Shown here piece by piece: positions 1 to 64,000 of a stretch of 64,000 nt of DNA. The notes under the pieces were generated by a model. That model was not told where the DNA came from. It worked only from the letters and a program-made list of their open reading frames with translations, and ran no database searches. This stretch comes from Kiloniellales bacterium (GTDB taxonomy: Bacteria > Pseudomonadota > Alphaproteobacteria > Kiloniellales > JAKSDN01), in NCBI GenBank assembly GCA_041617155.1, contig JBFJPL010000007.1, forward strand, positions 107 to 64,106. Direction: 5' to 3'. The first letter of the stretch is position 1; every line of letters begins with the position of its first letter. The translations under genes and the position numbers were made by a program.

Positions 1-894
1 GGCGTCTATGAAATGGGCTCTGTGTTCAAGATCTTCACCACTGCCCAGGCGCTGGACCACGGCGTTGTCGGCCTGCGGGACGGCTACGACGTCAGCCAGC
101 CGATCAAGGTGGCGCGCTACACCATCACCGATTTCAAGCCGAAAAACCGCTGGTTGTCGATCCCCGAAATCTTCATCTATTCCAGCAACATCGGCACGGT
201 ACACATGGCCATGGAGTCGGGCACGCGGGCGCAGCAGGCCTTTCTCGGAAATTTGGGGTTAACCCGCGCCGCACGGATCGAGCTACCGGAGGTCGGCGAG
301 CCGATGGTTCCCTCACCCTGGCGCGAAATCAACACCATGACCATATCTTACGGGCATGGCTTGGCGGTCAGCCCACTCCAGGTAGCGGGCGCCGTGGCCG
401 CGGTGGTCAATGGTGGTGAGCTGCGGCGCACTACGCTGTTGAAGCACGACGGGCGCAGGCGCCTGATCGGACGCCGGGTTCTGAGCCAGCGTGCCTCGCG
501 CGAGATGCGCTGGCTAATGCGCCTGAGCGTGCAGGACGGCACCGGCCGCCTAGCCGATGCGCCAGGTTATCTGGTCGGCGGCAAGACCGGGACCGCCGAC
601 AAGTTGAACGGCCGACGCTATGCCAAGGGCGCGCGTATCGCCTCATTCGCCGGTGCGTTTCCGATGGATCGTCCACGCTACGTGGTATTCGCCATGATCG
701 ATGAACCAAAGGGCAAGAAAAGCACGCATGGCTACGCCACGGGCGGGTGGGTGGCGGCGCCGGTGGTGCGTCGCGTGGTCGAGCGCATGGCGCCCCTGCT
801 CGGCATCCAACCGAGACAGACCGACGAAACGGAAAGCGTCGAACGTCACCTCATTCCCGTGAACCTCGAGGGAGCCGTTCTTGCGGCTAACTGA
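1..894 (+). CDS. ftsI: Peptidoglycan transpeptidase FtsI (PBP3), 5'-truncated by window edge
   Basis: SxxK (GSVFK), SxN (SSN) and KTG (GKTGTA) motifs; immediately upstream of murE. Confidence 0.93.
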   Translation, partial: GVYEMGSVFKIFTTAQALDHGVVGLRDGYDVSQPIKVARYTITDFKPKNRWLSIPEIFIYSSNIGTVHMAMESGTRAQQAFLGNLGLTRAARIELPEVGEPMVPSPWREINTMTISYGHGLAVSPLQVAGAVAAVVNGGELRRTTLLKHDGRRRLIGRRVLSQRASREMRWLMRLSVQDGTGRLADAPGYLVGGKTGTADKLNGRRYAKGARIASFAGAFPMDRPRYVVFAMIDEPKGKKSTHGYATGGWVAAPVVRRVVERMAPLLGIQPRQTDETESVERHLIPVNLEGAVLAAN

Positions 895-2359
895 ACTGTC
901 AGAGGGAACGACGATCGCAATGGAGCCGGCTGCGGCCCTGCAAAGCCTGGAGATTCGAGGCCTTTCGGCGGATAGCCGCAAGGTCGGCCCGGGCTATTTG
1001 TTCGCCGCACTGCCGGGCAAGAAACTCGACGGCCGGGATTTCATTGGCGATGCGCTGGGGCGTGGCGCCGTGGCGGTTTTGGCCGAGCCCGGCACGGTTC
1101 TCGAGGCGGCGCATCGGCCGGTCGCGCTGATCACCGACGAAAACCCGCGGCGCCGGCTGGCTCTGATGGCGGCGCGCTTCTTTCACGAGCAGCCCAAGGT
1201 GATCGCCGCGGTGACCGGCACCAACGGCAAGACGTCGGTCGCCGAGTTCACGCGCCAGATCTGGCGGCACCTGGGACACAGGGCCGCCAGTCTTGGCACC
1301 TTGGGCCTGTTGCCGCCGCACGCCGAGGCGCCGGTCGCTCTCACGACGCCGGACCCGGTCGAGCTGCACCGTTGCCTGGAAGCGATCGCCCGCGACGGCG
1401 TCGACCACCTTGCCTTGGAAGCCTCGAGCCACGGCCTCGATCAGTTCCGGCTCGACGGCGTCAGGATCAGCGCGGCAGCCTTCACCAATCTGTCGCGCGA
1501 CCATCTGGACTATCACGGCAGCGAACAAGCCTATCTGGCGGCAAAGCTGCGCCTCTTCAGCGAACTCCTGGCGGCCGACGGCACCGCCGTGCTCAACGCC
1601 GATGCCCCGGAATTCGCGACCCTGAAGTCGCTTTGCGCCGGGCGGGGCCTAAACATCATGAGCTATGGAGCCGCGGGTGGCGAAGTACGCCTGACCGGGC
1701 TCACCGCGGCGGCCGAGGGCCAGCGCCTCACCCTCGTAGCCCTCGGCCGCCGACACGACATCGTGCTGCCGCTCGCCGGGCGGTTTCAAGCCGCCAACGC
1801 CCTGGCCGCACTCGGCCTAGTGATCGCCACGGGCGAGTCGGCGGAAGCCGCGGTCGGCGCACTGGAAGCCCTCTCTGGTGTGCCCGGGCGGCTGGAGCGG
1901 GTTGCCGCCACGCCCGCGGGCGGCCAGATTTTCGTCGACTATGCGCACACGCCCGACGCACTCGACACGGTGCTCGAAGCCTTGCGGCCCCATGCCGAGG
2001 GCCGCCTGTTCGTCGTCTTCGGCTGCGGCGGCGACCGCGACCGTGGCAAGCGCTCGATCATGGGCAAGGTCGCCCGGCGCCGGTCCGACAAGGTGATCGT
2101 GACCGACGACAACCCGCGCAGCGAAGACCCAGCGGCAATCCGCCGCGAGATCATGGCGGCGGTGCCCGAAGCCACGGAGATCGGCGACCGGGGCCAAGCC
2201 ATAGAGGCGGCGGTTGGCATGCTGGATGACGGCGACCTGCTGATCGTCGCCGGCAAGGGCCACGAGCCCGGACAGATCGTCGGCGACCGGGTGCTGCCGT
2301 TCGACGACCGCGAGGCGGTACGTGCCGCCGTCGCCCGCTTGGCGGAAGCGCGATCATGA
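881..2359 (+). CDS. murE: UDP-MurNAc-tripeptide synthetase (meso-DAP adding)
   Basis: GTNGKTS P-loop, LTTPD, EASSHG, DYAHTPD and DNPR (DAP-specific) motifs; start may instead be ATG 920. Confidence 0.96.
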   Translation: MRLTELSEGTTIAMEPAAALQSLEIRGLSADSRKVGPGYLFAALPGKKLDGRDFIGDALGRGAVAVLAEPGTVLEAAHRPVALITDENPRRRLALMAARFFHEQPKVIAAVTGTNGKTSVAEFTRQIWRHLGHRAASLGTLGLLPPHAEAPVALTTPDPVELHRCLEAIARDGVDHLALEASSHGLDQFRLDGVRISAAAFTNLSRDHLDYHGSEQAYLAAKLRLFSELLAADGTAVLNADAPEFATLKSLCAGRGLNIMSYGAAGGEVRLTGLTAAAEGQRLTLVALGRRHDIVLPLAGRFQAANALAALGLVIATGESAEAAVGALEALSGVPGRLERVAATPAGGQIFVDYAHTPDALDTVLEALRPHAEGRLFVVFGCGGDRDRGKRSIMGKVARRRSDKVIVTDDNPRSEDPAAIRREIMAAVPEATEIGDRGQAIEAAVGMLDDGDLLIVAGKGHEPGQIVGDRVLPFDDREAVRAAVARLAEARS

Positions 2360-3783
2360 GCCGCCCGATACTCTGGACTTCGAATCAGGCGGCTCAGGCA
2401 ACCGGCGGGCGGAACAGCACCGAATGGTCGGCCACCGGCGTGTCGATCGACAGCCGCACGCTCGAACCCGGCGACCTTTTCATCGCGCTCGAAGGTCCGA
2501 GCTTCGACGGCCACGATTTCATCACCGCGGCGCTCGACGTCGGCGCCGCCGCCGTCATGGCGCACCGCCAGCCGGAGGGCTTGCCCGAGACTGCTCCGCT
2601 GCTTGTCGTTTCGGACACCCTGGAAGCGCTGCGGGCGCTCGGCATGGACGCCCGTGCGCGCAGCCCGGCACGCTTCATCGGCGTGACCGGCAGCGTCGGC
2701 AAGACCGGCACCAAGGAAGCCCTGAGACATTGCCTTGCGCCCCAGGCCCCGACCTTCGCCAGCGCCGGCAGTTTGAACAATCACTGGGGCGTGCCCCTAT
2801 CGCTCGCCCGCATGCCACAGCACGCACTCTATGGTGTCTTCGAACTGGGCATGAACCATCCCGGCGAGATCCGCCAGCTGACCAAGATCGTGCGCCCCCA
2901 TGTGGCGCTCATTACCGCCGTCGAGGCGGCTCACAGCGAGTTCTTCGACTCGATCACCGACATCGCGGCGGCCAAGGCCGAAATCTTCGAGGGGGTCGAG
3001 CTGGGCGGCGCCGCGGTGCTGAACCGGGAACACCCCTTCTTCGCCATCATGGCGGAACGGGCGGAGGCGGCCGGGGTCACCCGAATCGTCAGCTTTGGCC
3101 GGCACCGGGATGCCGATGCACGGCTGATCAATTGTTCCCTGCACGGCAGCCACAGCACGGTGCGCGCCCTGGTTGGCGGTACGCTGCTCGACTACTCCCT
3201 GGGCCTGCCCGGCACCCACTGGGTGATGAACTCGCTCGCCGTGCTGGCAACGATCTTCGCGGCCGGCGCCGACCTCAGGGCGGCGACCGCCGAAATGGCC
3301 ACGCTGAAGCCGCTCAAGGGCCGCGGCGCGCGCCAAGTCCTATCCCTGCCCGACGGCAGTTTCGAGCTGATCGACGACAGCTACAACGCAAATCCCGCCT
3401 CGATGCGCGCCGCCTTCGCGGTGCTGCAGCAGTCGACGCTCGGCAAGCAAGGTCGGCGCATCGCCGTATTGGGCGACATGCTGGAGTTGGGCCAGGATGC
3501 CGCGACGCACCACGCCAAGCTCGCAGAGCCGATCGAGTCGGCCGGCCTCGACCTGGTCTACACCTGCGGGCCGAACATGGCCTCCCTGCACAACGCCCTG
3601 CCCCAAAGCCGGCGTGGCGGCCACGCCGCCGATGCCGAGAGCCTCGCGCCGTTGGTGGCGGCGGCGGTCCAGGCCGGCGATACGGTCCTGGTCAAGGGCT
3701 CGCAGGGCAGCCGCATGAAAGTCGTCATTGAAGCTCTTCAACAAATTGGCACGGCACCATCGCGCGCCGTCAACGGCGAGTGA
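2356..3783 (+). CDS. murF: UDP-MurNAc-pentapeptide synthetase
   Basis: [33 protein letters not shown] motifs; ATGA overlap with murE. Confidence 0.96.
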
Positions 3784-3796
3784 GGGAGATCGCTTA

Positions 3797-4885
3797 ATGC
3801 TGTTTCACCTGTTGGTGCCACTCGCCGACGATCACATCATTTTCAATGTCTTTCGCTACCTCACCTTCCGCAGCGGCGGTGCGGTTATCACCTCCCTGAT
3901 GATCAGTTTCCTGCTCGGGCCAGCGGTTATCAACTGGCTCAAATCGAAGCAACGCGAGGGGCAGCCGATCCGCGACGACGGCCCGGAAAGTCATCTGCTG
4001 ACCAAGAAGGGGACGCCGACCATGGGTGGCGTGCTGATCCTTCTGGCGGTCAGTATCTCGACCCTGCTGTGGGCGGACCTGACCAACGGCTTCGTCTGGG
4101 CGATTCTGTTCGTCACCAGCGCGTTCGGCCTGATCGGTTTCGGCGACGACTACCTGAAACTGACCCGGCGCAGTTCGAAGGGGCTGCCGAGCCGCCTGAA
4201 ATTTCTGGCCCAAATCGCGACCGGCACGATCGCAGCGTTCTGGATCATGTCGATCACCCCGAGCGGCCTCGAGACCCATCTGGCGATTCCCCTACTGAAG
4301 GACGTGCTGATCAACCTCGGCTGGTTCTTCATCGTCTTCGCCGTCTTCGTCATGGTCGGCGCGTCCAACGCGGTCAACCTGACCGACGGACTGGACGGCC
4401 TGGCCATCGTCCCGGTCATGATCGCCGCCGGCTGCTTCGCGTTGATCGCTTGGCTGGTCGGGCGCACGGACTTTTCCGCCTATCTGCAGATCCACTACAT
4501 CGCCGGCACCGGCGAATTGGCCGTCTTCTGTTCCGCACTGGTCGGCGCCAGTCTGGGGTTCCTGTGGTTCAACGCACCGCCGGCGATGGTTTTCATGGGC
4601 GATACCGGTTCGTTGTCGTGCGGCGGCGCGCTCGGCGGCGTCTCGGTGATCACCAAGCACGAGTTGGTACTCGCGATCATCGGCGGCCTGTTCGTGCTGG
4701 AGACCGTGTCGGTCATCGTCCAGGTGTTTTCCTTCAAGCTCACCGGCCGGCGCATCTTCCGCATGGCGCCGCTGCACCACCACTTCGAAAAGATGGGATG
4801 GGCCGAACCGACCATTGTGATCCGCTTCTGGATCATCGCGGTCATCCTGGCGCTGGCCGGCTTGTCGACCCTGAAACTGAGATGA
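3797..4885 (+). CDS. mraY: Phospho-N-acetylmuramoyl-pentapeptide transferase
   Basis: [34 protein letters not shown] motifs; ATG 3797 after GAGGGAG RBS. Confidence 0.97.
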
Positions 4886-4933
4886 CGGCCCGAAACACAA
4901 AGCCCCGAAACCGAACACCATGAGATACCAGGC

Positions 4934-6349
4934 GTGATCGAACCCTATTTCTTCAAAGACCTACCGGTTGCGGTTCTCGGGCTCGGCAAGTCCGGCCTGT
5001 CGGCGGCGCGCGCGCTGGTAAAAAGCGGCGCCGACGTCTGGGCCTGGGACGACAACGAGGATCAGCGCGCGGCCGCGGCGGCGGCCGGCATCCCCCTGGT
5101 CGACCTGAACGCTTGCAACTGGCGGGAACTGACCAGCCTGGTGATTTCGCCGGGCATCCCGCACAAGCACCCCGAGCCCCACCCGGTGGCCGCCGCCGCG
5201 CGCCAGCACGGCTGCGAGGTGATCGGCGATATCGAGCTCTTGGCCCGCGCTCAACCGGCCGCCAACTACGTCGGGGTGACCGGCACCAACGGCAAGTCGA
5301 CGACAACCGCTCTGATCGGCCACATCCTGGAAACCGCAGGCCGCGAGGTTCAGGCTGGTGGCAACCTGGGCACCCCGGCGCTCGATCTGGAGCCGCTCCA
5401 GCCCGGCGGCATCTTCGTGCTGGAAATGTCGAGCTATCAGCTCGAGCTCACGGTCTCGATCACCTTCGATGTCGCGGTGCTGTTGAACATCACCGCCGAT
5501 CATCTGGAACGCCATGGCGGCTTCGAGGGCTATGTCGCGGCCAAGCGCCTGATCTTCCACCGCCAGACCAAGCCGCGGGCCGCGGTGATCGGCATCGACG
5601 ACGAAACCTGCCGGACCATCTACGAGCAGCTCAGGTCGGCCGACGAGCAGATCGTGTTTGCCATCTCCGGCAGCACGCGGGTGCCTGGCGGCGTATATCT
5701 CCGGGGCAGCGTCCTGATCGACGACACGGACGGTAACGAGATCCCGGTGCTCGACCTCCGCGAGGTGCCCAGCCTGCCGGGCAGCCACAACGGCCAGAAC
5801 GCCGCCGCGGCCTATGCCGCCTGCAAGCACCTGGGCGTTCATCCGCCGGTGATCGCCGCTTGCATGCGCTCCTTCCCGGGCCTGCCGCACCGCCAGGAAA
5901 CCGTCGCCGTGATCAACGGAATCGCCTACGTCAACGACTCCAAGGCAACCAACGCCGACGCCGCGGCCAAGGCCCTGGCCTGCTATGATGCGGTCTACTG
6001 GATCGCCGGCGGTCGGGCGAAGGAGACCGGCCTGGACGGTCTCGAACCATGGTTCGCGCGCGTCGTTCACGCCTTCCTGATCGGCGAGGCGGAAGCCGCC
6101 TTCGCCGAAGCGCTGGACGGCAAGGCCGCCATCACCCGCTGCGGCGACCTGGATCACGCGGTCAAGGCCGCGCACGCGGCGGCCACCAGCGAGGACCGGC
6201 CAGGCGCCGTCGTGCTGCTGGCGCCGGCCGCGGCCTCGTTCGATCAGTTCGCCAACTTCGAACAACGCGGCGACCGTTTCCGCACTCTGGTCGAGGCGCT
6301 GCCCGGACATCGTGACGACACCGATCCGGCCGGGAGGTTGCTGCAGTGA
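4934..6349 (+). CDS. murD: UDP-MurNAc-L-Ala:D-Glu ligase
   Basis: GLGKSG, GTNGKSTT, LEMSSYQL, NDSKATN, ASFDQF motifs. Confidence 0.96.
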   Translation: MIEPYFFKDLPVAVLGLGKSGLSAARALVKSGADVWAWDDNEDQRAAAAAAGIPLVDLNACNWRELTSLVISPGIPHKHPEPHPVAAAARQHGCEVIGDIELLARAQPAANYVGVTGTNGKSTTTALIGHILETAGREVQAGGNLGTPALDLEPLQPGGIFVLEMSSYQLELTVSITFDVAVLLNITADHLERHGGFEGYVAAKRLIFHRQTKPRAAVIGIDDETCRTIYEQLRSADEQIVFAISGSTRVPGGVYLRGSVLIDDTDGNEIPVLDLREVPSLPGSHNGQNAAAAYAACKHLGVHPPVIAACMRSFPGLPHRQETVAVINGIAYVNDSKATNADAAAKALACYDAVYWIAGGRAKETGLDGLEPWFARVVHAFLIGEAEAAFAEALDGKAAITRCGDLDHAVKAAHAAATSEDRPGAVVLLAPAAASFDQFANFEQRGDRFRTLVEALPGHRDDTDPAGRLLQ

Positions 6350-7470
6350 CCGCCTTCCCCCGCACCGATACGAGTGTTTTGGGCCGCTGGTGGTGGACAG
6401 TGGACCGCTGGACCCTGGCGACTCTGGTCCTGCTGATGGGCTTCGGGGCAGTGTTGATCCTCTCCGCTTCACCGGCCGTCGCCGAGCGGATCGGCCTGTC
6501 CGGGTTCCGGCTGGCACATCGCCAGATCGCATTTCTGCCATTCGCGCTGCTGACCCTGATCGGCGTTTCGCTGCTCAGCCCGAAATGGGTCCGCCGTGTC
6601 GCGGTGATCGGCTTTGCCGGCTCGCTCTTGCTTTGTCTCCTGACGCTGATGATCGGGACCGAGATCAAAGGCGCGACCCGCTGGATCAGCCTGGCCGGCT
6701 TTTCGCTGCAGCCCTCGGAGTTCCTCAAGCCCTGCTTCGCGGTCGTCGCCGCCTGGATGTTCGCGGCCGAAAAAACCGACGAAAGCATGCCCGGCAGCCG
6801 CATCGCCGTCGTGCTGTGGGCGATCGTGGTGACGCTACTGTTGCTGCAGCCGGATATCGGCCAATCCTTCATGATCACGGCCAGTTGGGGCGTTCAGTTC
6901 TTCCTGGCCGGGCTACCGTTGTTCTGGGTCGGGCTGCTGATTTGTGGCGCCGTCATGGGCCTGATCGGCGCTTACCTCACGCTGCCCCACGTCAGCGCGC
7001 GCCTGGATGCCTTCTTCGATCCCCAAGCCGGTGACCACTACCAGATCAACCGTTCGATCGAGGCCTTTATGAACGGCGGCCTGTTCGGGCGCGGACCGGG
7101 TGAAGGCACGGTCAAGGCGCAGCTGCCGGATTCCCACTCGGACTTCATTTTTGCCGTGGCCGGTGAGGAACTCGGTCTGGTCGCTTGCCTGATCATACTG
7201 GCGCTGTTCGGTTTCGTCGTGCTGCGCGGCTTCAGCCGGGTGTTCCAGGACAACTCCATGTTCGTCCTGCTGGCGGCCAGCGGGCTGCTCACCCAGTTCG
7301 GCCTCCAGGCGCTGATCAACATGGCCTCGACCCTGCACCTCATGCCGACCAAGGGCATGACGTTGCCGTTCATCAGCTACGGCGGCTCGTCGCTGCTGGC
7401 CCTGGCCCTAGGCATGGGCATGGTGCTGGCTTTGACCCGCCGGCGCGTCGGTAGGGGAGAGATGCTATGA
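6346..7470 (+). CDS. ftsW: SEDS peptidoglycan polymerase FtsW
   Basis: GATRWI, QPSEFLK, QPDIG, LPDSHSDFIF, LPFISYGGSS motifs; multi-TM. Confidence 0.95.
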   Translation: MTAFPRTDTSVLGRWWWTVDRWTLATLVLLMGFGAVLILSASPAVAERIGLSGFRLAHRQIAFLPFALLTLIGVSLLSPKWVRRVAVIGFAGSLLLCLLTLMIGTEIKGATRWISLAGFSLQPSEFLKPCFAVVAAWMFAAEKTDESMPGSRIAVVLWAIVVTLLLLQPDIGQSFMITASWGVQFFLAGLPLFWVGLLICGAVMGLIGAYLTLPHVSARLDAFFDPQAGDHYQINRSIEAFMNGGLFGRGPGEGTVKAQLPDSHSDFIFAVAGEELGLVACLIILALFGFVVLRGFSRVFQDNSMFVLLAASGLLTQFGLQALINMASTLHLMPTKGMTLPFISYGGSSLLALALGMGMVLALTRRRVGRGEML

Positions 7471-8621
7471 CCGCCGCACGAAACGGCAGAGTGGTACTGG
7501 CCACCGGCGGTACGGGCGGGCATATGTTTCCCGCCGAAGCCCTGGCGCGCGAATTGATCGCGCGCGGACGCACGGTGACCTTGATCACCGACCGGCGTGG
7601 TGCCGGTTTCGGCGCCGATCTGCCCCAAGTCGAAACCTGTCGGATCCAGGCCGGCGGGGTCGCCGGCGGCAGTGTGATGAAGCGCATAAAAGGCGTGCTC
7701 AGCCTGGGGCTCGGCTTCTTTCAGGCGCGCAAGCTGCTGAAGCGGCTCGACGCCGACGTGGTGGTCGGCTTCGGCGGCTACCCCTCCGTGCCGACGGTGC
7801 TCGCCGGCTCGCTCTTGGGCATGCGCATCGTATTGCACGAGCAGAACGCGGTGCTCGGCCGGGCAAATCGCCTTCTGGCGCCACGCGCACAGGCGATCGG
7901 CACCTGCTTCGAAACCGTATTGGGCCTACGCGGCGGCGACCGCCACAAGGTTGCGGTCACCGGCAATCCGGTACGGCCGGATATCGCCGAGTTGAGCCGG
8001 CAGCCCTTCACGCCGCCCGAGCAGCGGGGGCCCCTGCGCTTGTTGGTGACCGGCGGCAGCCAAGGCGCCAAAGCCTTCAACGATATCGTCCCGGCGGCCG
8101 TTGCCCGTCTGCCCGAGGCGCTGCGCCATCGCGTCGAGGTCAGCCAGCAGGTGCGCGGTGATGTTCAGGACGAGGTCGCCGCGGTCTATCGGTCCTGCGG
8201 TGTCAAGGCCGAGCTGGCCGCCTTCTTCGACGACATGCCCGAACGCCTGTCCGCGGCGCATCTGGCGATCTGCCGGTCCGGCGCCTCGACGGTGGCCGAA
8301 CTCGGCGCGGCGGCCCGCCCGGCAATCCTGGTGCCCTATCCCCATGCGACCGACGACCACCAGACGGCCAACGCCCGGGCCTTGGTCGAGGCCGGCGGTG
8401 GCTGGCTCATGCCGGAGGCGGCGCTGACGCCCGAGGTTCTGGCCGAGCGTATTGGCTCGCTGTTCTCCACGCCGGCCCTGCTCGCCCGCGCCGCCCAATG
8501 CGCCGCCACCTTCGCGCGGCTTGATGCCGCGCGGCGTCTGGCCGACTTGGTTTGCGGCAAGGCCGGAGCTAACGGTGGTCAGCAGCCGATGACGCCCGAG
8601 CAAAAGGAGGCCGCAGCATGA
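7467..8621 (+). CDS. murG: Lipid II GlcNAc transferase
   Basis: [36 protein letters not shown] motifs. Confidence 0.97.
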
Positions 8622-10060
8622 CCGGCCTACCCGTCAACCTCGGCAACATCCATTTCGTCGGCGTCGGCGGCATCGGCATGTCGGGCATTGCGGAGATCCT
8701 GCACAACCTGGGCTATAAGGTGCGGGGCAGCGACATCGCCGAGAACGCCAACGTCCAGCGCCTGCGCAAGCTGGGCATCGAGGTGATGGTCGGTCACACG
8801 CCGGAGCACGTCGAGGACGCTCAGGTCGTGGTCGTTTCCACGGCGGTCAAGGCGGACAATCCCGAGGTCGTCGCGGCACGGAAACGATTTGCGCCGATCG
8901 TCCGGCGGGCCGAGATGCTTGGCGAGTTGATGCGCCTCAAATGGTCGATCGCGGTCGGCGGCACCCATGGCAAGACCACCACCACCTCCATGGTCGCGGC
9001 CATGCTCGACGCCGCTGATCTCGACCCAACGGTGATCAACGGCGGCATCATCAACGCCTATGGCACAAATGCGCGTCTCGGCGCGGGCGAGTGGATGGTG
9101 GTCGAGGCCGACGAGAGCGACGGCACCTTCACCAAGCTGCCGGCGACCATTGCGGTGGTGACCAACATCGACCCGGAACATCTGGATTTCTATGGCTCGG
9201 TCGAGGCCCTGCACAACGCGTTCGAGACCTTCATCGAGAATATTCCCTTCTACGGCTTCGCGGTGCTCTGCATCGACCACCCGGTCGTGCAGTCCCTGAT
9301 CGGGCGCATCGTGGACCGCCGCATCATTACCTATGGTCTGAGCCCGCAGGCCGACGTGCGCGCCACCAACATCGTCACCGAGAAGGGCGGTGCCTGGTTC
9401 GATGTGGTGATCGCTGATCGGCGCAGTGGTGACGAACGCAACATCGAAGGTCTGAGTCTGCCCATGTTGGGCCGACACAACGTGCAGAACGCACTGGCCG
9501 CCGTGGCCATCGCCGACGCGTTGGATCTCGAGGAATCGATTATTCGCAAGGGCCTGGCGGGATTCGAGGGCGTCAAGCGCCGCTTCACCAAAACCGGCGA
9601 AGCCGGCGGCGTCATAGTGATCGACGACTACGGCCACCATCCGGTCGAGATCGGCGCCGTGCTGCAGGCGGCGCGGCTCGCCACCAAGGGCAAGGTGATC
9701 GCCGTGATGCAACCGCACCGCTATTCGCGTCTGGCCAGCCTGTTCGAGGATTTCTGCAGCTGCTTCAACGATGCCGACCACGTCATCGTGGCCAATGTCT
9801 TCGCCGCCGGCGAGCAGCCGCTGGAGGGTGTCGATCGCGATGCCCTGGTCGAGGGGCTGCGCGCCCGTGGCCACCGCCATGCCCAGGGACTCGACGACGA
9901 GAAAGACCTCGCCCGGCTCGTATTCGACCTGGCGGCACCAGGCGACCTGGTGGTGTGCCTCGGTGCCGGCAATATCACGGCCTGGGCCAACGCGCTGCCC
10001 GAGCAATTGGCCGAACTGCAGGCCGCCAAGGCGGACAAAAAGCCGGGGCGCGGGCGATGA
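8618..10060 (+). CDS. murC: UDP-MurNAc:L-Ala ligase
   Basis: [40 protein letters not shown] motifs. Confidence 0.97.
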
Positions 10061-11007
10061 TGGCCATGACCGGACAGCCGAGACAGCGATTGATCGACCG
10101 CCTGCCTCAGGTGCGCGGCCGGCTCAGTGAAAACGCCGACCTTGCCAAGGTCACTTGGTTCCGTGTCGGGGGCCCGGCCGAGGTCATGTTCCGCCCGGCT
10201 GATCGAGAGGATCTTCTGGCCTTTATCGCGGCGAAACCGGCCGATGTACCGATCACCGTGATCGGCGTTGGCTCCAACCTTCTGGTGCGCGACGGCGGCG
10301 TGCCGGGCGTCGTGCTTCGTCTGGGCCGCGGTTTTGCCGAAATCAAGGTGGACGGCAGCGACCTGGTCTGTGGCGCTACGGCGCTCGACCTGAACGTGGC
10401 GACGAAGGCTAAGCTGGCCGGCATCGGCGGCCTGGAGTTCCTCAGCGGTGTGCCGGGCACGATTGGCGGCGCGCTACGCATGAACGGCGGTGCCTACGGC
10501 AGGGAGACAAAGGACGTCGTGGTCTGGGCCGAGGCAGCCGATCCGCACGGCCAGGTCCATCGCCTGACTCTGGAACAGCTCGGGTTCTCCTATCGGCACT
10601 GTGCCGTACCCGAGGACTGGATCTTCCTCGGCGCGCGTTTGGCCGGCCAACCGGATGAACCGGAAGCGATCGCGGCCCGCATGGCGAAAATCCAGCAAGC
10701 CCGAGCCGACAGCCAGCCGATCCGCACCCGGACTGGCGGCTCCACCTTCAAGAACCCACCCGGCGACAAGGCCTGGCAACTGATCGAGCAAGCCGGCTGT
10801 CGCGGCCTCAAGCACGGCCAGGCCATGGTATCGGAGAAGCACTGCAATTTCCTGATCAACACCGGCGGGGCGAGGGCCGCCGACCTGGAGCAGTTGGGTG
10901 AGGAAGTGCGCCGGCGGGTACAAGCGACCAGCGGCATCGAACTCGAATGGGAGATCCGCCGGATCGGTGTGCCGGCGGGTCCCGGCGAAACCGGAGAGGC
11001 CCCATGA
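10057..11007 (+). CDS. murB: UDP-N-acetylenolpyruvoylglucosamine reductase
   Basis: [48 protein letters not shown]; ATGA overlap with murC. Confidence 0.95.
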
Positions 11008-11930
11008 GCAAGCGCGTCGCAGTCCTGATGGGCGGTCCCTCCTCGGAACGCGAAGTGTCGCTGGTCAGCGGCCGGGAGTGCGCCGCGGGCCTGAAAGAGG
11101 CCGGCTACGAAGTGACCGAGATCGACGTGGGCCGCGATCTGGCGCCGGTCATTCAAGCCCTGACGCCGCCTCCCGACGTCGTCTTCAACGCCCTGCATGG
11201 CCGCTGGGGCGAGGACGGCTGCATACAGGGCGTGCTGAACTTCCTGCACATCCCCTACACCCACTCCGGGCTGCTGGCATCGGCGGTTGCCATGGACAAA
11301 CCCATGGCCAAGCGGCTTTTCGCGGCCGCCGGCCTGCCCTGCCCTGACGGCATCATCGTCCACCGCGACGAGGTGCTGGCCGGCGACGTGATGCCGCGGC
11401 CCTATGTCGTCAAGCCGCCGAACGAGGGCTCCAGCGTCGGCGTGCGCATCGTTACGACAGGCCAGAACGAACCACCCTTGTCGAGCGCCAACTGGCAGTT
11501 CGGCGAACACGTGCTGGTCGAGCGCTACATCGCCGGCCGCGAACTCACCGTCGCGGTCATGGGCGACCGCGCCCTGGCGGTCACCGAGATCAAACCCCAA
11601 GGCGAGGGTTTCTACGACTACCAAGCTAAGTACACCAAAGCGCAAGCGGCCCGCCATGTCGTGCCGGCCAAGGTGTCCAAGAGGATCGCCCAGCAGGCGA
11701 TGGACATGGCTTTGCGCGCACATCAGGTCCTGGGTTGCCGCGGGATCAGCCGGGCCGACTTCCGGTACGACGACACGCGCCGCAAACCGGGCGATCTTTT
11801 CCTGCTTGAAGTGAACACCCAACCCGGCATGACGCCGATGAGCCTGGTGCCGGAACAAGCCGCGCACCTGGGCATCTCCTTTCCCGAAATCTGTGCCTGG
11901 ATGGTGGAGAACGCCGCATGCGACGAGTAA
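11004..11930 (+). CDS. ddl: D-alanine--D-alanine ligase
   Basis: [42 protein letters not shown] motifs. Confidence 0.96.
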
Positions 11931-12793
11931 ATCCGACCGCCCGCCCGCGCCGCGCGACCCGATGCAGCGGCGCCAAACCGCTGCGCCGGCGCGCCCGGCC
12001 GTGGTTCGAGCGGCGGCGGCTTCTGCTGCTCGGGCTCGGCGTTGTCGCCGCGCTGTCGCTCACGGGCATCGGCTGGCTGTGGCACAGCGGCTGGATAATT
12101 CAACAGGTATCCCGGACCGTAGCGGCGGTGTACCAGATCACCGCCGATGCCGGGTTCGCCGTCGACGACGTCCTGGTCGAAGGCCGTAACCGCACCAAGG
12201 CGTCGGCGATCCTAAGCGCGCTGTCGGTCGAGCGTGGTTCGCCGATCCTGGCGGTCGACCCCGACAGCGCTCGGGACCGGCTCGAAGCGCTGCCGTGGGT
12301 GCGTCAGGCGTCGGTCGAGCGGCGCCTGCCCCGCCTGCTCTACATCCGACTGACGGAGCGCGAACCCATGGCGATCTGGCAGTTGAACGGCAAGCTTTCG
12401 GTGATCGACCGGAGCGGCGCGGTCATTGCAGGCGCCAAGGCCACGCGCTTTGCCGGCCTGCCCCTGGTGGTCGGCGAGGAGGCCGCGCCAGAGGCAGCGG
12501 CGCTGCTCGACATGCTGAGGCAGGAACCCGACCTCGGAGCACTCGTGGTGGCGGCCGTGCGAGTCGGCACGCGGCGCTGGAACCTTCGTCTGGAGGGCGG
12601 CGTCGAGGTTCGCCTGCCGGAAACCGAAGCGGCCGACGCCTGGCGCCAGTTCGCCGAGCTCGAGCGCGCGCACGGCCTGCTGGAACGCGACGTCGTGGCA
12701 ATCGACCTGCGCCTGCCCGGCCGGCTGGTGGTTCGCACCGCGCCTGGCGCCCAAACCAAGGGCGGCCTGTCCAAGGCCGGGCATGACACATGA
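11918..12793 (+). CDS. ftsQ: Cell division protein FtsQ/DivIB
   Basis: Basic N-terminus, single TM, POTRA-like segment ([14 protein letters not shown]), C-terminal IDLR; between ddl and ftsA. Confidence 0.9.
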
Positions 12794-14073
12794 AGAACAC
12801 CCTCGGCAGACCCCGGAGCGGACTGATAGCGGCCCTCGACGTGGGCAGCAGCAAGATTTGCTGCTTCATCGCCACGCTGGAGGCCTCCGGTCAGCCGCGC
12901 ATCCTGGGCATCGGCCAGCAGGCCAGCCGGGGCGTGCGCGGCGGCAATGTCGTCGGTATGGAGGTTTGCGAGACCGCGATCCTCAACGCGGTCCACGCCG
13001 CGGAACAGATGGCCGGCAAGACCGTCGAAGATGTCGTCGTCAACCTGTCCGGTGGCCACCCGATCTCCAGTTCCGTCGGTGTCGAAGTGGCAATCGACGG
13101 CCATGAAGTCGGCGATAGCGACCTTCAGCGCGCGCTGCACCACGGGCGTTTGGCAAACGGGACAAACAGAACCGAAAGCAACCGCGATCCCAGCCGGCAG
13201 CTGATCCATTCCATTCCGGTTGGCTACACCATCGATGGCAACCGAGGGATCCGCGATCCGCGCGGCCTGTTCGGCGAACGCCTGGGTGTGAAGATGCATC
13301 TGATCACCGCAAACACCAGCGCCGTGCGCAACCTGACCACTTGCATCCAGCGCTGCCATCTGGATGTCAGTGGCTTCGTCGTCTCGCCCTATGCCTCCGG
13401 CCTCGCCACCCTGGTCGAGGACGAAACGGAGCTGGGCGTGACCGTCATCGACATGGGCGGCGGCACGACGAGCATTGCCGTGTTCTTCGAGGGCAGCGTC
13501 ATCTATACGGACCTGGTAGCGGTCGGCGGTATCCATGTCACCCACGACATCGCGCGCGGGCTTTCCGCACCGCTGGTCCACGCCGAGCGACTCAAGACGC
13601 TTTACGGCCATGCGATGGCCGCGGCGGCCGACGAACGCGAGATGATCGACGTTCCACAGGTCGGCGAGGAAGCCTTCGAGGTCGAAACCCAGCAGCTGCC
13701 CCGTTCGATTCTTGTGGGCATCATTCAGCCGCGCCTGGAAGAGACCTTTGAACTGGTCCGCTCGCGTCTGGAAGCGAGCGGCCTCGACAAGGTGGCAGGC
13801 CGCCGCGTGGTGCTGACCGGTGGCGCCAGTCAGCTGCCGGGGCTGCGTGATTTGGCTGCCCTGGTGCTCGACAAACAGGTGCGGATCGGCCGACCCAACG
13901 GCACGGAAGGCTTGGCCGAGGCGACCAGCGGTCCCGCCTACGCCACCTGCGCCGGTCTGCTGACCTGTGCCGTGACAAACGAGCTGGCCACGCCGCGTGA
14001 AAGGTCGCCCGACGAGGACCGGCCGAGCGGTTTCATGGGCCGCGTTGGAGATTGGGTCCGTGAGCATTTTTGA
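12790..14073 (+). CDS. ftsA: Cell division protein FtsA
   Basis: LDVGSSK, IDMGGGTT, AERLK, VLTGGAS actin-fold motifs; C-terminal amphipathic helix (FMGRVGDWVREHF). Confidence 0.96.
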   Translation: MKNTLGRPRSGLIAALDVGSSKICCFIATLEASGQPRILGIGQQASRGVRGGNVVGMEVCETAILNAVHAAEQMAGKTVEDVVVNLSGGHPISSSVGVEVAIDGHEVGDSDLQRALHHGRLANGTNRTESNRDPSRQLIHSIPVGYTIDGNRGIRDPRGLFGERLGVKMHLITANTSAVRNLTTCIQRCHLDVSGFVVSPYASGLATLVEDETELGVTVIDMGGGTTSIAVFFEGSVIYTDLVAVGGIHVTHDIARGLSAPLVHAERLKTLYGHAMAAAADEREMIDVPQVGEEAFEVETQQLPRSILVGIIQPRLEETFELVRSRLEASGLDKVAGRRVVLTGGASQLPGLRDLAALVLDKQVRIGRPNGTEGLAEATSGPAYATCAGLLTCAVTNELATPRERSPDEDRPSGFMGRVGDWVREHF

Positions 14074-14163
14074 GTTTCATCAACCGGACGTCCCGACCGC
14101 ATCGGGACAACTAGCCGGCTGCGCCGGTAGCGAGGGCCGAGCATCCGGCCACTGGAGGAAGCT

Positions 14164-15918
14164 ATGACTTTGAACCTCAATGTGCCGAAAGCGAAGGAAC
14201 AGCTTTCGCCGCGTATCACCGTGATCGGCGTCGGCGGCGCCGGGGGTAACGCTGTCAACAATATGATCCAGTCCAACCTGGAAGGCGTCGAATTTATGGT
14301 CGCCAATACGGACGCCCAATCTCTTTCGCAAACTTACTGCGAGCGGAGCATTCAACTCGGCCGCAACATCACCCAAGGCCTTGGCGCCGGTTCCCGGCCG
14401 GATATCGGCCGTGCCGCGGCTGAGGAGGCGCTGGATGAGATCCTCAGCCAGCTCGAGGGGTCCAACATGGTCTTCGTCACCGCTGGCATGGGTGGCGGCA
14501 CTGGGACTGGCGCGGCACCGGTGCTTGCCCGGGCGGCGCGCGAGGCCGGCATTCTGACAGTCGGCGTGGTCACCAAGCCGTTCCATTTCGAGGGCGTGCA
14601 CCGGATGCGGCTCGCCGAATCGGGGATCGCCGAGTTGCAGCAGTACGTCGACACCCTGATCATCATTCCGAACCAGAACCTGTTCCGTGTCGCCAACGAG
14701 AAAACGACTTTCGCCGATGCCTTCAAGATGGCCGATGACGTGCTCGATTCCGGCGTGCGCGGGGTGACCGATCTGATGGTCATGCCCGGTCTGATTAATC
14801 TCGATTTCGCCGATATCCGGGCGGTCATGACCGAAATGGGCACGGCCATGATGGGCACGGGCGAGGCCGAAGGCGAAAACCGCTCGATCGATGCCGCCGA
14901 GGCGGCAATTTCCAACCCGTTGTTGGACGACGTTTCCATGAAGGGCGCCCGGGGTGTACTGATCAACATCACTGGCGGCGCCGACATGACCCTTTTCGAG
15001 GTCGATGAAGCCGCCAATCGGATTCGCGACGAAGTCGATCCCGAGGCGAACATCATCTTCGGCTCCACTTTCGTGGAGAGCCTGGAGGGTCGGATGCGGG
15101 TTTCCGTGGTGGCCACGGGCATTGACGCCGACGATGTGGCGGCGCCGCGGCCTGCCGCCCTCAGCCTGGTCTCCAGCCGGGCCGACACGCGGGCGCCGGC
15201 CGAATCGAATTTGGGCTATCAGGCTCCCGCGGCCTCCGGCAGCAGCTTGGGCTTGGAACCGCCAGTGCGTGCCAGCGAGGATCGCGCCGCCGAGTACGAC
15301 GAATTCGTCGACCACACCGCCATCGAGATGCCGGGCGGTCTGATCCGCAGCGCGGCACCGGCAAGGCAGTCGCTGGATCAGGCGGATCGCGAAAGGCCGC
15401 AGGCCGCCATCACCGACGAGCCGACCGAGATGAGCCCGAACGATCGGCTAACCGGGCCGGAACGGGCCGAGGAAGGTTTTATTGCCCCGCCGCCGGTCGA
15501 GCCCGACACCAAAAGGCCGTCTTACAACGAACCGACTCGCACTCCCAACCCCTTCGCCGAGGCGGAACTGGCCAACAGCGGCAACGAACGAATTAGCGAG
15601 CAGAGCCGGCCGACCGCGGTGCCCCGCCGCAGAAGGGCGCACAGCCTCTTTGCCAAGATGTCGGATGCGGCCCGCGCGTTCCAGGGTGTCAATCAGGCCG
15701 AAACGCCGGAGGAACCCAGCACCGAACGCGTGCCCGAGCCCGCGCAGGCGCAACCGAATGCACCAGGAACGCCGCGCGCTGGCGCGGTCCGCCAGGATCC
15801 GCAGGTGACCCAGCAGCCGCGCTTCTCCGGGCTCGATCCGGCGGAAAGGATTGCCAGCAGCGCGGCCGAGGAAGAGTTGCTGGATATCCCGGCCTTTCTG
15901 CGGCGCCAAGCCAACTGA
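14164..15918 (+). CDS. ftsZ: Cell division protein FtsZ (long alphaproteobacterial linker)
   Basis: GGGTGTG tubulin signature, NLDFAD, C-terminal [12 protein letters not shown]; GGAGG RBS. Confidence 0.98.
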
Positions 15919-15963
15919 CCGGGCGACTCGCTTGGCCAGGAACTATTAGCGTCGCGGGATCGA

Positions 15964-15979
15964 GTAACATCTCGTAACA
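15964..15979. promoter_or_regulatory. GTAACA-N4-GTAACA direct repeat upstream of lpxC (candidate operator)
   Basis: Exact hexamer repeated at 10-bp spacing in the AT-richer ftsZ-lpxC intergenic region. Confidence 0.35.
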
Positions 15980-16205
15980 AACAGTGATTTGAACGCTTGA
16001 TAGGGGCTGTGCCATGTTGCTCGCGGAGTTTTCTATGCGGGTCTGATTTGGGGCTTCCCGTATCGATAGCGGCAGGTAGCCCGACTAATCTCGGACCAGC
16101 GGGCAGAGGGATTCGTCCGGAACTTCAACTGTGCCGGCGGCGCTCAATCCTCCAGACCCGGCGTCCGTGTAGGAGCCCGAATGAACGGGGGCTAAGACGG
16201 GGGGC

Positions 16206-17153
16206 ATGATGAGATCCATGCGGCAGCGGACGCTAGAAAATCCGATCTATTGTTCTGGCGTCGGACTACATTCAGGTTCGAGGGTAGCGATGACGATCTA
16301 TCCGGGCGAACCGGATAGAGGTGTTCGTTTTCGCCGCATCGATATTGCCGGTGGATTTGTGGAAGTCTCAGCCAACTGGCGAAATGCCATAGAAGCGCCG
16401 CTTTGCACCACCTTGGTCAGCAAGGGCGGGGTCAGGTTCTGCACGGTCGAACATCTCATGTCGGCCTTCTTCGGCTGTGGCATCGACAACGCCGTTGTCG
16501 AGCTCAACGGCGACGAGGTGCCGGCCATGGACGGCAGCGCGGCGCCCTTTGTCGCGCTGATCGAGGCTGCGGGCTCGGTCGAACAAGCCTCGCCGCGTCG
16601 AGCCTTGCAAGTGCTCAAGCCGGTGGAGGTGCGCGAGCCGCATCGCTCGGCCAGCCTGACGCCCAGCGAGGGCCTTTCGGTCGATTTCGAGATCGATTTC
16701 GACAGCCCGGTGGTGGCCAAGCAGGAATGGTCCGTGCTGGTCAACAAGGAGTCCTACAAACGCGAGGTCGCTAGAGCGCGGACCTTCGGCTTCTTGCATG
16801 AGGTCGACAAGCTGCGGGCCATGGGATTGGCGCGCGGCGGGTCACTCGAAAACGCCATAGTGATCGATCACGACCGCATAGTGAATGAAGGCGGCCTGCG
16901 CTACGACAACGAGTTCGTACGGCACAAGGTGCTGGACGCAATCGGCGATCTCTATTTGGCCGGCGGCCCGCTGCTCGGCCGCTTCCAAGGTGTGCGTGCC
17001 GGCCATGCCTTGACCCTGCGCCTGCTGCAGGCCCTTTTCGCGGACGCCAGCGCCTGGCGTTGGCGCGATTTGGCCAGCCGGGACGATGTCGACCGGATCA
17101 ATCGGCGGCGTATGTCGGTTCCAACCGACCAGGCCGCCGTGGCTTCGGCCTAG
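16206..17153 (+). CDS. lpxC: UDP-3-O-acyl-GlcNAc deacetylase
   Basis: GVGLHSG, TVEHLMSA, PAMDGSA, ARARTFGF, HKVLDAIGD motifs. Confidence 0.96.
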   Translation: MMRSMRQRTLENPIYCSGVGLHSGSRVAMTIYPGEPDRGVRFRRIDIAGGFVEVSANWRNAIEAPLCTTLVSKGGVRFCTVEHLMSAFFGCGIDNAVVELNGDEVPAMDGSAAPFVALIEAAGSVEQASPRRALQVLKPVEVREPHRSASLTPSEGLSVDFEIDFDSPVVAKQEWSVLVNKESYKREVARARTFGFLHEVDKLRAMGLARGGSLENAIVIDHDRIVNEGGLRYDNEFVRHKVLDAIGDLYLAGGPLLGRFQGVRAGHALTLRLLQALFADASAWRWRDLASRDDVDRINRRRMSVPTDQAAVASA

Positions 17154-17315
17154 TCTCCTCCGAAGCCATAGATTTAGGCCGGGCGACGTCTTACGTCAGG
17201 CTTCGCTTGAGCCGTGAGGGGACTGGCACTTGTAGTCCGGCATCGGTCAAATCCGATGGATTTGTCTGCCGCTATAGTGTGGTATACTGACATAATGCTG
17301 ATCGAGACGATCCCT

Positions 17316-18146
17316 ATGGAAGCCTGGCGCGCGACCTGCGGCCGCGCCGTGCGTCTGCTGGCAGCGCTTGGCGTCGCATTCCTGTTGATCGCCTGCAGCG
17401 GCGACGACGAGCCCGAATACATCGAGCGCCCGGTCGAAGAGCTTTACAACTCGGCCATGAATGCCCTGATCGCTAACGATTTCAAGGAAGCAGCGCGCCT
17501 GTTCGACGAGGTTGAACGTCAGCACCCCTACTCTATCTGGGCCTCCAAAGCGCAGCTCATGGCCGCTTTCTCCTACTATCAGAGCAACGCCTACGACGAC
17601 GCGATCAATACCCTGGACCGCTTCATCCAACTGCACCCGGGCAACCGCGATGTCAGCTACGCCTACTACCTGAAGGCGCTCAGCTACTACGAGCAGATTT
17701 CGGATGTGGCCCGCGACCAAGAGATGACCAGATTGGCTTTGCAGTCGCTGGAGGAGCTCAAGCGCCGCTTCCCCGAAAGCAAGTACGCCCGCGATGCCGC
17801 GCTCAAGGCCGACCTGGCGCGCGACCATCTGGCCGGCAAGAACATGACGATCGGGCGGTTCTATCAGAATTCCGGCCAATATCTCGCTGCGATCAACCGA
17901 TTTCGGACAGTGGTCGACCAGTACCAGACAACCAGCCATGTGGCCGAAGCGCTTCACCGCTTGGTCGAATGCTATCTGGCATTGGGCATCAACGAGGAAG
18001 CTCGGGCCACCGCCGCCGTGCTCGGGTACAACTACCCGGGCAGCCAGTGGTATGCCGACAGCTACGCGCTGCTCAACGACGATGGTAAGGCCCCGCAGCA
18101 GGACGCGGACTCCGGAGTCGGGCAGGTCTCGGAACCCAACAACTGA
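17316..18146 (+). CDS. bamD: Outer-membrane protein assembly lipoprotein BamD
   Basis: Lipobox LLIAC, TPR helices (VERQHPYS, FIQLHPGN, AAINRF), lpxC-bamD-recN synteny; start uncertain (17295 or 17316). Confidence 0.92.
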   Translation: MEAWRATCGRAVRLLAALGVAFLLIACSGDDEPEYIERPVEELYNSAMNALIANDFKEAARLFDEVERQHPYSIWASKAQLMAAFSYYQSNAYDDAINTLDRFIQLHPGNRDVSYAYYLKALSYYEQISDVARDQEMTRLALQSLEELKRRFPESKYARDAALKADLARDHLAGKNMTIGRFYQNSGQYLAAINRFRTVVDQYQTTSHVAEALHRLVECYLALGINEEARATAAVLGYNYPGSQWYADSYALLNDDGKAPQQDADSGVGQVSEPNN

Positions 18147-18153
18147 GGCCGGC

Positions 18154-22879
<4,726 letters not shown>

Positions 22880-22993
22880 GTACTCGCAAAGCCCATATGA
22901 ATTTTGCCGGAATTCCGGTTGACTAGAAATTTGGCTTATAGCCTTTGCGGAAACACCAACAAGTTCTGTCATGACGTGGCGGAAGAGGACGTG

Positions 22994-24379
22994 ATGAGCC
23001 TTCAGGACAGCAGAGACGTCCCGGTATCGGTCGACGACCGAGAGCTTTTGGACAGTTTGGAAGCGGCCCATGAGGACAGCCTCGGTTTCGTCGGCGACCC
23101 GGTGGCGGCGATCAGCGCGGCGCTGGAGCGGCGGCCCGACTTCGTCATGGGGCATTGCTTCAAGGCCGGGCTGCTGACCCAGGCGATGGAAACCCGCATC
23201 TACGACGAGATGCTCGCCAGCGTCCAGGCTGCCGAGGTGCTGACCGACCAGGCGAACGACCGGGAACGAGGTCACATGGCGGCGCTTCGGGCCTGGGTCG
23301 ACGGCGATTTCCACGGCGCCGTAGAAGCCTGGGAGGCCGTGCTGGTGGAATATCCCCGCGACCTCCTGGCGTTGCAGCTGGCCCATCTCTCCGACGTGCT
23401 TCTGGGCGATACCGTCAATCAGCGCGACCGGATCGCCCGTGTCATGCCGTCTTGGGACGAAGGTGTACCCGGTTATGGCTACGTGCTGGGTTTCTACGCC
23501 TTCGGGCTTGAGGAATGCCGGGATTTCTCTCGTGCCGAGGAGCTCGGCCGCCGGGCCATCGCGATCAACCCGAAGGACGCCTACGCGATCCATGCGGTCG
23601 CCCATGTCATGGAGATGCAAGGCCGCCAAGAGGGCGGCATCTGGTGGATGACCAGCCGCGAGGACGACTGGGCCGGCGGCAACTTCGCCAATCATCTTTG
23701 GTGGCACCTGGCGCTGTTCTATCTCGACCTGGGACAATACGACCGGGTGCTCAACATCTATGACCGCAGGCTGAGATCGAACGATCCCAGCGGCGAGAAG
23801 TACGAAGAGCTGGACGCGACGGCCCTGCTTTGGCGCTTGAAACTGCTGGACGTGGATGTCGGCGACCGCTGGAAGACGCTCGCCGACAAGTGGGAGCCCA
23901 GTGCCACCGACACGCTCTACGCCTTCAACGACGTCCACGCCATGATGACCTTCATCGCCGACGGCCGCGAAGCGGCGGCCGAAGCGGTGCTCAACGCCGC
24001 CGAGCGCTACGCCGAACAGGCCAACGACGCCAACGTGGCCATGACCCGGATCATCGGCCTGCCGTTTTGTCGGGCGCTGCAAGCTTTTGCGCGGGGCGAC
24101 TACGCTTCCGCCGTTGACCAGTTGCTGCCGATCCGCTATCGCACACACCGCCTTGGCGGCAGCCATGCCCAGCGCGACATCATTGCCTGGACCTTGCTGG
24201 AGGCGGCGCTGCGAGCCGGCCGTTACAAGTTGGCCCGGGCGCTGGCCAACGAGCGCACGGCGCTCAAGCCGACCAGCCCGCAGAACTGGAAGTTCACCGC
24301 CCAAGCCTTGAAGGGACTGGGTGACTACAAGGGCGCCGAGCGCGCACGTGCTAGGGCGGCGTCCCTCGTGACCCGCTGA
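22994..24379 (+). CDS. TTC38-like tetratricopeptide repeat protein
   Basis: YPRDLLAL, AFGLEE, DAYAIHAVAHVMEMQGR, HLWWHLAL, GGSHAQRD pattern typical of the TPR38 family; GAGGA RBS. Confidence 0.8.
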   Translation: MSLQDSRDVPVSVDDRELLDSLEAAHEDSLGFVGDPVAAISAALERRPDFVMGHCFKAGLLTQAMETRIYDEMLASVQAAEVLTDQANDRERGHMAALRAWVDGDFHGAVEAWEAVLVEYPRDLLALQLAHLSDVLLGDTVNQRDRIARVMPSWDEGVPGYGYVLGFYAFGLEECRDFSRAEELGRRAIAINPKDAYAIHAVAHVMEMQGRQEGGIWWMTSREDDWAGGNFANHLWWHLALFYLDLGQYDRVLNIYDRRLRSNDPSGEKYEELDATALLWRLKLLDVDVGDRWKTLADKWEPSATDTLYAFNDVHAMMTFIADGREAAAEAVLNAAERYAEQANDANVAMTRIIGLPFCRALQAFARGDYASAVDQLLPIRYRTHRLGGSHAQRDIIAWTLLEAALRAGRYKLARALANERTALKPTSPQNWKFTAQALKGLGDYKGAERARARAASLVTR

Positions 24380-24456
24380 TTAGGCCGCCTTGCCTTGGAT
24401 GGTACTATCGAAACCTGTTAAATTGAATCTAAAGACAACCTCTTGGAGGAGCCATC

Positions 24457-24669
24457 ATGAATGCCCCGGCTCAAAGGGCGACCCTGGTTCTGGAGCATGT
24501 GTCCGTGACCGAGGGCGTGGCAGACGAGAAATCTGACAAACCCTGGAGCGTGGTCGCCTATCTGGTCTACGACAGCGGCCATCGTAAGCGCACCACGCTC
24601 TTCCAATGCCGAACCCGCGACGAGGCCGCCAAATCCCTTGAGAAGATGTGGGGCACGCTGACCGGTTGA
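24457..24669 (+). CDS. Small hypothetical protein (70 aa)
   Basis: GGAGGAG RBS, AT-rich upstream region, fills gap between flanking genes. Confidence 0.65.
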   Translation: MNAPAQRATLVLEHVSVTEGVADEKSDKPWSVVAYLVYDSGHRKRTTLFQCRTRDEAAKSLEKMWGTLTG

Positions 24670-24700
24670 TGCGGACGGTGGCGGTCCTTGGGGGAGTGCG

Positions 24701-25501
24701 CTAGGCGTTGTCGTAGACCGCGTGTTTGCGTCGCTCGACCTCCCCCTGATAGGCCAAGGCTTCGGGCGCGAAATCGGACTGGCATATCGGCTCCGGCTCA
24801 AAGTGACCGTAGTTGTCGACGCCACGCACCAAGGTTGCGCTTTCCCGGTCCCCCACCACCTGACGCACGCTGGGTGCCGTGTATTGTAGCGTCAATCCGA
24901 TGCGCCGCTCGCTCGACAGGTTGGGCCCCGAACTGTGGGTGACCCAGCCGTGGTGCAGCGATGCCTGGCCCGGCCGAAGTACGATGTCGACAGCCTGGCT
25001 ATCGTCGATGTCGGGGATTTCCTGGCCACGGTGCAGGATATTGTCCTTAGCATAGGTATCCCGGTGATCCCGCTTGCCCTGGAGGTGGGAGCCCGGGAGG
25101 AATTTCATGCAGCCATTCTCCGACGTGCTCGGCGAAAGGGCGACCCAGGCGGTCACGAGGCGATCGGAATCGAGACCCCAGTAGGTCAGGTCCTGGTGCC
25201 AACTGACAAAGCGCCGGTTGTTCGGCTCCTTGATCACGTAAGCCGAATCCCACAGCAGGATGTCAGGCCCCAGGATCGCCTCCACGGCATCCAGCAACGC
25301 GGGATGGTGGCCGATCTCCGCCGCCGACGTGAAGACTAGGTAGGGTTTCGTCATGTAGTGCATCGGGCCGAACTCGGCTTCGGCCCGCTCCAGGCGGGCG
25401 CGGTGGGCAACCGCTTCCTCGGGTGACATGACCGTTATCGGGAAAATGCAGCCTTCTTCGTGGTAGCGTTGGAGCTTGGAATCGGGCAATGCGCTAGTCA
25501 T
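24701..25501 (-). CDS. PhyH-family Fe(II)/2-oxoglutarate dioxygenase
   Basis: WHQD facial-triad motif, distal H (THSSGPN) and R (RRIG), ENGCMKFLPGSH. Confidence 0.88.
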   Translation of the reverse strand: MTSALPDSKLQRYHEEGCIFPITVMSPEEAVAHRARLERAEAEFGPMHYMTKPYLVFTSAAEIGHHPALLDAVEAILGPDILLWDSAYVIKEPNNRRFVSWHQDLTYWGLDSDRLVTAWVALSPSTSENGCMKFLPGSHLQGKRDHRDTYAKDNILHRGQEIPDIDDSQAVDIVLRPGQASLHHGWVTHSSGPNLSSERRIGLTLQYTAPSVRQVVGDRESATLVRGVDNYGHFEPEPICQSDFAPEALAYQGEVERRKHAVYDNA

Positions 25502-25567
25502 GGCAGCCGTCCCTTTCGCTCGAGAACCCGTTCGACCGAGGGACGGTGAACCGATCGATTGCGGAAG

Positions 25568-26671
25568 TCAATCGCCCACGAATGGGTCGAACCGGGTCAA
25601 GTCCGCGGCATTTCGAAACACCGTGAGGCGGTCCGCCGGGGGTGCTGGAAGATCGGCACAATCGTCATCTTCATGGTGTGCTTTCGCCGCTACCTCGCGA
25701 TTGAAAATATGGCGCACTTGGTCGGGAAAGCGCCTTGCTATCTCGCCGTAAATTTCCGGGTCGCGCTCCCCGGAATCGCCGACCAGCAGAAATTTCCGGC
25801 CCGGATAGCGCCGCAGAATGGCCTCGATTTCCGGGACCTTGAAGTCCTCCGAACAGGCGAACAGATCGAGGAAGGTCTCGTCCTTCAGGCGGAAGGTCTT
25901 GAGATGATAGCTGCCGCGCGGAAAGCCTGCCTCGGCCATGAACGACGACAGCGCCGGATAAAGCTGCCACGGCGAGGCGGAAACATAGTGGAATGCGACC
26001 GAGCCGTCGTTCCAGTTGCGGTAGGCCTCGGCCATACCCGGAACCCCCCGAAACGGCCGCAAGAAGGTGTTGGCCAGAAGCTCGTTGCGGTTGGCTACCT
26101 CGCTCACCTTGACGGTGTCGTCGATGTCCGAGATGATGGAAAGCCCCTTGGGACCGACGAGCCGGGCCGTAGCCGAGAAGATCCGCTCGTCACCCGGCGG
26201 CAGCACGGCCTCGAACGTCAGCCAGGTGCCCTCGGCGGCGGCCGGCAGGTCCAGCCGGGCGAGCTGAAGCTCGCCGGAAAAATGTCCGTTGGCGCCCGAC
26301 TGCTCGAGCTTGAAAACGCGCGCACCAAGCCGAACCCGAGGCTGCTTGCCCCGCTCGCTGTCGACCAGGAACATCCGGCTGCGCTGTCGGAACAGAGCCT
26401 CGTCGACACCCTCCATCTCGGGTTTTACACCGCTCAGAAGCAACCTAGTGGCAACATCGCGCCAAGCTGACTCGGGCTCGGGCTCGAACACCCAGCCGTG
26501 AATCGGAACCCGCCAGGCGGTGCCGTTCGGCTCGATATGACCGCTGGTCGGGAAAAAGACGATCTGCTCGTTGCTTTTTACTTTCGAACTCAACGCGGCC
26601 GCCGGGTCCGGAAGAATCCAGAGCCAAACGAAGGCCCACAACAGCAGATACCGTTGTACTTTGAGAGACAC
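25568..26671 (-). CDS. App1-family (DUF2183) phosphatidate phosphatase-like protein with signal peptide
   Basis: ISDIDDT (DxDxT), HYVSASPWQL, LVGDSGERDPEIY; GTG start overlapping the pepP stop. Confidence 0.82.
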   Translation of the reverse strand: MSLKVQRYLLLWAFVWLWILPDPAAALSSKVKSNEQIVFFPTSGHIEPNGTAWRVPIHGWVFEPEPESAWRDVATRLLLSGVKPEMEGVDEALFRQRSRMFLVDSERGKQPRVRLGARVFKLEQSGANGHFSGELQLARLDLPAAAEGTWLTFEAVLPPGDERIFSATARLVGPKGLSIISDIDDTVKVSEVANRNELLANTFLRPFRGVPGMAEAYRNWNDGSVAFHYVSASPWQLYPALSSFMAEAGFPRGSYHLKTFRLKDETFLDLFACSEDFKVPEIEAILRRYPGRKFLLVGDSGERDPEIYGEIARRFPDQVRHIFNREVAAKAHHEDDDCADLPAPPADRLTVFRNAADLTRFDPFVGD

Positions 26672-28716
26672 TAGACGGTGATCGGCCGAGTTGCCCGCTC
26701 GAGCCAACGGGCGGTGTCGCCATCGACTTGCGGCAGCAGAGCTTCGCGCACGCGGGCATGATAGGCATCGAGCCAGGCGATCTCGTCTTGGGTCAGCAGT
26801 GACGGCTCCACCAGATTGAGGTCGATCGGCGCCAGGGTCAGGGTTTCGAAGGCCAGCATGGGGCGCTCGTCGCCCGGCTGCGCCGTGTCCTCGATAACCA
26901 TGACCAGGTTCTCGATCCGGATGCCGTAGGCGCCGGCCTTGTAATAGCCGGGCTCGTTGGACACGATCATGCCCGCTTCCAGCGCCACGTTGGATGGCAC
27001 CTTGGAGATGCGCTGCGGCCCCTCGTGGACACCGAGGAAGCTGCCGACCCCGTGGCCCGTGCCGTGGTCGTAGTCGAGTCCGACCCGCCACAGGGGCGCG
27101 CGCGCCAGTGTGTCCAGCTGACTGCCCGTCGTGCCGCCGGGAAACCGCGCCGTGGCGATCGCGATATGACCCTTGAGCACGCGGGTGAAGCGATCACGCA
27201 TCTCGGCGCTGGGCGACCCGATTGCGACGGTCCGGGTCACGTCCGTGGTCCCGTCCAGGTACTGGGCACCGGAATCCAATAGGTAGAGATCGCCGAGTGC
27301 AAGGCGGCGTTCGCTGGCCGGACTGGCGCGGTAGTGCACGATGGCACCGTTTGCCCCGGCGCCGGAGATCGTATCGAACGAAAGATCGCGGAAATGGTCG
27401 TTCTTGCGCCGCAGGTTGTGGAGGTGCTCCGCCATCTCCAGTTCGCCCAGACCCTCACCGTTGGCCGCGCGCGCCGGCGCCTCGGACGACAGCCAGGCGA
27501 GGAAGCGGCTGAGCGCCGCCCCGTCACGCCGGTGCGCGGCGCAAGCGCCCTCGATCTCCACCGGGTTCTTCCGAGCCTTGGCCGCCTGACAGGGATCGCC
27601 GTCCTTGACGATTTCGGCACCGGCGTTATCCAGGCGTTGAAACACCCAGGCGGCGGCGGTCGAGGGGTCCGCGAGGACCCGCTTGCCAGCGGCCCCGAGC
27701 CTGTCGAGCGCGTCGCCCAATTCATCGGGGTCGCGGATCGAAATGCCATTGCCGAGATGGGTCTGAAGGTCCGGTGTCAGCTTGCGCCGGTCGACGAACC
27801 ACTCGACCGTGGCATCGCCGTGCAGCACGGCAAAGGAAAGCGGCAGGGGTGTGTGCGGCACGTCGCCACCGCGCACATTAAGCAGCCAGGCAATCGAGTC
27901 CGGTAGGGTGATCACCCCGGCCTCGGCACCCTTCTTGGCAAGTGCTTCGGTCACCTCGGTGCGCTTTTCGGCCGACGGCTTGCCGGCGAAATCCAGCGGA
28001 TGTGCGACGATCGGTGCGATCGGCGGCGCCGGCTGGTCGGTCCACACCGCGTCGAGCGGGTTCTTCGCGCAGGGAACCAGCGTCCCGTCGGCCTTCTCCG
28101 CCGCGGCGCGGAGCGCCGCAAGTTGCGCCTCCGTATGCAGCCAGGGGTCGTAGCCCAGCTTGGCTCCGGCCGGCAGGTGCGCTTCGATCCAGGCGGTCGG
28201 CGGCTGGTCCATGAGATGCTGCGGGGTGAAGAGGTCGGTGTCGACCTCGCTCTGGACCTGCAGCGTGTAGCGACCATCGACGAACACGGCGGCCTTGTCC
28301 ATCAGCACCACGGCCATGCCGGCCGAGCCGGTAAATCCGGTCAGCCATTCCAGGCGCTCGGCGCGCCGCGGAATGTACTCGCCCTGATGTTCGTCGGCGT
28401 GGGGCACGGCGAAGCCGTTGATCGCCTGCCGCTTCAAGACCGCGCGCAAAGCCGCCAAGCGCGCTGAATGATTCGGTGATGGCGCTTGCCAAGCGTCGCG
28501 CAGCGCAGCCTTCAGGGCGCGAAGTTGCGTTTGCAGAGCTTCGGACGGGGACCCGGAGACCAAGCCGAGCCAGGCGTCCGGATCCTCGCCCTCGGGCGCG
28601 GCAAGGACTCCGGCCAGGAGGTCGCGTACGCCGGCCGTATCGAAACGGCTGCTCGATTTGGCCAACAGGCGATCGAGCACCTCATCTCCTTGAAATTTGT
28701 TGGATTTGGCCGACAA
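26671..28716 (-). CDS. pepP: Xaa-Pro aminopeptidase (M24B) with ~80-aa N-terminal extension
   Basis: DEHQGEY, LTGFTGSAG, DGRY, DSGAQYLDGTTDVTRT, HGTGHGVG, VHEGP, NEPGYY, GIRIEN. Confidence 0.92.
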   Translation of the reverse strand: MSAKSNKFQGDEVLDRLLAKSSSRFDTAGVRDLLAGVLAAPEGEDPDAWLGLVSGSPSEALQTQLRALKAALRDAWQAPSPNHSARLAALRAVLKRQAINGFAVPHADEHQGEYIPRRAERLEWLTGFTGSAGMAVVLMDKAAVFVDGRYTLQVQSEVDTDLFTPQHLMDQPPTAWIEAHLPAGAKLGYDPWLHTEAQLAALRAAAEKADGTLVPCAKNPLDAVWTDQPAPPIAPIVAHPLDFAGKPSAEKRTEVTEALAKKGAEAGVITLPDSIAWLLNVRGGDVPHTPLPLSFAVLHGDATVEWFVDRRKLTPDLQTHLGNGISIRDPDELGDALDRLGAAGKRVLADPSTAAAWVFQRLDNAGAEIVKDGDPCQAAKARKNPVEIEGACAAHRRDGAALSRFLAWLSSEAPARAANGEGLGELEMAEHLHNLRRKNDHFRDLSFDTISGAGANGAIVHYRASPASERRLALGDLYLLDSGAQYLDGTTDVTRTVAIGSPSAEMRDRFTRVLKGHIAIATARFPGGTTGSQLDTLARAPLWRVGLDYDHGTGHGVGSFLGVHEGPQRISKVPSNVALEAGMIVSNEPGYYKAGAYGIRIENLVMVIEDTAQPGDERPMLAFETLTLAPIDLNLVEPSLLTQDEIAWLDAYHARVREALLPQVDGDTARWLERATRPITV

Positions 28717-28782
28717 GCTGACCGACTTTCCTGCGGTTGAAACGGATCTGCAAGCTAAGCCCGGTCCGCCGTGGTGGCAAGA

Positions 28783-30115
28783 TCAAGGCTCCACGGGTGG
28801 CGTTTTGCGCCGCCGGCTGATCAGCCGTGCGCCCAGACCATAAGTGAAGTAGGCCCAGGCCCAGTTGAGGAACACCATCATCCGGGTCCGGAAGTCGATC
28901 AAGAAGAAGATGTGGACGAGGCCCCAGAACATCCAGGCGATCCAGCCGGTCAGCTTGATCCAATGAAGATTGGCCACCGCAGCGCCTCGGCCGATGGTTG
29001 CCAGCATACCCTCGTCGCGGTAGCGGAACGGCAGCGGTGCGGCCTTGCCGGCCAGCCGCCGGCCGATCGCCCGCGCGACATAGGCGCCCTGCTGCTTGGC
29101 GACCGGCGCCACCGCGGGTAGGGGCGAGTCCCCCGATGGCGCGCAGTGGGCCGCATCGCCAATGACAAAGACCTCGGGATGCCCCGGAACGGTGAGATCC
29201 TGGCCGATCTCGACCCGCCCTGACCGGTCGACCGCGGGCCCGAACAAGCCGACGAGCGCCTCCGCCTTGGTCCCCGCAGCCCAGAGAACCGTGGCCGCCG
29301 GTATCACCTCCCGATCCGCGCCGACCACGACCGCATCGGACCGGATATCCTGGACCGGCGTTTCCAGGCGCACCGTCACGCCTTTCGCGGTCAAGGCCCG
29401 ATAGGCGAAATCGGTGAGACGGTCCGAGAAACCGGCCAGCAGGTTCGGGCCGGCCTCCAGCAGGACGATTTCGGCCTCGCCCGGAACGATGCGGCGGAAA
29501 TCCCGGGCCAGCGCGCTCTTGGCCAGCTCGGCGATGGCGCCGGCCAAGTTCCACACCGGTCGGCCCGCCGCCGACGATCACGAAAGTCATGAGCCGCCGC
29601 CGCGCCGCCTCGTCAGAAGTCATCTCGGCCTGCTCGAAAGCCAACAGAATCCGCTCGCGCATGTCCAGGGCGTCTTCCAGGGTCTTTAGGCAGAGCGTCC
29701 GCTTGCGCCACTCGTCGTGCCCGAAATAGGCGTATTGTGAACCGGTCGCGAGCACCAGGAAGTCGTAGCCATAGCGACCGGCCGGAGAGATGACCGACTT
29801 GCCGGCGAGATCCAGGCCGGTGATTTCGTCCATCAGGACCGAAACGTTGGGACGGTCGCGGAACAGCGAACGGATCGGCACGGCGACGTCGGCCGGCGAG
29901 ACCGCCGCTGTCGCCACCTGGTAGAGCAGCGGCTGAAACAGGTGATGGTTCTGGCGGTCGACGATCGTGATCCGGACCGGCGCCTTTTTGAGGCCGCGAG
30001 CCACCGAGACGCCGCCAAAGCCGGCCCCGACCACCACCACATGCGGTGCCGCCTGTTCCGGAAGCCGGTCACCGGCGCCCGACCTTTGGTCCTGCGGATG
30101 CGCCTTGCCGCTCAT
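28783..30115 (-). pseudogene. ndh: Type II NADH dehydrogenase (NDH-2), split by a single-base frameshift near 29547-29550 (pseudogene or sequencing error)
   Basis: N-half has GAGFGG, FQPLLYQVAT, GGGPTGVE; C-half in another frame has LAGAIAEL, WAAG, FVIGD, AKQQG, ATIGR. Confidence 0.85.
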
Positions 30116-30227
30116 GTGCCCTTCGCCTCCCGGTCACGCATTTATCACAGGATTCTCAGCAAGGCGAGATAACCAGATCCTATTGAAGCTGACTGGCTTT
30201 CACTCTGGAGCCATGCCCGAAATGCAA

Positions 30228-30311
30228 TGCTGCGCCGCAAAAATGACCCAAGCAATCTAACGGCTTTGATCCCAGATTTCCCGCACGAACAACCACTGTT
30301 GCAGTGCAGCA
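30228..30311. promoter_or_regulatory. Two TGC-N3-GCA palindromes (PhaR-like boxes) in the ndh/DUF1127 divergent intergenic region
   Basis: TGCTGCGCCGCAA at 30228-30240 and TGTTGCAGTGCAGCA at 30297-30311. Confidence 0.45.
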
Positions 30312-30372
30312 TTAGTTGCGAAAGCTAGCGGAACTTAAGAACCAAGAGCGAAAATCGAAAGGAGTTCGAAAA

Positions 30373-31311
30373 ATGGCCCGTTTGACTGACCGCGAGCTGG
30401 GTGTGATCCAGCAGGCCCGCGGCGCCAGCTGGCGCGAGTGGCGCGCCCTAGATACCCTCCTCCTGGAGGCGCGACGCAACCGGTCGGAATTGCTCGCGCG
30501 GATGTTTGTCCGCGGAGCGAAGGGTTTTGTTCGCCTGACCGGCCTGAGTGCCGTGACCCGTCTGGTCGCGGACCGTGTCGTTCACCCTATGCGGAAATGG
30601 GCCATGCATCGCCGTACCATCGCCGAATTGCGGCAGCTTGACGACCATCTTTTGCTCGACATCGGGCTGTGCCGTGGTGACCTGAACCATTTCACCGAGC
30701 AATTGATCGATGCCAAGATGCCGGCGCCCCGCAAGGGCATGCTGAGCGGGTTGCGTCGTGCGTTGCAGCGCCGGACCGCAATCCGCCAGCTTGATGCACT
30801 CGACGACCGCCTATTGGCCGATATCGGTCTGGTGCGCGGCGATATCCCACGCGTTGTCGACGGATTGCTGCCGGCGCCAGGCAGATCGGCCGGCTTTCCG
30901 GCCCTGGCGGCCGTGACGTGGCTCGCGGGGAAGTTAGCGGCAACTGCCGCGATCCTAGGAGCGGCGATCCGCCGCCGTCTGGAGCGACGCGCCACGATCC
31001 GCCAGCTCGAGGCCCTCAACGACCGTATGCTGGCCGATATCGGCCTGGTGCGCGGCGATATTCCAGGCTTCGTCGACGGCCAGCGGAACGACCGGTCCAC
31101 CGGGGCCGGACCGTTGACCTTGGAGCAGACGAACTATTGGGATTCGGTTGTGCGCGCCTTGCGCCAATGGGATCTGAGCCGCCAGGCCGCCAATCAGATG
31201 GCCCGGTTCAAGGCCGACACCCTGCACGACCTCGGTTACGTCAAAGGCGACGTGGACTGGGTGCCCGAGGTAATGGCCCGGCGCAAGCTGGACAACCAAA
31301 GGGCGGCTTGA
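30373..31311 (+). CDS. Protein with four tandem DUF1127 (YjiS-like) repeats
   Basis: Three RRxxIxxLxxLDDxLLxDIGLxRGD units plus a fourth degenerate one (TLHDLGYVKGDV); AAAGGAG RBS. Confidence 0.85.
   Translation: MARLTDRELGVIQQARGASWREWRALDTLLLEARRNRSELLARMFVRGAKGFVRLTGLSAVTRLVADRVVHPMRKWAMHRRTIAELRQLDDHLLLDIGLCRGDLNHFTEQLIDAKMPAPRKGMLSGLRRALQRRTAIRQLDALDDRLLADIGLVRGDIPRVVDGLLPAPGRSAGFPALAAVTWLAGKLAATAAILGAAIRRRLERRATIRQLEALNDRMLADIGLVRGDIPGFVDGQRNDRSTGAGPLTLEQTNYWDSVVRALRQWDLSRQAANQMARFKADTLHDLGYVKGDVDWVPEVMARRKLDNQRAA
30781..31065 (+). repeat. Intragenic direct repeat (DUF1127 units 2 and 3, 216-nt offset)
   Basis: tggccgatatcggYctggtgcgcggcgatatYcca at 30815 and 31031; atccgccagct at 30781 and 30997. 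Confidence 0.8.
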
Positions 31312-31417
31312 CGGCAGATTTATGCTGCTTTTGGTTTAGGTTTGCCATTGATATGCGCACGACGATTGCAGTAAGCTAAAGACTTATTGTCCACTGTCTC
31401 TCCATGTGCGGCGGCTT

Positions 31418-32323
31418 CTAGGATGGAAGTCGCCGCGCTTTTCTTGAGCGCTCCAACAAGAGGGTCGACCACTCGCCGATGGGCAGCCGCGCGACCAGGC
31501 GCAGTCCATGGAGGCGATGAGGCACAAGCACAAGCCGCTCCTGGCGTGCCAGCAAGCCCGATAGAACCGCCAGTCCGCCGGGAGCGAGGTTCCGCGCCAG
31601 CCCCGTGGCCATGGTCGCCAGTGGCTCCGCCAAGATGTTCGCCACGATCAGATCGTAAGGCCCGCTCTGGGCCAGAACGGCACTGCGGTAACCGTCGCTG
31701 GCGACCGGGCGAACCCGCGCCGCTACGCCGTTGAGCCTGGCGTTGGTGCGGGCCACCGCCAGCGCGGTCCGATCGTTGTCGGCGGCCACGACTGAGACCG
31801 GCCAGAGCTTCGCCATGGCGATCGCCAACACGCCCGAGCCGCACCCCAGGTCGAGCGGCCGCTTGAACCGGCGGCGCTTGGCCATTTCCGACAGGACCAG
31901 AAGGCAGCCCCGCGTGCTCTCGTGCCGGCCCGTGCCAAAGGCGGCGTTGGCATCGATCAGGATCGGGATGCTGGCGGCCGGCGTCACTTCGCTCACATGG
32001 GACCCATAAATGTAGAAGCGCCCGGCGCGAATCGGCGGCAGAGCCTTCTGGCTCTCGGCCACCCAGTCGACGTCCGGCAGCGCTTCGATCCGAAAATCGG
32101 GCAGGTCGACGCCGGCCGCGGCCGCCGCCGACGTCAAAAGTGTTGTCACATCAGGCTTTTTCGGCCGGGCCGCCAAGTAGACCGTGATGGGGACCATGCC
32201 CGCTTCGGGTCCGTCGATGACCAGGGCGCCGCCAAGTGTCTCCAAAGCCACTTCGAAGAACGGCAGCGCCGGGGGCGGCACCGCGAGAGCGAGGGTCCAG
32301 CCCGAACCGTTGGCCTTGCCCAA
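31418..32323 (-). CDS. prmA: Ribosomal protein L11 methyltransferase
   Basis: DWVAES, AFGTGRHEST, LDLGCGSGVLAIA, ANILA, VLSGLL. Confidence 0.92.
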   Translation of the reverse strand: MGKANGSGWTLALAVPPPALPFFEVALETLGGALVIDGPEAGMVPITVYLAARPKKPDVTTLLTSAAAAAGVDLPDFRIEALPDVDWVAESQKALPPIRAGRFYIYGSHVSEVTPAASIPILIDANAAFGTGRHESTRGCLLVLSEMAKRRRFKRPLDLGCGSGVLAIAMAKLWPVSVVAADNDRTALAVARTNARLNGVAARVRPVASDGYRSAVLAQSGPYDLIVANILAEPLATMATGLARNLAPGGLAVLSGLLARQERLVLVPHRLHGLRLVARLPIGEWSTLLLERSRKARRLPS

Positions 32324-32327
32324 ATCG

Positions 32328-34604
32328 TCAGCCAGCCTGGTCTTCGGGTACCACGAAGCTGGCGATCACTTTCTTTTCGCCGGCCTTGTCGAAGCCGATG
32401 GTCAGCCGGTCGCCCTCCGCCAGGCGGACCGTGCCGTAGCCGAACTTTCGGTGGAACACCCTGGACCCGACGACAAAGCCATCGGCCGGCCGGCTTTCCA
32501 CCAGGGTCGGCACCACGTCGATAAAACGGCTGCTCTGCCCGGACCGCTGTCGCGCCCGTGTCATGCCCGGACTGGTGCGACGTTCGTCCCAGCCGGTGAA
32601 GTTCGTGTCGCCCAGGCCGCCTGATTGACCGCCATAGAGCCCGGGATCGCTCTCCCGCTCGACCTGATCGGCCGGCAGTTCGTCGACAAAGCGCGAGGGG
32701 ATCGCCACGCTCCACGACCCGTGTATCCGTCGGTTGGCGGCAAAGCTGATGATCGCGCGCTGCCGGGCCCGGGTCAGGCCGACATAGGCCAAGCGCCGTT
32801 CCTCCTCCAGGCCGCGCACACCACCCTGGTCGAGCGCTCGCTGGTTGGGGAACAAGCCCTCTTCCCAGCCCGGCAGGAAAACGGTTTCGAACTCGAGACC
32901 TTTGGCCGCGTGCAGGGTCATGAGGTTGACCTGATCCTGGCCCTGGTCGCTGATCGCCTCCATGACCAGGCTGACGTGTTCCAGAAAGCCAGCCAGGCTC
33001 TCGAATTCCTCGAGGGCGCCGAGCAGTTCCTTGAGGTTTTCCAGGCGTCCCGGCGCCTCGATGGTTTTGTCGTTCTGCCACATTGCGGTGTAACCGGACT
33101 CGTCCAGCACGGCTTCGGCCAAAGCCACGTGATGCATTTCCTTGGCCATCTCGCGCCAGCGGTCGAAATCCGCCAGCAGGTCGGCCAGCGCACGACGGGC
33201 GGGCGGGCGCAGCTCGTCGGTTTCGACCAATTCTCGCGCCGCCTGAACCAGCGAGATTTCGCGTGCCCGGCCGTGGCCGTGGAGCAGGCGCAGAGTCGCA
33301 TCGCCCAAGCCGCGGCGCGGCTTGTTGAGAATGCGCTCGAACGCCAGGCCGTCGTCCGGCTGGTGGATCACCCGCAGGTAGGCCAGCGCATCGCGGATCT
33401 CCAGGCGCTCGTAGAAGCGCGGGCCGCCGACCACCCGGTAGGGCAGGCCGAGCGTGATGAAACGCTCCTCGAACTCTCGGGTCTGAGAGCCGGCACGCAC
33501 CAGGATCGCGACCTGAGATAGCCTGTGGTCCTTGCGCTGCAGGCTTTCGATTTCCTCGCCGACAAAGCGGGCCTCGGCCTCGCCGTCCCACAGGCCGCGC
33601 AGGCGAATCGTCTCACCCTCGGCGTCCTCGGTCCAAAGAGTCTTGCCGAGCCGTCCCTCGTTGTGGGTGATCAAACCCGACGCCGCGGCGAGGATGCGGC
33701 CGGTCGAGCGGTAGTTGCGCTCGAGCCGGATGACGCGGGCACCGGGCATGTCCTTCTCAAATCGCAGAATGTTGCCGACCTCGGCACCGCGCCAGCCATA
33801 GATCGACTGGTCGTCATCGCCCACGCAACAGAGGTTCTGATGGCCCTGGGCCAACAGGCGCAGCCAAAGGTACTGAACCACGTTGGTGTCCTGGTATTCG
33901 TCGACCAGGATATAGCGGAAACGGCGGTGCGCCTTCTCCAGCACCTCCGGATGGTTCTGCAGCAGGCCGAGGCTGTGCAGCATCAGATCGCCGAAATCGC
34001 AGGCATTGAGGGTCTTGAGACGCTCTTGATAGGCCGCGTAGAGTGCCACCGCGCGGCCCCCGGCCAGATCGCCCGAATCGCCCGCCGAGACCTTGTCGGG
34101 CGTCAGGGCCCGGTCTTTCCAACGCTCGATGGCGCCGAGCACGGCACGCGCCGGCCATTTCTTGTTGTCGATCCCCTCGGCTTCCAGGAGCTGCTTGACC
34201 AGGCGCAGTTGGTCGTCGGTGTCGAGGATCGTGAAATTGGGCCGCAGGCCCACCAGTTCGGCGTCCTCACGCAGCATGCGCGCCGCCAGGGAATGGAAGG
34301 TCCCGAGCCACCAGCCCTCGACCGGCCGGCCGACCAGGGCTGCGACCCGATCTTTCATCTCGCGCGCCGCCTTATTGGTAAAGGTCACCGCCAGCACCTG
34401 ACCCGGCTGTGCGCGTCCGGTCATCAGCAAGTGCGCCAGGCGTGTGGTCAAGACCCGGGTCTTGCCGGTGCCGGCTCCAGCCAGCACCAACACCGGACCG
34501 TCGAGCGCATCGACGGCCGCGCGCTGCGCCTCGTTGAGCGCCGCAAGATAGGGGTAGCGGAGGTCTTCCGCGCTGATGCCGGCCGGCTGGGACATGATGG
34601 TCAC
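32328..34604 (-). CDS. uvrD: ATP-dependent DNA helicase UvrD/PcrA
   Basis: AGAGTGKT, TFTNKAA, DEYQD, GDDDQSIY, NYRS, TLHAAKGLE, EERRLAYV; C-terminal Tudor-like HRKFGYG. Confidence 0.95.
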   Translation of the reverse strand: MTIMSQPAGISAEDLRYPYLAALNEAQRAAVDALDGPVLVLAGAGTGKTRVLTTRLAHLLMTGRAQPGQVLAVTFTNKAAREMKDRVAALVGRPVEGWWLGTFHSLAARMLREDAELVGLRPNFTILDTDDQLRLVKQLLEAEGIDNKKWPARAVLGAIERWKDRALTPDKVSAGDSGDLAGGRAVALYAAYQERLKTLNACDFGDLMLHSLGLLQNHPEVLEKAHRRFRYILVDEYQDTNVVQYLWLRLLAQGHQNLCCVGDDDQSIYGWRGAEVGNILRFEKDMPGARVIRLERNYRSTGRILAAASGLITHNEGRLGKTLWTEDAEGETIRLRGLWDGEAEARFVGEEIESLQRKDHRLSQVAILVRAGSQTREFEERFITLGLPYRVVGGPRFYERLEIRDALAYLRVIHQPDDGLAFERILNKPRRGLGDATLRLLHGHGRAREISLVQAARELVETDELRPPARRALADLLADFDRWREMAKEMHHVALAEAVLDESGYTAMWQNDKTIEAPGRLENLKELLGALEEFESLAGFLEHVSLVMEAISDQGQDQVNLMTLHAAKGLEFETVFLPGWEEGLFPNQRALDQGGVRGLEEERRLAYVGLTRARQRAIISFAANRRIHGSWSVAIPSRFVDELPADQVERESDPGLYGGQSGGLGDTNFTGWDERRTSPGMTRARQRSGQSSRFIDVVPTLVESRPADGFVVGSRVFHRKFGYGTVRLAEGDRLTIGFDKAGEKKVIASFVVPEDQAG

Positions 34605-34724
34605 CGTTATACCTCAGCGATCGCGATTCGCTGAGCGCTTATGCGGGCGAATTCTGGACAAACTTGACCGCGCGGTCCCTAGCCGTTCATCTAAGGAGGC
34701 GCGCCAAACCCGAGGGATTTCGCC

Positions 34725-35867
34725 ATGACCCGCCAAACCGAACGACTGCCGCTGCCGGGCCAGACACCGGGCAGCCAGCGTAGCCTTACGGTCCACCGCT
34801 ACGGCGCGCGCAGCACGCGCCCGAAGGCCTATCTGCAAGCCTCGCTGCATGCCGACGAGATCCCCGGCCTGCTGGTCCAGCACCACCTGACTGGTCTCTT
34901 GGACAGAGCCGCCGCCGACGGTGCCATCAGGGGCGAGATCGTCGTCGTGCCCTACGCTAACCCGATTGGCCTGGCCCAGTCGGTCAACGCCAGCCACCTG
35001 GGTCGGCACGAGCTGGGCGGTGCCGGCAACTTCAACCGCAACTGGCCAGACCTGTTCGAGGCGACGGCCGAAAAAGTCGCGGGGCGATTGGGCGCCGACC
35101 CGGACCGCAACATCGCCCTGATCCGTGCGACAATGTCGGAGATCCTGGAGCAAATGAAGCCGAGAACGGAGCTGGATGGCCTGCGCCTGCTTCTGGCTCG
35201 CGAAGCCATAGATGCCGATCTGGTGCTGGATCTTCATTGCGACGATGACGCTCTGATGCACCTCTTCACGCTCCCGGCGCATTGGCCGGCGGCCAAGGTT
35301 CTGGCAGCTGAACTGCAGAGCCAGGCGACGCTGCTGGCCGATCCCTCGGGCGGCGACCCCTTTGACGAGGCCTTTTCCTCGCCCTGGACCCGGCTTGCCG
35401 AACGCTTTCCCGAGCATCCGATCCCACCGGCCTGCTTTTCGGCCACGGTCGAGCTGCGCGGCCGGGCGGACGTATCCGACGAATTGGCCGGAGCCGACGC
35501 CGCTGCCCTCTTGCGGGTTATGCAACGGCGCGGGCTGGTCGCCGGCGATCCCGGTCCCCTGCCCGAGCTACCGGCGGAGGCGACGCCGCTGGACGCCGTC
35601 GACACGGTGCGGGCGCCCGCATCCGGCGTGCTCAGCTACCGCGCCGAACTGGGTCAAAGGGTCAAGCGAGGCGAGGTGATCGCCGACCTGATCGACCCGG
35701 CCGCCGGGCAACCCTCCAAGGCCCGCCAGGTGATCGTCAGCCGCACGGATGGACTGATGCTGAGCCGGCGCATACACAAGTATGTCCTGCCGGGAATGAC
35801 CGTCGCCAAAGTGGTCGGAACCGAACCGCTGCCGAGCCGCACCGGTGGCTATCTGATGGAAGACTGA
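34725..35867 (+). CDS. Succinylglutamate desuccinylase/aspartoacylase (M14) family protein
   Basis: LHADE (HxxE), ANPIG, NFNR, LDLH, TVELRG; C-terminal biotinyl-like hairpin. Confidence 0.85.
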   Translation: MTRQTERLPLPGQTPGSQRSLTVHRYGARSTRPKAYLQASLHADEIPGLLVQHHLTGLLDRAAADGAIRGEIVVVPYANPIGLAQSVNASHLGRHELGGAGNFNRNWPDLFEATAEKVAGRLGADPDRNIALIRATMSEILEQMKPRTELDGLRLLLAREAIDADLVLDLHCDDDALMHLFTLPAHWPAAKVLAAELQSQATLLADPSGGDPFDEAFSSPWTRLAERFPEHPIPPACFSATVELRGRADVSDELAGADAAALLRVMQRRGLVAGDPGPLPELPAEATPLDAVDTVRAPASGVLSYRAELGQRVKRGEVIADLIDPAAGQPSKARQVIVSRTDGLMLSRRIHKYVLPGMTVAKVVGTEPLPSRTGGYLMED

Positions 35868-35877
35868 CGGGGCCGTT

Positions 35878-36555
35878 TCAACGGTCGCAAAATGTCGCCT
35901 CTGCCGACGACATGCGGTCGCAGAGAGCGCCGCGGCTGTCAACGTAAAGCAGGCCGCCTTTGGTTCCGGCGCGGACCACGTTGTGATAGCGATGGAGCTG
36001 CCCGGATTCCTTCACGACTCGGACGCAGTAGGGACCCTGCCGCTGGTCCTCGGGGCAGAGATCGTTCTTGCCGGCGTGCTCCCAAGCTTCCCGGTCGAAT
36101 CGGAAGCCGCCGTCGGCATCGAAGGAGTAGCTCCAAGAAGCGTTCGGCACCTCGACTTCGATCTTGCCGGGCCGCCACCTGGAGATAGGCTCGAAGCGGT
36201 CATCATAGGCCAGGTAGGAATCGGCGACCCAGCCCTTCTTGACCAGAGTCTCGCAGTATGGACTGGTGTCCTGGCGATCCGGGCAATAGTCCGCCTGGAC
36301 ATAGATCCAGCGATCCTGGCGACCGCCGATCAACGACGTCTGCTTGGCCCGCTTGAGGATGATGACCTCGGTTAGAATACCGAGCCGAGCAACGGCCCGG
36401 GCGCCCGCACTCGGTTTCGCACGCAGAGTCAGACCGTCAATCGCGGTGATCGCCCTTGGCAGTTCGGCCTTCGCCACCGGGGCTAAGATGGCCGCCAAGG
36501 CGGCAAGCAAGATCGTGAAACAAACTGCACGCGTTTCGGGTGTTCGCCAGGACAT
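35878..36555 (-). CDS. Secreted bacterial SH3 (SH3b)-domain protein with Cys-paired loops
   Basis: Signal peptide ending AKA, GLTLRAKPS...WIYV...GWVADSYL SH3b pattern; six Cys. Confidence 0.7.
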   Translation of the reverse strand: MSWRTPETRAVCFTILLAALAAILAPVAKAELPRAITAIDGLTLRAKPSAGARAVARLGILTEVIILKRAKQTSLIGGRQDRWIYVQADYCPDRQDTSPYCETLVKKGWVADSYLAYDDRFEPISRWRPGKIEVEVPNASWSYSFDADGGFRFDREAWEHAGKNDLCPEDQRQGPYCVRVVKESGQLHRYHNVVRAGTKGGLLYVDSRGALCDRMSSAEATFCDR

Positions 36556-36703
36556 CGACGCAAACTCCAAAGAAAGTCAACACTGCGCTAGGACGAGCAA
36601 GTTTCCAGCCAAGTGGTTAAGAAATTCGCCTCAGGGAAAGGGACAATTTAGTGGCGGGCGGGTTGTGTGGTATCCTTGGCGTTCGGTATCGCCCGGCAGG
36701 GAA

Positions 36704-37726
36704 ATGACTGAGATGTTCGCCGCAACCCTGACGCTACGCGTTTCGACGCATCTGCGGGTCGCAAGTCGGCTCGCGACCCTTGGATTGCTGCCTGGTCTGC
36801 TGCTGTGCGCGTCGCCGGTCCATGCCGGACCGCTCGACGCGGTGGTCGGCGTTCGCGCGAAAATACCGGCCGATGCCCGGACCGCGCAGGTGCTCGGCAC
36901 GGAGCGCGAGGGCTCCGGCGTGGTGATCGGCCAGAACAACCTGGTGCTCACCATCGGTTACCTGATCCTCGAAGCCGAGAGTGCCGAGATCGTCCTGTCC
37001 GGCGACCGGGTATTGCCGGCCGAGATCGTGGCCTACGATTACGACACCGGTTTCGGCCTGCTCCAACCTCTGCTGGCGCCGGGCATCGAGCCGATCGAGC
37101 TCGGCCGTTCCGGCGATCTGGCCGAGCGCAGCCAGGTCCTGGTCGCCAGCTTCGGCGAGGGCGACCTTGCCTCCGCGGCCTACGTGGTGTCGCGCCGCGA
37201 GTTCGCCGGCTATTGGGAGTACCTGCTGCCCGACGCGATCTTCACCGCCCCGCCACACCGCTCCTTCGGCGGCGCGGTCCTGCTCGGCTCGGATGGCCGG
37301 CTGTTGGGCATCGGCTCGTTGTTCGTGCCCGACGCGGTGGCCGAGACCAACCTGCCCGGCAATATGTTCGTGCCGATCGACGCCCTGAAACCGATCCTGG
37401 CAGACATGATCGCAAAGGGGCGGTCGGCGACGCCGCCGCGACCCTGGCTCGGCCTCTATACCGAGGAGCTTCGCGGGCACCTCTTCGTTAGCCGGGTTGC
37501 CCCGGAAGGCCCATCGGCGAAGGCGGGCCTGAAGGCGGAAGACATCATCCTCGCGGTCAAGGGCATGCCGGTCAGCTCCCAGGCCGACTTCTACCGCAAG
37601 GTCTGGGCGCTCGGCGAAGCGGGCGTCGAGGTACCGCTCACAGTCATCCGTCGCGCCGGGCTTACCGAAATATCGGTGACGTCGGGCGATCGCTACGACT
37701 ATCTCAAGCTGAGGTCAAGCTACTAG
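36704..37726 (+). CDS. HtrA/S1C trypsin-like plus PDZ protein, catalytic residues apparently lost
   Basis: GSGVVI, VLTIGYLI (His position is Tyr), RSFGGAVL (in place of GNSGG), PRPWLG and PDZ; N-terminal signal peptide; start uncertain. Confidence 0.8.
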   Translation: MTEMFAATLTLRVSTHLRVASRLATLGLLPGLLLCASPVHAGPLDAVVGVRAKIPADARTAQVLGTEREGSGVVIGQNNLVLTIGYLILEAESAEIVLSGDRVLPAEIVAYDYDTGFGLLQPLLAPGIEPIELGRSGDLAERSQVLVASFGEGDLASAAYVVSRREFAGYWEYLLPDAIFTAPPHRSFGGAVLLGSDGRLLGIGSLFVPDAVAETNLPGNMFVPIDALKPILADMIAKGRSATPPRPWLGLYTEELRGHLFVSRVAPEGPSAKAGLKAEDIILAVKGMPVSSQADFYRKVWALGEAGVEVPLTVIRRAGLTEISVTSGDRYDYLKLRSSY

Positions 37727-37733
37727 GAGCTAG

Positions 37734-39515
37734 CTAGAGCTCGCCGCGTTCCTCGGCACGGATCTGTTCGAGCGCGCGATGGTATGAAAGCATGACTTCG
37801 TGCTCGTGCGCGACCCCCAGCATGCGGCGGCTCTCGGCATTCTCGACCACCGGCAGGTGGGCCTCGCCAGAGGCCCCGAAGACCTCGACCGCGCTCGCCA
37901 GATCATCGTCGACGCGGAGAACCGCCGGGTGATCGCGGGCTACGTTGGAAGCCACCCACTCGTTGTCGTGGCTGGTGTCGAAAGCCGCCTCATGCAGATC
38001 CGAGAAAATGATCGTGCCGGTCAGCCGGCCGGCCTCGTCGACCACGAACAGTTCGCCCCAGGGCGCCTCCTGCAAGCGCTGGCGCACCTGCGCAATCGGG
38101 GTATCTGGGGCAACGGTGCCGTAGGTCCGGTCCATCACCCCCTCGATCTTGATCGCCCGCAGCAGGCCGATTTCCTGGCTGCCCTTGATGACAATGCCCC
38201 GGCGCTCGAGCTGCCAGGTGAAGAAGGAGCGGCCGTGGACCTGTTGGGTGATCACGCTGGCGATCACAGTGGCGATCATCACGGCAATTGTGAGCGCATA
38301 GTCGCTGGTCAACTCGAACATCATCAGGATGGTCGATATCGGTGCGCCGAGGACGGCGCCCGCAACCGCGCCCATGCCGATGATCGTATAGGCGCCGTGG
38401 CCGGACGACAGGTGCGGAAAGGCGTTGGTGGCGATGATTCCGAATGCGCCGCCGACCATCGCGCCGATAAACAGCGACGGCGAGAAGATGCCGCCGCCGA
38501 ACCCGCTGCCCAGGCTGAGCGCCGTGGCCGCGGTCTTGAGGACGATCAGGGTAACGAGGAACGCCAGCGGGTAAAGCTCCGAGATCGCCGCGTCGGTCGC
38601 GTGATAGCCGACCCCTAACACCTCCGGATACGCGATCGCGATCAAGCCGACCATCAAGCCGCCGGGCACCAGCCGGAGCCAGCCGGGGATCGGCACCTTT
38701 TGCAAGACATCCTCCGTGTAGGTGATCGAACGCATCAGGACGATCGCCGCCGCCGCGCTGACCATACCGAGCAGGGCGAAGGCCGGAAACTCCAGGAAGG
38801 AAGTGATGACGTGTTCTTTCGGCAGAATGAAGGCCGGGAAATCGCCGTAGTAGGCGCGGCTGACGAGGGTGCCGGTCACGCCCGCTATCACGATCGGCGC
38901 GAAGGCGGAGAGCGCGTAGTGTCCGATCACCACCTCGAGAGCGAAGAACACCCCGGCGATTGGCGCGTTGAACGAAGCCGCAATGGCCGCCGCCACGCCG
39001 CAACCGAGCAGCGTACGCGACAGGGAGCGGCCAAGGTGCAGGCGCTTGGCGAGCCACGCCCCCAGGCTGGCGCCCAGATGCACCACCGGCCCCTCGCGGC
39101 CAACCGATGCGCCGACGCCGATCGATGCGGCGCTGACCAGAGCCGCCTTGATCCCCGTCGTCAGGGACATGCGCCCGCCCTGCAGGGCATTGGCCTCGAT
39201 CACCTGCGCCACGGCCGCGGGCCGGCGGTCAGGCATCAGATGATAGATGAACAGGCCGATCACCAGACCGCCCAAAGCGGGTGCCAGTAACACGTGCCAC
39301 CACGGCAGCTGCGCTGCCACGATGGCGATCTCACCGTCCCGCCAGCCGTAGAAGCACCACTGCACCAGATCGATGGTCTGGCGAAAGACGATCGCCGCGC
39401 CGCCGGCCGAAGCGCCGATAACGATCGCCAATAGCGACAGTACAAGCTGGTCGTTGCGGCCGAAGCGAGCCAGAGAATCGACCAAAAGTCTTACGGAAAC
39501 GAGCCGTTCCGCCAT
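37734..39515 (-). CDS. ClC chloride channel/antiporter with two C-terminal CBS domains
   Basis: GREGP, FNAPIAG, GGIFSP motifs; multi-TM; CBS pair. Confidence 0.9.
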   Translation of the reverse strand: MAERLVSVRLLVDSLARFGRNDQLVLSLLAIVIGASAGGAAIVFRQTIDLVQWCFYGWRDGEIAIVAAQLPWWHVLLAPALGGLVIGLFIYHLMPDRRPAAVAQVIEANALQGGRMSLTTGIKAALVSAASIGVGASVGREGPVVHLGASLGAWLAKRLHLGRSLSRTLLGCGVAAAIAASFNAPIAGVFFALEVVIGHYALSAFAPIVIAGVTGTLVSRAYYGDFPAFILPKEHVITSFLEFPAFALLGMVSAAAAIVLMRSITYTEDVLQKVPIPGWLRLVPGGLMVGLIAIAYPEVLGVGYHATDAAISELYPLAFLVTLIVLKTAATALSLGSGFGGGIFSPSLFIGAMVGGAFGIIATNAFPHLSSGHGAYTIIGMGAVAGAVLGAPISTILMMFELTSDYALTIAVMIATVIASVITQQVHGRSFFTWQLERRGIVIKGSQEIGLLRAIKIEGVMDRTYGTVAPDTPIAQVRQRLQEAPWGELFVVDEAGRLTGTIIFSDLHEAAFDTSHDNEWVASNVARDHPAVLRVDDDLASAVEVFGASGEAHLPVVENAESRRMLGVAHEHEVMLSYHRALEQIRAEERGEL

Positions 39516-39637
39516 GCTGCACGGGTCCTCTTTCGGTTGCCATTAAACGACGAAGCCCGGCCGCGCGAAAGACCCGTTGTGCCGCCGTTCGATCAGTCTC
39601 TAGAGTGGCGTCCATGGCGTAGGCAACCAAAGACGCA

Positions 39638-40108
39638 GTGATTCGAGCCGCGGCGCCTGCGGATGCCGGGACAATCTTGAGGCTGATTCGCGAATTGGCG
39701 GCTTTCGAAGGATTGGCCGAACAGGTCCGGGTCGCCGAACGTGATATCCTGCGCGATGGTTTTGGCGTACCGCCGCGGTTCCAGTGCCTGCTGGCGGAGG
39801 TCGACGGCAAAGCCGTCGGCTTTGCGCTCTATTTTTACAGCTACTCGACCTTCGAGGGGCGGCCGGGGATCTATTTGGAGGATCTTTACGTCGTCGAGGC
39901 GGCCCGCGGCCGCGATATCGGCCGGCGCTTGATGGCGCGCCTGGCCGCCACCGCCCTGCAACAGGACTGCCGCCGGATCGATCTCGCCATGCTGCACTGG
40001 AACCCGGCGCGGCGGTTCTACGAACGCTTGGGATTGACACAGGTCGCCGACTGGCTGCCCTTCCGGCTCGAGGGCGAGGCCCTGCGGCACTTGGCCGACC
40101 ACGAATAA
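39638..40108 (+). CDS. GNAT acetyltransferase (SSAT/PaiA-like)
   Basis: YSTFEGRPGIYLEDLYV, RGRDIG, WNPARRFYERLG. Confidence 0.88.
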   Translation: MIRAAAPADAGTILRLIRELAAFEGLAEQVRVAERDILRDGFGVPPRFQCLLAEVDGKAVGFALYFYSYSTFEGRPGIYLEDLYVVEAARGRDIGRRLMARLAATALQQDCRRIDLAMLHWNPARRFYERLGLTQVADWLPFRLEGEALRHLADHE

Positions 40109-40124
40109 TCCCACGGCCTTGGTA

Positions 40125-40655
40125 TCAGTTGCAGCGTCCGATAGAGCCCTCGGCACAAACCCGTTTGCCGTCGGTCCAGGTGGCTCCAGAAAGATCAGCC
40201 CGCGTGAGATCGGCGCCCTTGAGGCTTGCCTTCGTCAAATCGGCTCCCCGAAGCTGGGCCCGGTAAAGGCGCGCGAGACGCAAGTCCGCGCCGACCAGGG
40301 AGGCGCCGGTCAGATCGGCCTTTGTCAAGTCGGCTTCATAGAGTTCAGCGCCGTCGAGAATCGTCGAGTGCAACGTCGCGTTGACGTATTTGGCACGGGA
40401 CGATTGAGCTTTCGTCAGATTGCTGCCGGAGAGTACGGCCCGGAAAAAACTCCCGTCGCGCAAGCGCGCGCCACTCAGGTCGACGGCCGTCAGGTCCGAT
40501 CCGTCGAAATTGCAGCGCTGCCAATTGACGCCCGGCCCCGGCGGGTCCGTGCAGAGCGCCCAAGCCACATCGGGTAACGATATGGCCAAGAGCCCGAATG
40601 TCAGGGAGGTGAGCACGAGGTAGAGCCGTTGGATCATTGTCCTAAATTCGGTCAT
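40125..40655 (-). CDS. Secreted pentapeptide-repeat protein
   Basis: A(D/N)Lxx repeats, signal peptide, Cys caps (CTDPPGPGVNWQRC, CAEGSIGRC); start may be 40637. Confidence 0.88.
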   Translation of the reverse strand: MTEFRTMIQRLYLVLTSLTFGLLAISLPDVAWALCTDPPGPGVNWQRCNFDGSDLTAVDLSGARLRDGSFFRAVLSGSNLTKAQSSRAKYVNATLHSTILDGAELYEADLTKADLTGASLVGADLRLARLYRAQLRGADLTKASLKGADLTRADLSGATWTDGKRVCAEGSIGRCN

Positions 40656-40730
40656 CCGACCGCCAAGGGCAATACGAAACCTGCCGGGATAACGGCTAAT
40701 GATCGATCCTGCCCCGGCGTCGCCCAAGGT

Positions 40731-41222
40731 TCAGCCGCCATTCTTGCCCGAACGGCGGATCGATCTGCCGGCTTCGGGCGGGACCGGCAGTTCGTCGTGC
40801 GCCGCCAGCACATCGGCAAGGCGGCGCTTTATCCGCTCGGGCATCGACGCGACCCGGCGCCGTTCCAGGTCGACGTGCAGACAAAGCCACTCGGCGGTGG
40901 CGGCCAGGAAATCCGCCTCGGCATGGCGCATTTGGTGAATGAAATGAATGCGTTTATCGTCAAAGCCGAGCAGCCGGGTCTCGAATCGCAAACCATCGCC
41001 CTGGGTGACCTCACGCTGGTAGGTCACGTGCGCCTCGACGGCGAAGGTAGACATTCCGGTAGCCTCGCGGTAGGCCGCGTCGAGCCCGATGTAATCAAGG
41101 AAGGCATCGGTCGCATGGTCGAACGCCAGCACGTAATAGGCCACGTTCATGTGGCCGTTGTAATCGATCCATTCCGGGCGCACGTCTTCACTGTGTAGCC
41201 CGAGCGGGGCGGAAATCGTCAT
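40731..41222 (-). CDS. Hotdog-fold acyl-CoA thioesterase (4HBT family)
   Basis: WIDYNGHMNVAYY motif. Confidence 0.85.
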   Translation of the reverse strand: MTISAPLGLHSEDVRPEWIDYNGHMNVAYYVLAFDHATDAFLDYIGLDAAYREATGMSTFAVEAHVTYQREVTQGDGLRFETRLLGFDDKRIHFIHQMRHAEADFLAATAEWLCLHVDLERRRVASMPERIKRRLADVLAAHDELPVPPEAGRSIRRSGKNGG

Positions 41223-41427
41223 GAAGCCTCCGATTCTCGTGCCGCACGATAGTGTATCGGCGCTGGGCGGGCAAAGAACTAGGCGAGCGAACAGCAGCAA
41301 CCCAAAGTGCAAGGTCGCTAGCCTCTCGCCAAACGTTGTGGTACCTGAGTCGCCGCCGGCTTGTCGGGGATGCCCGGCGACCGGCTGGCGAATCACGAGT
41401 GACAGGATCCAGGGGGAATTCAGAGCA

Positions 41428-42294
41428 GTGCAAATCACCCAGCGCGTTATTGCCTTAACCTTAACGCTCGCCTTGCTGGCAGGCTGCGCCGGCGGACCCG
41501 GCGTGTTCGCCTACCCGGCCGAGCGCGAGGCCGCCGCCGCGCCCTCGACCGGCAAGTGGCGCCAGCTGGCCCAGATCGAAAGCGCGCCGGCCGAAGAGGA
41601 CGATTTCCAGGATCTGTTTCCCAGCGACGACCCCATGGCGATCGAGGAAGACTACGACCCCCTCGAGACGGTGAACCGCTTCACCTTTGCCATCAACGAG
41701 GCGATCGATTTCCTGCTGCTGAGGCCCGCCGCCGAGGTCTACCGCTTCTTGCTGCCCAACCTGGTGCAAGACACCGTGCGCAACTTCACGCGCAATCTGA
41801 AAGCCCCCGTGATCTGGGCCAACGACCTGTTCCAGGGCAAGGACGAGAAAGCCGCGACCATGGCCGGCCGTTTCCTGGTCAACACCACGCTCGGCCTGGG
41901 CGGGCTGTTCGATGTTGCCGACGCCTGGTGGGATCTCGAGTATCATGCCGAGGATTTCGGCCAGACCATGGGTTTCTACGGCTCCGGGCCCGGCGCCTAT
42001 CTGGTGCTGCCCCTGTTCGGCCCCTCCTCGGTGCGGGACGGCATCGGCCGCGGCGTCGATACGCTGATCAGCCCGTGGTCCTACGTCCTGGCGGCCGCCG
42101 ATGTCGGCCCCAGAACGGAAATCCAGCTCGGCACCCAAGCCGCCGGCGGCATCGATCTGCGCGCGCGCAATATCGACAATCTCGATGAACTGAAGCGTGA
42201 TTCGGTCGATTTCTACGCGCGCATCCGATCACTTTACCTGCAATTGCGCCGCAGCCAGATCAGGGACGAAGGTGAAAGCGACTTCGGCGGCTAG
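41428..42294 (+). CDS. mlaA: MlaA/VacJ lipoprotein
   Basis: Lipobox LAGC, DPLETVNR, RFLVNTTLGLGGLFDVA, EDFGQT, YLVLPLFGPSSVRD. Confidence 0.92.
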   Translation: MQITQRVIALTLTLALLAGCAGGPGVFAYPAEREAAAAPSTGKWRQLAQIESAPAEEDDFQDLFPSDDPMAIEEDYDPLETVNRFTFAINEAIDFLLLRPAAEVYRFLLPNLVQDTVRNFTRNLKAPVIWANDLFQGKDEKAATMAGRFLVNTTLGLGGLFDVADAWWDLEYHAEDFGQTMGFYGSGPGAYLVLPLFGPSSVRDGIGRGVDTLISPWSYVLAAADVGPRTEIQLGTQAAGGIDLRARNIDNLDELKRDSVDFYARIRSLYLQLRRSQIRDEGESDFGG

Positions 42295-42332
42295 TTATCG
42301 AGGCGTGGACAGCAACTGAAGAGAGAGACCTC

Positions 42333-42989
42333 ATGCAAATCCAACGATCTATCCTGCCTGTCTTCCGTGCGGCTGTGGTCGTTGCCGTGGCCACGCTTGC
42401 CGCCACCGCAAATGCGAAGGCCCAGGACGACGCCAGGGATCCCGGCGAATTCATGATGTCCTTGAACAAGGTGACGGTGGACCTGTTCAAGAACGCCTCG
42501 CTCGAGCACAAGGAAAAGGAAAGGCGGTTCCGGGCACTGGCGCTGAAGTCGTTCGACATACCCAAGATCAGCAAGTTCGTGCTCGGCCGCAACTGGCGCG
42601 ACGCGACGCCCGCGCAGCGCGACGAATTCATCTCGATCTTCGGCGAGGTGAACCTGCAGCGCTTCATGCCGCTGTTCACCGAGTACTCCGATCAGAAGTT
42701 CGAGGTGACCGGCGTTCGCACGGACACGGACAAACCCGCGCTGTTTTTCGTCTCCTCGACGCTCACCCGAGCCGAGGGCGAGCCAGCGAAAGTCGAATGG
42801 CGGATAGCCCGGCAAGGCGACCGCTTCAGGATTCTGGACGTGGTCGCCGAGGGGGTAAGCATGGTGCTGACCCTGCGCAAGGAGTACGGCACGGTCGTGA
42901 AGAAATCCGGTGTCGATGGCCTGATCGCACAGTTGCGCGAGAAGATCCGTGAAAGCGGTCCCGTGGCGACCTCCGCCTCCGACCAATAG
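42333..42989 (+). CDS. mlaC: MlaC/Ttg2D phospholipid-binding periplasmic protein
   Basis: Signal peptide, VLGRNWR, ILDVVAEGVSM; follows mlaA. Confidence 0.88.
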   Translation: MQIQRSILPVFRAAVVVAVATLAATANAKAQDDARDPGEFMMSLNKVTVDLFKNASLEHKEKERRFRALALKSFDIPKISKFVLGRNWRDATPAQRDEFISIFGEVNLQRFMPLFTEYSDQKFEVTGVRTDTDKPALFFVSSTLTRAEGEPAKVEWRIARQGDRFRILDVVAEGVSMVLTLRKEYGTVVKKSGVDGLIAQLREKIRESGPVATSASDQ

Positions 42990-43181
42990 ACAGGCGGTTA
43001 ACCATAGCGGGCATTGGGTTCCCTGCCGTTTCGGGCGGCCCGCCGCGTTACCCAATCGTTGCTTCGCCCGATTGCCGCCGATCTGCTATATTTCGTTGAG
43101 CGGTTCGCTCGTGCGGTGCCCAGGGAGTACGCTGCAACCGGCCTTGGTTTGGCCGGTTCGCAGGCAAGGGGTGGTAGCGCG

Positions 43182-43908
43182 ATGAATATCAAAACGATCA
43201 AGGCCGATACGCAGCAGTTCGCCGATCGAGTGCGAAGCGACGGCGCGGACAGCAGCAACGTTCCGGAATTCATCATCAGGAATGCCGAGCGCGATGGCCG
43301 GATTGGACGCCTGCGCGATCGCTCCGATCGGCTTCGGCAAGGAAGCCTACAGCTTCCCCCTGTCCTGGTGGGCCGGCCACATTCAGATCGCCGCCTTGGC
43401 CGGTGCCTTCGGCCAGGCCCAGCGGAAGGCCGCCGAGATCCGCGCGTCGGTTCTTCGCCAACTTCTGCGCAACGCCTTCTCCAACCTGCCGCGCACCGTG
43501 CGCATCGCCCAACGCGTCGGCGATGTCTATCTCCAGTTCAACACCGCCGAAGTGCTGCGCAGGCTGGCCGGCGGTACGCTGCGCGGCCTGACCTCGCAAG
43601 GCGGCGCGCAAGGTTGGCGAAATCCGCCCGCGGCCGCGCACCTGCCCAGTGCCGTCGCCAATTTCGTGCTGGCGAGCTACGGGGCGGCGATCATCGGCGT
43701 GGCCAAGGGCGTGCGGCGGCTGGAAGACGTGATCGGCATGGTTCTGACCGGCAACGACCGGATCACCGGCTGCTTCCCGATCGCCAACGTACCGGTCGGC
43801 GGCCACGAGGAGTCAGCCAGCCAAGCCGATGCGGTCCAGGAGGAACTCGCCCTCCTGGCCATGGTCTATCAGCTCAACTCCAACGACTATCAGAACTTCG
43901 TCAGCTGA
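43182..43908 (+). pseudogene. Hypothetical protein, apparently interrupted by a +1 frameshift near 43300
   Basis: GC3-biased codons from ATG 43182 (MNIKTIKADTQ...) switch to the frame of ORF 43282..43908 around cggattggac. Confidence 0.5.
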
Positions 43909-43974
43909 TCGCTTTCGCAGGTCCGCCGTATCGACGCCGACCTAGGAACCACCATCGCAGTGGGACGGCCGGTA

Positions 43975-45651
<1,677 letters not shown>

Positions 45652-45853
45652 GGCGCCTTTTCCTCCGTCGTCCGATTCGCCCCGGGAAATGCCGGTCCGA
45701 TGCCGCCTGCGGCACCTCCGCGCGCGCCGGTTCTAACGCAAGGCGACCTTTCAGCCAAGGCATTGCTGGGTGGTGCAAAGTCCGCAAGAACCGGATAGCA
45801 GCGAATCGACGATCACCCTAGAGTTCGTCCCTCCGAGGTTGGAGCGAATACCG

Positions 45854-46789
45854 ATGAACCGAACCATGGGCGCCAGGGAATGGCTGCTGCTCGTTGTGCT
45901 TTCCCTGCTGTGGGGTGGCTCGTTCTTTTTCGCCGAGGTCGCGCTGGTCGAACTCGGGCCCCTGACCGTGGTGCTCGGGCGGGTCGGCTTCGCCGCACCG
46001 GTGCTGGTCGCCTTCGTCTACTTGAGCGGCCGGAGGATGCCGGCGGCACCGCGTGTCTGGGGCGCCTTTCTGGTGATGGGCGCGCTCAACAACCTGATAC
46101 CCTTTAGCCTGATCGTCTGGGGCCAGGTCCATATCGACAGCGGGCTGGCCTCGATCCTGAACGCCACGACGCCGCTCTTCACCGTGGTGCTGGCGCATTT
46201 CCTGACCCGCGACGAACGCATGACGCCGGGCCGCCTGGCCGGCGTTCTGCTGGGTCTCTCGGGTGTGGCGGTGCTGATCGGCCCGGCGGCGCTCGGCGGT
46301 TTGGGCGCCCACGGGCTGGGGCAGCTCGCCGTGCTCGGCGCCGCCCTTTCCTATGCCTTCGCCGGCATCTTCGGGCGCCGCTTCAAGGGGCTGCCGTCGT
46401 CCGTCGCCGCGGCGGGCATGGTCACCGGGACGACAGTCATGATGCTGCCCCTGGCGCTGGTCGTGGAACAGCCGTGGACCGCGACGCCCGGCCCGGCCGC
46501 CTGGTTTGCGGTGTTCGGACTGGCCGTGCTGTGCACGGCGCTCGCCTACCTGATCTACTTTCGCGTTCTGGCGGCGGCCGGGGCCACCAACTTGTTGCTG
46601 GTCACCTTCATGATCCCACCGAGCGCGCTGCTGCTCGGCATCGCCTTCCTCGGCGAACGGCCCGACTGGACCGCATTCGCCGGCATGGGGCTGATCTTCG
46701 CCGGGCTTGCCGCGGTCGACGGCCGGATCCTAGGTCGCCTGGGACGCCCCGGCGGGCGGCTATCTCCTGGGCGCCGGGGCGCCCGATAA
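45854..46789 (+). CDS. DMT/EamA family transporter
   Basis: About ten TM segments; LLWGGSF, SGLASILNATTP, AGATN; GGAG RBS. Confidence 0.88.
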   Translation: MNRTMGAREWLLLVVLSLLWGGSFFFAEVALVELGPLTVVLGRVGFAAPVLVAFVYLSGRRMPAAPRVWGAFLVMGALNNLIPFSLIVWGQVHIDSGLASILNATTPLFTVVLAHFLTRDERMTPGRLAGVLLGLSGVAVLIGPAALGGLGAHGLGQLAVLGAALSYAFAGIFGRRFKGLPSSVAAAGMVTGTTVMMLPLALVVEQPWTATPGPAAWFAVFGLAVLCTALAYLIYFRVLAAAGATNLLLVTFMIPPSALLLGIAFLGERPDWTAFAGMGLIFAGLAAVDGRILGRLGRPGGRLSPGRRGAR

Positions 46790-46998
46790 TTGCGGCGACA
46801 GCCCCTGCGGAATTGGTGTATTTTACCGTTTTAAAGACCGTGAGACCGCCTAGCCGCGACGCACGCGGTCCCGGGCCCCGCAAGGTCTGGCACCACGGCC
46901 TAGGTACCGTATTTTCAAAGCAATGCTGCCGTCGCACCCGCGCTGCCGTGGCGGCAAGAGGTGTTCGACGGAGCGTCCTAAAGAAAAGGAGGCACGCT

Positions 46999-47226
46999 AT
47001 GTCGGAGAATTTCCGCGACTACCTAGTCGCTCTTCGAGACGATCCGGAGCTGCGAAGGCGCTACAAGATCAACCCGGCGCAGACCCTGTCGGAGGCCCGC
47101 ATCAGCAAGGAAGAAAAGCTGGCTTTGCGCAGCGCCGACCTGAAAAAGATCCGGGCGGCGCTGGCTGGACATGTGCTGCCGGAAGGCGTCGCCGATGTGA
47201 TCGGCAAGCTGGGTCCGGTCGCCTGA
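46999..47226 (+). CDS. 75-aa LigA-fold/borosin-binding-domain-like small protein (possible RiPP precursor)
   Basis: AAGGAGG RBS; MSENFRDYLVALRDDPELRRRYKINPAQTLSEARISKEEKLALRSADLKKIRAAL plus hydrophobic tail. Confidence 0.7.
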   Translation: MSENFRDYLVALRDDPELRRRYKINPAQTLSEARISKEEKLALRSADLKKIRAALAGHVLPEGVADVIGKLGPVA

Positions 47227-47399
47227 GTCGCTGGTCTCCAGCGTTCGATTGACAAGGCGCCGGAACGGACAGGCACGCGAACCGCGCGCCTGGAGCATGG
47301 ACCTTGGGCGTGGTGCTGCTATTCTGCATCTTGGGCGGACGCGGAAAGCTTGGGTCACGGCGTTGATCGAGCCCGCCGCCTTGGGAGGAGCCACGGAAC

Positions 47400-47768
47400 A
47401 TGCCCAAGTCGGTGCTGATCGTCGACGACGAACCCAATATCGTGCTGTCGCTCGAAGTCTTGATGAAGCGGGCGGGATTCGAGGTTCGGGTGGCGCGGGA
47501 CGGCGAGGCTGCGCTCCAAGCGCTCAAGGCCGAGATCCCCGACCTGGTGTTGCTCGACGTGATGATGCCCAAGCGCGATGGCTACGATGTTTGCCAGATG
47601 ATACGCAGCAACGACGCCTGGAAGGACGTCCGGATCATCATGTTGACCGCCAGGGGCCGCGAGGTCGAGCGCGAAAAGGGCATAGCGCTCGGCGCCGACG
47701 ACTACGTTACAAAGCCCTTTTCGACTCGTGATCTGCTCGAACAGGTGCGTAAGCTGTTTCCCGACTAG
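47400..47768 (+). CDS. Single-domain response regulator (REC only)
   Basis: VDDE, LLDVMMP (phospho-Asp), LTA, KPF; GGAGGAG RBS. Confidence 0.93.
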   Translation: MPKSVLIVDDEPNIVLSLEVLMKRAGFEVRVARDGEAALQALKAEIPDLVLLDVMMPKRDGYDVCQMIRSNDAWKDVRIIMLTARGREVEREKGIALGADDYVTKPFSTRDLLEQVRKLFPD

Positions 47769-47799
47769 GCGCCCGCCCGGCTACGCGTAACGAGGTGCC

Positions 47800-49914
47800 A
47801 TGTCTCCTCGCCTCCTTTTGATCCTGGCCTTCGGCGCCGTCGGCACGACCGGCGCGCTGGCCATTCTGGTCGCGGTCTGGCTGATCCTGCATGCCGCCGA
47901 AGTCGGATTGGCCGAAGCGGGCTATGCGGCGCTGTTTTTCGGCGGCGCGGCCCTGCTGGCCTTCTGCGGCATCCTGGCCAGCGCCTGGGCAGCGGTCGAG
48001 CTCCGTTTATGGCGCCCCATGATCCGGCTCGCCGCGCGTCTTCATACGGTGGTCCACGCCACCGGGGAGGAAGAGGAGAGCGCGGCGATAGCGGTCGAAA
48101 ACCTTGGCCCCCTGACCGATGCCGTGCGGCAGCTGCTCGGCGAGTTGGCCGACGCACGCCAGGAAAAGGCGCAGGCCATGGCCAGCGCCCGCGAACGCAG
48201 CGAGGAACAGAAAAGCCGGCTAGAGGCGATCCTGCGCGACCTCAGCGAAGGCGTCCTGGTTTGCAACCTCAGCCACCAAATCCTCTTATACAATCAGGCG
48301 GCGTTGCGCATCCTGGAAACCCCCGAGGGACTCGGCCTCGGCCGCTCGCTGTTCCAGATTCTGACCAAGGCGCCGATCCTGCACAGCCTCGAACGGTTGC
48401 AAAGCTGGTTTGCCGACGGTAGACCCGGCGAAGACGGTCGGCACACGGCCGCTTTCGTCGGCACGACGACGGACGCCAGGCTGTTGCTGCACGGCCGCAT
48501 GACTCTGGTGCTGGATCGCGACCGTAATCCGGCCAGCTACGTCCTGGTCCTGACCGAGATCAGCCGCGAGCTGACGGCGCTGAGCGAACGCGACGCCCTG
48601 TTGTACCGGGCGACCGAGGGTCTGCGCGCGCCGCTGGCCAATCTGCGCGCCGCCGCCGAGACGCTCGACGCCAGTCCGGACCTGGAGGACGAAAAGCGTC
48701 AGGCCTTGGAACGGGTCATCCTGAGCGAATCCATCGCCCTAACCGAGAAGCACGAGGGTTTGGCGGAGGAGTATCGCAACTTGGTGGCCGGGCCCTGGTC
48801 GATGGACGATCTCTATGCTCCTGACCTGCTGAACTTCGTGTGCCGGCACGTGAAGGCTAAGGAGGGCTTGAAGGTCACGCTGGTCGGCCGGCCGGTGTGG
48901 CTTCGCGGCGACAGCCACGCCCTGATGCTGGTGCTCGAGTTTCTGATCGGCCACGTCGCGAAACGAGTAGAGGTCGCGGACTTCGATCTGGAAGCCTGGC
49001 ACGGCGACCGCCACTGCTACATAGAACTACGTTGGAAGGGCGAGGCTATTGCCTGGCGCGAGCTCGACGCCTGGCTGGAGAAAACGCTGCCGGGCGGCGT
49101 CGGTACGCGCACGCTGCGCGAGGTGCTGGAACGGCACGGCAGCGAGCCCTGGAGCCGACAGCAGGACGAAGAGGCGGTGCTGCGCATTCCGCTGCCGGCC
49201 GCCCCGCAACCCGACGCCGCCGAGGCCAGCGAGCCGCTGCCGCCGCGCCCGGAGTTCTACGACTTCGATCTGGTGCACCCGCCGCAAGCAGGCGGCGCCC
49301 TGGGCCAGCTGCCGTTGTCCGATCTGGCTTACGTGGTGTTCGACACCGAGACCACGGGCCTGCAGCCCTCCGCGGGCGACGAGATGGTCTCGATTGCCGG
49401 GGTGCGGGTCGTCAACCGGCGGATTCTTACTGGCGAAACCTTCGAGCGCCTGATCAATCCGCGTCGTCGCATCCCCGAAGCCTCGACCCGGTTTCACGGC
49501 ATCACCGACGACATGGTGAAGGACGCGCCGCCGGCACAGGTGGTTCTGCCGCAGTTCAAGAGCTTCGTCGCCGATTCGGTCCTGGTTGCCCACAACGCGG
49601 CTTTCGACATGAAGTTCCTGTACCTCAAGGAAGCGGAATGCGGCCTCTCTTTTGACAATCCCGTACTTGACACGCTGCTGTTGTCGGTCTGGCTGCACCC
49701 CGAGGAGCAGCACCACTCGCTGGACGCCATTGCCCAGCGCTTGGGGGTCGAAGTCGTCGGGCGCCACACCGCGATTGGCGACACCATGGTGACCGCCGCC
49801 GTCTTTCTGCGCATGCTGCGGTTGCTCGACTCCCGCGGCGTGATTACGCTTCAAGACGCCTTCGACGCCGCCGCGGAGATGGTCGAGCTCAGGCGCGCGC
49901 AGGCGTCGTTCTGA
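47800..49914 (+). CDS. Membrane-anchored PAS/pseudo-histidine-kinase fused to a DEDDh 3'-5' exonuclease
   Basis: 2 TM, PAS (LSEGVLVCN...LYNQAA), degenerate DHp (TEGLRAPLANLRAAAE), Exo motifs FDTETTG, AHNAAFD, HTAIGD. Confidence 0.85.
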   Translation: MSPRLLLILAFGAVGTTGALAILVAVWLILHAAEVGLAEAGYAALFFGGAALLAFCGILASAWAAVELRLWRPMIRLAARLHTVVHATGEEEESAAIAVENLGPLTDAVRQLLGELADARQEKAQAMASARERSEEQKSRLEAILRDLSEGVLVCNLSHQILLYNQAALRILETPEGLGLGRSLFQILTKAPILHSLERLQSWFADGRPGEDGRHTAAFVGTTTDARLLLHGRMTLVLDRDRNPASYVLVLTEISRELTALSERDALLYRATEGLRAPLANLRAAAETLDASPDLEDEKRQALERVILSESIALTEKHEGLAEEYRNLVAGPWSMDDLYAPDLLNFVCRHVKAKEGLKVTLVGRPVWLRGDSHALMLVLEFLIGHVAKRVEVADFDLEAWHGDRHCYIELRWKGEAIAWRELDAWLEKTLPGGVGTRTLREVLERHGSEPWSRQQDEEAVLRIPLPAAPQPDAAEASEPLPPRPEFYDFDLVHPPQAGGALGQLPLSDLAYVVFDTETTGLQPSAGDEMVSIAGVRVVNRRILTGETFERLINPRRRIPEASTRFHGITDDMVKDAPPAQVVLPQFKSFVADSVLVAHNAAFDMKFLYLKEAECGLSFDNPVLDTLLLSVWLHPEEQHHSLDAIAQRLGVEVVGRHTAIGDTMVTAAVFLRMLRLLDSRGVITLQDAFDAAAEMVELRRAQASF

Positions 49915-49957
49915 CTCCGCAATGCTAAGGCGGCCGGGCCGCAACCCCCGAGACAGC

Positions 49958-51418
49958 TCAAAAGACGTCGCCCGTGAAGTCGGCGTACACGCGCTTGCCC
50001 AGGGCATCAATCGCCTTTAAGGAATCGGTCAGAATGTCCTTTTCGCGCGCCGACAGCGCATTGGGGTGGACGTGGTTGCCGACCGGCCGCCTGGCCTTGA
50101 AATCGGCCAGTTGTTGGCGCAAGAGCAGTCCGGTGATGTGGGTCAAGGCGCCGCGCAGATAATCCGCCTCGTCATTGGCCAGGACACCCAGCTCGTGCAG
50201 CGCGGCAATTCGTTCAAGCGTCGAGGTCTTGGCAACGCCCTCGCGCAGCGCCAACAGCCGAAGCGGGGAAACCAGCGGCAGCGTGCCGCTGTGCTTCAAG
50301 TTGATCTTGCCCCTTTGCGCCGCGTCGTCCCTTTCGACCACGAAACGTCCAAACCAGCCGAGCGCTACGGCACCGGCGTGCATCTGCCGCACCAGCTCGC
50401 TCAGGAAGCCGGGGCTTGACTTGGCCATATCGGTGACCTGCCGGCGGAGCTCTTTGGCCATTGGGGTCGCGCCGTAGGTGCCCTGGAAATCGAAGAAGAT
50501 GTCAGCCAGTTGGACCGCGATCGCGCTGCGTTTGCGGCCCCACAGGCGGACCTGAGCGCGCCACTGGCTGCGGGTCTTGCGCCACACGGGGTTGGTTGCC
50601 ATGACATAACCGCGGCATAGGGGAAAGCCAACAGCGTCCAGGTCGCGGGTCAAGCGATCGGCCAGCTCGATGAAGAAACCATCGATCGCCGGATGATCCT
50701 TGTCGGGGTAGTCGTCGAGTATGAAGCCGTTGTCCTGGTCCGGGTAAAGGTAGTTTTCGCCTCGCCCCCCCGAGCCCATGATCAAAAGCGTGAACTCGAC
50801 CGGAGCGGTGCCCCAGCCCGATTCGGCCATGGCGGCCAGGTGGTTGTCCAGCAGGCGGGCGTGGATGTCCCAGTTGATATGGGTCAGGACCGCCTGAATT
50901 TCCGGACCCGGAACCCGGTCATCGAGCAGGCTCGCGGCCAGCTCGACTTGGGCGGCCTTGATCGCCCGGAGGCCGTCGAGGCTGTCGTCTTGGCTGATCA
51001 ATTCGATCTCGCGCAGCAGCGAGTCGCCCGCCACGGCCAGCGCGACCTGCAGCTCGATCATGCCGAGCGGCCGATAGCCGCGGTCGACCACCGGCATGTG
51101 CCGCCAGCCGAATCGGCGCATGCGGGCGATCGCATAGTAGAGGTAGTCGTCGTCAAACACGGCCTTGACCGGCGCCGTCATCACGTCGCCGACCGCCTCG
51201 CTGCCGACACAGCGCAGGGCGATGCGGCGGGTGACATCCTGCTCGGTCACGATCCCGGCTAGCCGGCCGTCGCCATCGACAATCAGAGCACTGGTGCGGC
51301 GCGCGGCGGCCATGGCCTCGAGCAAATCCGAGACGCTGGTCGTAGCCGTGACCACGACCGGCGACCGGCGCATATAGTCGGCGACCAGACGGGAAAAGAT
51401 CTTGGTCCGCGGCTGCAT
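49958..51418 (-). CDS. CBS-CBS-DUF294/DUF294_C putative nucleotidyltransferase
   Basis: CBS pair, MGSGGRGE...PDQDN (GS..DxD NTase motif), CRGYVMATNPVW, IFFD, INLK. Confidence 0.88.
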   Translation of the reverse strand: MQPRTKIFSRLVADYMRRSPVVVTATTSVSDLLEAMAAARRTSALIVDGDGRLAGIVTEQDVTRRIALRCVGSEAVGDVMTAPVKAVFDDDYLYYAIARMRRFGWRHMPVVDRGYRPLGMIELQVALAVAGDSLLREIELISQDDSLDGLRAIKAAQVELAASLLDDRVPGPEIQAVLTHINWDIHARLLDNHLAAMAESGWGTAPVEFTLLIMGSGGRGENYLYPDQDNGFILDDYPDKDHPAIDGFFIELADRLTRDLDAVGFPLCRGYVMATNPVWRKTRSQWRAQVRLWGRKRSAIAVQLADIFFDFQGTYGATPMAKELRRQVTDMAKSSPGFLSELVRQMHAGAVALGWFGRFVVERDDAAQRGKINLKHSGTLPLVSPLRLLALREGVAKTSTLERIAALHELGVLANDEADYLRGALTHITGLLLRQQLADFKARRPVGNHVHPNALSAREKDILTDSLKAIDALGKRVYADFTGDVF

Positions 51419-51432
51419 GGACGCCCGTCGCG

Positions 51433-54189
51433 CTATTCCGCGACCCGGGCGCTCAAGGCTCCGGTGGCCGGAATGGTGAAGGAAAACTTCGCGCCATGAC
51501 CGGGCGCGCTTTCGACCCAGATGCGTCCGCCGAAGAACTCGACGATCTGGCGCGATATCGCCAAGCCTAGCCCGGTGCCGCCGGGCCGATCGGTCAGGGC
51601 CTCGTTGGCCTGTTGGAACTTCTCAAAAATCATCCTGCGCTTTTCCGCCGCCACGCCCGGACCGTTGTCGGCAACGCTGACATAAAGGCCCTCGTCGCGC
51701 GCCGCGGCGGACACGACCACAAGGCCCTGGGTCTGATGGCAGAACTTCACCGCGTTGGACAACAGGTTGAGAATGACCTGCATCAAACGGTCGCGGTCGA
51801 CGAGGACCTTCGGCAGGCGTTCGTCGAGTTTGAGCTCGAGCTTGATCGCGCGCTCGGCGAACAGACTGCCGGTCGCCGCCAAGGCCTCCCTGATCACGCC
51901 TTCGGGGTCAACCTCCTCCATCCGCCAGTCCATGCGGCCGGCTTCCATTTTCGCCAGGTCCAGGATCTGGTTGATCAGGCGTGTCAGGCGCTCGCTCTCC
52001 TTGACGATGACGGTCAGGAACCGTTGCCGTTCGGCCATTTCGATCTCCGGATTGTCGAACAGGATCTCGCTGAAGGAGCGGATCGAGGTCAGCGGCGTGC
52101 GCAGCTCGTGGCTGACGGTGGAAAGGAAATCATCCTTCAGGCGGTCCAGCTCCTTGAGCCGCTCGTTGGCGGCGCGCAGTTGGGCGGTGGTCGCTTCCAG
52201 CTCGCGCGACTTCTGTTCCAGGCCATGGCTGTATTCGATCACCTGCGAGGTTTCCTCCAATATTTCCATGACCTCGTCGATGCCCAACATCTCGCCCTTG
52301 GCGACCGACGCCACCATGACCCGCGCGGAAGCCGCGCCGATCGCGCCGGCCAGAAGCCGCTCGGCGAAGTTCACCAGATCGGCATCGGCCTCGGGCAGCT
52401 TGGCCAGGTTGAGGCCCCGCGCGCGGGCATAGCCGCCGAGCGCCCGTTCGGCGCGATCGCGTCCGACAAATCGCACGAGCAGCGCACGCAGATCCGAGAC
52501 CGTGGCCGAGCCGCGCCAGAAACGCGACCCACCGCCCGGGACGCCGGAATGCTTGAACACGTCCACGAACAGCGCGCCCTGGATTCGATCGATCGCGCTC
52601 TGCCGGCCGCCCAGGGAAAAGCCGATGAATCCGCCGATGTTGGCCAGCATGCTCCAAAACATGGCGTGGGTCAGACTGTCCATGCCGCGGAGCCCGAATA
52701 GCGCCTGCGGTTTGAGCAGCTCGATTGCGAGCGGCCCGGACTCGATAAAGCTGATAGGCAGCCAGCCCGAGCGCGCGAACGACGGCAAAAGCAAGGTATA
52801 GGCCCAGATGGCAAACCCCATGCCGAGCCCGGCCAGGGCGCCGCCGCGTGTGCCGCCCTTCCAAAAAATCCCGCCGATGATGGCCGGCGCGAACTGGGCG
52901 GCGGCGGCGAATGACACCAGGCCGATCGTGACCAAGGCGTCGGACTCGCCGGCCAGGCGGAAATAGCCATAGCCCAACAGCAGAATGATCACGATGCTGC
53001 CGCGACGAATCAGCAGCAGCAAACCGGTCAGGTCGCCACGCTCGGTCAGCCTGAGCCAACTGAGCCGCAGCAGTCCCGGCATGACCAGGTCGTTGCTGAC
53101 CATGGTGCTCAGGGCGATCGCGGCGACAATCACCATACCGGTCGCCGCCGACAGCCCGCCGATGAAGACGAACAGCGCCAGAAGCTCCTGCTGTTCGGCC
53201 ATCGGCAGGGTCAGCACGAAGGTGTCGGCGTCGACCACGCCCTTTGGAAAGGCCAGCAGACCGCCGATGGCGATCGGCAGGACGAAGACGTTGATCGCGA
53301 GCAGATAGAGCGGGAAAAGCCAGACCGCCTTGTGCAAGTGCGCCTCGTCCACGTTCTCGACCACGGTCATGTGAAATTGGCGGGGTAGGCAGATGATCGC
53401 CGCCATGGACAGGAACGTCAGGGTCATCCATTGGCCATAGCTGCTGCCGCCGCTCAGGGTCAACAGCTTGACGATTTCCGGCTCCGCGCGCGCCGCCGCG
53501 AAAAGGTCGCCGAACCCGTTGTAGAGGCCAAAGGTCACGAAGATGCCGACGGCCAGGAAGGCCGCCAGCTTGACCACCGATTCGAAGGCGATGGCGGCGA
53601 CCATGCCCTCGTGGTGTTCGCTGGCATCGATATGGCGGGTGCCGAACAGGATGGCGAAAGCGGCCATCACCAGCGCGATCAGAAATGCGGTGTCGGCCAG
53701 GACCGGGACATGCTCGGAGACGGGCGGCGTGGCCACCTCGGGATACTGCAGCAGGACCTTGAAGCTGGTCGATACCGCTTTTAGCTGCAGTGAGATGTAG
53801 GGCATGATGCCGACCACCGCGATGACAGTTACCAGAACGCTTAGGCCCGTACTCTTGCCGTAGCGCGAGGAGATGAAGTCGGCGATCGAGGTGATACGGT
53901 GCGCCTTGCTGATGCGAATGATCTTTCGCAGCACGAACCACCAGACCACGAAGGTCAATGTTGGCCCGAGGTAGATCGGCAGAAAGTCGATGCCGCTCGA
54001 CGCCGCGCGTCCGACGCTGCCGTAGAAGGTCCAGGAGGTGCAATAGACGGCAATCGACAGGGTATAGATGTAGGGATTGGCGACCAGGCTTTGGCCGGCA
54101 TCGGCGCGCTTGTCCACGCTGTAGGCGATCGCGAACAGCAGGCAGAGGTAGGCCAGCGAGGTCAGCAGTATGGCCCAGCCGCTCAGCAT
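51433..54189 (-). CDS. CrbS-like sodium:solute symporter-STAC-histidine kinase (no PAS, no REC)
   Basis: SSS domain (VYCTSWTFYGSVG, SIADFISSRYGKS, LPRQFH), STAC (LAGAIGAASARVM), H-box SHELRTPLT, N/G boxes (NLLSNAVKF, DNGPG, GTGLGL). Confidence 0.92.
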   Translation of the reverse strand: MLSGWAILLTSLAYLCLLFAIAYSVDKRADAGQSLVANPYIYTLSIAVYCTSWTFYGSVGRAASSGIDFLPIYLGPTLTFVVWWFVLRKIIRISKAHRITSIADFISSRYGKSTGLSVLVTVIAVVGIMPYISLQLKAVSTSFKVLLQYPEVATPPVSEHVPVLADTAFLIALVMAAFAILFGTRHIDASEHHEGMVAAIAFESVVKLAAFLAVGIFVTFGLYNGFGDLFAAARAEPEIVKLLTLSGGSSYGQWMTLTFLSMAAIICLPRQFHMTVVENVDEAHLHKAVWLFPLYLLAINVFVLPIAIGGLLAFPKGVVDADTFVLTLPMAEQQELLALFVFIGGLSAATGMVIVAAIALSTMVSNDLVMPGLLRLSWLRLTERGDLTGLLLLIRRGSIVIILLLGYGYFRLAGESDALVTIGLVSFAAAAQFAPAIIGGIFWKGGTRGGALAGLGMGFAIWAYTLLLPSFARSGWLPISFIESGPLAIELLKPQALFGLRGMDSLTHAMFWSMLANIGGFIGFSLGGRQSAIDRIQGALFVDVFKHSGVPGGGSRFWRGSATVSDLRALLVRFVGRDRAERALGGYARARGLNLAKLPEADADLVNFAERLLAGAIGAASARVMVASVAKGEMLGIDEVMEILEETSQVIEYSHGLEQKSRELEATTAQLRAANERLKELDRLKDDFLSTVSHELRTPLTSIRSFSEILFDNPEIEMAERQRFLTVIVKESERLTRLINQILDLAKMEAGRMDWRMEEVDPEGVIREALAATGSLFAERAIKLELKLDERLPKVLVDRDRLMQVILNLLSNAVKFCHQTQGLVVVSAAARDEGLYVSVADNGPGVAAEKRRMIFEKFQQANEALTDRPGGTGLGLAISRQIVEFFGGRIWVESAPGHGAKFSFTIPATGALSARVAE

Positions 54190-54191
54190 GT

Positions 54192-54446
54192 TCAGCGGTT
54201 CCCGCGCGGCGGTTCGGGCGCCGGGGGCTCGCCGCTCTGGTCCGGTGACCGGGCCGCGGCGACCGCCTGTACCGCGACCAGGGCAATGATGCCGGCCCAG
54301 GCGCAGAACAGATAGACGTAGAGCAGCGGCACGCCGAACAGGAAGACCTCGGCGCTGAAGATCGACAGGAGCGGTGGGTTGAAGGCGAGAAACGCCACGA
54401 TGAACAGCGCGAACGCACGCTCTCCCACCAAACCGGGCCGGTTCAT
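54192..54446 (-). CDS. Small two-TM membrane protein (DUF3311-like SSS partner)
   Basis: FNPPLL...LFGVPLLYVYLFCAW; GGGAGG RBS; directly upstream of the SSS-kinase. Confidence 0.75.
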   Translation of the reverse strand: MNRPGLVGERAFALFIVAFLAFNPPLLSIFSAEVFLFGVPLLYVYLFCAWAGIIALVAVQAVAAARSPDQSGEPPAPEPPRGNR

Positions 54447-54515
54447 GCCATGCCTCCCGTCTGCCGAACCGCCATCATCGCGCACGATCGCCCGGACGGC
54501 AAAGCAGCCGTTTTT

Positions 54516-54893
54516 TCACTGCTCCTCGGCGCCCAGCAACTGGCGCGCCCGCGCGACGATCTCGCGGGTCGAGAAGGGCTTGGTCATATAGTCGTCGGCG
54601 CCCAGTTCCATCCCCTTGTGCCGGTCCAGCGCCCGCCCCTTCGCGGTCAGCATCATGATCTTGACGTCGCTCCACGCCGGGTTCTCGCGGATCTCGCGAC
54701 AAACGTCGTAGCCGTCGCGCCGGGGTAGCATTACGTCGAGCAGGACCAGATCGGGGACCCGGCTTTTCATGACTCTTATGGCCGCGTCTCCGTCGCGGGC
54801 GATCTGCACCAAAAAGCCCGCCTGCTTCATCAGGAAGCTGAGTGAATCGACGATGTTCGCCTCGTCTTCCACGACCAGAACTGAAAAGGCCAT
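54516..54893 (-). CDS. Single-domain response regulator (REC only), paralog of 47400..47768
   Basis: VEDE, LLDVMLP, LTAKG, KPFSTR. Confidence 0.93.
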   Translation of the reverse strand: MAFSVLVVEDEANIVDSLSFLMKQAGFLVQIARDGDAAIRVMKSRVPDLVLLDVMLPRRDGYDVCREIRENPAWSDVKIMMLTAKGRALDRHKGMELGADDYMTKPFSTREIVARARQLLGAEEQ

Positions 54894-54951
54894 ATCGGCA
54901 CCCCTTCCGCGGCTAATACCAAAGGTCATTGATCATGACCTTTGGTATTAA

Positions 54952-56514
54952 TCACCGTACGAGCGACGGGTAGGCCCGCTGCCGGCAATCATGCCGTTCA
55001 CAGAGCCGGCAATGCAGCCCGACAGGCATGGCGATTTTGGCATCGTCAAATGCCAGGCCGTCGGCGTAGACCAGCTTTCGGGCGAACGACACCTCGCAGC
55101 CGATGCAGATCGCATAGTGACTGTCCGGCGCGCCAAAACCGTCGCCCGGCTTGGCGATATGCCTGGCGATATTGAGATAGGTCGTACCATCGGGCAGTCG
55201 GGCAATCTGCCGGTCAATCCGCCCCGGGTTCATGAAGGTCGCATGCACGTTCCAGCGCGGGCAGGCCCCGCCGTAGCGCGGAATCCGCAAGCCGGAGCCG
55301 TTGAACCGCTTGGAGATATTGCCGGCGATATCGACCCGCATGAAGTGGAACGGCACGCCTTCGTCACCCGGTCGCTGCAAGGTGGTCAAGCGGTGGCAGA
55401 CCTGCTCGAAACTGGTCCCGAAACTCTGCGCTAACAGATCGATGTCGTGGCGTAGCTCTTCGGCAGCTGAGCGGAACGGCCGGTAAGGCATCAGCACGGC
55501 ACCGGCGAAGTAGCCCGCAAGCATCCGGCGGTACATCTTTCGGGCGCCGGGTGTCGAGAGCACTGCCTGCTCCATATGCCGTTCGATCAGCCCCGGCATC
55601 GAGATCAGCGCGACCTGCTGAGCAACCTGGAAAGCCACGCTCCCGGCTGGCAAGTTTTTCGAAACTCGCAGGCCGCGCTGCCCGGCATCGAACTCGTCAG
55701 CGCGCGCCGCACCATTGTCGCCGGCCCCGAACGTGACCGTCAGGCCGCAATGCTCGGCGAGCGCGGTCCACAGGGCCTCCGGCGTGTCCGAGCTCGTGGC
55801 ACCGATCTCCTGTCGAGCCCGCTCGGCGGCCACCTCGAACTCGGGAAAGTGGTTGTTGGCCCGGTGCACTGCATCGATGACTTCATCGCTCGGCGAGTCC
55901 GTGCCCCGCAGGCCACGCAAGCCGTCGCCGGTGATGAAATCGAACAGCTGGTTGACCAATTCGGTCAACTTTTCGCTTTCCTTCACCAGCACGCCGACGA
56001 ACTGCCTACGCCGGTCCGCGGCCAGATCGACGTTGTCGTGCAGAATCTCGGCAAAAGACCGGATCGAGGTCAGCAGAGTCAGGAGCTGATGGCTCGATTC
56101 GGAAAGATAGGGATCCTGGGCGAGATGCTCGCTCAGGCCACGGATATCCTCGCTCACATTCCGATAGCTCCGGTAGAGCGTCAAGATCGCCCGACACACG
56201 GCCGGCGCGGCCCCGACCAGTTCGTTCAACTCACTGTGCCTAAGCTTCAAATCGCCGAACAGCGGGTCGCTGAAGAGTTCCGTGATGTCGGCCAGCAGCC
56301 GCGCCTCCTCGTTGCCCGAGAAGGACTTGAGGTCGACCTGGAAGCGCTCCGACAGCTTCAGCAGAAGCGGCCGGTTGAGAGCCCGCTGGTTGTGCTCGAT
56401 CAGATTGAGATAACTCGGCGATATCCCCAGTTGCGTCGCCATGGCAACCTGGGTCAGCCCATGCTCGTTGCGCAAGCGGCGCACCTTATTGCCCAGCATC
56501 GCCTGCCGCGGCAT
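54952..56514 (-). CDS. ScfR/RamB/PrpR-family XRE transcriptional regulator with internal DHp-like insert
   Basis: XRE HTH (LGISPSYLNLIEHNQR), YFAGAVLMP, SFEQVCHRLTTLQRPG, RVDIAGNISKR, ACPRW, C-terminal CRLCERHDC. Confidence 0.9.
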   Translation of the reverse strand: MPRQAMLGNKVRRLRNEHGLTQVAMATQLGISPSYLNLIEHNQRALNRPLLLKLSERFQVDLKSFSGNEEARLLADITELFSDPLFGDLKLRHSELNELVGAAPAVCRAILTLYRSYRNVSEDIRGLSEHLAQDPYLSESSHQLLTLLTSIRSFAEILHDNVDLAADRRRQFVGVLVKESEKLTELVNQLFDFITGDGLRGLRGTDSPSDEVIDAVHRANNHFPEFEVAAERARQEIGATSSDTPEALWTALAEHCGLTVTFGAGDNGAARADEFDAGQRGLRVSKNLPAGSVAFQVAQQVALISMPGLIERHMEQAVLSTPGARKMYRRMLAGYFAGAVLMPYRPFRSAAEELRHDIDLLAQSFGTSFEQVCHRLTTLQRPGDEGVPFHFMRVDIAGNISKRFNGSGLRIPRYGGACPRWNVHATFMNPGRIDRQIARLPDGTTYLNIARHIAKPGDGFGAPDSHYAICIGCEVSFARKLVYADGLAFDDAKIAMPVGLHCRLCERHDCRQRAYPSLVR

Positions 56515-56535
56515 CGTTCGCCTCCCTAGGCAGTA

Positions 56536-56583
56536 TTTACTTGTTTACATGTTCTCGAATTTCGCTGTCGCAATATTTACAAA
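56536..56583. promoter_or_regulatory. 8-bp-phased TTTAC(A)-type repeats, candidate ScfR operator
   Basis: TTTACTTG, TTTACATG and TTTACAAA at 56536, 56544 and 56576 between the divergent regulator and transporter. Confidence 0.5.
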
Positions 56584-56625
56584 TTTCGTCCGATGGAACA
56601 ATGCGATATTGACCGGCACCGAAGA

Positions 56626-56641
56626 TTAACGAATAGTTAAC
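56626..56641. promoter_or_regulatory. Full CtrA-box match TTAA-N7-TTAAC
   Basis: TTAAcgaatagTTAAC upstream of the SSS transporter. Confidence 0.55.
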
Positions 56642-56771
56642 CTTAGGAGCTATGTAAGCCCTTGAAATTTATGTCGGCGCCCACTTGGACGCGCCGACGG
56701 GTCGAATCCGGTCCCGAGCCGTCAAGACCATCAAGAACAGGGTCGGGCCTACACGAAGGGGGACATCACCT

Positions 56772-58760
56772 ATGGAAGCCAAAGTTGTCTGGCTCTTTGT
56801 CTTCGTCGCGCTCTATTGGGCCTATTGCATCTTCTGGGGCATCAAGTCGGCGATGACGGCGAAGACCGCCTCTGATTACTTCATCGCCGGACGGCGTCTG
56901 TCGATCTGGGTCTTCATCCTGGCGGCGACGGCCACGTCGTTTTCCGGCTGGACCTTCATGGGCCATCCGGGCCTCGTCTACCGCGACGGGTTCCAATACG
57001 CCTATGCGTCGTTCTACACCATCACCATTCCCTTCACCGGCGTGATGTTCCTGAAGCGCCAGTGGATGCTGGGCAAGCGCTACGGCTACGTGACGCCGGG
57101 CGAGATGCTGGCGGACTACTTCCGGGGCGATGCGATCCGCATCCTGGTCGTGCTGGTGGCGTTGTTGTTCTCGATCCCGTATCTCGGCGTGCAGCTGGGC
57201 GCCTCGGGCTTCCTGTTCAACGTGCTGACCGACGGCCTGATTCACGAGGAAGTGGGCATGTGGGTGCTGTCGCTGGTGGTGCTGATCTATGTCGCCTCGG
57301 GCGGTCTTCGGGCGGTGGCCTACGTGGACACTGTGCAGTGCATCCTGCTGGCGGTCGGCATTATGATCACGGGCGTCATCGCGCTCGATCTGGTCGGCGG
57401 CTGGGGCGCCCTGAACGAGGGCTTCGCGGCGATCGGCCGCTCGAACCTGGGCAAGTGGGGCGTCACGGAAGATGGCTACAACGCCTATCTCGCGATTCCC
57501 GGCGTGATCCAGTTCACCGCGGGCCTGGGCAAGGAAACCCCGGTCGGCGGCTTGTGGACCGGCGTCATGTGTCTGACCTACATGTTCGCGCTCATGGGCA
57601 TCCAATCGGCGCCGGCCTTCTCGATGTGGGCGTTCGGCAACCAGAGCCCGAAGCCCTTCGCGCCGCAACAGGTCTGGGCCTCGTCGTTCTGCATCGGCTT
57701 TATCCTGTTCTTCTTCACCGCCTTCCAGGGCATGGGCGCCCATCTGTTGGGCGGCAACCCGGCCTTTAACGAAGCCGGGCTGGTGATCAACGAGGTACTG
57801 AACGGCCAGGAGATCGCAGGCAAGCCGGACTCGCTGGTGCCGCGCTACTTCAACCAGATCGCCGACTCCCTGCCGTGGCTGGTCGGCCTGTTGGCGGTTT
57901 GTGCCCTCGCGGCCATGCAGTCGACCGGCGCGGCCTACATGTCCACGGCCGGCGGCATGCTGACCCGCGACCTCTATAAGCGCTATCTGAATCCGACGGC
58001 CAGCCACACGACCCAAAAACTGTTCGGGCGTGCCGGCGTCGCCTTCATCGTGCTGTCGGCGCTCTTGGTCGCGACCTTCTCGAAGGATGCGCTTGTTCTG
58101 CTGGGCGGTTTGGCGGTCGCCTTCGGCTTCCAGATGTGGCCGGCTCTGGCGGCGATCTGCTGGTTTCCCTGGATCACCCGTCAGGGCGCGACCTGGGGTC
58201 TGGCGGCCGGCCTGATCGGGGTGATCTTCACCGAGACCTTCGGTCAGCAAATCGCTGGCGTGCTCGGTATCGACCTGCCTTGGGGCCGCTGGCCCTGGAC
58301 CATCCATTCGGCCGGCTGGGGCATAATCCTCAACCTCGCCGTTTGCATCCCGGTTTCGTACCTCACCCAGAACTCGGGGGATCTGGCTCACCGCATGAAG
58401 TATCATAACTTCCTGCGCGAGCATGCCAGCCTGTCGCCCAGCAAGCGCGGACTGGTCCCGATCGCCTGGGGTGTGACCCTGGCCTGGATGTTCTTCGGCA
58501 TCGGCCCGGGCGCGGTGATCGGCAACGACATCTTCGGCGCGCCGAACGCGGGCGTCGAGGGCTGGACCTTCGGCATTCCGTCGATCTGGGCCTGGCAGAT
58601 CCTGTTCTGGCTGCTGGGAACCGCGATGATGTGGTTCCTGGCCTACAAGATGGAGATGTCGACCGTGCCCGATAAGGAGGTCGAGGCTCTGGTCGAGGAT
58701 ATCGGCGACGTCGTTCAGACCCCGGCCGCCCAGGCCGGAGCCGGCGGCGCGGGTCGATAA
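56772..58760 (+). CDS. Sodium:solute symporter (SSS) family transporter with C-terminal extra membrane domain
   Basis: DYFIAGR, TSFSGWTFMGHPG, GGLRAVAYVD, ALAAMQST, LTRDLY; multi-TM; GAAGGGGG RBS. Confidence 0.92.
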   Translation: MEAKVVWLFVFVALYWAYCIFWGIKSAMTAKTASDYFIAGRRLSIWVFILAATATSFSGWTFMGHPGLVYRDGFQYAYASFYTITIPFTGVMFLKRQWMLGKRYGYVTPGEMLADYFRGDAIRILVVLVALLFSIPYLGVQLGASGFLFNVLTDGLIHEEVGMWVLSLVVLIYVASGGLRAVAYVDTVQCILLAVGIMITGVIALDLVGGWGALNEGFAAIGRSNLGKWGVTEDGYNAYLAIPGVIQFTAGLGKETPVGGLWTGVMCLTYMFALMGIQSAPAFSMWAFGNQSPKPFAPQQVWASSFCIGFILFFFTAFQGMGAHLLGGNPAFNEAGLVINEVLNGQEIAGKPDSLVPRYFNQIADSLPWLVGLLAVCALAAMQSTGAAYMSTAGGMLTRDLYKRYLNPTASHTTQKLFGRAGVAFIVLSALLVATFSKDALVLLGGLAVAFGFQMWPALAAICWFPWITRQGATWGLAAGLIGVIFTETFGQQIAGVLGIDLPWGRWPWTIHSAGWGIILNLAVCIPVSYLTQNSGDLAHRMKYHNFLREHASLSPSKRGLVPIAWGVTLAWMFFGIGPGAVIGNDIFGAPNAGVEGWTFGIPSIWAWQILFWLLGTAMMWFLAYKMEMSTVPDKEVEALVEDIGDVVQTPAAQAGAGGAGR

Positions 58761-58791
58761 CCTCGGTTCCTACATCAAGATCGGTACTTGC

Positions 58792-58824
58792 GGGGGAAGG
58801 ATCATCCTTCCCCCTTTTTCTTTT
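58792..58824 (+). terminator. Rho-independent terminator after the SSS gene
   Basis: GGGGGAAGGA-tca-TCCTTCCCCC stem-loop followed by TTTTTCTTTT. Confidence 0.85.
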
Positions 58825-58925
58825 CGTGGCGCGTTTCTTTTCGTGGCGCGCGGCGGCTTTGTCACGCCGGCTGCGGCTGCTAAAATCGCGCCCTCGTCAT
58901 CGGAGGCGTGCGGGAATTCGAGAAG

Positions 58926-59165
58926 ATGGAAGCTTTCTTCGCCAGGGACTACCTGTGGCTTTGGACGCTGGTCCTGACCGCCGCCCTGTTCCTCCCGGTG
59001 CGGCAACTGATCTGGGTGATCTACATGCGCCGGGCTCAACGCCAGGCTACGATCGAGGAAGCTGAAGGCCAGCGCCTTAAAAAGCGGGCGACGGTCACGG
59101 CCGTCTTGATCTGCTTCGTATTCTCGGTGCTCTACACCCAGTACCTGTTTCAGGGGCAGCCATGA
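58926..59165 (+). CDS. Small two-TM hypothetical membrane protein
   Basis: Two hydrophobic segments; ATGA overlap with the next gene. Confidence 0.7.
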   Translation: MEAFFARDYLWLWTLVLTAALFLPVRQLIWVIYMRRAQRQATIEEAEGQRLKKRATVTAVLICFVFSVLYTQYLFQGQP

Positions 59166-59773
59166 ATCCCCGGATCCTGCGTCGCTTTATCATCCTGATG
59201 GCGCTGCTGACCGCCGGCACCTTCATTTTCACCGATCTGCTCGACGATTTCATCACGCGGCCGCCGGGCGACATGGAAACCGAAATGGGCTCGATCCGTT
59301 TGGAAGACGGTCTGTACGACGAGGCGCTGGATTTTTACGACCAGGCCCTCGATATCCAGCCCAACCACCGCGGGGCCTTGATGGGCCGAGCCCTGGTGTT
59401 CGTGCAAACCGAGCGCTACGACGAAGCCATCGCCGAACTGGACCACCTGATCGCCTATCTGTCGGAAAATCTCGCGCCCGACGATCCGACCGGCCAGCGC
59501 GCGCTCGCAGCGGCCTACGCCAACCGCGGCACGGTATTTGATCGGCGCGGCGAGTACCAGAGCGCCCTGGACAACTATGTCGAGTCGCTCAAAATCGACC
59601 CGGAGCTAGGCGAGGGACCGGGGTTCATCCACAAGATCCTCTATGGCGCCGAAAAGGTCTCCTCGGTCCGCGGCCGGGCGCGCTACTTGTCCGAGCAGCT
59701 GCAGAAGCCGGAAGACGAACGGGTGCTCAGCATTCCCGAGCTCGACGCCAAGCAACGCATGTACAAGCCCTGA
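59162..59773 (+). CDS. Membrane-anchored TPR protein
   Basis: N-terminal TM; TPR motifs (EALDFYDQALDIQP, AYANRG, ALDNYVESLKIDP). Confidence 0.82.
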   Translation: MNPRILRRFIILMALLTAGTFIFTDLLDDFITRPPGDMETEMGSIRLEDGLYDEALDFYDQALDIQPNHRGALMGRALVFVQTERYDEAIAELDHLIAYLSENLAPDDPTGQRALAAAYANRGTVFDRRGEYQSALDNYVESLKIDPELGEGPGFIHKILYGAEKVSSVRGRARYLSEQLQKPEDERVLSIPELDAKQRMYKP

Positions 59774-59776
59774 GCC

Positions 59777-59986
59777 TCAGGGCCCGCCGAAGTTGACCAC
59801 TCCCAGGACGTCCTGGAACAGCACCAGGAAGAAGAAAGTCGCGGCGATACAGCCGAACAGCATGCGCACCAAGTCTGTCTTGCCCTCGGCATCGCGGTAG
59901 CTGATGCCGTGCCAGGCGATGAAGGCGGTCACCGCCAGGAAGATGGCGTTGAGCGGGGTTTCCCACTCTCCAGCGAATTCGAACAT
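59777..59986 (-). CDS. Small two-TM hypothetical membrane protein
   Basis: GAGGGG RBS, two hydrophobic segments, GC3-biased codons. Confidence 0.65.
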   Translation of the reverse strand: MFEFAGEWETPLNAIFLAVTAFIAWHGISYRDAEGKTDLVRMLFGCIAATFFFLVLFQDVLGVVNFGGP

Positions 59987-60054
59987 GCCCCTCACCTGCC
60001 TCGGCCGCCCAGCGTCGGCCCTTTGCGGGTTCTAGCAGATGCTGCCGGCCACGC

Positions 60055-60519
60055 CTAGTGATCGGCGGGCAGCTCTTTTTCCTGGAAGTAGGGCGGCAGG
60101 ATCGAGGTCGCCTTGCCGCCGGAAACCTCGCCGAGGAAGAGCGCCGCCACCAGCACCGCGGCCAGGACCAGACAGGCCATCGTGAAGTGGCGCACCCCCT
60201 GGGGCACGTGGGTGACGTATTCCTGGTCAAAGCGGTGGTATTGCGGGTCGCTGCTGTCGATCAGGCCGATCTCGGCTTGGCGGATGATCCGCATGGCGAA
60301 TTTCTCGGCCCATTCGGGCACCCGACCGTGCAACATATGGATTTTGAACATCCGGTCGCTGATGTGGTCGGCCATCTCCTGGCCGTACCATTCCTGATAA
60401 GCGAGCTGAAGCACCTGGAACTCGCCGATCTGCAAGATGTTGGCCGCCTGGGCGATAGCCGATTTCTCCGGGTTCTCTTCCCGGTCGGGGCGCATCAGAG
60501 TCTTCAACAGGCCGTTCAT
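60055..60519 (-). CDS. Hypothetical protein with C-terminal TM segment
   Basis: GC3-biased ORF (AANILQIGEFQVLQLAYQEWYG...SILPPYF). Confidence 0.7.
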   Translation of the reverse strand: MNGLLKTLMRPDREENPEKSAIAQAANILQIGEFQVLQLAYQEWYGQEMADHISDRMFKIHMLHGRVPEWAEKFAMRIIRQAEIGLIDSSDPQYHRFDQEYVTHVPQGVRHFTMACLVLAAVLVAALFLGEVSGGKATSILPPYFQEKELPADH

Positions 60520-60610
60520 GGCGCGGCACCTGATTCTAACGGTCTGCGAGAGTACCACAGGTAACGCCCGGACCGGGTGCACAAGCTGTCGATTTTTTCT
60601 GGCCGCGCGC

Positions 60611-61414
60611 TTAGAGGGGCGGCGCGCTTGCTTCCAAGGCACTCGCCGGCGACCGCGCAGCGTGGCGTTTTGCGGAAGTTCGGGACAGCGCTTTCAGGTA
60701 GCCCTTGACCGCCGCCGAGTAACCCATCTGTAGCGCATCGGCAGCCAGCGCGTGGCCTATCGACACCTCCAGCAGCCACGGTAGGCCGGCGACCAGCTTG
60801 GGCAGGTTGTCGCGCGTGAGGTCGTGGCCGGCATTGAGGCCCAGGCCGTGCTTCCGCGCCGCCTCGGCCGCCGCTATGCAGCGACCCAGCTCGCGCGCCT
60901 CGGCCATTGTGCCGAAGGCCGCGGCATAGGGTTCGGTATATAGCTCGACCCGGTCGGCGCCGACCTCGCGGGCCAGCGCCACGACCTCGGGCTCGGCGTC
61001 GACGAACAGCGAGACCCGCATGCCCTGGTCCTTCAGCTCGCCGACCACGCGCGTGAGCAAATCCTCGTTCGCGGCGATGTCCCAGCCGTGGTCCGAGGTC
61101 ACCGCATGGGGCTCGTCGGGCACCAGCGTGACCTGATCCGGCCGCACCTTGCCGACCAGCGCCAGGAACTCCGGCGTCGGGTTGCCCTCGACGTTGAACT
61201 CGACCGCCCCGCCGGTCACCTCGCTCAGCATCTGGGACAGCTCGAACACGTCGCTCCTGCGGATATGCCGCTCGTCAGGGCGCGGGTGAACCGTGATGCC
61301 GTGGGCGCCCGCCTCGATCACCGTACGCGCGGTCCCGATCACGCTGGGATAGCCGACCGTGCGCTGGTTGCGCAGCAGGGCCACCTTGTTGAGATTGACG
61401 CTGAGCTTGGTCAT
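60611..61414 (-). CDS. pdxJ: Pyridoxine 5'-phosphate synthase
   Basis: GITVHPRPDERHI, NVEG, TLVPD, VELYT, NAGHDL, EVSIGH. Confidence 0.93.
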   Translation of the reverse strand: MTKLSVNLNKVALLRNQRTVGYPSVIGTARTVIEAGAHGITVHPRPDERHIRRSDVFELSQMLSEVTGGAVEFNVEGNPTPEFLALVGKVRPDQVTLVPDEPHAVTSDHGWDIAANEDLLTRVVGELKDQGMRVSLFVDAEPEVVALAREVGADRVELYTEPYAAAFGTMAEARELGRCIAAAEAARKHGLGLNAGHDLTRDNLPKLVAGLPWLLEVSIGHALAADALQMGYSAAVKGYLKALSRTSAKRHAARSPASALEASAPPL

Positions 61415-61435
61415 GGGAGATTGGCCATTGCTTTC

Positions 61436-61531
61436 AAATTGTTATCGGAACAATTTCTTGTGGTGATCCGATCTTTGTAATAAAGTCGCGCTACACTTAG
61501 GTGTCAATAGCAATATTGTTATGCAAACAAT
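61436..61531. promoter_or_regulatory. Two ATTGTT-N5-AACAAT palindromes (candidate MocR operators)
   Basis: AAATTGTTatcggAACAATTT at 61436-61456 and ATTGTTatgcaAACAAT at 61515-61531. Confidence 0.7.
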
Positions 61532-62903
61532 CTGGCAGCCGGACCTGACCGGCAGCACGGGCCCGCTCTATCGGGCGATCGCCAACGGCCTGGCGGAAGA
61601 CATCCGGACCCGGCGTCTGGCCGCCGGCGACCGCCTGCCGACCATGCGCGATCTGGCGGAGACGCTGGAGGTCACGGTCGGCACGGTCTACCGGGCCTAT
61701 GAGCTGGCCGAAAAGCAGGGCCTGATCGTGCGCCAGATGGGCCGCGGCACCTTCGTGCGGCGGGCGCCCGTCCCGCGGTCCGCCGGCGAAGCCCAGGCCG
61801 CGAACGGCACGGTCGACCTCAGCCGCAACGAGCCGGTCGACATTCCCCTGGGCCTGACCCTGCAGCGCACCCTGGCCGAGATGGGCCGGCAGAGCGATCT
61901 CGAGGGCATGCTGGACTACGGCTACAGCCAGGGCCAGCCGCGCCACCGCGAGATCCTGGCCGGCTGGATCAAGGGCCGCGGCACCACGGCCGACCCGCAG
62001 CGCTTGATCGTGACCAGCGGCGCCCAGCAGGCCCTGACCATCGCGCTCGGGGCGCTCACCCGGGCCGGCGATACCCTGATGGTCGAGGAGCTGACTTACC
62101 CCGGCATCAAGAACCTGGCGCGCCTCTTCGGCCTCCGGCTACGGCCGGTGCGGATCGACGAGGACGGCCTGCTGCCCGAGGATTTCGCCCAAGCGGCCGG
62201 CGAGCCAGGGGCGCGCGTGCTCTATTGCATGCCCAACGCCCACAACCCGACGACCGCCACCCTGACCGCCGCGCGGCGCGAAGCGATCGCCGCGCTGGCG
62301 GCCGAACGGAACATCGTGATCCTGGAGGACGACGTCTACCCGCGCGGCGCCAGCAACCCGCTCGCCTCCTTCGCGGCGATCTGCCCCGAACAGGCGATCT
62401 ACATCAGCAGCCTGTCCAAGACCCTGGCGCCGGGCCTCAGGGTCGGCGCCATCTCCGCCCCGGCGCGGCTCTACCCTGACCTGGTCGCGGTCACCCAGAC
62501 GACCAGCTGGATGGCCCCGCCGCTGATGGCCGAGCTGGCCTGCCGCTGGATCGAGGACGGCACCCTGGCCGAACTGGACCGCGAGCGCGACCGCGTCACC
62601 CGCCACCTGCACGGCATCGCGGAATCCGCCCTGGCCGGCCTGCCCTATCGCCGCGAGCTGCACAACAACCACCTCTGGCTGCCGCTCGCCCAACCCTGGA
62701 CCGGCGGCGAGTTCGCCGCCAAGGCCGCCGACCGCGGCGTCCTGGTCGCCCCCGCCGCCGACTTCGCCATCGACTCCAACCGCGCCCCCGCCGCCGTGCG
62801 CCTCTGCCTGCCCAACATTGCCGAAGCGGCCCTGGCCGCCGCGCTCGGCAAGCTGGTCACGCTCGCCCGCGGCGGCCCGGGGCCGGCGGGATTCAGGATG
62901 TAG
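61521..62903 (+). CDS. MocR/GabR-family (GntR wHTH plus PLP aminotransferase-like) regulator
   Basis: GDRLPTMRDLA...TVYRAY...GRGTFV; TSGAQQAL, HNPT, EDDVY, SLSKTLAPGLRVG (PLP Lys). Confidence 0.93.
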   Translation: MQTIWQPDLTGSTGPLYRAIANGLAEDIRTRRLAAGDRLPTMRDLAETLEVTVGTVYRAYELAEKQGLIVRQMGRGTFVRRAPVPRSAGEAQAANGTVDLSRNEPVDIPLGLTLQRTLAEMGRQSDLEGMLDYGYSQGQPRHREILAGWIKGRGTTADPQRLIVTSGAQQALTIALGALTRAGDTLMVEELTYPGIKNLARLFGLRLRPVRIDEDGLLPEDFAQAAGEPGARVLYCMPNAHNPTTATLTAARREAIAALAAERNIVILEDDVYPRGASNPLASFAAICPEQAIYISSLSKTLAPGLRVGAISAPARLYPDLVAVTQTTSWMAPPLMAELACRWIEDGTLAELDRERDRVTRHLHGIAESALAGLPYRRELHNNHLWLPLAQPWTGGEFAAKAADRGVLVAPAADFAIDSNRAPAAVRLCLPNIAEAALAAALGKLVTLARGGPGPAGFRM

Positions 62904-63048
62904 GTGCGGGCACCTGCCGATCGATGAGTCATTTTCCGCTTGTTGAGCTTCACCACATCGCCCTAGCATTCTCCCCTTCGGAGAAGTACGCGGAGGCGTG
63001 CGTCCCGGAAGAAACAAGGACAAGAACGTCAAACTGGGGAGGCAGGAC

Positions 63049-64000
63049 ATGCCGAAAACAGGTTTCACATTGGGCGCGGCCGGCTTGGCCGCGATGTTCG
63101 CTTGGTCGGTTGCCGGCGCGGCGCCGCTGCAGAAGATCGGCGCCGGCGAGGGGGTCGTGGATATCGTCGCCTGGCCCGGCTACATCGAGCGCGGCGATAC
63201 CGACCCCAACTTCGACTGGGTGACCGATTTCGAAAAGGCCTCGGGCTGCAAGGTGCGGATCAAGACCGCTGGCACCTCGGACGAGATGGTCGCGCTGATG
63301 AACGAGGGCGGCTTCGACCTGGTCACCGCCTCGGGCGACGCCAGCCTCAGGCTGATCGCCGGCAAGCGGGTGCAGGAGGTCAACACCGCCCTGGTGCCGA
63401 GCTGGCAGGAGATCGACCCGCGCCTGCAGAACGCGCCCTGGCACGCGGTCGATGGCAAGCACTACGGCGTGCCCTATCAGTGGGGCTCCAACGTGCTGCT
63501 GTACAACACCGATGTTTTCAAAGAGCCGCCGACCAGCTGGAATGTGGTGTTCGAGGAGACCACCCTGCCCGACGGCAAGTCCAACAAGGGCCGGGTGCAG
63601 GCCTTCGACGGGCCGATCTACATCGCCGACGCGGCGCTCTACCTGAAGCACCACCGGCCGGAGCTCGGCATCAAGGACCCCTACGACCTGACCGAGGACC
63701 AGTACCAGGCGGCCCTCGCCCTGCTGCGCGGCCAGCGGCAGATCGTCAACCGCTATTGGCACGACCCCTTCATCCAGATCGACGACTTCACCAACGAGGG
63801 TGTCGTGGCTTCCTCCGCCTGGCCGTTCCAGGTCAATATCCTGCAGTCCAAGAAACAGCCGGTCGCCAGCACCGTGCCGGTCGAGGGCGCCACGGGCTGG
63901 GCCGACACCACCATGATGCACGCCCAGGCGCCGCACCCGAACTGCGCCTACATGTGGCTCGAGCACTCGATCAATCCCAAGCTCCAGGGCGACCTGGCAG
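63049..64000 (+). CDS. YdcS/PotD-like polyamine ABC transporter substrate-binding protein, 3'-truncated by window edge (absent from the ORF track)
   Basis: Translated by hand: MPKTGFTLGAAGLAAMFAWSVAGAAPLQKIGAGEGVVDIVAWPGYIERG...DLVTASGDAS...GVPYQWG...EGATGWAD; GGGAGG RBS. Confidence 0.85.
   Translation, partial: MPKTGFTLGAAGLAAMFAWSVAGAAPLQKIGAGEGVVDIVAWPGYIERGDTDPNFDWVTDFEKASGCKVRIKTAGTSDEMVALMNEGGFDLVTASGDASLRLIAGKRVQEVNTALVPSWQEIDPRLQNAPWHAVDGKHYGVPYQWGSNVLLYNTDVFKEPPTSWNVVFEETTLPDGKSNKGRVQAFDGPIYIADAALYLKHHRPELGIKDPYDLTEDQYQAALALLRGQRQIVNRYWHDPFIQIDDFTNEGVVASSAWPFQVNILQSKKQPVASTVPVEGATGWADTTMMHAQAPHPNCAYMWLEHSINPKLQGDLA

Follow-up and report, generated by a model that had tools for sequence, protein, structure and literature searches.

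A single locus of the window (the whole stretch of 64,000 nucleotides that was analysed) encodes, between positions 47400 and 58760, a transporter-like sensor kinase, two stand-alone receivers, an ScfR regulator with a DHp insert and a kinase-like exonuclease. This is apparently a conserved, previously undescribed signalling module of marine Alphaproteobacteria, and no account of it was found in the literature searched. In two-component systems as they are taught, the signal passes from a kinase to a receiver and on to an output domain on the same protein. The output logic differs here: the kinase's docking domain recurs in the output proteins, with a free receiver interposed. We consider it rather probable that the locus specifies a branched two-component pathway in which proteins with kinase-less DHp modules, and not DNA-binding response regulators, act as outputs. 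As stated in the initial annotation, no DNA-binding response regulator was detected by Pfam within 47400-58760.

The seven genes described in that annotation, their coordinates and their domains were confirmed by Pfam and NCBIfam searches. The histidine kinase (51433..54189, minus strand, 918 aa) contains HisKA (residues 685-751, with the DHp His694) and HATPase_c (798-909, the CA domain). It had been described as lacking PAS and REC, and neither was matched in a Pfam search of the 918-aa protein. Pfam, including SSF, gave no match to residues 1-684 even at E 10. The transporter-like (SLC5-like) membrane domain was borne out by the structure database: it is real because residues 7-473 match residues 10-452 of a solved 'histidine kinase' chain (PDB 10ed_A, E 3.9e-68). 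This alignment stops at residue 473, and no Pfam or NCBIfam model matched residues 474-684, the region in which the putative STAC domain of the initial annotation would lie. With the SSS transporter encoded nearby the membrane domain shares little similarity (E 0.006), the two not being close paralogues, and within the window's genome the kinase is the sole match to its own membrane part. The CBS-CBS-DUF294-DUF294_C putative nucleotidyltransferase (49958..51418, minus strand, 486 aa) follows the kinase after a 14-nt gap as the last gene of the minus-strand operon. All three Pfam families underlying the earlier CBS-DUF294 assignment were matched (CBS, E 5.2e-23; DUF294, E 9.6e-34; DUF294_C, E 1.1e-37). 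This gene adjoins the kinase in 11 of 35 mapped stretches.

A conserved gene between REC2 and the kinase had been overlooked. It is an ORF of 84 codons (54192..54446, minus strand; alternative GTG start at 54485), read from the sequence, with two predicted transmembrane helices and a stop codon abutting the start codon of the kinase. A family search assigned it to no family. By tblastn (E below 0.01) it was matched in 27 of 29 fetched kinase-holding stretches, lying between the receiver gene and the kinase wherever it was matched.

The receivers REC1 (47400..47768, plus strand, 122 aa; Response_reg, E 9e-32), the first gene of the REC1-exonuclease pair, and REC2 (54516..54929, minus strand, 137 aa, start may be Met13; Response_reg, E 1.6e-28), located between scfR and the kinase gene, had been described as paralogous REC-only proteins. 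Consistent with this, they share 75 of 120 residues (63%) in an alignment covering the full length of REC1. Residues D22, E23, D65, T95 and K117 of REC2 are invariant in 20/20 aligned ScfR-linked receivers; judged by its sequence, REC2 has a complete set of phospho-acceptor residues. Receivers encoded upstream of long exonucleases, including REC1, all fell into a single clade (9/9, support 100/97), and position 28 in helix 1 differs between REC1-type and REC2-type receivers. The existence of a well-supported clade of exonuclease-adjacent receivers fits the two branches suggested previously. The closest full response regulator in the window's genome is 48% identical to REC2 and adjoins its own kinase-like gene; when the genome was checked for a CrbR-like regulator outside the locus, no rival DNA-binding regulator was found.

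The ScfR/RamB-type regulator (54952..56514, minus strand, 520 aa) consists of an HTH_XRE domain, the DHp insert, an M78/IrrE-like domain and the C-terminal ScfRs domain with a C-X2-C-X4-C motif (Pfam: HTH_3, 2.4e-11; Peptidase_M78, 1.9e-15; ScfRs, 5.5e-58). Its score with the NCBIfam RamB model, 401 bits, is below the equivalog cut-off of 700. It matches Mycobacterium tuberculosis PrpR (6cyj) with E 7e-78, residues 64-130 and 207-518 aligning to chain residues 18-83 and 96-406. Because these flanking segments align to 6cyj, residues 131-206 (55897..56124, minus strand) replace 12 PrpR residues, which amounts to an insert of about 64 residues. The insert, containing His142 and Thr146, gave a HisKA match (141-193) of 34.2 bits, above the cut-off of 26.9, and is absent from the aligned PrpR, so that the DHp insert reported earlier was upheld. 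An AF2 model (mean pLDDT 79) has helices at 135-160 and 166-195. No HATPase_c was detected in ScfR by Pfam, and the domain that comes after the insert is the M78-like one. The ScfR DHp is 54% identical to that of the locus kinase (33/61, E 2e-16), which is also its best DHp match in the window's genome (2.6e-14; next best, E 5.3e-5). Database entries do not reveal the signalling link, since the only names that current annotation gives to regulators of this kind are 'short-chain fatty acyl-CoA regulator family protein' and 'DUF2083'.

Distribution of the module was studied in a class sample of 301 alphaproteobacterial genomes, in which an insert-type ScfR was counted when it gave a one-piece match through the insert. 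Such a match was found in 25 genomes (about 8%). The short SLC5 kinase was present in all 25 and in 15 of the other 276, and in 20 of the 25 it was encoded within 10 kb of the ScfR. The two kinase forms fall into separate groups: 40 genomes have this short one, with reading frames of some 900-1040 aa, and 22 the long, CrbS-like one of some 1100-1420 aa. In 21 of 35 mapped stretches scfR and the kinase gene have a receiver gene between them, and in 71 of 80 further loci the kinase is within 6 kb of scfR. Gene order is variable, with a receiver gene preceding the kinase throughout; among seven inspected loci with other gene orders, five had a receiver gene directly upstream of the kinase and two were cut at that point. 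In two further genomes (G035 and G009) scfR-REC is found in one place and REC-kinase in another. The many minimal loci (e.g. L023, L028-L031 and L036-L042) consist only of scfR, the receiver gene, the small ORF and the kinase gene, and ScfR is their sole protein with an output domain. The gene-neighbourhood survey proposed in the initial annotation thus revealed linkage of ScfR-DHp, receiver gene and SLC5 kinase across many genera despite changes of order. Owing to the relatedness of the genomes, fewer independent observations underlie these counts than their size implies, and the scfR-REC-kinase linkage could also be explained if ScfR merely regulates that operon. Cultured strains of Thalassospira, Kiloniella and Novispirillum carry the module, which makes it open to bench testing.

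We infer the binding partners and the direction of signal flow as follows. The SLC5-like kinase, probably together with the small two-TM protein, would sense a transported solute and phosphorylate the stand-alone receivers. REC2 would dock on the DHp hairpin of ScfR, between the DNA-binding part and the acyl-CoA/[4Fe-4S]-sensing part, on the same helix-1 face as is offered by the kinase's own DHp. Docking would set the activity of ScfR at the TTTAC boxes before the divergent SSS transporter gene and before the operon of ScfR itself. With REC2 in control of ScfR, one promoter would therefore integrate outside (kinase) and inside (acyl-CoA) signals, and the module would link sensing by a transporter-like kinase with acyl-CoA sensing there. 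The cysteines expected for the inside signal are present: C418, C502, C505 and C510 are invariant in 53/53 ScfRs, and C502-X2-C505-X4-C510 plus C418 align to the PrpR cluster ligands described in the accessible text of PMC6765138, from which cluster binding is predicted.

Receiver-DHp docking was modelled, as had been proposed. A model of two ScfR DHp chains with REC2 scored 0.70 (best control, 0.00) and placed REC2 on the DHp in the canonical kinase-receiver geometry. In the calibration, 58 of 80 solved complexes attained 0.70, compared with 2 of 110 mismatched pairs. Runs shared at least 95% of the contacts, with a partner pLDDT of at least 86. The modelled interface involves ScfR 141-161, 175 and 179, thus including His142, and helix 1, residue 67, 96-97 and 117-122 of REC2. 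The score of the model may be due to its resemblance to kinase-receiver complexes of known structure, HK853-RR468 among them. At the 16 modelled REC2-contact positions ScfRs are 70% identical to their own kinases (258/368, 23 pairs), whereas identity at the other DHp positions is 35% (357/1012, 23 pairs), a contrast due in part to the H-box being conserved in HisKA domains generally. For the window's own pair, ScfR and kinase agree at 15 of the 16 contact positions.

The H-box of the window's ScfR reads H142-Q-L-L-T146: the His and the Thr are kept and a Gln replaces the acidic residue at H+1. In three sets of relatives the His was conserved in 117/120, 27/29 and 73/80 sequences. Among the 120 relatives Thr was found in 102, and the H+1 residue was Glu (67), Gln (27), Arg (25) or Lys (1). 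In the set of 80 loci, Thr at H+4 accompanied the His in 71 of 73 cases and was found in only 2 of 7 His-less ScfRs. The conserved His142/Thr146 pair suggests phosphoryl chemistry at the ScfR-REC2 interface. Such chemistry might consist in dephosphorylation of REC2 or in a reversible phosphotransfer from Asp to His. Actual phosphorylation of His142 is a tentative proposal, which we rate somewhat short of an even chance. In the seven His-less loci the residue is Asn (3), Tyr (3) or Phe (1). Since five of these seven retain the kinase alongside scfR, the His chemistry is not indispensable everywhere. Loss of the His does not track loss of the kinase; it was absent in 4 of 52 loci with a receiver gene directly downstream of scfR and in 3 of 28 without one.

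A more specific reading is a His-Asp-His phosphorelay from the SLC5 kinase through REC2 to His142, combined with an exonuclease arm switched by REC1. The phospho-His, not the receiver Asp, would then set DNA binding, and in the one protein ScfR this state would be combined with acyl-CoA/[4Fe-4S] sensing. The same kinase would, via REC1, switch the membrane-bound pseudo-kinase exonuclease, and this enzyme and the co-transcribed CBS-DUF294 nucleotidyltransferase would act on a nucleic-acid 3' end. If true, this would be a two-component system with a direct post-transcriptional arm. Taken jointly, these steps are possible but doubtful.

DHp domains are dimerisation domains. It could therefore be argued that the insert, taken from the kinase, serves ScfR for dimerisation only, that ScfR regulates the REC-kinase operon, and that the receivers act on other targets, i.e. 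the exonuclease, the kinase itself or other partners. The loss of the His in 7 of 80 loci agrees with this, as does the oligomeric action of PrpR-type regulators reported in the accessible text of PMC6765138. Further points in its favour are two genomes with insert-type ScfR in which the SLC5 kinase was not found with this query (G005, 97% complete, and G007, 86% complete), and two mapped stretches in which no receiver gene adjoins scfR (G013, G022). However, a pure dimerisation module need not keep His142 (73/80) or Thr146 (71/73 His-bearing loci), nor a docking face so much closer to the kinase's than the remaining positions, the bundle core among them. Moreover, G035 and G009 retain a receiver gene beside scfR when the kinase, with a receiver gene of its own, is elsewhere, and the minimal loci encode no other output protein. 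We regard a role in dimerisation only as improbable.

The signal might also run in the reverse direction. The ScfR DHp would then be an acyl-CoA-gated, kinase-less phosphatase or phosphate sink for phosphorylated REC2, through which ScfR tunes the kinase-REC-exonuclease pathway. According to the accessible text of PMC3510030, HisKA kinases need the acidic residue at H+1 for kinase activity and Thr or Asn at H+4 for phosphatase activity. The H+4 Thr is invariant in an alignment of 22 ScfRs with a receiver gene or kinase nearby and the H+1 acid is not conserved, a pattern that favours the reverse direction. ScfR has no ATPase domain, and the modelled docking geometry is that used by kinases for both reactions. 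Against this, the minimal loci offer no other output for a tuned signal, and the roles of sink and output are not mutually exclusive. As the sole function of the insert a sink is quite improbable. A heterodimer of the ScfR and kinase DHp domains, holding the regulator at the membrane or enabling direct phosphorylation of His142 by the ATPase domain of the kinase with no receiver involved, would account for their 54% identity and for the kinase being the best match in the genome, but this identity is concentrated on the receiver-docking face and not on the remaining positions including the bundle core, and a receiver gene is kept beside scfR where the kinase is elsewhere (G035, G009), which makes it very improbable indeed.

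In the preferred reading, docking of REC2 on ScfR is one branch and docking of REC1 on the exonuclease (47800..49914, plus strand, 704 aa) is the other. The latter protein had been described as TM-PAS-pseudoDHp-exonuclease. The domains and the intact nuclease stood up to analysis, but the regulatory module proved to be a full pseudo-kinase, with a degenerate CA-like domain in addition to the pseudo-DHp. The protein has two transmembrane segments, a PAS-like fold (the PAS match is weak, 20.8 bits with a cut-off of 22.6) and a DEDDh 3'-5' exonuclease domain (RNase_T, residues 512-669, E 2.5e-40). Residues D515, E517, D603, H656 and D661 are invariant in 7/7 aligned sequences, indicating intact DEDDh catalytic residues (Asp-Glu-Asp-Asp plus His). 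Pseudo-DHp and kinase DHp share 37% of residues (19/52, E 1e-5). In the AF2 model a hairpin (254-326) is followed by an alpha/beta domain (337-467); mean pLDDT is 59.6, with residues 255-470 mostly better (block pLDDT 49-89, mostly above 64). The top PDB matches of the model were PAS-DHp-CA kinases (E 6e-17 to 1e-8). The CA-like domain gave no HATPase_c match, and no conserved N-box Asn or G1 motif was seen on reading the alignment. The position of the His is acidic in all eight long exonucleases, Glu in seven, including the window's, and Asp in one. Because of this residue the exonuclease DHp cannot take phosphate at the His position, and its proposed role as phosphate acceptor had to be abandoned. 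The wiring from kinase to REC to DHp therefore stands in part: conserved linkage, a matching docking face and the lack of a rival regulator argue for it, and the missing acceptor His of the exonuclease limits it.

Instead, REC1 would control nuclease activity by docking on the pseudo-kinase module of this membrane-bound protein, in the manner of DivK and DivL. A receiver gene is found upstream of 9/9 complete long exonucleases. In three loci (L022, L024 and L025) the exonuclease match spans the nuclease part only, and no receiver gene lies alongside. In G015, however, a receiver gene precedes an exonuclease without the pseudo-kinase part, which counts against a branch acting through that part. 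The docking face of the exonuclease is unlike the kinase's at 8 of 16 positions.

DivL has a Tyr at the position of the His, as do three of the ScfR variants; the exonuclease shares with DivL the kinase-like DHp plus CA fold with a replaced His, and differs in having Glu or Asp there. A working model for both the exonuclease branch and the His-less ScfRs is provided by DivK-DivL of Caulobacter: according to the accessible text of PMC12471899, the receiver-only protein exerts its effect there by docking to the DHp of a kinase-like partner that cannot be phosphorylated. DivL steers another kinase; in the present locus, one kinase-like module is part of a nuclease protein and the other lies within a transcription factor. 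By acquiring a DHp module, a transcription factor or enzyme of unrelated origin could in this way become an output of a two-component system. Beyond relaying phosphate to a second receiver, Spo0B (Bacillus) and ChpT (Caulobacter) serve no further purpose. ChpT is similar to a histidine kinase (PMC3433190, accessible text). As in these proteins, the DHp of ScfR is kinase-less with a conserved His, which would accept the phosphoryl group of a receiver Asp. Unlike the Spo0B and ChpT pathways, the minimal loci encode one receiver only, and many ScfR-DHp loci lack a REC1-type gene. With a single receiver, and the DHp inside a transcription factor, the His of ScfR would be the end point.

An SLC5-like membrane domain on a HisKA/HATPase core is shared with CrbS/CrbR (Vibrio, Pseudomonas), CbrA/CbrB (Pseudomonas) and RpuS/RpuR (Sinorhizobium fredii), whose common theme with the present module is uptake and use of small carboxylates. 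Gammaproteobacterial CrbS is a hybrid kinase that signals to the LuxR-type CrbR and controls acetate uptake. The present kinase has neither the PAS nor the fused receiver of CrbS; stand-alone receivers and DHp-bearing outputs take their place, and unlike in the CrbS, CbrA and RpuS systems there is no adjacent DNA-binding response regulator of the LuxR or NtrC type. DUF294 and exonuclease genes often accompany actP-like loci, and the module offers a first regulatory handle on this long-unexplained gene pair of carboxylate-uptake loci. A CBS-nucleotidyltransferase gene also belongs to the CrbS/R circuit, the regulon of which includes the cNMP-CBS-nucleotidyltransferase gene pflu5625 (accessible text of PMC5715377). 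The small ORF before the kinase has a parallel in cbrX, which precedes cbrA (accessible text of PMC6591292).

The regulator shares its HTH_XRE, M78/IrrE-like and ScfRs domains with PrpR and RamB of M. tuberculosis, RamB of Paracoccus denitrificans and PccR of Cereibacter sphaeroides, and the C-X2-C-X4-C motif with a fourth Cys with ScfR/IsaR regulators. It differs from PrpR by the 64-residue DHp hairpin between the segments aligning to PrpR 18-83 and 96-406, and from its ScfR/IsaR relatives by linkage to kinase and receiver genes. One sentence in the accessible part of the Paracoccus paper (PMC10370305) mentions an extra member of the ScfR network, not studied there, whose gene is clustered with a two-component system.

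The sodium:solute symporter family transporter (56685..58760, plus strand; Pfam SSF, E 8e-32), whose true start is probably Met30 at 56772, is encoded on the strand opposite to scfR, as the initial annotation had it. None of the named NCBIfam transporter models was matched above its cut-off. Identity across fetched loci is 79-89%, and in 14 the gene is divergent to scfR. Divergent orientation relative to a probable target gene, together with repeated upstream boxes, is a further likeness to ScfR/IsaR regulators; two-box sites are described for RamB in the accessible text of PMC10370305. The intergenic region (56515..56771) contains same-strand TTTAC at 56536, 56544 and 56576, followed by a conserved TTGAC (56601-56605). 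From the sequence we infer that the TTTAC boxes are the operator. Three of the 22 TTTAC sites of the window fall within 45 bp in this region, and of 14 orthologous scfR-SSS intergenic regions 10 have two or more boxes at conserved offsets.

The region is organised as two converging transcription units, as judged from the window sequence and from Pfam and NCBIfam searches. The minus-strand unit runs from 56514 down to 49958 and carries scfR, the gene of the stand-alone receiver REC2, an ORF for 84 amino acids, the SLC5-like kinase gene and the CBS-DUF294 gene, separated in this order by 22, 69, about 2 and 14 nt. The plus-strand unit (47400 to 49914) consists of the gene of the other stand-alone receiver, REC1, and, after 31 nt, that of the exonuclease. 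A sodium:solute symporter (SSS) gene is divergent to scfR. All domains named in the initial annotation were recovered by Pfam or NCBIfam, with the exception of STAC and of the membrane part of the kinase, for which Pfam gave no match even at E 10. The transporter nature of the membrane part was taken from a PDB sequence match, that to the 'histidine kinase' chain 10ed_A (residues 10-452, E 3.9e-68). The kinase has neither a PAS nor a receiver domain, as had been claimed, and its DHp domain directly follows the cytoplasmic linker. By likeness it was grouped with the SLC5-type 'transceptor' kinases, but these have a PAS domain, a fused receiver and an adjacent DNA-binding regulator, and the window kinase is without all three. 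The CBS-DUF294 gene echoes the CBS-nucleotidyltransferase link of the CrbS/R regulon outlined in a passage of PMC5715377. The SSS transporter was rejected as a paralogue of the membrane domain of the kinase (25% identity over 110 residues, E 0.006).

Residues 64-130 and 207-518 of ScfR align to PrpR of M. tuberculosis (6cyj), flanking a 12-residue stretch of that protein, and residues 131-206 of ScfR therefore constitute an insertion of about 64 residues. Pfam assigned the insert to HisKA with 34.2 bits (gathering score 26.9); with the gap in the PrpR alignment, this bears out the DHp insert proposed for ScfR in the initial annotation. The insert also matched HK853 chains (E 2e-4). With the DHp of the kinase encoded three genes away it shares 54% identity across 61 aligned residues (E 2e-16); no other DHp in the genome of the window came near this one as a match to ScfR, the next having E 5e-5. 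In an AlphaFold model of ScfR (53 sequences, mean pLDDT 79) the insert forms two long helices, 135-160 and 166-195, with a short connecting loop. Compared with the ScfR/IsaR family the protein is a member with one domain added, the rest being that of a normal family member, including the C-X2-C-X4-C motif and a fourth Cys, which in PrpR bind a [4Fe-4S] cluster according to a section of PMC6765138.

The H-box of the insert reads S-H142-Q-L-L-T146-L-L, compared with S-H-E-L-R-T-P-L in the kinase: His and the H+4 Thr are retained, the acidic residue at H+1 and the Pro are gone, and no ATPase domain follows. Of 120 close homologues, 117 have the His, as have 27 of 29 fetched loci and 73 of 80 other loci, taken from named public records. 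In the last set the H+4 Thr accompanies the His in 71 of 73 loci, whereas only two of the seven loci without the His have it. The H+1 residue varied among the 120 homologues (Glu 67, Gln 27, Arg 25, Lys 1). In HisKA kinases, as stated in part of PMC3510030, the acid at H+1 is needed for autophosphorylation and Thr or Asn at H+4 for phosphatase activity. Judged by sequence, the pattern in ScfR is that expected of a DHp that would not autophosphorylate and would still handle a phosphorylated receiver.

The seven His-less variants have Asn (three), Tyr (three) or Phe (one) at this position, and in five of them the kinase still adjoins, which speaks against the His being indispensable. The same five loci led to rejection of the idea that loss of the His tracks loss of the kinase; among the first 29 loci, the two variants, both with Tyr, had come from genomes with scfR unlinked from the kinase or with no kinase found. 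Three named alphaproteobacterial MAG records (L124, L125 and L127) encode ScfR in which Asn replaces the His and Ala the Thr; the two residues were lost together, and a receiver gene and a kinase gene still lie directly downstream. In the related genome G015 ScfR has Tyr in place of the His, and scfR is unlinked from the kinase.

REC2 has the complete set of receiver active-site residues. Modelling of receiver-DHp complexes had been proposed with the initial annotation, and was performed for REC2 with two ScfR DHp chains. The predicted complex had canonical geometry and scored 0.70, whereas none of the three controls rose above 0.00; 58 of 80 solved complexes attain this mark, as do two of 110 mismatched pairs. 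The runs agreed in at least 95% of contacts, with partner pLDDT of at least 86, and placed helix 1 and the active-site loops of REC2 on helix 1 of ScfR, residues 141 to 161. Because this is the textbook kinase-receiver geometry, the pass may reflect resemblance to solved kinase-receiver complexes, and the predicted complex is taken to show likeness, not binding. At the 16 ScfR contact positions, 258 of 368 cells (70%) were identical to the kinase of the same locus, compared with 357 of 1012 (35%) at DHp positions outside the contacts; generic H-box conservation is part of the cause of this contrast. In the window, ScfR and the kinase are identical at 15 of the 16 positions. The exonuclease face differs from that of the kinase at 8 of 16. 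Position 28 in helix 1 is Leu, His or Met in the receivers adjoining an exonuclease, whereas it is Asp or Glu in the ScfR-linked receivers. The former make up a separate clade that holds nine of nine of them (support 100/97), in support of the two branches suggested earlier. Alignments showed no consistent pattern of covariation between receiver position 28 and ScfR position 159.

The exonuclease had been described as a TM-PAS-pseudoDHp protein. The pseudo-DHp was confirmed: it shares 37% identity with the kinase DHp, and the His position is occupied by Glu in seven of eight aligned long exonucleases and by Asp in the eighth. The description fell short in that a CA-like domain is predicted as well. 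Since the structure model was poor overall (pLDDT 59.6, 7 sequences only), with the nuclease part below 50, only residues 150-470 were used. In this segment, mostly of fair quality, the model has a PAS-like fold together with a hairpin of helices at 254-326 and an alpha/beta domain at 337-467, and the best Foldseek matches were whole PAS-DHp-CA kinases (such as WalK, VicK, YF1 and HK853, E 6e-17 to 1e-8). HATPase_c was absent by Pfam, and a conserved N-box Asn or G1 motif was not seen in the alignment. The exonuclease therefore contains a pseudo-kinase and more than a pseudo-DHp. Its DEDDh catalytic residues are invariant in the alignment.

A receiver gene immediately precedes each of the nine complete long exonuclease genes, those with the pseudo-kinase part; a tenth such gene is truncated where its stretch ends. 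There is no receiver gene upstream of three exonucleases (L022, L024 and L025) in which the match was to the nuclease part alone. A counter-example to the exonuclease branch was found in G015 (L034, 13979-15860), where a REC1-type receiver gene precedes an exonuclease of 495 aa with the composition TM-PAS-RNase_T, without the pseudo-kinase part. In two other genomes, G004 and G008, a REC-exonuclease-kinase operon is present (L046 and L045, respectively), and insert-type ScfR was not found. These two loci also carry another receiver gene, which diverges from a gene for a cNMP-CBS-DUF294 protein of the Pseudomonas-like form (621-635 aa).

The arrangement is conserved. A one-piece ScfR match through the insert was obtained in 29 of 41 relatives of the window's genome, and a two-piece match, with the first piece over the insert, in three more. 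On 34 fetched stretches all seven genes were mapped. In 21 stretches scfR and the kinase gene have a receiver gene between them. G035 and G009 hold scfR-REC at one place and REC-kinase at another, and four kinase genes that scfR does not adjoin are preceded by a receiver gene. In the 80 further loci, a kinase was found inside the 6-kb flanks in 71. Where scfR was not followed by a receiver gene, five of seven inspected loci had the order REC-kinase-scfR or scfR convergent with REC-kinase, and two were cut. Of 301 alphaproteobacterial genomes sampled evenly, 25 had a one-piece match through the insert, used as a proxy for insert-type ScfR; the short kinase type was present in all 25, in 20 of them on the contig of the ScfR match and no more than 10 kb away. 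Among the other 276 genomes the short type occurs in 15, and 22 have just the long, CrbS-like form. As related genomes are not independent, all these tallies describe distribution and are not statistics. Among the best 120 database matches to ScfR, HisKA was precomputed in 115, under no names other than 'short-chain fatty acyl-CoA regulator family' or 'DUF2083'. The nearest named relatives of the window are Kiloniellales or Rhodospirillales MAGs. Carriers include cultured Kiloniella, Thalassospira and Novispirillum, and the module is testable in cultured marine bacteria.

This linkage, kept across gene orders, supports the wiring put forward in the initial annotation, in which one kinase would signal to two stand-alone receivers and each receiver to a DHp module in a non-kinase output. 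ScfR would combine the kinase signal with acyl-CoA sensing, and the exonuclease branch might work, by analogy, as DivK does on DivL. Many loci consist only of scfR, REC, the small ORF and the kinase gene. Because ScfR is the sole output-domain protein in these, the signal would have to terminate at ScfR, unless another locus encodes the true output; no cognate DNA-binding regulator stood out in the window's genome, which, at 95% completeness in 234 contigs, does not establish absence. Onward movement of the phosphate to His142 is possible but rather doubtful. The nearest working models are the DHp-type phosphotransferases of Spo0F-Spo0B or ChpT, and DivK-DivL, a receiver binding a pseudo-kinase (a portion of PMC12471899). 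No description of a DHp-bearing ScfR, of the pseudo-kinase exonuclease or of the circuit was found in the papers searched; the 2015 ScfR classification of Carter and Alber or the ScfR similarity network of PMC10370305 may already set this subclass apart. The closest mention found is one sentence in an excerpt of a Paracoccus RamB paper, on an extra ScfR-network member encoded beside a two-component system, not followed up there (PMC10370305). The module is a variant of two-component signalling that is widespread and conserved and apparently undescribed.

ScfR probably would act in the scfR-SSS intergenic region, where three same-strand TTTAC boxes within 45 bp are followed by a conserved TTGAC (56536-56605). 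At least two TTTAC boxes at conserved offsets were present in 10 of 14 orthologous regions. The boxes are a candidate ScfR operator and the TTGAC a candidate -35 element of the SSS promoter.

The small ORF (54192-54446, minus strand), which had been overlooked, lies between the REC2 and kinase genes, its stop codon abutting the kinase start, and encodes two predicted TM helices. It was found between receiver and kinase genes in 27 of 29 kinase-holding fetched stretches, with the conserved motif PPLLSIFS...FG(I/V)PLLYLYLF; a family search gave no match. Its position is reminiscent of that of cbrX, which precedes cbrA (part of PMC6591292).

In G036 (L032, 7108-15782) two REC-kinase pairs flank a single scfR on one strand (REC-kinase-scfR-REC-kinase), and the receivers of the two pairs belong to separate regions of the receiver tree. 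The locus in a record titled Halopseudomonas aestusnigri MAG (L081) matches like the Kiloniella records, with 47% identity over the same matched residues, and may be on a mis-binned contig. Near the window locus a gene of the ABC-F type with a double ATPase (43975-45651, minus strand) recurs with 77-83% identity near kinase or exonuclease genes in five stretches (L021, L024, L025, L029 and L035), probably as conserved synteny with a housekeeping gene.

What the first reader, a model, noticed from the sequence alone, without database searches (positions are those of the whole stretch)
55936..56109. XRE/ScfR transcription factor carries a near-copy of the neighbouring kinase's DHp domain
Seen: regulator residues 136-193 (YLSESSHQLLTLLTSIRSFAEILHDNVDLAADRRRQFVGVLVKESEKLTELVNQLFDF) align without gaps to kinase residues at 51955-52128 (FLSTVSHELRTPLTSIRSFSEILFDNPEIEMAERQRFLTVIVKESERLTRLINQILDL), 32/58 identical by hand count. 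They share an exact 15-nt stretch cggatcgaggtcagc (52079 and 56060). The His is kept, H+1 Glu becomes Gln, H+4 Thr is kept. Known: in HisKA kinases the H+1 acidic residue supports autokinase activity, H+4 T/N supports phosphatase activity, and helix-1 residues after the His set receiver specificity. Inference: the regulator keeps the same REC-docking surface and may act as a phospho-acceptor, phosphatase or REC~P sensor. I cannot verify whether this has been reported; similar inserts may be common in related ScfR proteins.
Basis: partly seen in the sequence, partly recalled or inferred. Interest (0 to 1): 0.85.

Follow-up and report, generated by a model that had tools for sequence, protein, structure and literature searches.

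The report
Kinase docking domain inside a transcription factor
A regulator of the PrpR/RamB family carries an inserted copy of a histidine kinase's receiver-docking helices and is nearly always encoded next to a one-domain response regulator, which suggests an undescribed way of wiring a two-component pathway to a metabolite-sensing transcription factor.

Summary
The 520-aa ScfR-family regulator (54952-56514, minus) has a HisKA/DHp segment at residues about 131-206. It scores 34.2 bits against Pfam's cut-off of 26.9 and is 33/61 identical to the neighbouring kinase's DHp (E 2e-16). It is a true insert: M. tuberculosis PrpR has only 13 residues there.

It is not a recent copy. The DNA is about 60% identical. 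The regulator DHps form one clade (48/48, support 0.97) nested among this kinase family's DHps. The insert was present in all 49 loci examined and in 42 of 401 sampled Alphaproteobacteria, each of which also has the kinase type.

A single-domain receiver gene lies directly downstream of the regulator in 42 of 48 loci. At 19 predicted receiver-contact positions the regulator matches its kinase at 18/19, against 15/42 elsewhere. A complex model passed (0.68, best control 0.00), though similar complexes are solved.

The best reading is that kinase, receiver and regulator form a three-protein pathway in which the receiver docks on the regulator's DHp. Whether His142 is phosphorylated is open. It is conserved in 117/120 homologues, but some lineages have Tyr.

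I found no description in print. The closest is one sentence noting an ScfR gene beside two-component genes in Paracoccus.

The parts
54952..56514 (-). ScfR-family regulator (TF), 520 aa: XRE HTH, DII helix, inserted DHp, IrrE/M78-like domain, ScfRs domain with Fe-S cysteines
   Evidence: Pfam. PrpR alignment. AF2 model with mean pLDDT 83.4. C418, C502, C505 and C510 invariant in 115 sequences.
56329..56484 (-). HTH_3 DNA-binding domain (residues 11-62)
   Evidence: PF01381, 43.9 bits.
55897..56124 (-). Inserted DHp (HisKA) helical hairpin, residues about 131-206. His142 codon lies at 56089-56091.
   Evidence: PF00512, 34.2 bits against a cut-off of 26.9. Absent from PrpR. Predicted helices 135-160 and 166-195. 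His conserved in 117/120.
54516..54929 (-). REC1, a single-domain response regulator of 137 aa, 23 bp downstream of the TF
   Evidence: PF00072, 99.5 bits, with no output domain. D22, D65, T95 and K117 invariant in 40 sequences. Adjacent to the TF in 42/48 loci.
54192..54485 (-). Small membrane ORF (97 aa) between REC1 and the kinase
   Evidence: ORF. Conserved by tblastn in related loci. No Pfam or NCBIfam family.
51433..54189 (-). Membrane histidine kinase, 918 aa: about 650-aa polytopic N-terminal part, HisKA 685-751, HATPase_c 798-909, no receiver domain
   Evidence: Pfam. The N-terminal part has no Pfam family, weak similarity to the neighbouring SSS transporter (E 0.006), and atlas clusters with SSF in 14-18% of members.
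51937..52137 (-). Kinase DHp (residues 685-751), the homologue of the TF insert
56515..56684 (.). TF/transporter intergenic region with operator-like TGTAAA boxes on the TF strand (read as TTTACA on + at 56544-56549 and 56576-56581)
   Evidence: 27 of 48 related loci have at least 2 forward TGTAAA in the 230 nt upstream of the TF, against 0.025 expected per 230 nt. Binding is inferred, not shown.
56685..58760 (+). Divergently transcribed sodium:solute symporter family transporter (691 aa), the likely target gene
   Evidence: PF00474, 111 bits. Divergent from the TF in 21 of 49 loci.
58908..59165 (+). Small membrane ORF (85 aa) after the transporter
   Evidence: Conserved by tblastn in related loci. 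No family.
47400..47768 (+). REC2, a second single-domain receiver (122 aa), 63% identical to REC1
47800..49914 (+). Membrane/PAS protein with a degenerate DHp-like stretch (48589-48744; Glu in place of His) and a C-terminal DEDDh exonuclease
   Evidence: RNase_T 139 bits, PAS, weak HisKA. 19/52 identical to the kinase DHp, E 2e-6.
49958..51418 (-). CBS + DUF294 nucleotidyltransferase-like protein, part of the conserved cassette
   Evidence: Pfam. Synteny.

Best explanation
The regulator is the DNA-binding output of a three-protein pathway: membrane kinase, then single-domain receiver REC1, then regulator. An ancestor of this ScfR clade captured the DHp hairpin of this kinase family, once, between its DII helix and its ligand-binding core. 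The insert has kept the kinase's receiver-docking face, so REC1, which the kinase phosphorylates, can also dock on the regulator in the canonical kinase-regulator geometry. Docking then changes what the regulator does at the TGTAAA boxes in front of its own operon and the divergent solute transporter. It may act through REC1~P as an allosteric ligand or by passing the phosphoryl group to His142. The regulator would thus combine a membrane or transport signal with the acyl-CoA/Fe-S sensing of its ScfR core. Shown here: the domain, its insertion, its origin, its conservation, the gene linkage and the shared surface. Inferred: binding, the direction of phosphoryl flow, the effect on DNA binding and the target genes.
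For: (1) The DHp is real and inserted. (2) It is old and selected. It is present in all 49 loci examined, down to 33% overall regulator identity. 115 of the 120 best database homologues carry PF00512. The DHp is as conserved as the rest of the protein (majority fraction 0.64 against 0.56-0.78 for the other domains), and E156, I157 and L158 are invariant in 115 sequences. (3) It has a single origin from this kinase family. The regulator DHps form one clade of 48/48 with support 0.97, nested among the kinase DHps. 23 of 26 other own-genome kinase DHps are split off with support 0.997-0.999. In 5 of 5 other genomes the best matches to the window's regulator DHp are the orthologous regulator and a 900-1060-aa kinase frame, and all other matches score 26 bits or less. 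(4) Linkage. A single-domain receiver gene lies directly downstream on the same strand in 42 of 48 non-window loci (41 of 47 without the unpublished L117). This includes 7 loci with no such kinase directly downstream (6 with none in the fetched stretch; in L025 one lies about 6 kb away, opposite strand). The kinase lies downstream in 36 of 49. In a class-wide sample, 42 of 401 genomes have the regulator type. All 42 also have the kinase type, 36 of them on the same contig within 11 kb (my hand count of the table). (5) Shared surface. At the 19 contact positions of the model the regulator equals its kinase at 18/19, against 15/42 elsewhere, while other kinases of the genome share 4-10/19. Over 38 pairs the means are 0.69 and 0.32, with the interface higher in 37 of 38. 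Contact positions are more conserved within the regulator family (0.83 against 0.56, one-sided Mann-Whitney p 4e-5). (6) Complex model of the regulator 120-205 dimer with REC1: score 0.68, best of 3 controls 0.00. That mark was reached by 58 of 80 solved complexes and 2 of 110 mismatched pairs. The runs agree in at least 95% of contacts and the partner pLDDT is at least 81. The contacts have the canonical geometry, with REC1 helix 1 and the beta5-alpha5 loop on DHp helix 1 below His142. (7) REC1 keeps the phospho-acceptor set D22, D65, T95 and K117. Neither receiver in the locus has an output domain, and the kinase has no receiver domain. (8) Precedent: an alphaproteobacterial single-domain receiver passes phosphate to a DHp protein (MrrA to PhyK; abstract of PMC5964349).
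Against: No binding or phosphotransfer has been measured. Complexes of this kind are solved (HK853 with its regulator appears among the hits), so the pass may reflect likeness and not this pair. Its controls were unrelated proteins, not non-cognate receivers. The contact positions came from a model fed with the same alignments, and they include generally conserved HisKA positions. Six of 48 loci have no receiver gene next to the regulator (L081, L084, L085, L086, L094, L108), and 10 of 49 show no such kinase in the fetched stretch. Related genomes are not independent, so the counts overstate the support. I found no clear pairwise covariation between the regulator DHp and REC1 helix 1, because both are too conserved (inspection only). 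The regulator's DHp is not measurably closer to its own kinase than to other genomes' kinases (0.436 against 0.415), so there is no genome-specific co-adaptation signal. Operon gene order alone could explain part of the receiver adjacency.
Confidence: 0.6

Rival explanations
1. Terminal His-Asp-His relay (a sharper version of the main reading). REC1~P transfers its phosphoryl group to His142, as Spo0F does to Spo0B or MrrA to PhyK, and the His~P state of the regulator is itself the switch, or is passed on to REC2.
For: His142 is kept in 117/120 homologues and 43/49 loci. Thr at H+4 is kept in 102/120. The model places REC1's active-site region (residues 67, 96-97) against residues 141-142. A second receiver, 63% identical, is in the locus. 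Precedent: PhyK accepts phosphate from MrrA (abstract of PMC5964349).
Against: His is replaced by Tyr in 6 of 49 loci (L005, L006, L009, L010, L085, L094). Four of these still have the receiver and kinase downstream, so the system can exist without a phosphorylatable His. H+1 is not kept acidic (E67/Q27/R25/K1). No transcription factor controlled by DHp His phosphorylation is known to me (recalled).
Confidence: 0.25
2. The insert pairs directly with the kinase. The regulator's DHp forms a mixed four-helix bundle with the kinase DHp, or is phosphorylated in trans by its ATPase domain, so the regulator is held at or released from the membrane without needing REC1.
For: The two DHps belong to the same family, with identical hairpin length and 33/61 identity. 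The two proteins co-occur strictly in the class sample (42/42).
Against: Identity is concentrated on the receiver-facing positions (18/19) and not spread over the helices (15/42 elsewhere), although bundle-core positions were not scored separately. The regulator keeps the receiver next to it even where no kinase is nearby (7 loci).
Confidence: 0.1
3. The regulator is an input and not an output. Its DHp acts as an acyl-CoA-controlled phosphatase or phosphate sink for REC1~P (and REC2~P), setting the phosphorylation level that other effectors, such as the exonuclease protein, read.
For: Thr at H+4, which in HisKA kinases supports phosphatase activity (recalled), is kept in 102/120. His-to-Tyr lineages are tolerated. 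The kinase-receiver-exonuclease-DUF294 cassette exists without the regulator on P. denitrificans plasmid 1 and in about 10 of 401 sampled genomes, so the regulator is an add-on to that cassette.
Against: The protein keeps an intact HTH as its best-conserved domain (0.78), and conserved operator-like boxes lie upstream, so it surely acts on DNA. The H+1 acidic residue of the phosphatase motif is variable.
Confidence: 0.1
4. The insert is only a dimerisation or spacer module co-opted for oligomerisation of the regulator, and its neighbourhood with two-component genes has no mechanistic meaning.
For: DHp domains are dimerisation modules. PrpR is a tetramer whose DII was disordered (PMC6765138, passages read). 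Six of 48 loci lack the adjacent receiver.
Against: A pure dimeriser has no reason to keep His (117/120), Thr at H+4, and the exact receiver-facing residues of one kinase family while the rest of the hairpin drifts to 32-36% identity. It also does not explain why the regulator type is found only in genomes with that kinase type.
Confidence: 0.07

Closest known systems
ScfR regulators: M. tuberculosis PrpR (PDB 6cyj/6cyy/6cz6), RamB, PccR, MccR
   Same: XRE HTH, DII helix, IrrE/M78-like domain, and a C-terminal ScfRs domain with the C-x2-C-x4-C motif plus a fourth Cys. The PrpR core matches at E 7e-78 over residues 207-518. Like other ScfRs it has paired operator boxes upstream (PMC10370305 passage; my).
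   Different: A 76-residue kinase DHp stands where PrpR has 13 residues. Ordinary ScfR paralogues in related genomes and on plasmids match only from about residue 205 onward or span only about 456-460 codons. It is below the NCBIfam RamB equivalog cut-off (401 against 700 bits). It is linked to two-component genes and not to methylcitrate or glyoxylate genes.
DivL-DivK of Caulobacter (pseudokinase whose DHp reads a single-domain receiver)
   Same: A DHp that probably does not autophosphorylate, read by a single-domain receiver through protein contact. Some lineages here even carry Tyr at the His position (6/49), as I recall for DivL. The DivK/DivL relation is stated in the review PMC12471899 (passage).
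   Different: DivL keeps a kinase-like body and controls another kinase. Here the DHp sits inside a DNA-binding, ligand-sensing transcription factor with no ATPase domain, and most members keep His.
DHp-type histidine phosphotransferases: PhyK with MrrA, Spo0B, ChpT
   Same: A DHp with His that receives phosphate from a single-domain receiver and is not a kinase (PhyK/MrrA: abstract of PMC5964349; Spo0B and ChpT recalled).
   Different: Those proteins pass the phosphate on to a final response regulator and have no DNA-binding domain. Here the DHp carrier would itself be the transcription factor. Transfer is untested.
CrbS/CrbR (MxtR/ErdR) and CbrA/CbrB: transporter-like sensor kinases of carbon and short-chain acid metabolism
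   Same: A large polytopic membrane kinase is linked to short-chain acid themes. In P. putida MxtR/ErdR controls pp_0354 (CBS protein) and pp_0353 (RNase_T exonuclease) (PMC9927547, passages). The same gene pair sits beside the kinase here.
   Different: No SSF, STAC or PAS domain was detected in this kinase. It has no receiver domain and no LuxR- or NtrC-type regulator. The output is a single-domain receiver plus DHp-bearing effectors.

Membership tests
ScfR family (PrpR/RamB/PccR) | N-terminal XRE-type HTH | tested here: met
   PF01381, 43.9 bits, residues 11-62.
ScfR family (PrpR/RamB/PccR) | IrrE/M78-like domain followed by the ScfRs (DUF2083) domain | tested here: met
   PF06114 57.2 bits and PF09856 195.7 bits. 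PrpR core E 7e-78.
ScfR family (PrpR/RamB/PccR) | Cysteines for the [4Fe-4S] cluster (C-x2-C-x4-C plus one more) | tested here: met
   C502, C505, C510 and C418 are invariant in 115 sequences. The motif is as described for PrpR (PMC6765138 passage). Cluster and CoA binding themselves cannot be tested here.
RamB proper (NCBIfam NF038139 equivalog) | Score above the curated cut-off of 700 bits | tested here: not met
   401 bits, matching only residues 206-518.
HisKA DHp domain (PF00512) | Profile score above the gathering cut-off, with His at the H-box position | tested here: met
   34.2 against 26.9 bits. His142 aligns with the kinase's His.
HisKA DHp domain (PF00512) | Two-helix hairpin | tested here: met
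   The AF2 model has helices 135-160 and 166-195, with pLDDT 86-90 in that region. This is a prediction, not a structure.
Histidine kinase | ATP-binding catalytic domain (HATPase_c) after the DHp | tested here: not met
   No HATPase_c hit in the regulator at E up to 1. The DHp is followed by the M78-like domain.
DHp histidine phosphotransferase (Spo0B/ChpT/PhyK-like) | Accepts a phosphoryl group from a receiver on the DHp His | not testable with these tools
   There are only indirect signs: His conserved in 117/120 and the modelled geometry. His-to-Tyr lineages argue it is not universal.
DivL-like receiver~P sensor | Binds a single-domain receiver through the DHp | tested here: inconclusive
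   The complex model passed (0.68, best control 0.00; 58/80 solved and 2/110 mismatched pairs reach the mark), but similar complexes are solved, so the pass may come from memory. Gene adjacency is 42/48.
CbrA/CrbS-type SSS sensor kinase (for the neighbouring kinase) | N-terminal SSF (PF00474) domain, STAC and PAS before the DHp | tested here: not met
   No Pfam family in residues 1-650 at E up to 10. There are only weak leads.

The most novel reading that the evidence does not exclude
One membrane kinase feeds two near-identical single-domain receivers. Each is encoded beside an effector that has captured the kinase's own DHp as a plug-in socket: a metabolite-sensing transcription factor that keeps the His, and a PAS-exonuclease protein in which the His has become Glu. 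In the transcription-factor branch the phosphoryl group ends on His142, which would make this a transcription factor switched by histidine phosphorylation of a DHp. DHp capture would then be a general evolutionary route by which proteins outside two-component systems become clients of a two-component pathway.
Probability: 0.2. Interest if true: 0.88.

Novelty: new variant of a known kind. Interest (0 to 1): 0.7.

Why it matters
Two-component outputs are normally receiver domains fused to effectors. Single-domain receivers are known to act by binding partners, but few partners are known. Here a whole clade of one-component, CoA/Fe-S-sensing regulators appears to have become a client of a kinase pathway by acquiring that kinase's receiver-docking hairpin. 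If this holds, it defines a new signalling architecture: kinase, then free receiver, then a DHp-bearing transcription factor. It would also show how metabolic and membrane or transport signals can be merged on one promoter. It gives a bioinformatic rule for finding partners of orphan single-domain receivers, namely to look for DHp fragments outside kinases. The family is widespread (42 of 401 sampled alphaproteobacterial genomes) and can be tested with standard phosphotransfer and binding assays.

Tried and rejected
Recent duplication or gene conversion from the neighbour was rejected. The DNA is about 60% identical. Own-kinase identity is about the same as other-genome identity (0.436 against 0.415). 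The regulator DHps form one old clade. The shared 15-mer is explained by the conserved LTSIR motif in GC-rich codons.

I looked for named, cultivable carriers of the insert in the plasmid collection. Only ordinary short ScfRs and kinases turned up, so no model organism was confirmed. Pden_1785 of P. denitrificans is a lead from one sentence that I could not check, because the chromosome is in none of the named collections open to me.

Covariation between the regulator DHp and REC1 helix 1 was inspected only by eye. Both surfaces are too conserved for a signal, and I ran no statistical coupling analysis.

I started by calling the kinase an SSS kinase. The Pfam SSF test failed, so I downgraded this to a weak lead.

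Literature searches that found no description of the fusion were: DUF2083+HisKA, 0 papers; ScfR/PccR/RamB/histidine kinase; short-chain fatty acyl-CoA regulator/response regulator/symporter/acetate; single-domain response regulator/DHp/transcription factor; HisKA/Peptidase_M78/DUF955/ScfRs/IrrE; Pden_1785, 1 paper. Carter and Alber's ScfR paper (reference 36 of PMC10370305) was not seen. What I say about the ScfR classes comes from PMC10370305 passages.

I did not test the mixed regulator-kinase dimer, non-cognate receiver controls, or RNA evidence for co-transcription. I ran no fold search on the model.
Full report
What is there. The finding lies in a 520-aa ORF on the minus strand (54952-56514). 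Pfam finds an XRE HTH (11-62), a HisKA domain (141-193, 34.2 bits against a gathering cut-off of 26.9), an IrrE/M78-like domain (254-377) and the ScfRs domain (378-518). The gene order downstream on the same strand is as follows:
- a single-domain receiver, REC1 (54516-54929)
- a 97-aa membrane ORF
- a 918-aa membrane histidine kinase with HisKA and HATPase_c but no receiver domain (51433-54189)
- a CBS/DUF294 protein

A sodium:solute symporter family gene is transcribed divergently from the regulator. Further left lie a second single-domain receiver, REC2 (47400-47768, 63% identical to REC1), and a PAS-exonuclease protein.

Check of the observation. BLASTP aligns regulator 133-193 with kinase 685-745 without gaps, 33/61 identical, E 2e-16. 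The 15-mer is present exactly twice, with none expected by chance. Against solved M. tuberculosis PrpR, residues 64-130 align with the DII segment and 207-518 with the core, so 76 residues stand where PrpR has 13. The segment is therefore a genuine insert. The same search finds HK853 chains for residues 135-226 (E 1.9e-4). An AlphaFold2 model (mean pLDDT 83.4) shows a long helix 104-132 running into a hairpin of helices 135-160 and 166-195. Within the genome the neighbouring kinase is much the best kinase match to the insert (68 bits). All other true kinases score 35 bits or less.

It is not a recent copy. The two DNA segments are about 60% identical. Of the 120 best database homologues (46-100% identical), 115 carry PF00512, and His142 is H in 117, Y in 2 and Q in 1. 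I collected 48 further loci. All 49 regulators, down to 33% identity, have the insert. Six of them (L005, L006, L009, L010, L085, L094) have Tyr for His. Identity of each regulator DHp to its own kinase (mean 0.436) is barely above its identity to other genomes' kinases (0.415; 39 pairs). A FastTree tree places all 48 regulator DHps in one clade (support 0.97), nested among this kinase family's DHps. 23 of 26 other kinase DHps of the window's genome split off with support 0.997-0.999. The tree rests on about 61 positions, so its deep order is weak. In 5 of 5 other genomes the best matches to the window's insert are the orthologous regulator and a 900-1060-aa kinase frame. The reading is one old capture of this kinase family's DHp, inherited since.

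Linkage. A single-domain receiver gene follows the regulator on the same strand, with a gap of 8-567 bp, in 42 of 48 non-window loci (41 of 47 without unpublished L117). There is none in L081, L084, L085, L086, L094 and L108. The kinase follows in 36 of 49. Ten of 49 show no such kinase in the fetched stretch, and seven loci keep the regulator-receiver pair without a kinase directly downstream: six of those ten, plus L025, where a kinase lies about 6 kb away on the other strand. A profile of regulator residues 100-206 was searched in 401 evenly drawn genomes of the class. By my hand count of the table it gave:
- 42 regulator-type matches (model positions from 3 or lower to 98 or higher, frames of 428-614 aa)
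- 3 ambiguous fragments
- 10 genomes with only kinase-type matches
- a kinase-type match in all 42 regulator-type genomes, on the same contig within 11 kb in 36 of them

Kinase type at class level was judged from the DHp score and frame length only. These genomes are related to each other, so the counts are not independent.

Shared docking surface. A complex model of two copies of regulator 120-205 with REC1 scored 0.68, with 0.00 for the best of 3 controls. That mark was reached by 58 of 80 solved complexes and 2 of 110 mismatched pairs. The runs agree in at least 95% of contacts and the partner pLDDT is at least 81. The contacts are those of a canonical kinase-regulator pair. Such complexes are solved, so the pass may reflect likeness only. 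Using its 19 contact positions, the regulator equals its own kinase at 18/19, against 15/42 at other DHp positions, while the other kinases of the genome share 4-10/19. Over 38 regulator/kinase pairs the means are 0.69 and 0.32, with the interface higher in 37 of 38. Within the regulator family the contact positions are more conserved than the rest of the DHp (0.83 against 0.56, p 4e-5). REC1 keeps D22, D65, T95 and K117 in all 40 aligned sequences, and its helix 1 is highly conserved.

Mechanism. I conclude, at 0.6 confidence, that REC1 docks on the regulator's DHp and that the regulator is the transcriptional output of the kinase-REC1 pathway. The chemistry is open:
- For transfer to His142: the near-universal His and the conserved Thr at H+4 (T in 102/120), plus the MrrA-PhyK precedent (abstract).
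- Against a strict need for His~P: the Tyr lineages, four of which keep the receiver and kinase, and the variable H+1 (E67/Q27/R25/K1).

The roles of H+1 and H+4 in kinases are recalled knowledge, not tested here. The likely DNA targets are TGTAAA boxes upstream of the regulator. 27 of 48 loci have at least two forward copies in 230 nt, where 0.025 is expected. Two such boxes lie in the window's regulator-transporter intergenic region. Paired boxes are usual for ScfRs (PMC10370305 passage).

Wider locus. The exonuclease protein carries a degenerate DHp-like stretch (19/52 identical to the kinase DHp, E 2e-6) with Glu at the His position, and it has its own receiver gene, REC2, directly upstream. 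P. denitrificans PD1222 plasmid 1 has the cassette DUF294, small ORF, kinase, receiver, exonuclease protein, without the regulator. In P. putida the MxtR/ErdR system controls a CBS-protein gene and an RNase_T exonuclease gene (PMC9927547 passages). This suggests a conserved kinase/receiver/exonuclease module, to which the regulator-REC1 branch was added.

Comparison and novelty. By its domains the protein is an ScfR family member, but it is not RamB proper (401 against 700 bits) and it is not a kinase because it has no ATPase domain. It most resembles DivL (a DHp that reads a single-domain receiver) or PhyK/Spo0B (a DHp phosphotransferase), but placed inside a transcription factor. My searches found no description of this fusion. 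The nearest is one sentence noting that the ScfR-like gene Pden_1785 clusters with two-component genes, which the authors did not pursue. That paper's supplementary network could not be read. I rate this a new variant of a known kind, with interest 0.7.

Noticed in passing
window 47400-49914 (+): A second single-domain receiver (REC2, 63% identical to REC1) lies directly upstream of a membrane/PAS/DEDDh-exonuclease protein. In that protein residues about 264-315 (48589-48744) are a degenerate DHp-like stretch, 19/52 identical to the kinase DHp (E 2e-6), with Glu where the His would be. So a second effector in the locus carries a kinase-derived hairpin and its own receiver.
   Followed up: partly
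own genome contig C16:2338-2844 (-), outside the window: A small ORF (open frame of 169 aa) consists mainly of a His-less DHp-like segment. It is the second-best match in the genome to the regulator's insert (42%, 42.7 bits). A similar 168-aa frame appears in G340. Its function is unknown.
   Followed up: partly
window 56515-56684; upstream regions of L002-L119: Direct TGTAAA boxes recur upstream of the regulator gene in most related loci (27/48 with at least 2 copies, 0.025 expected). A further conserved GGTCAATAA-like motif lies further upstream in many of them. I saw the second motif by eye and did not quantify it.
   Followed up: partly
L120 (P. denitrificans PD1222 plasmid 1, 624884-631784): The cassette DUF294 protein, 81-aa ORF, 901-aa kinase, 121-aa receiver and 706-aa exonuclease-domain protein is present without an ScfR regulator. 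The kinase/receiver/exonuclease module is therefore separable from the regulator branch.
   Followed up: partly
window 52240-54189 (-): The kinase's 650-aa polytopic N-terminal part matches no Pfam family at E up to 10. It shows only weak similarity to the neighbouring SSS transporter (E 0.006), and its atlas neighbours carry SSF in 14-18% of members. It may be a very divergent transporter-like sensor domain.
   Followed up: partly
L004-L010 and L088, between the regulator and receiver genes: In these loci the receiver gene lies about 500-570 bp downstream of the regulator, where most other loci have a gap of under 300 bp. The gap could hold a small extra gene. I did not examine it.
   Followed up: no
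window 54192-54485 (-) and 58908-59165 (+): Two small membrane ORFs (97 and 85 aa), one before the kinase and one after the transporter, are conserved in related loci but match no Pfam or NCBIfam family.
   Followed up: no
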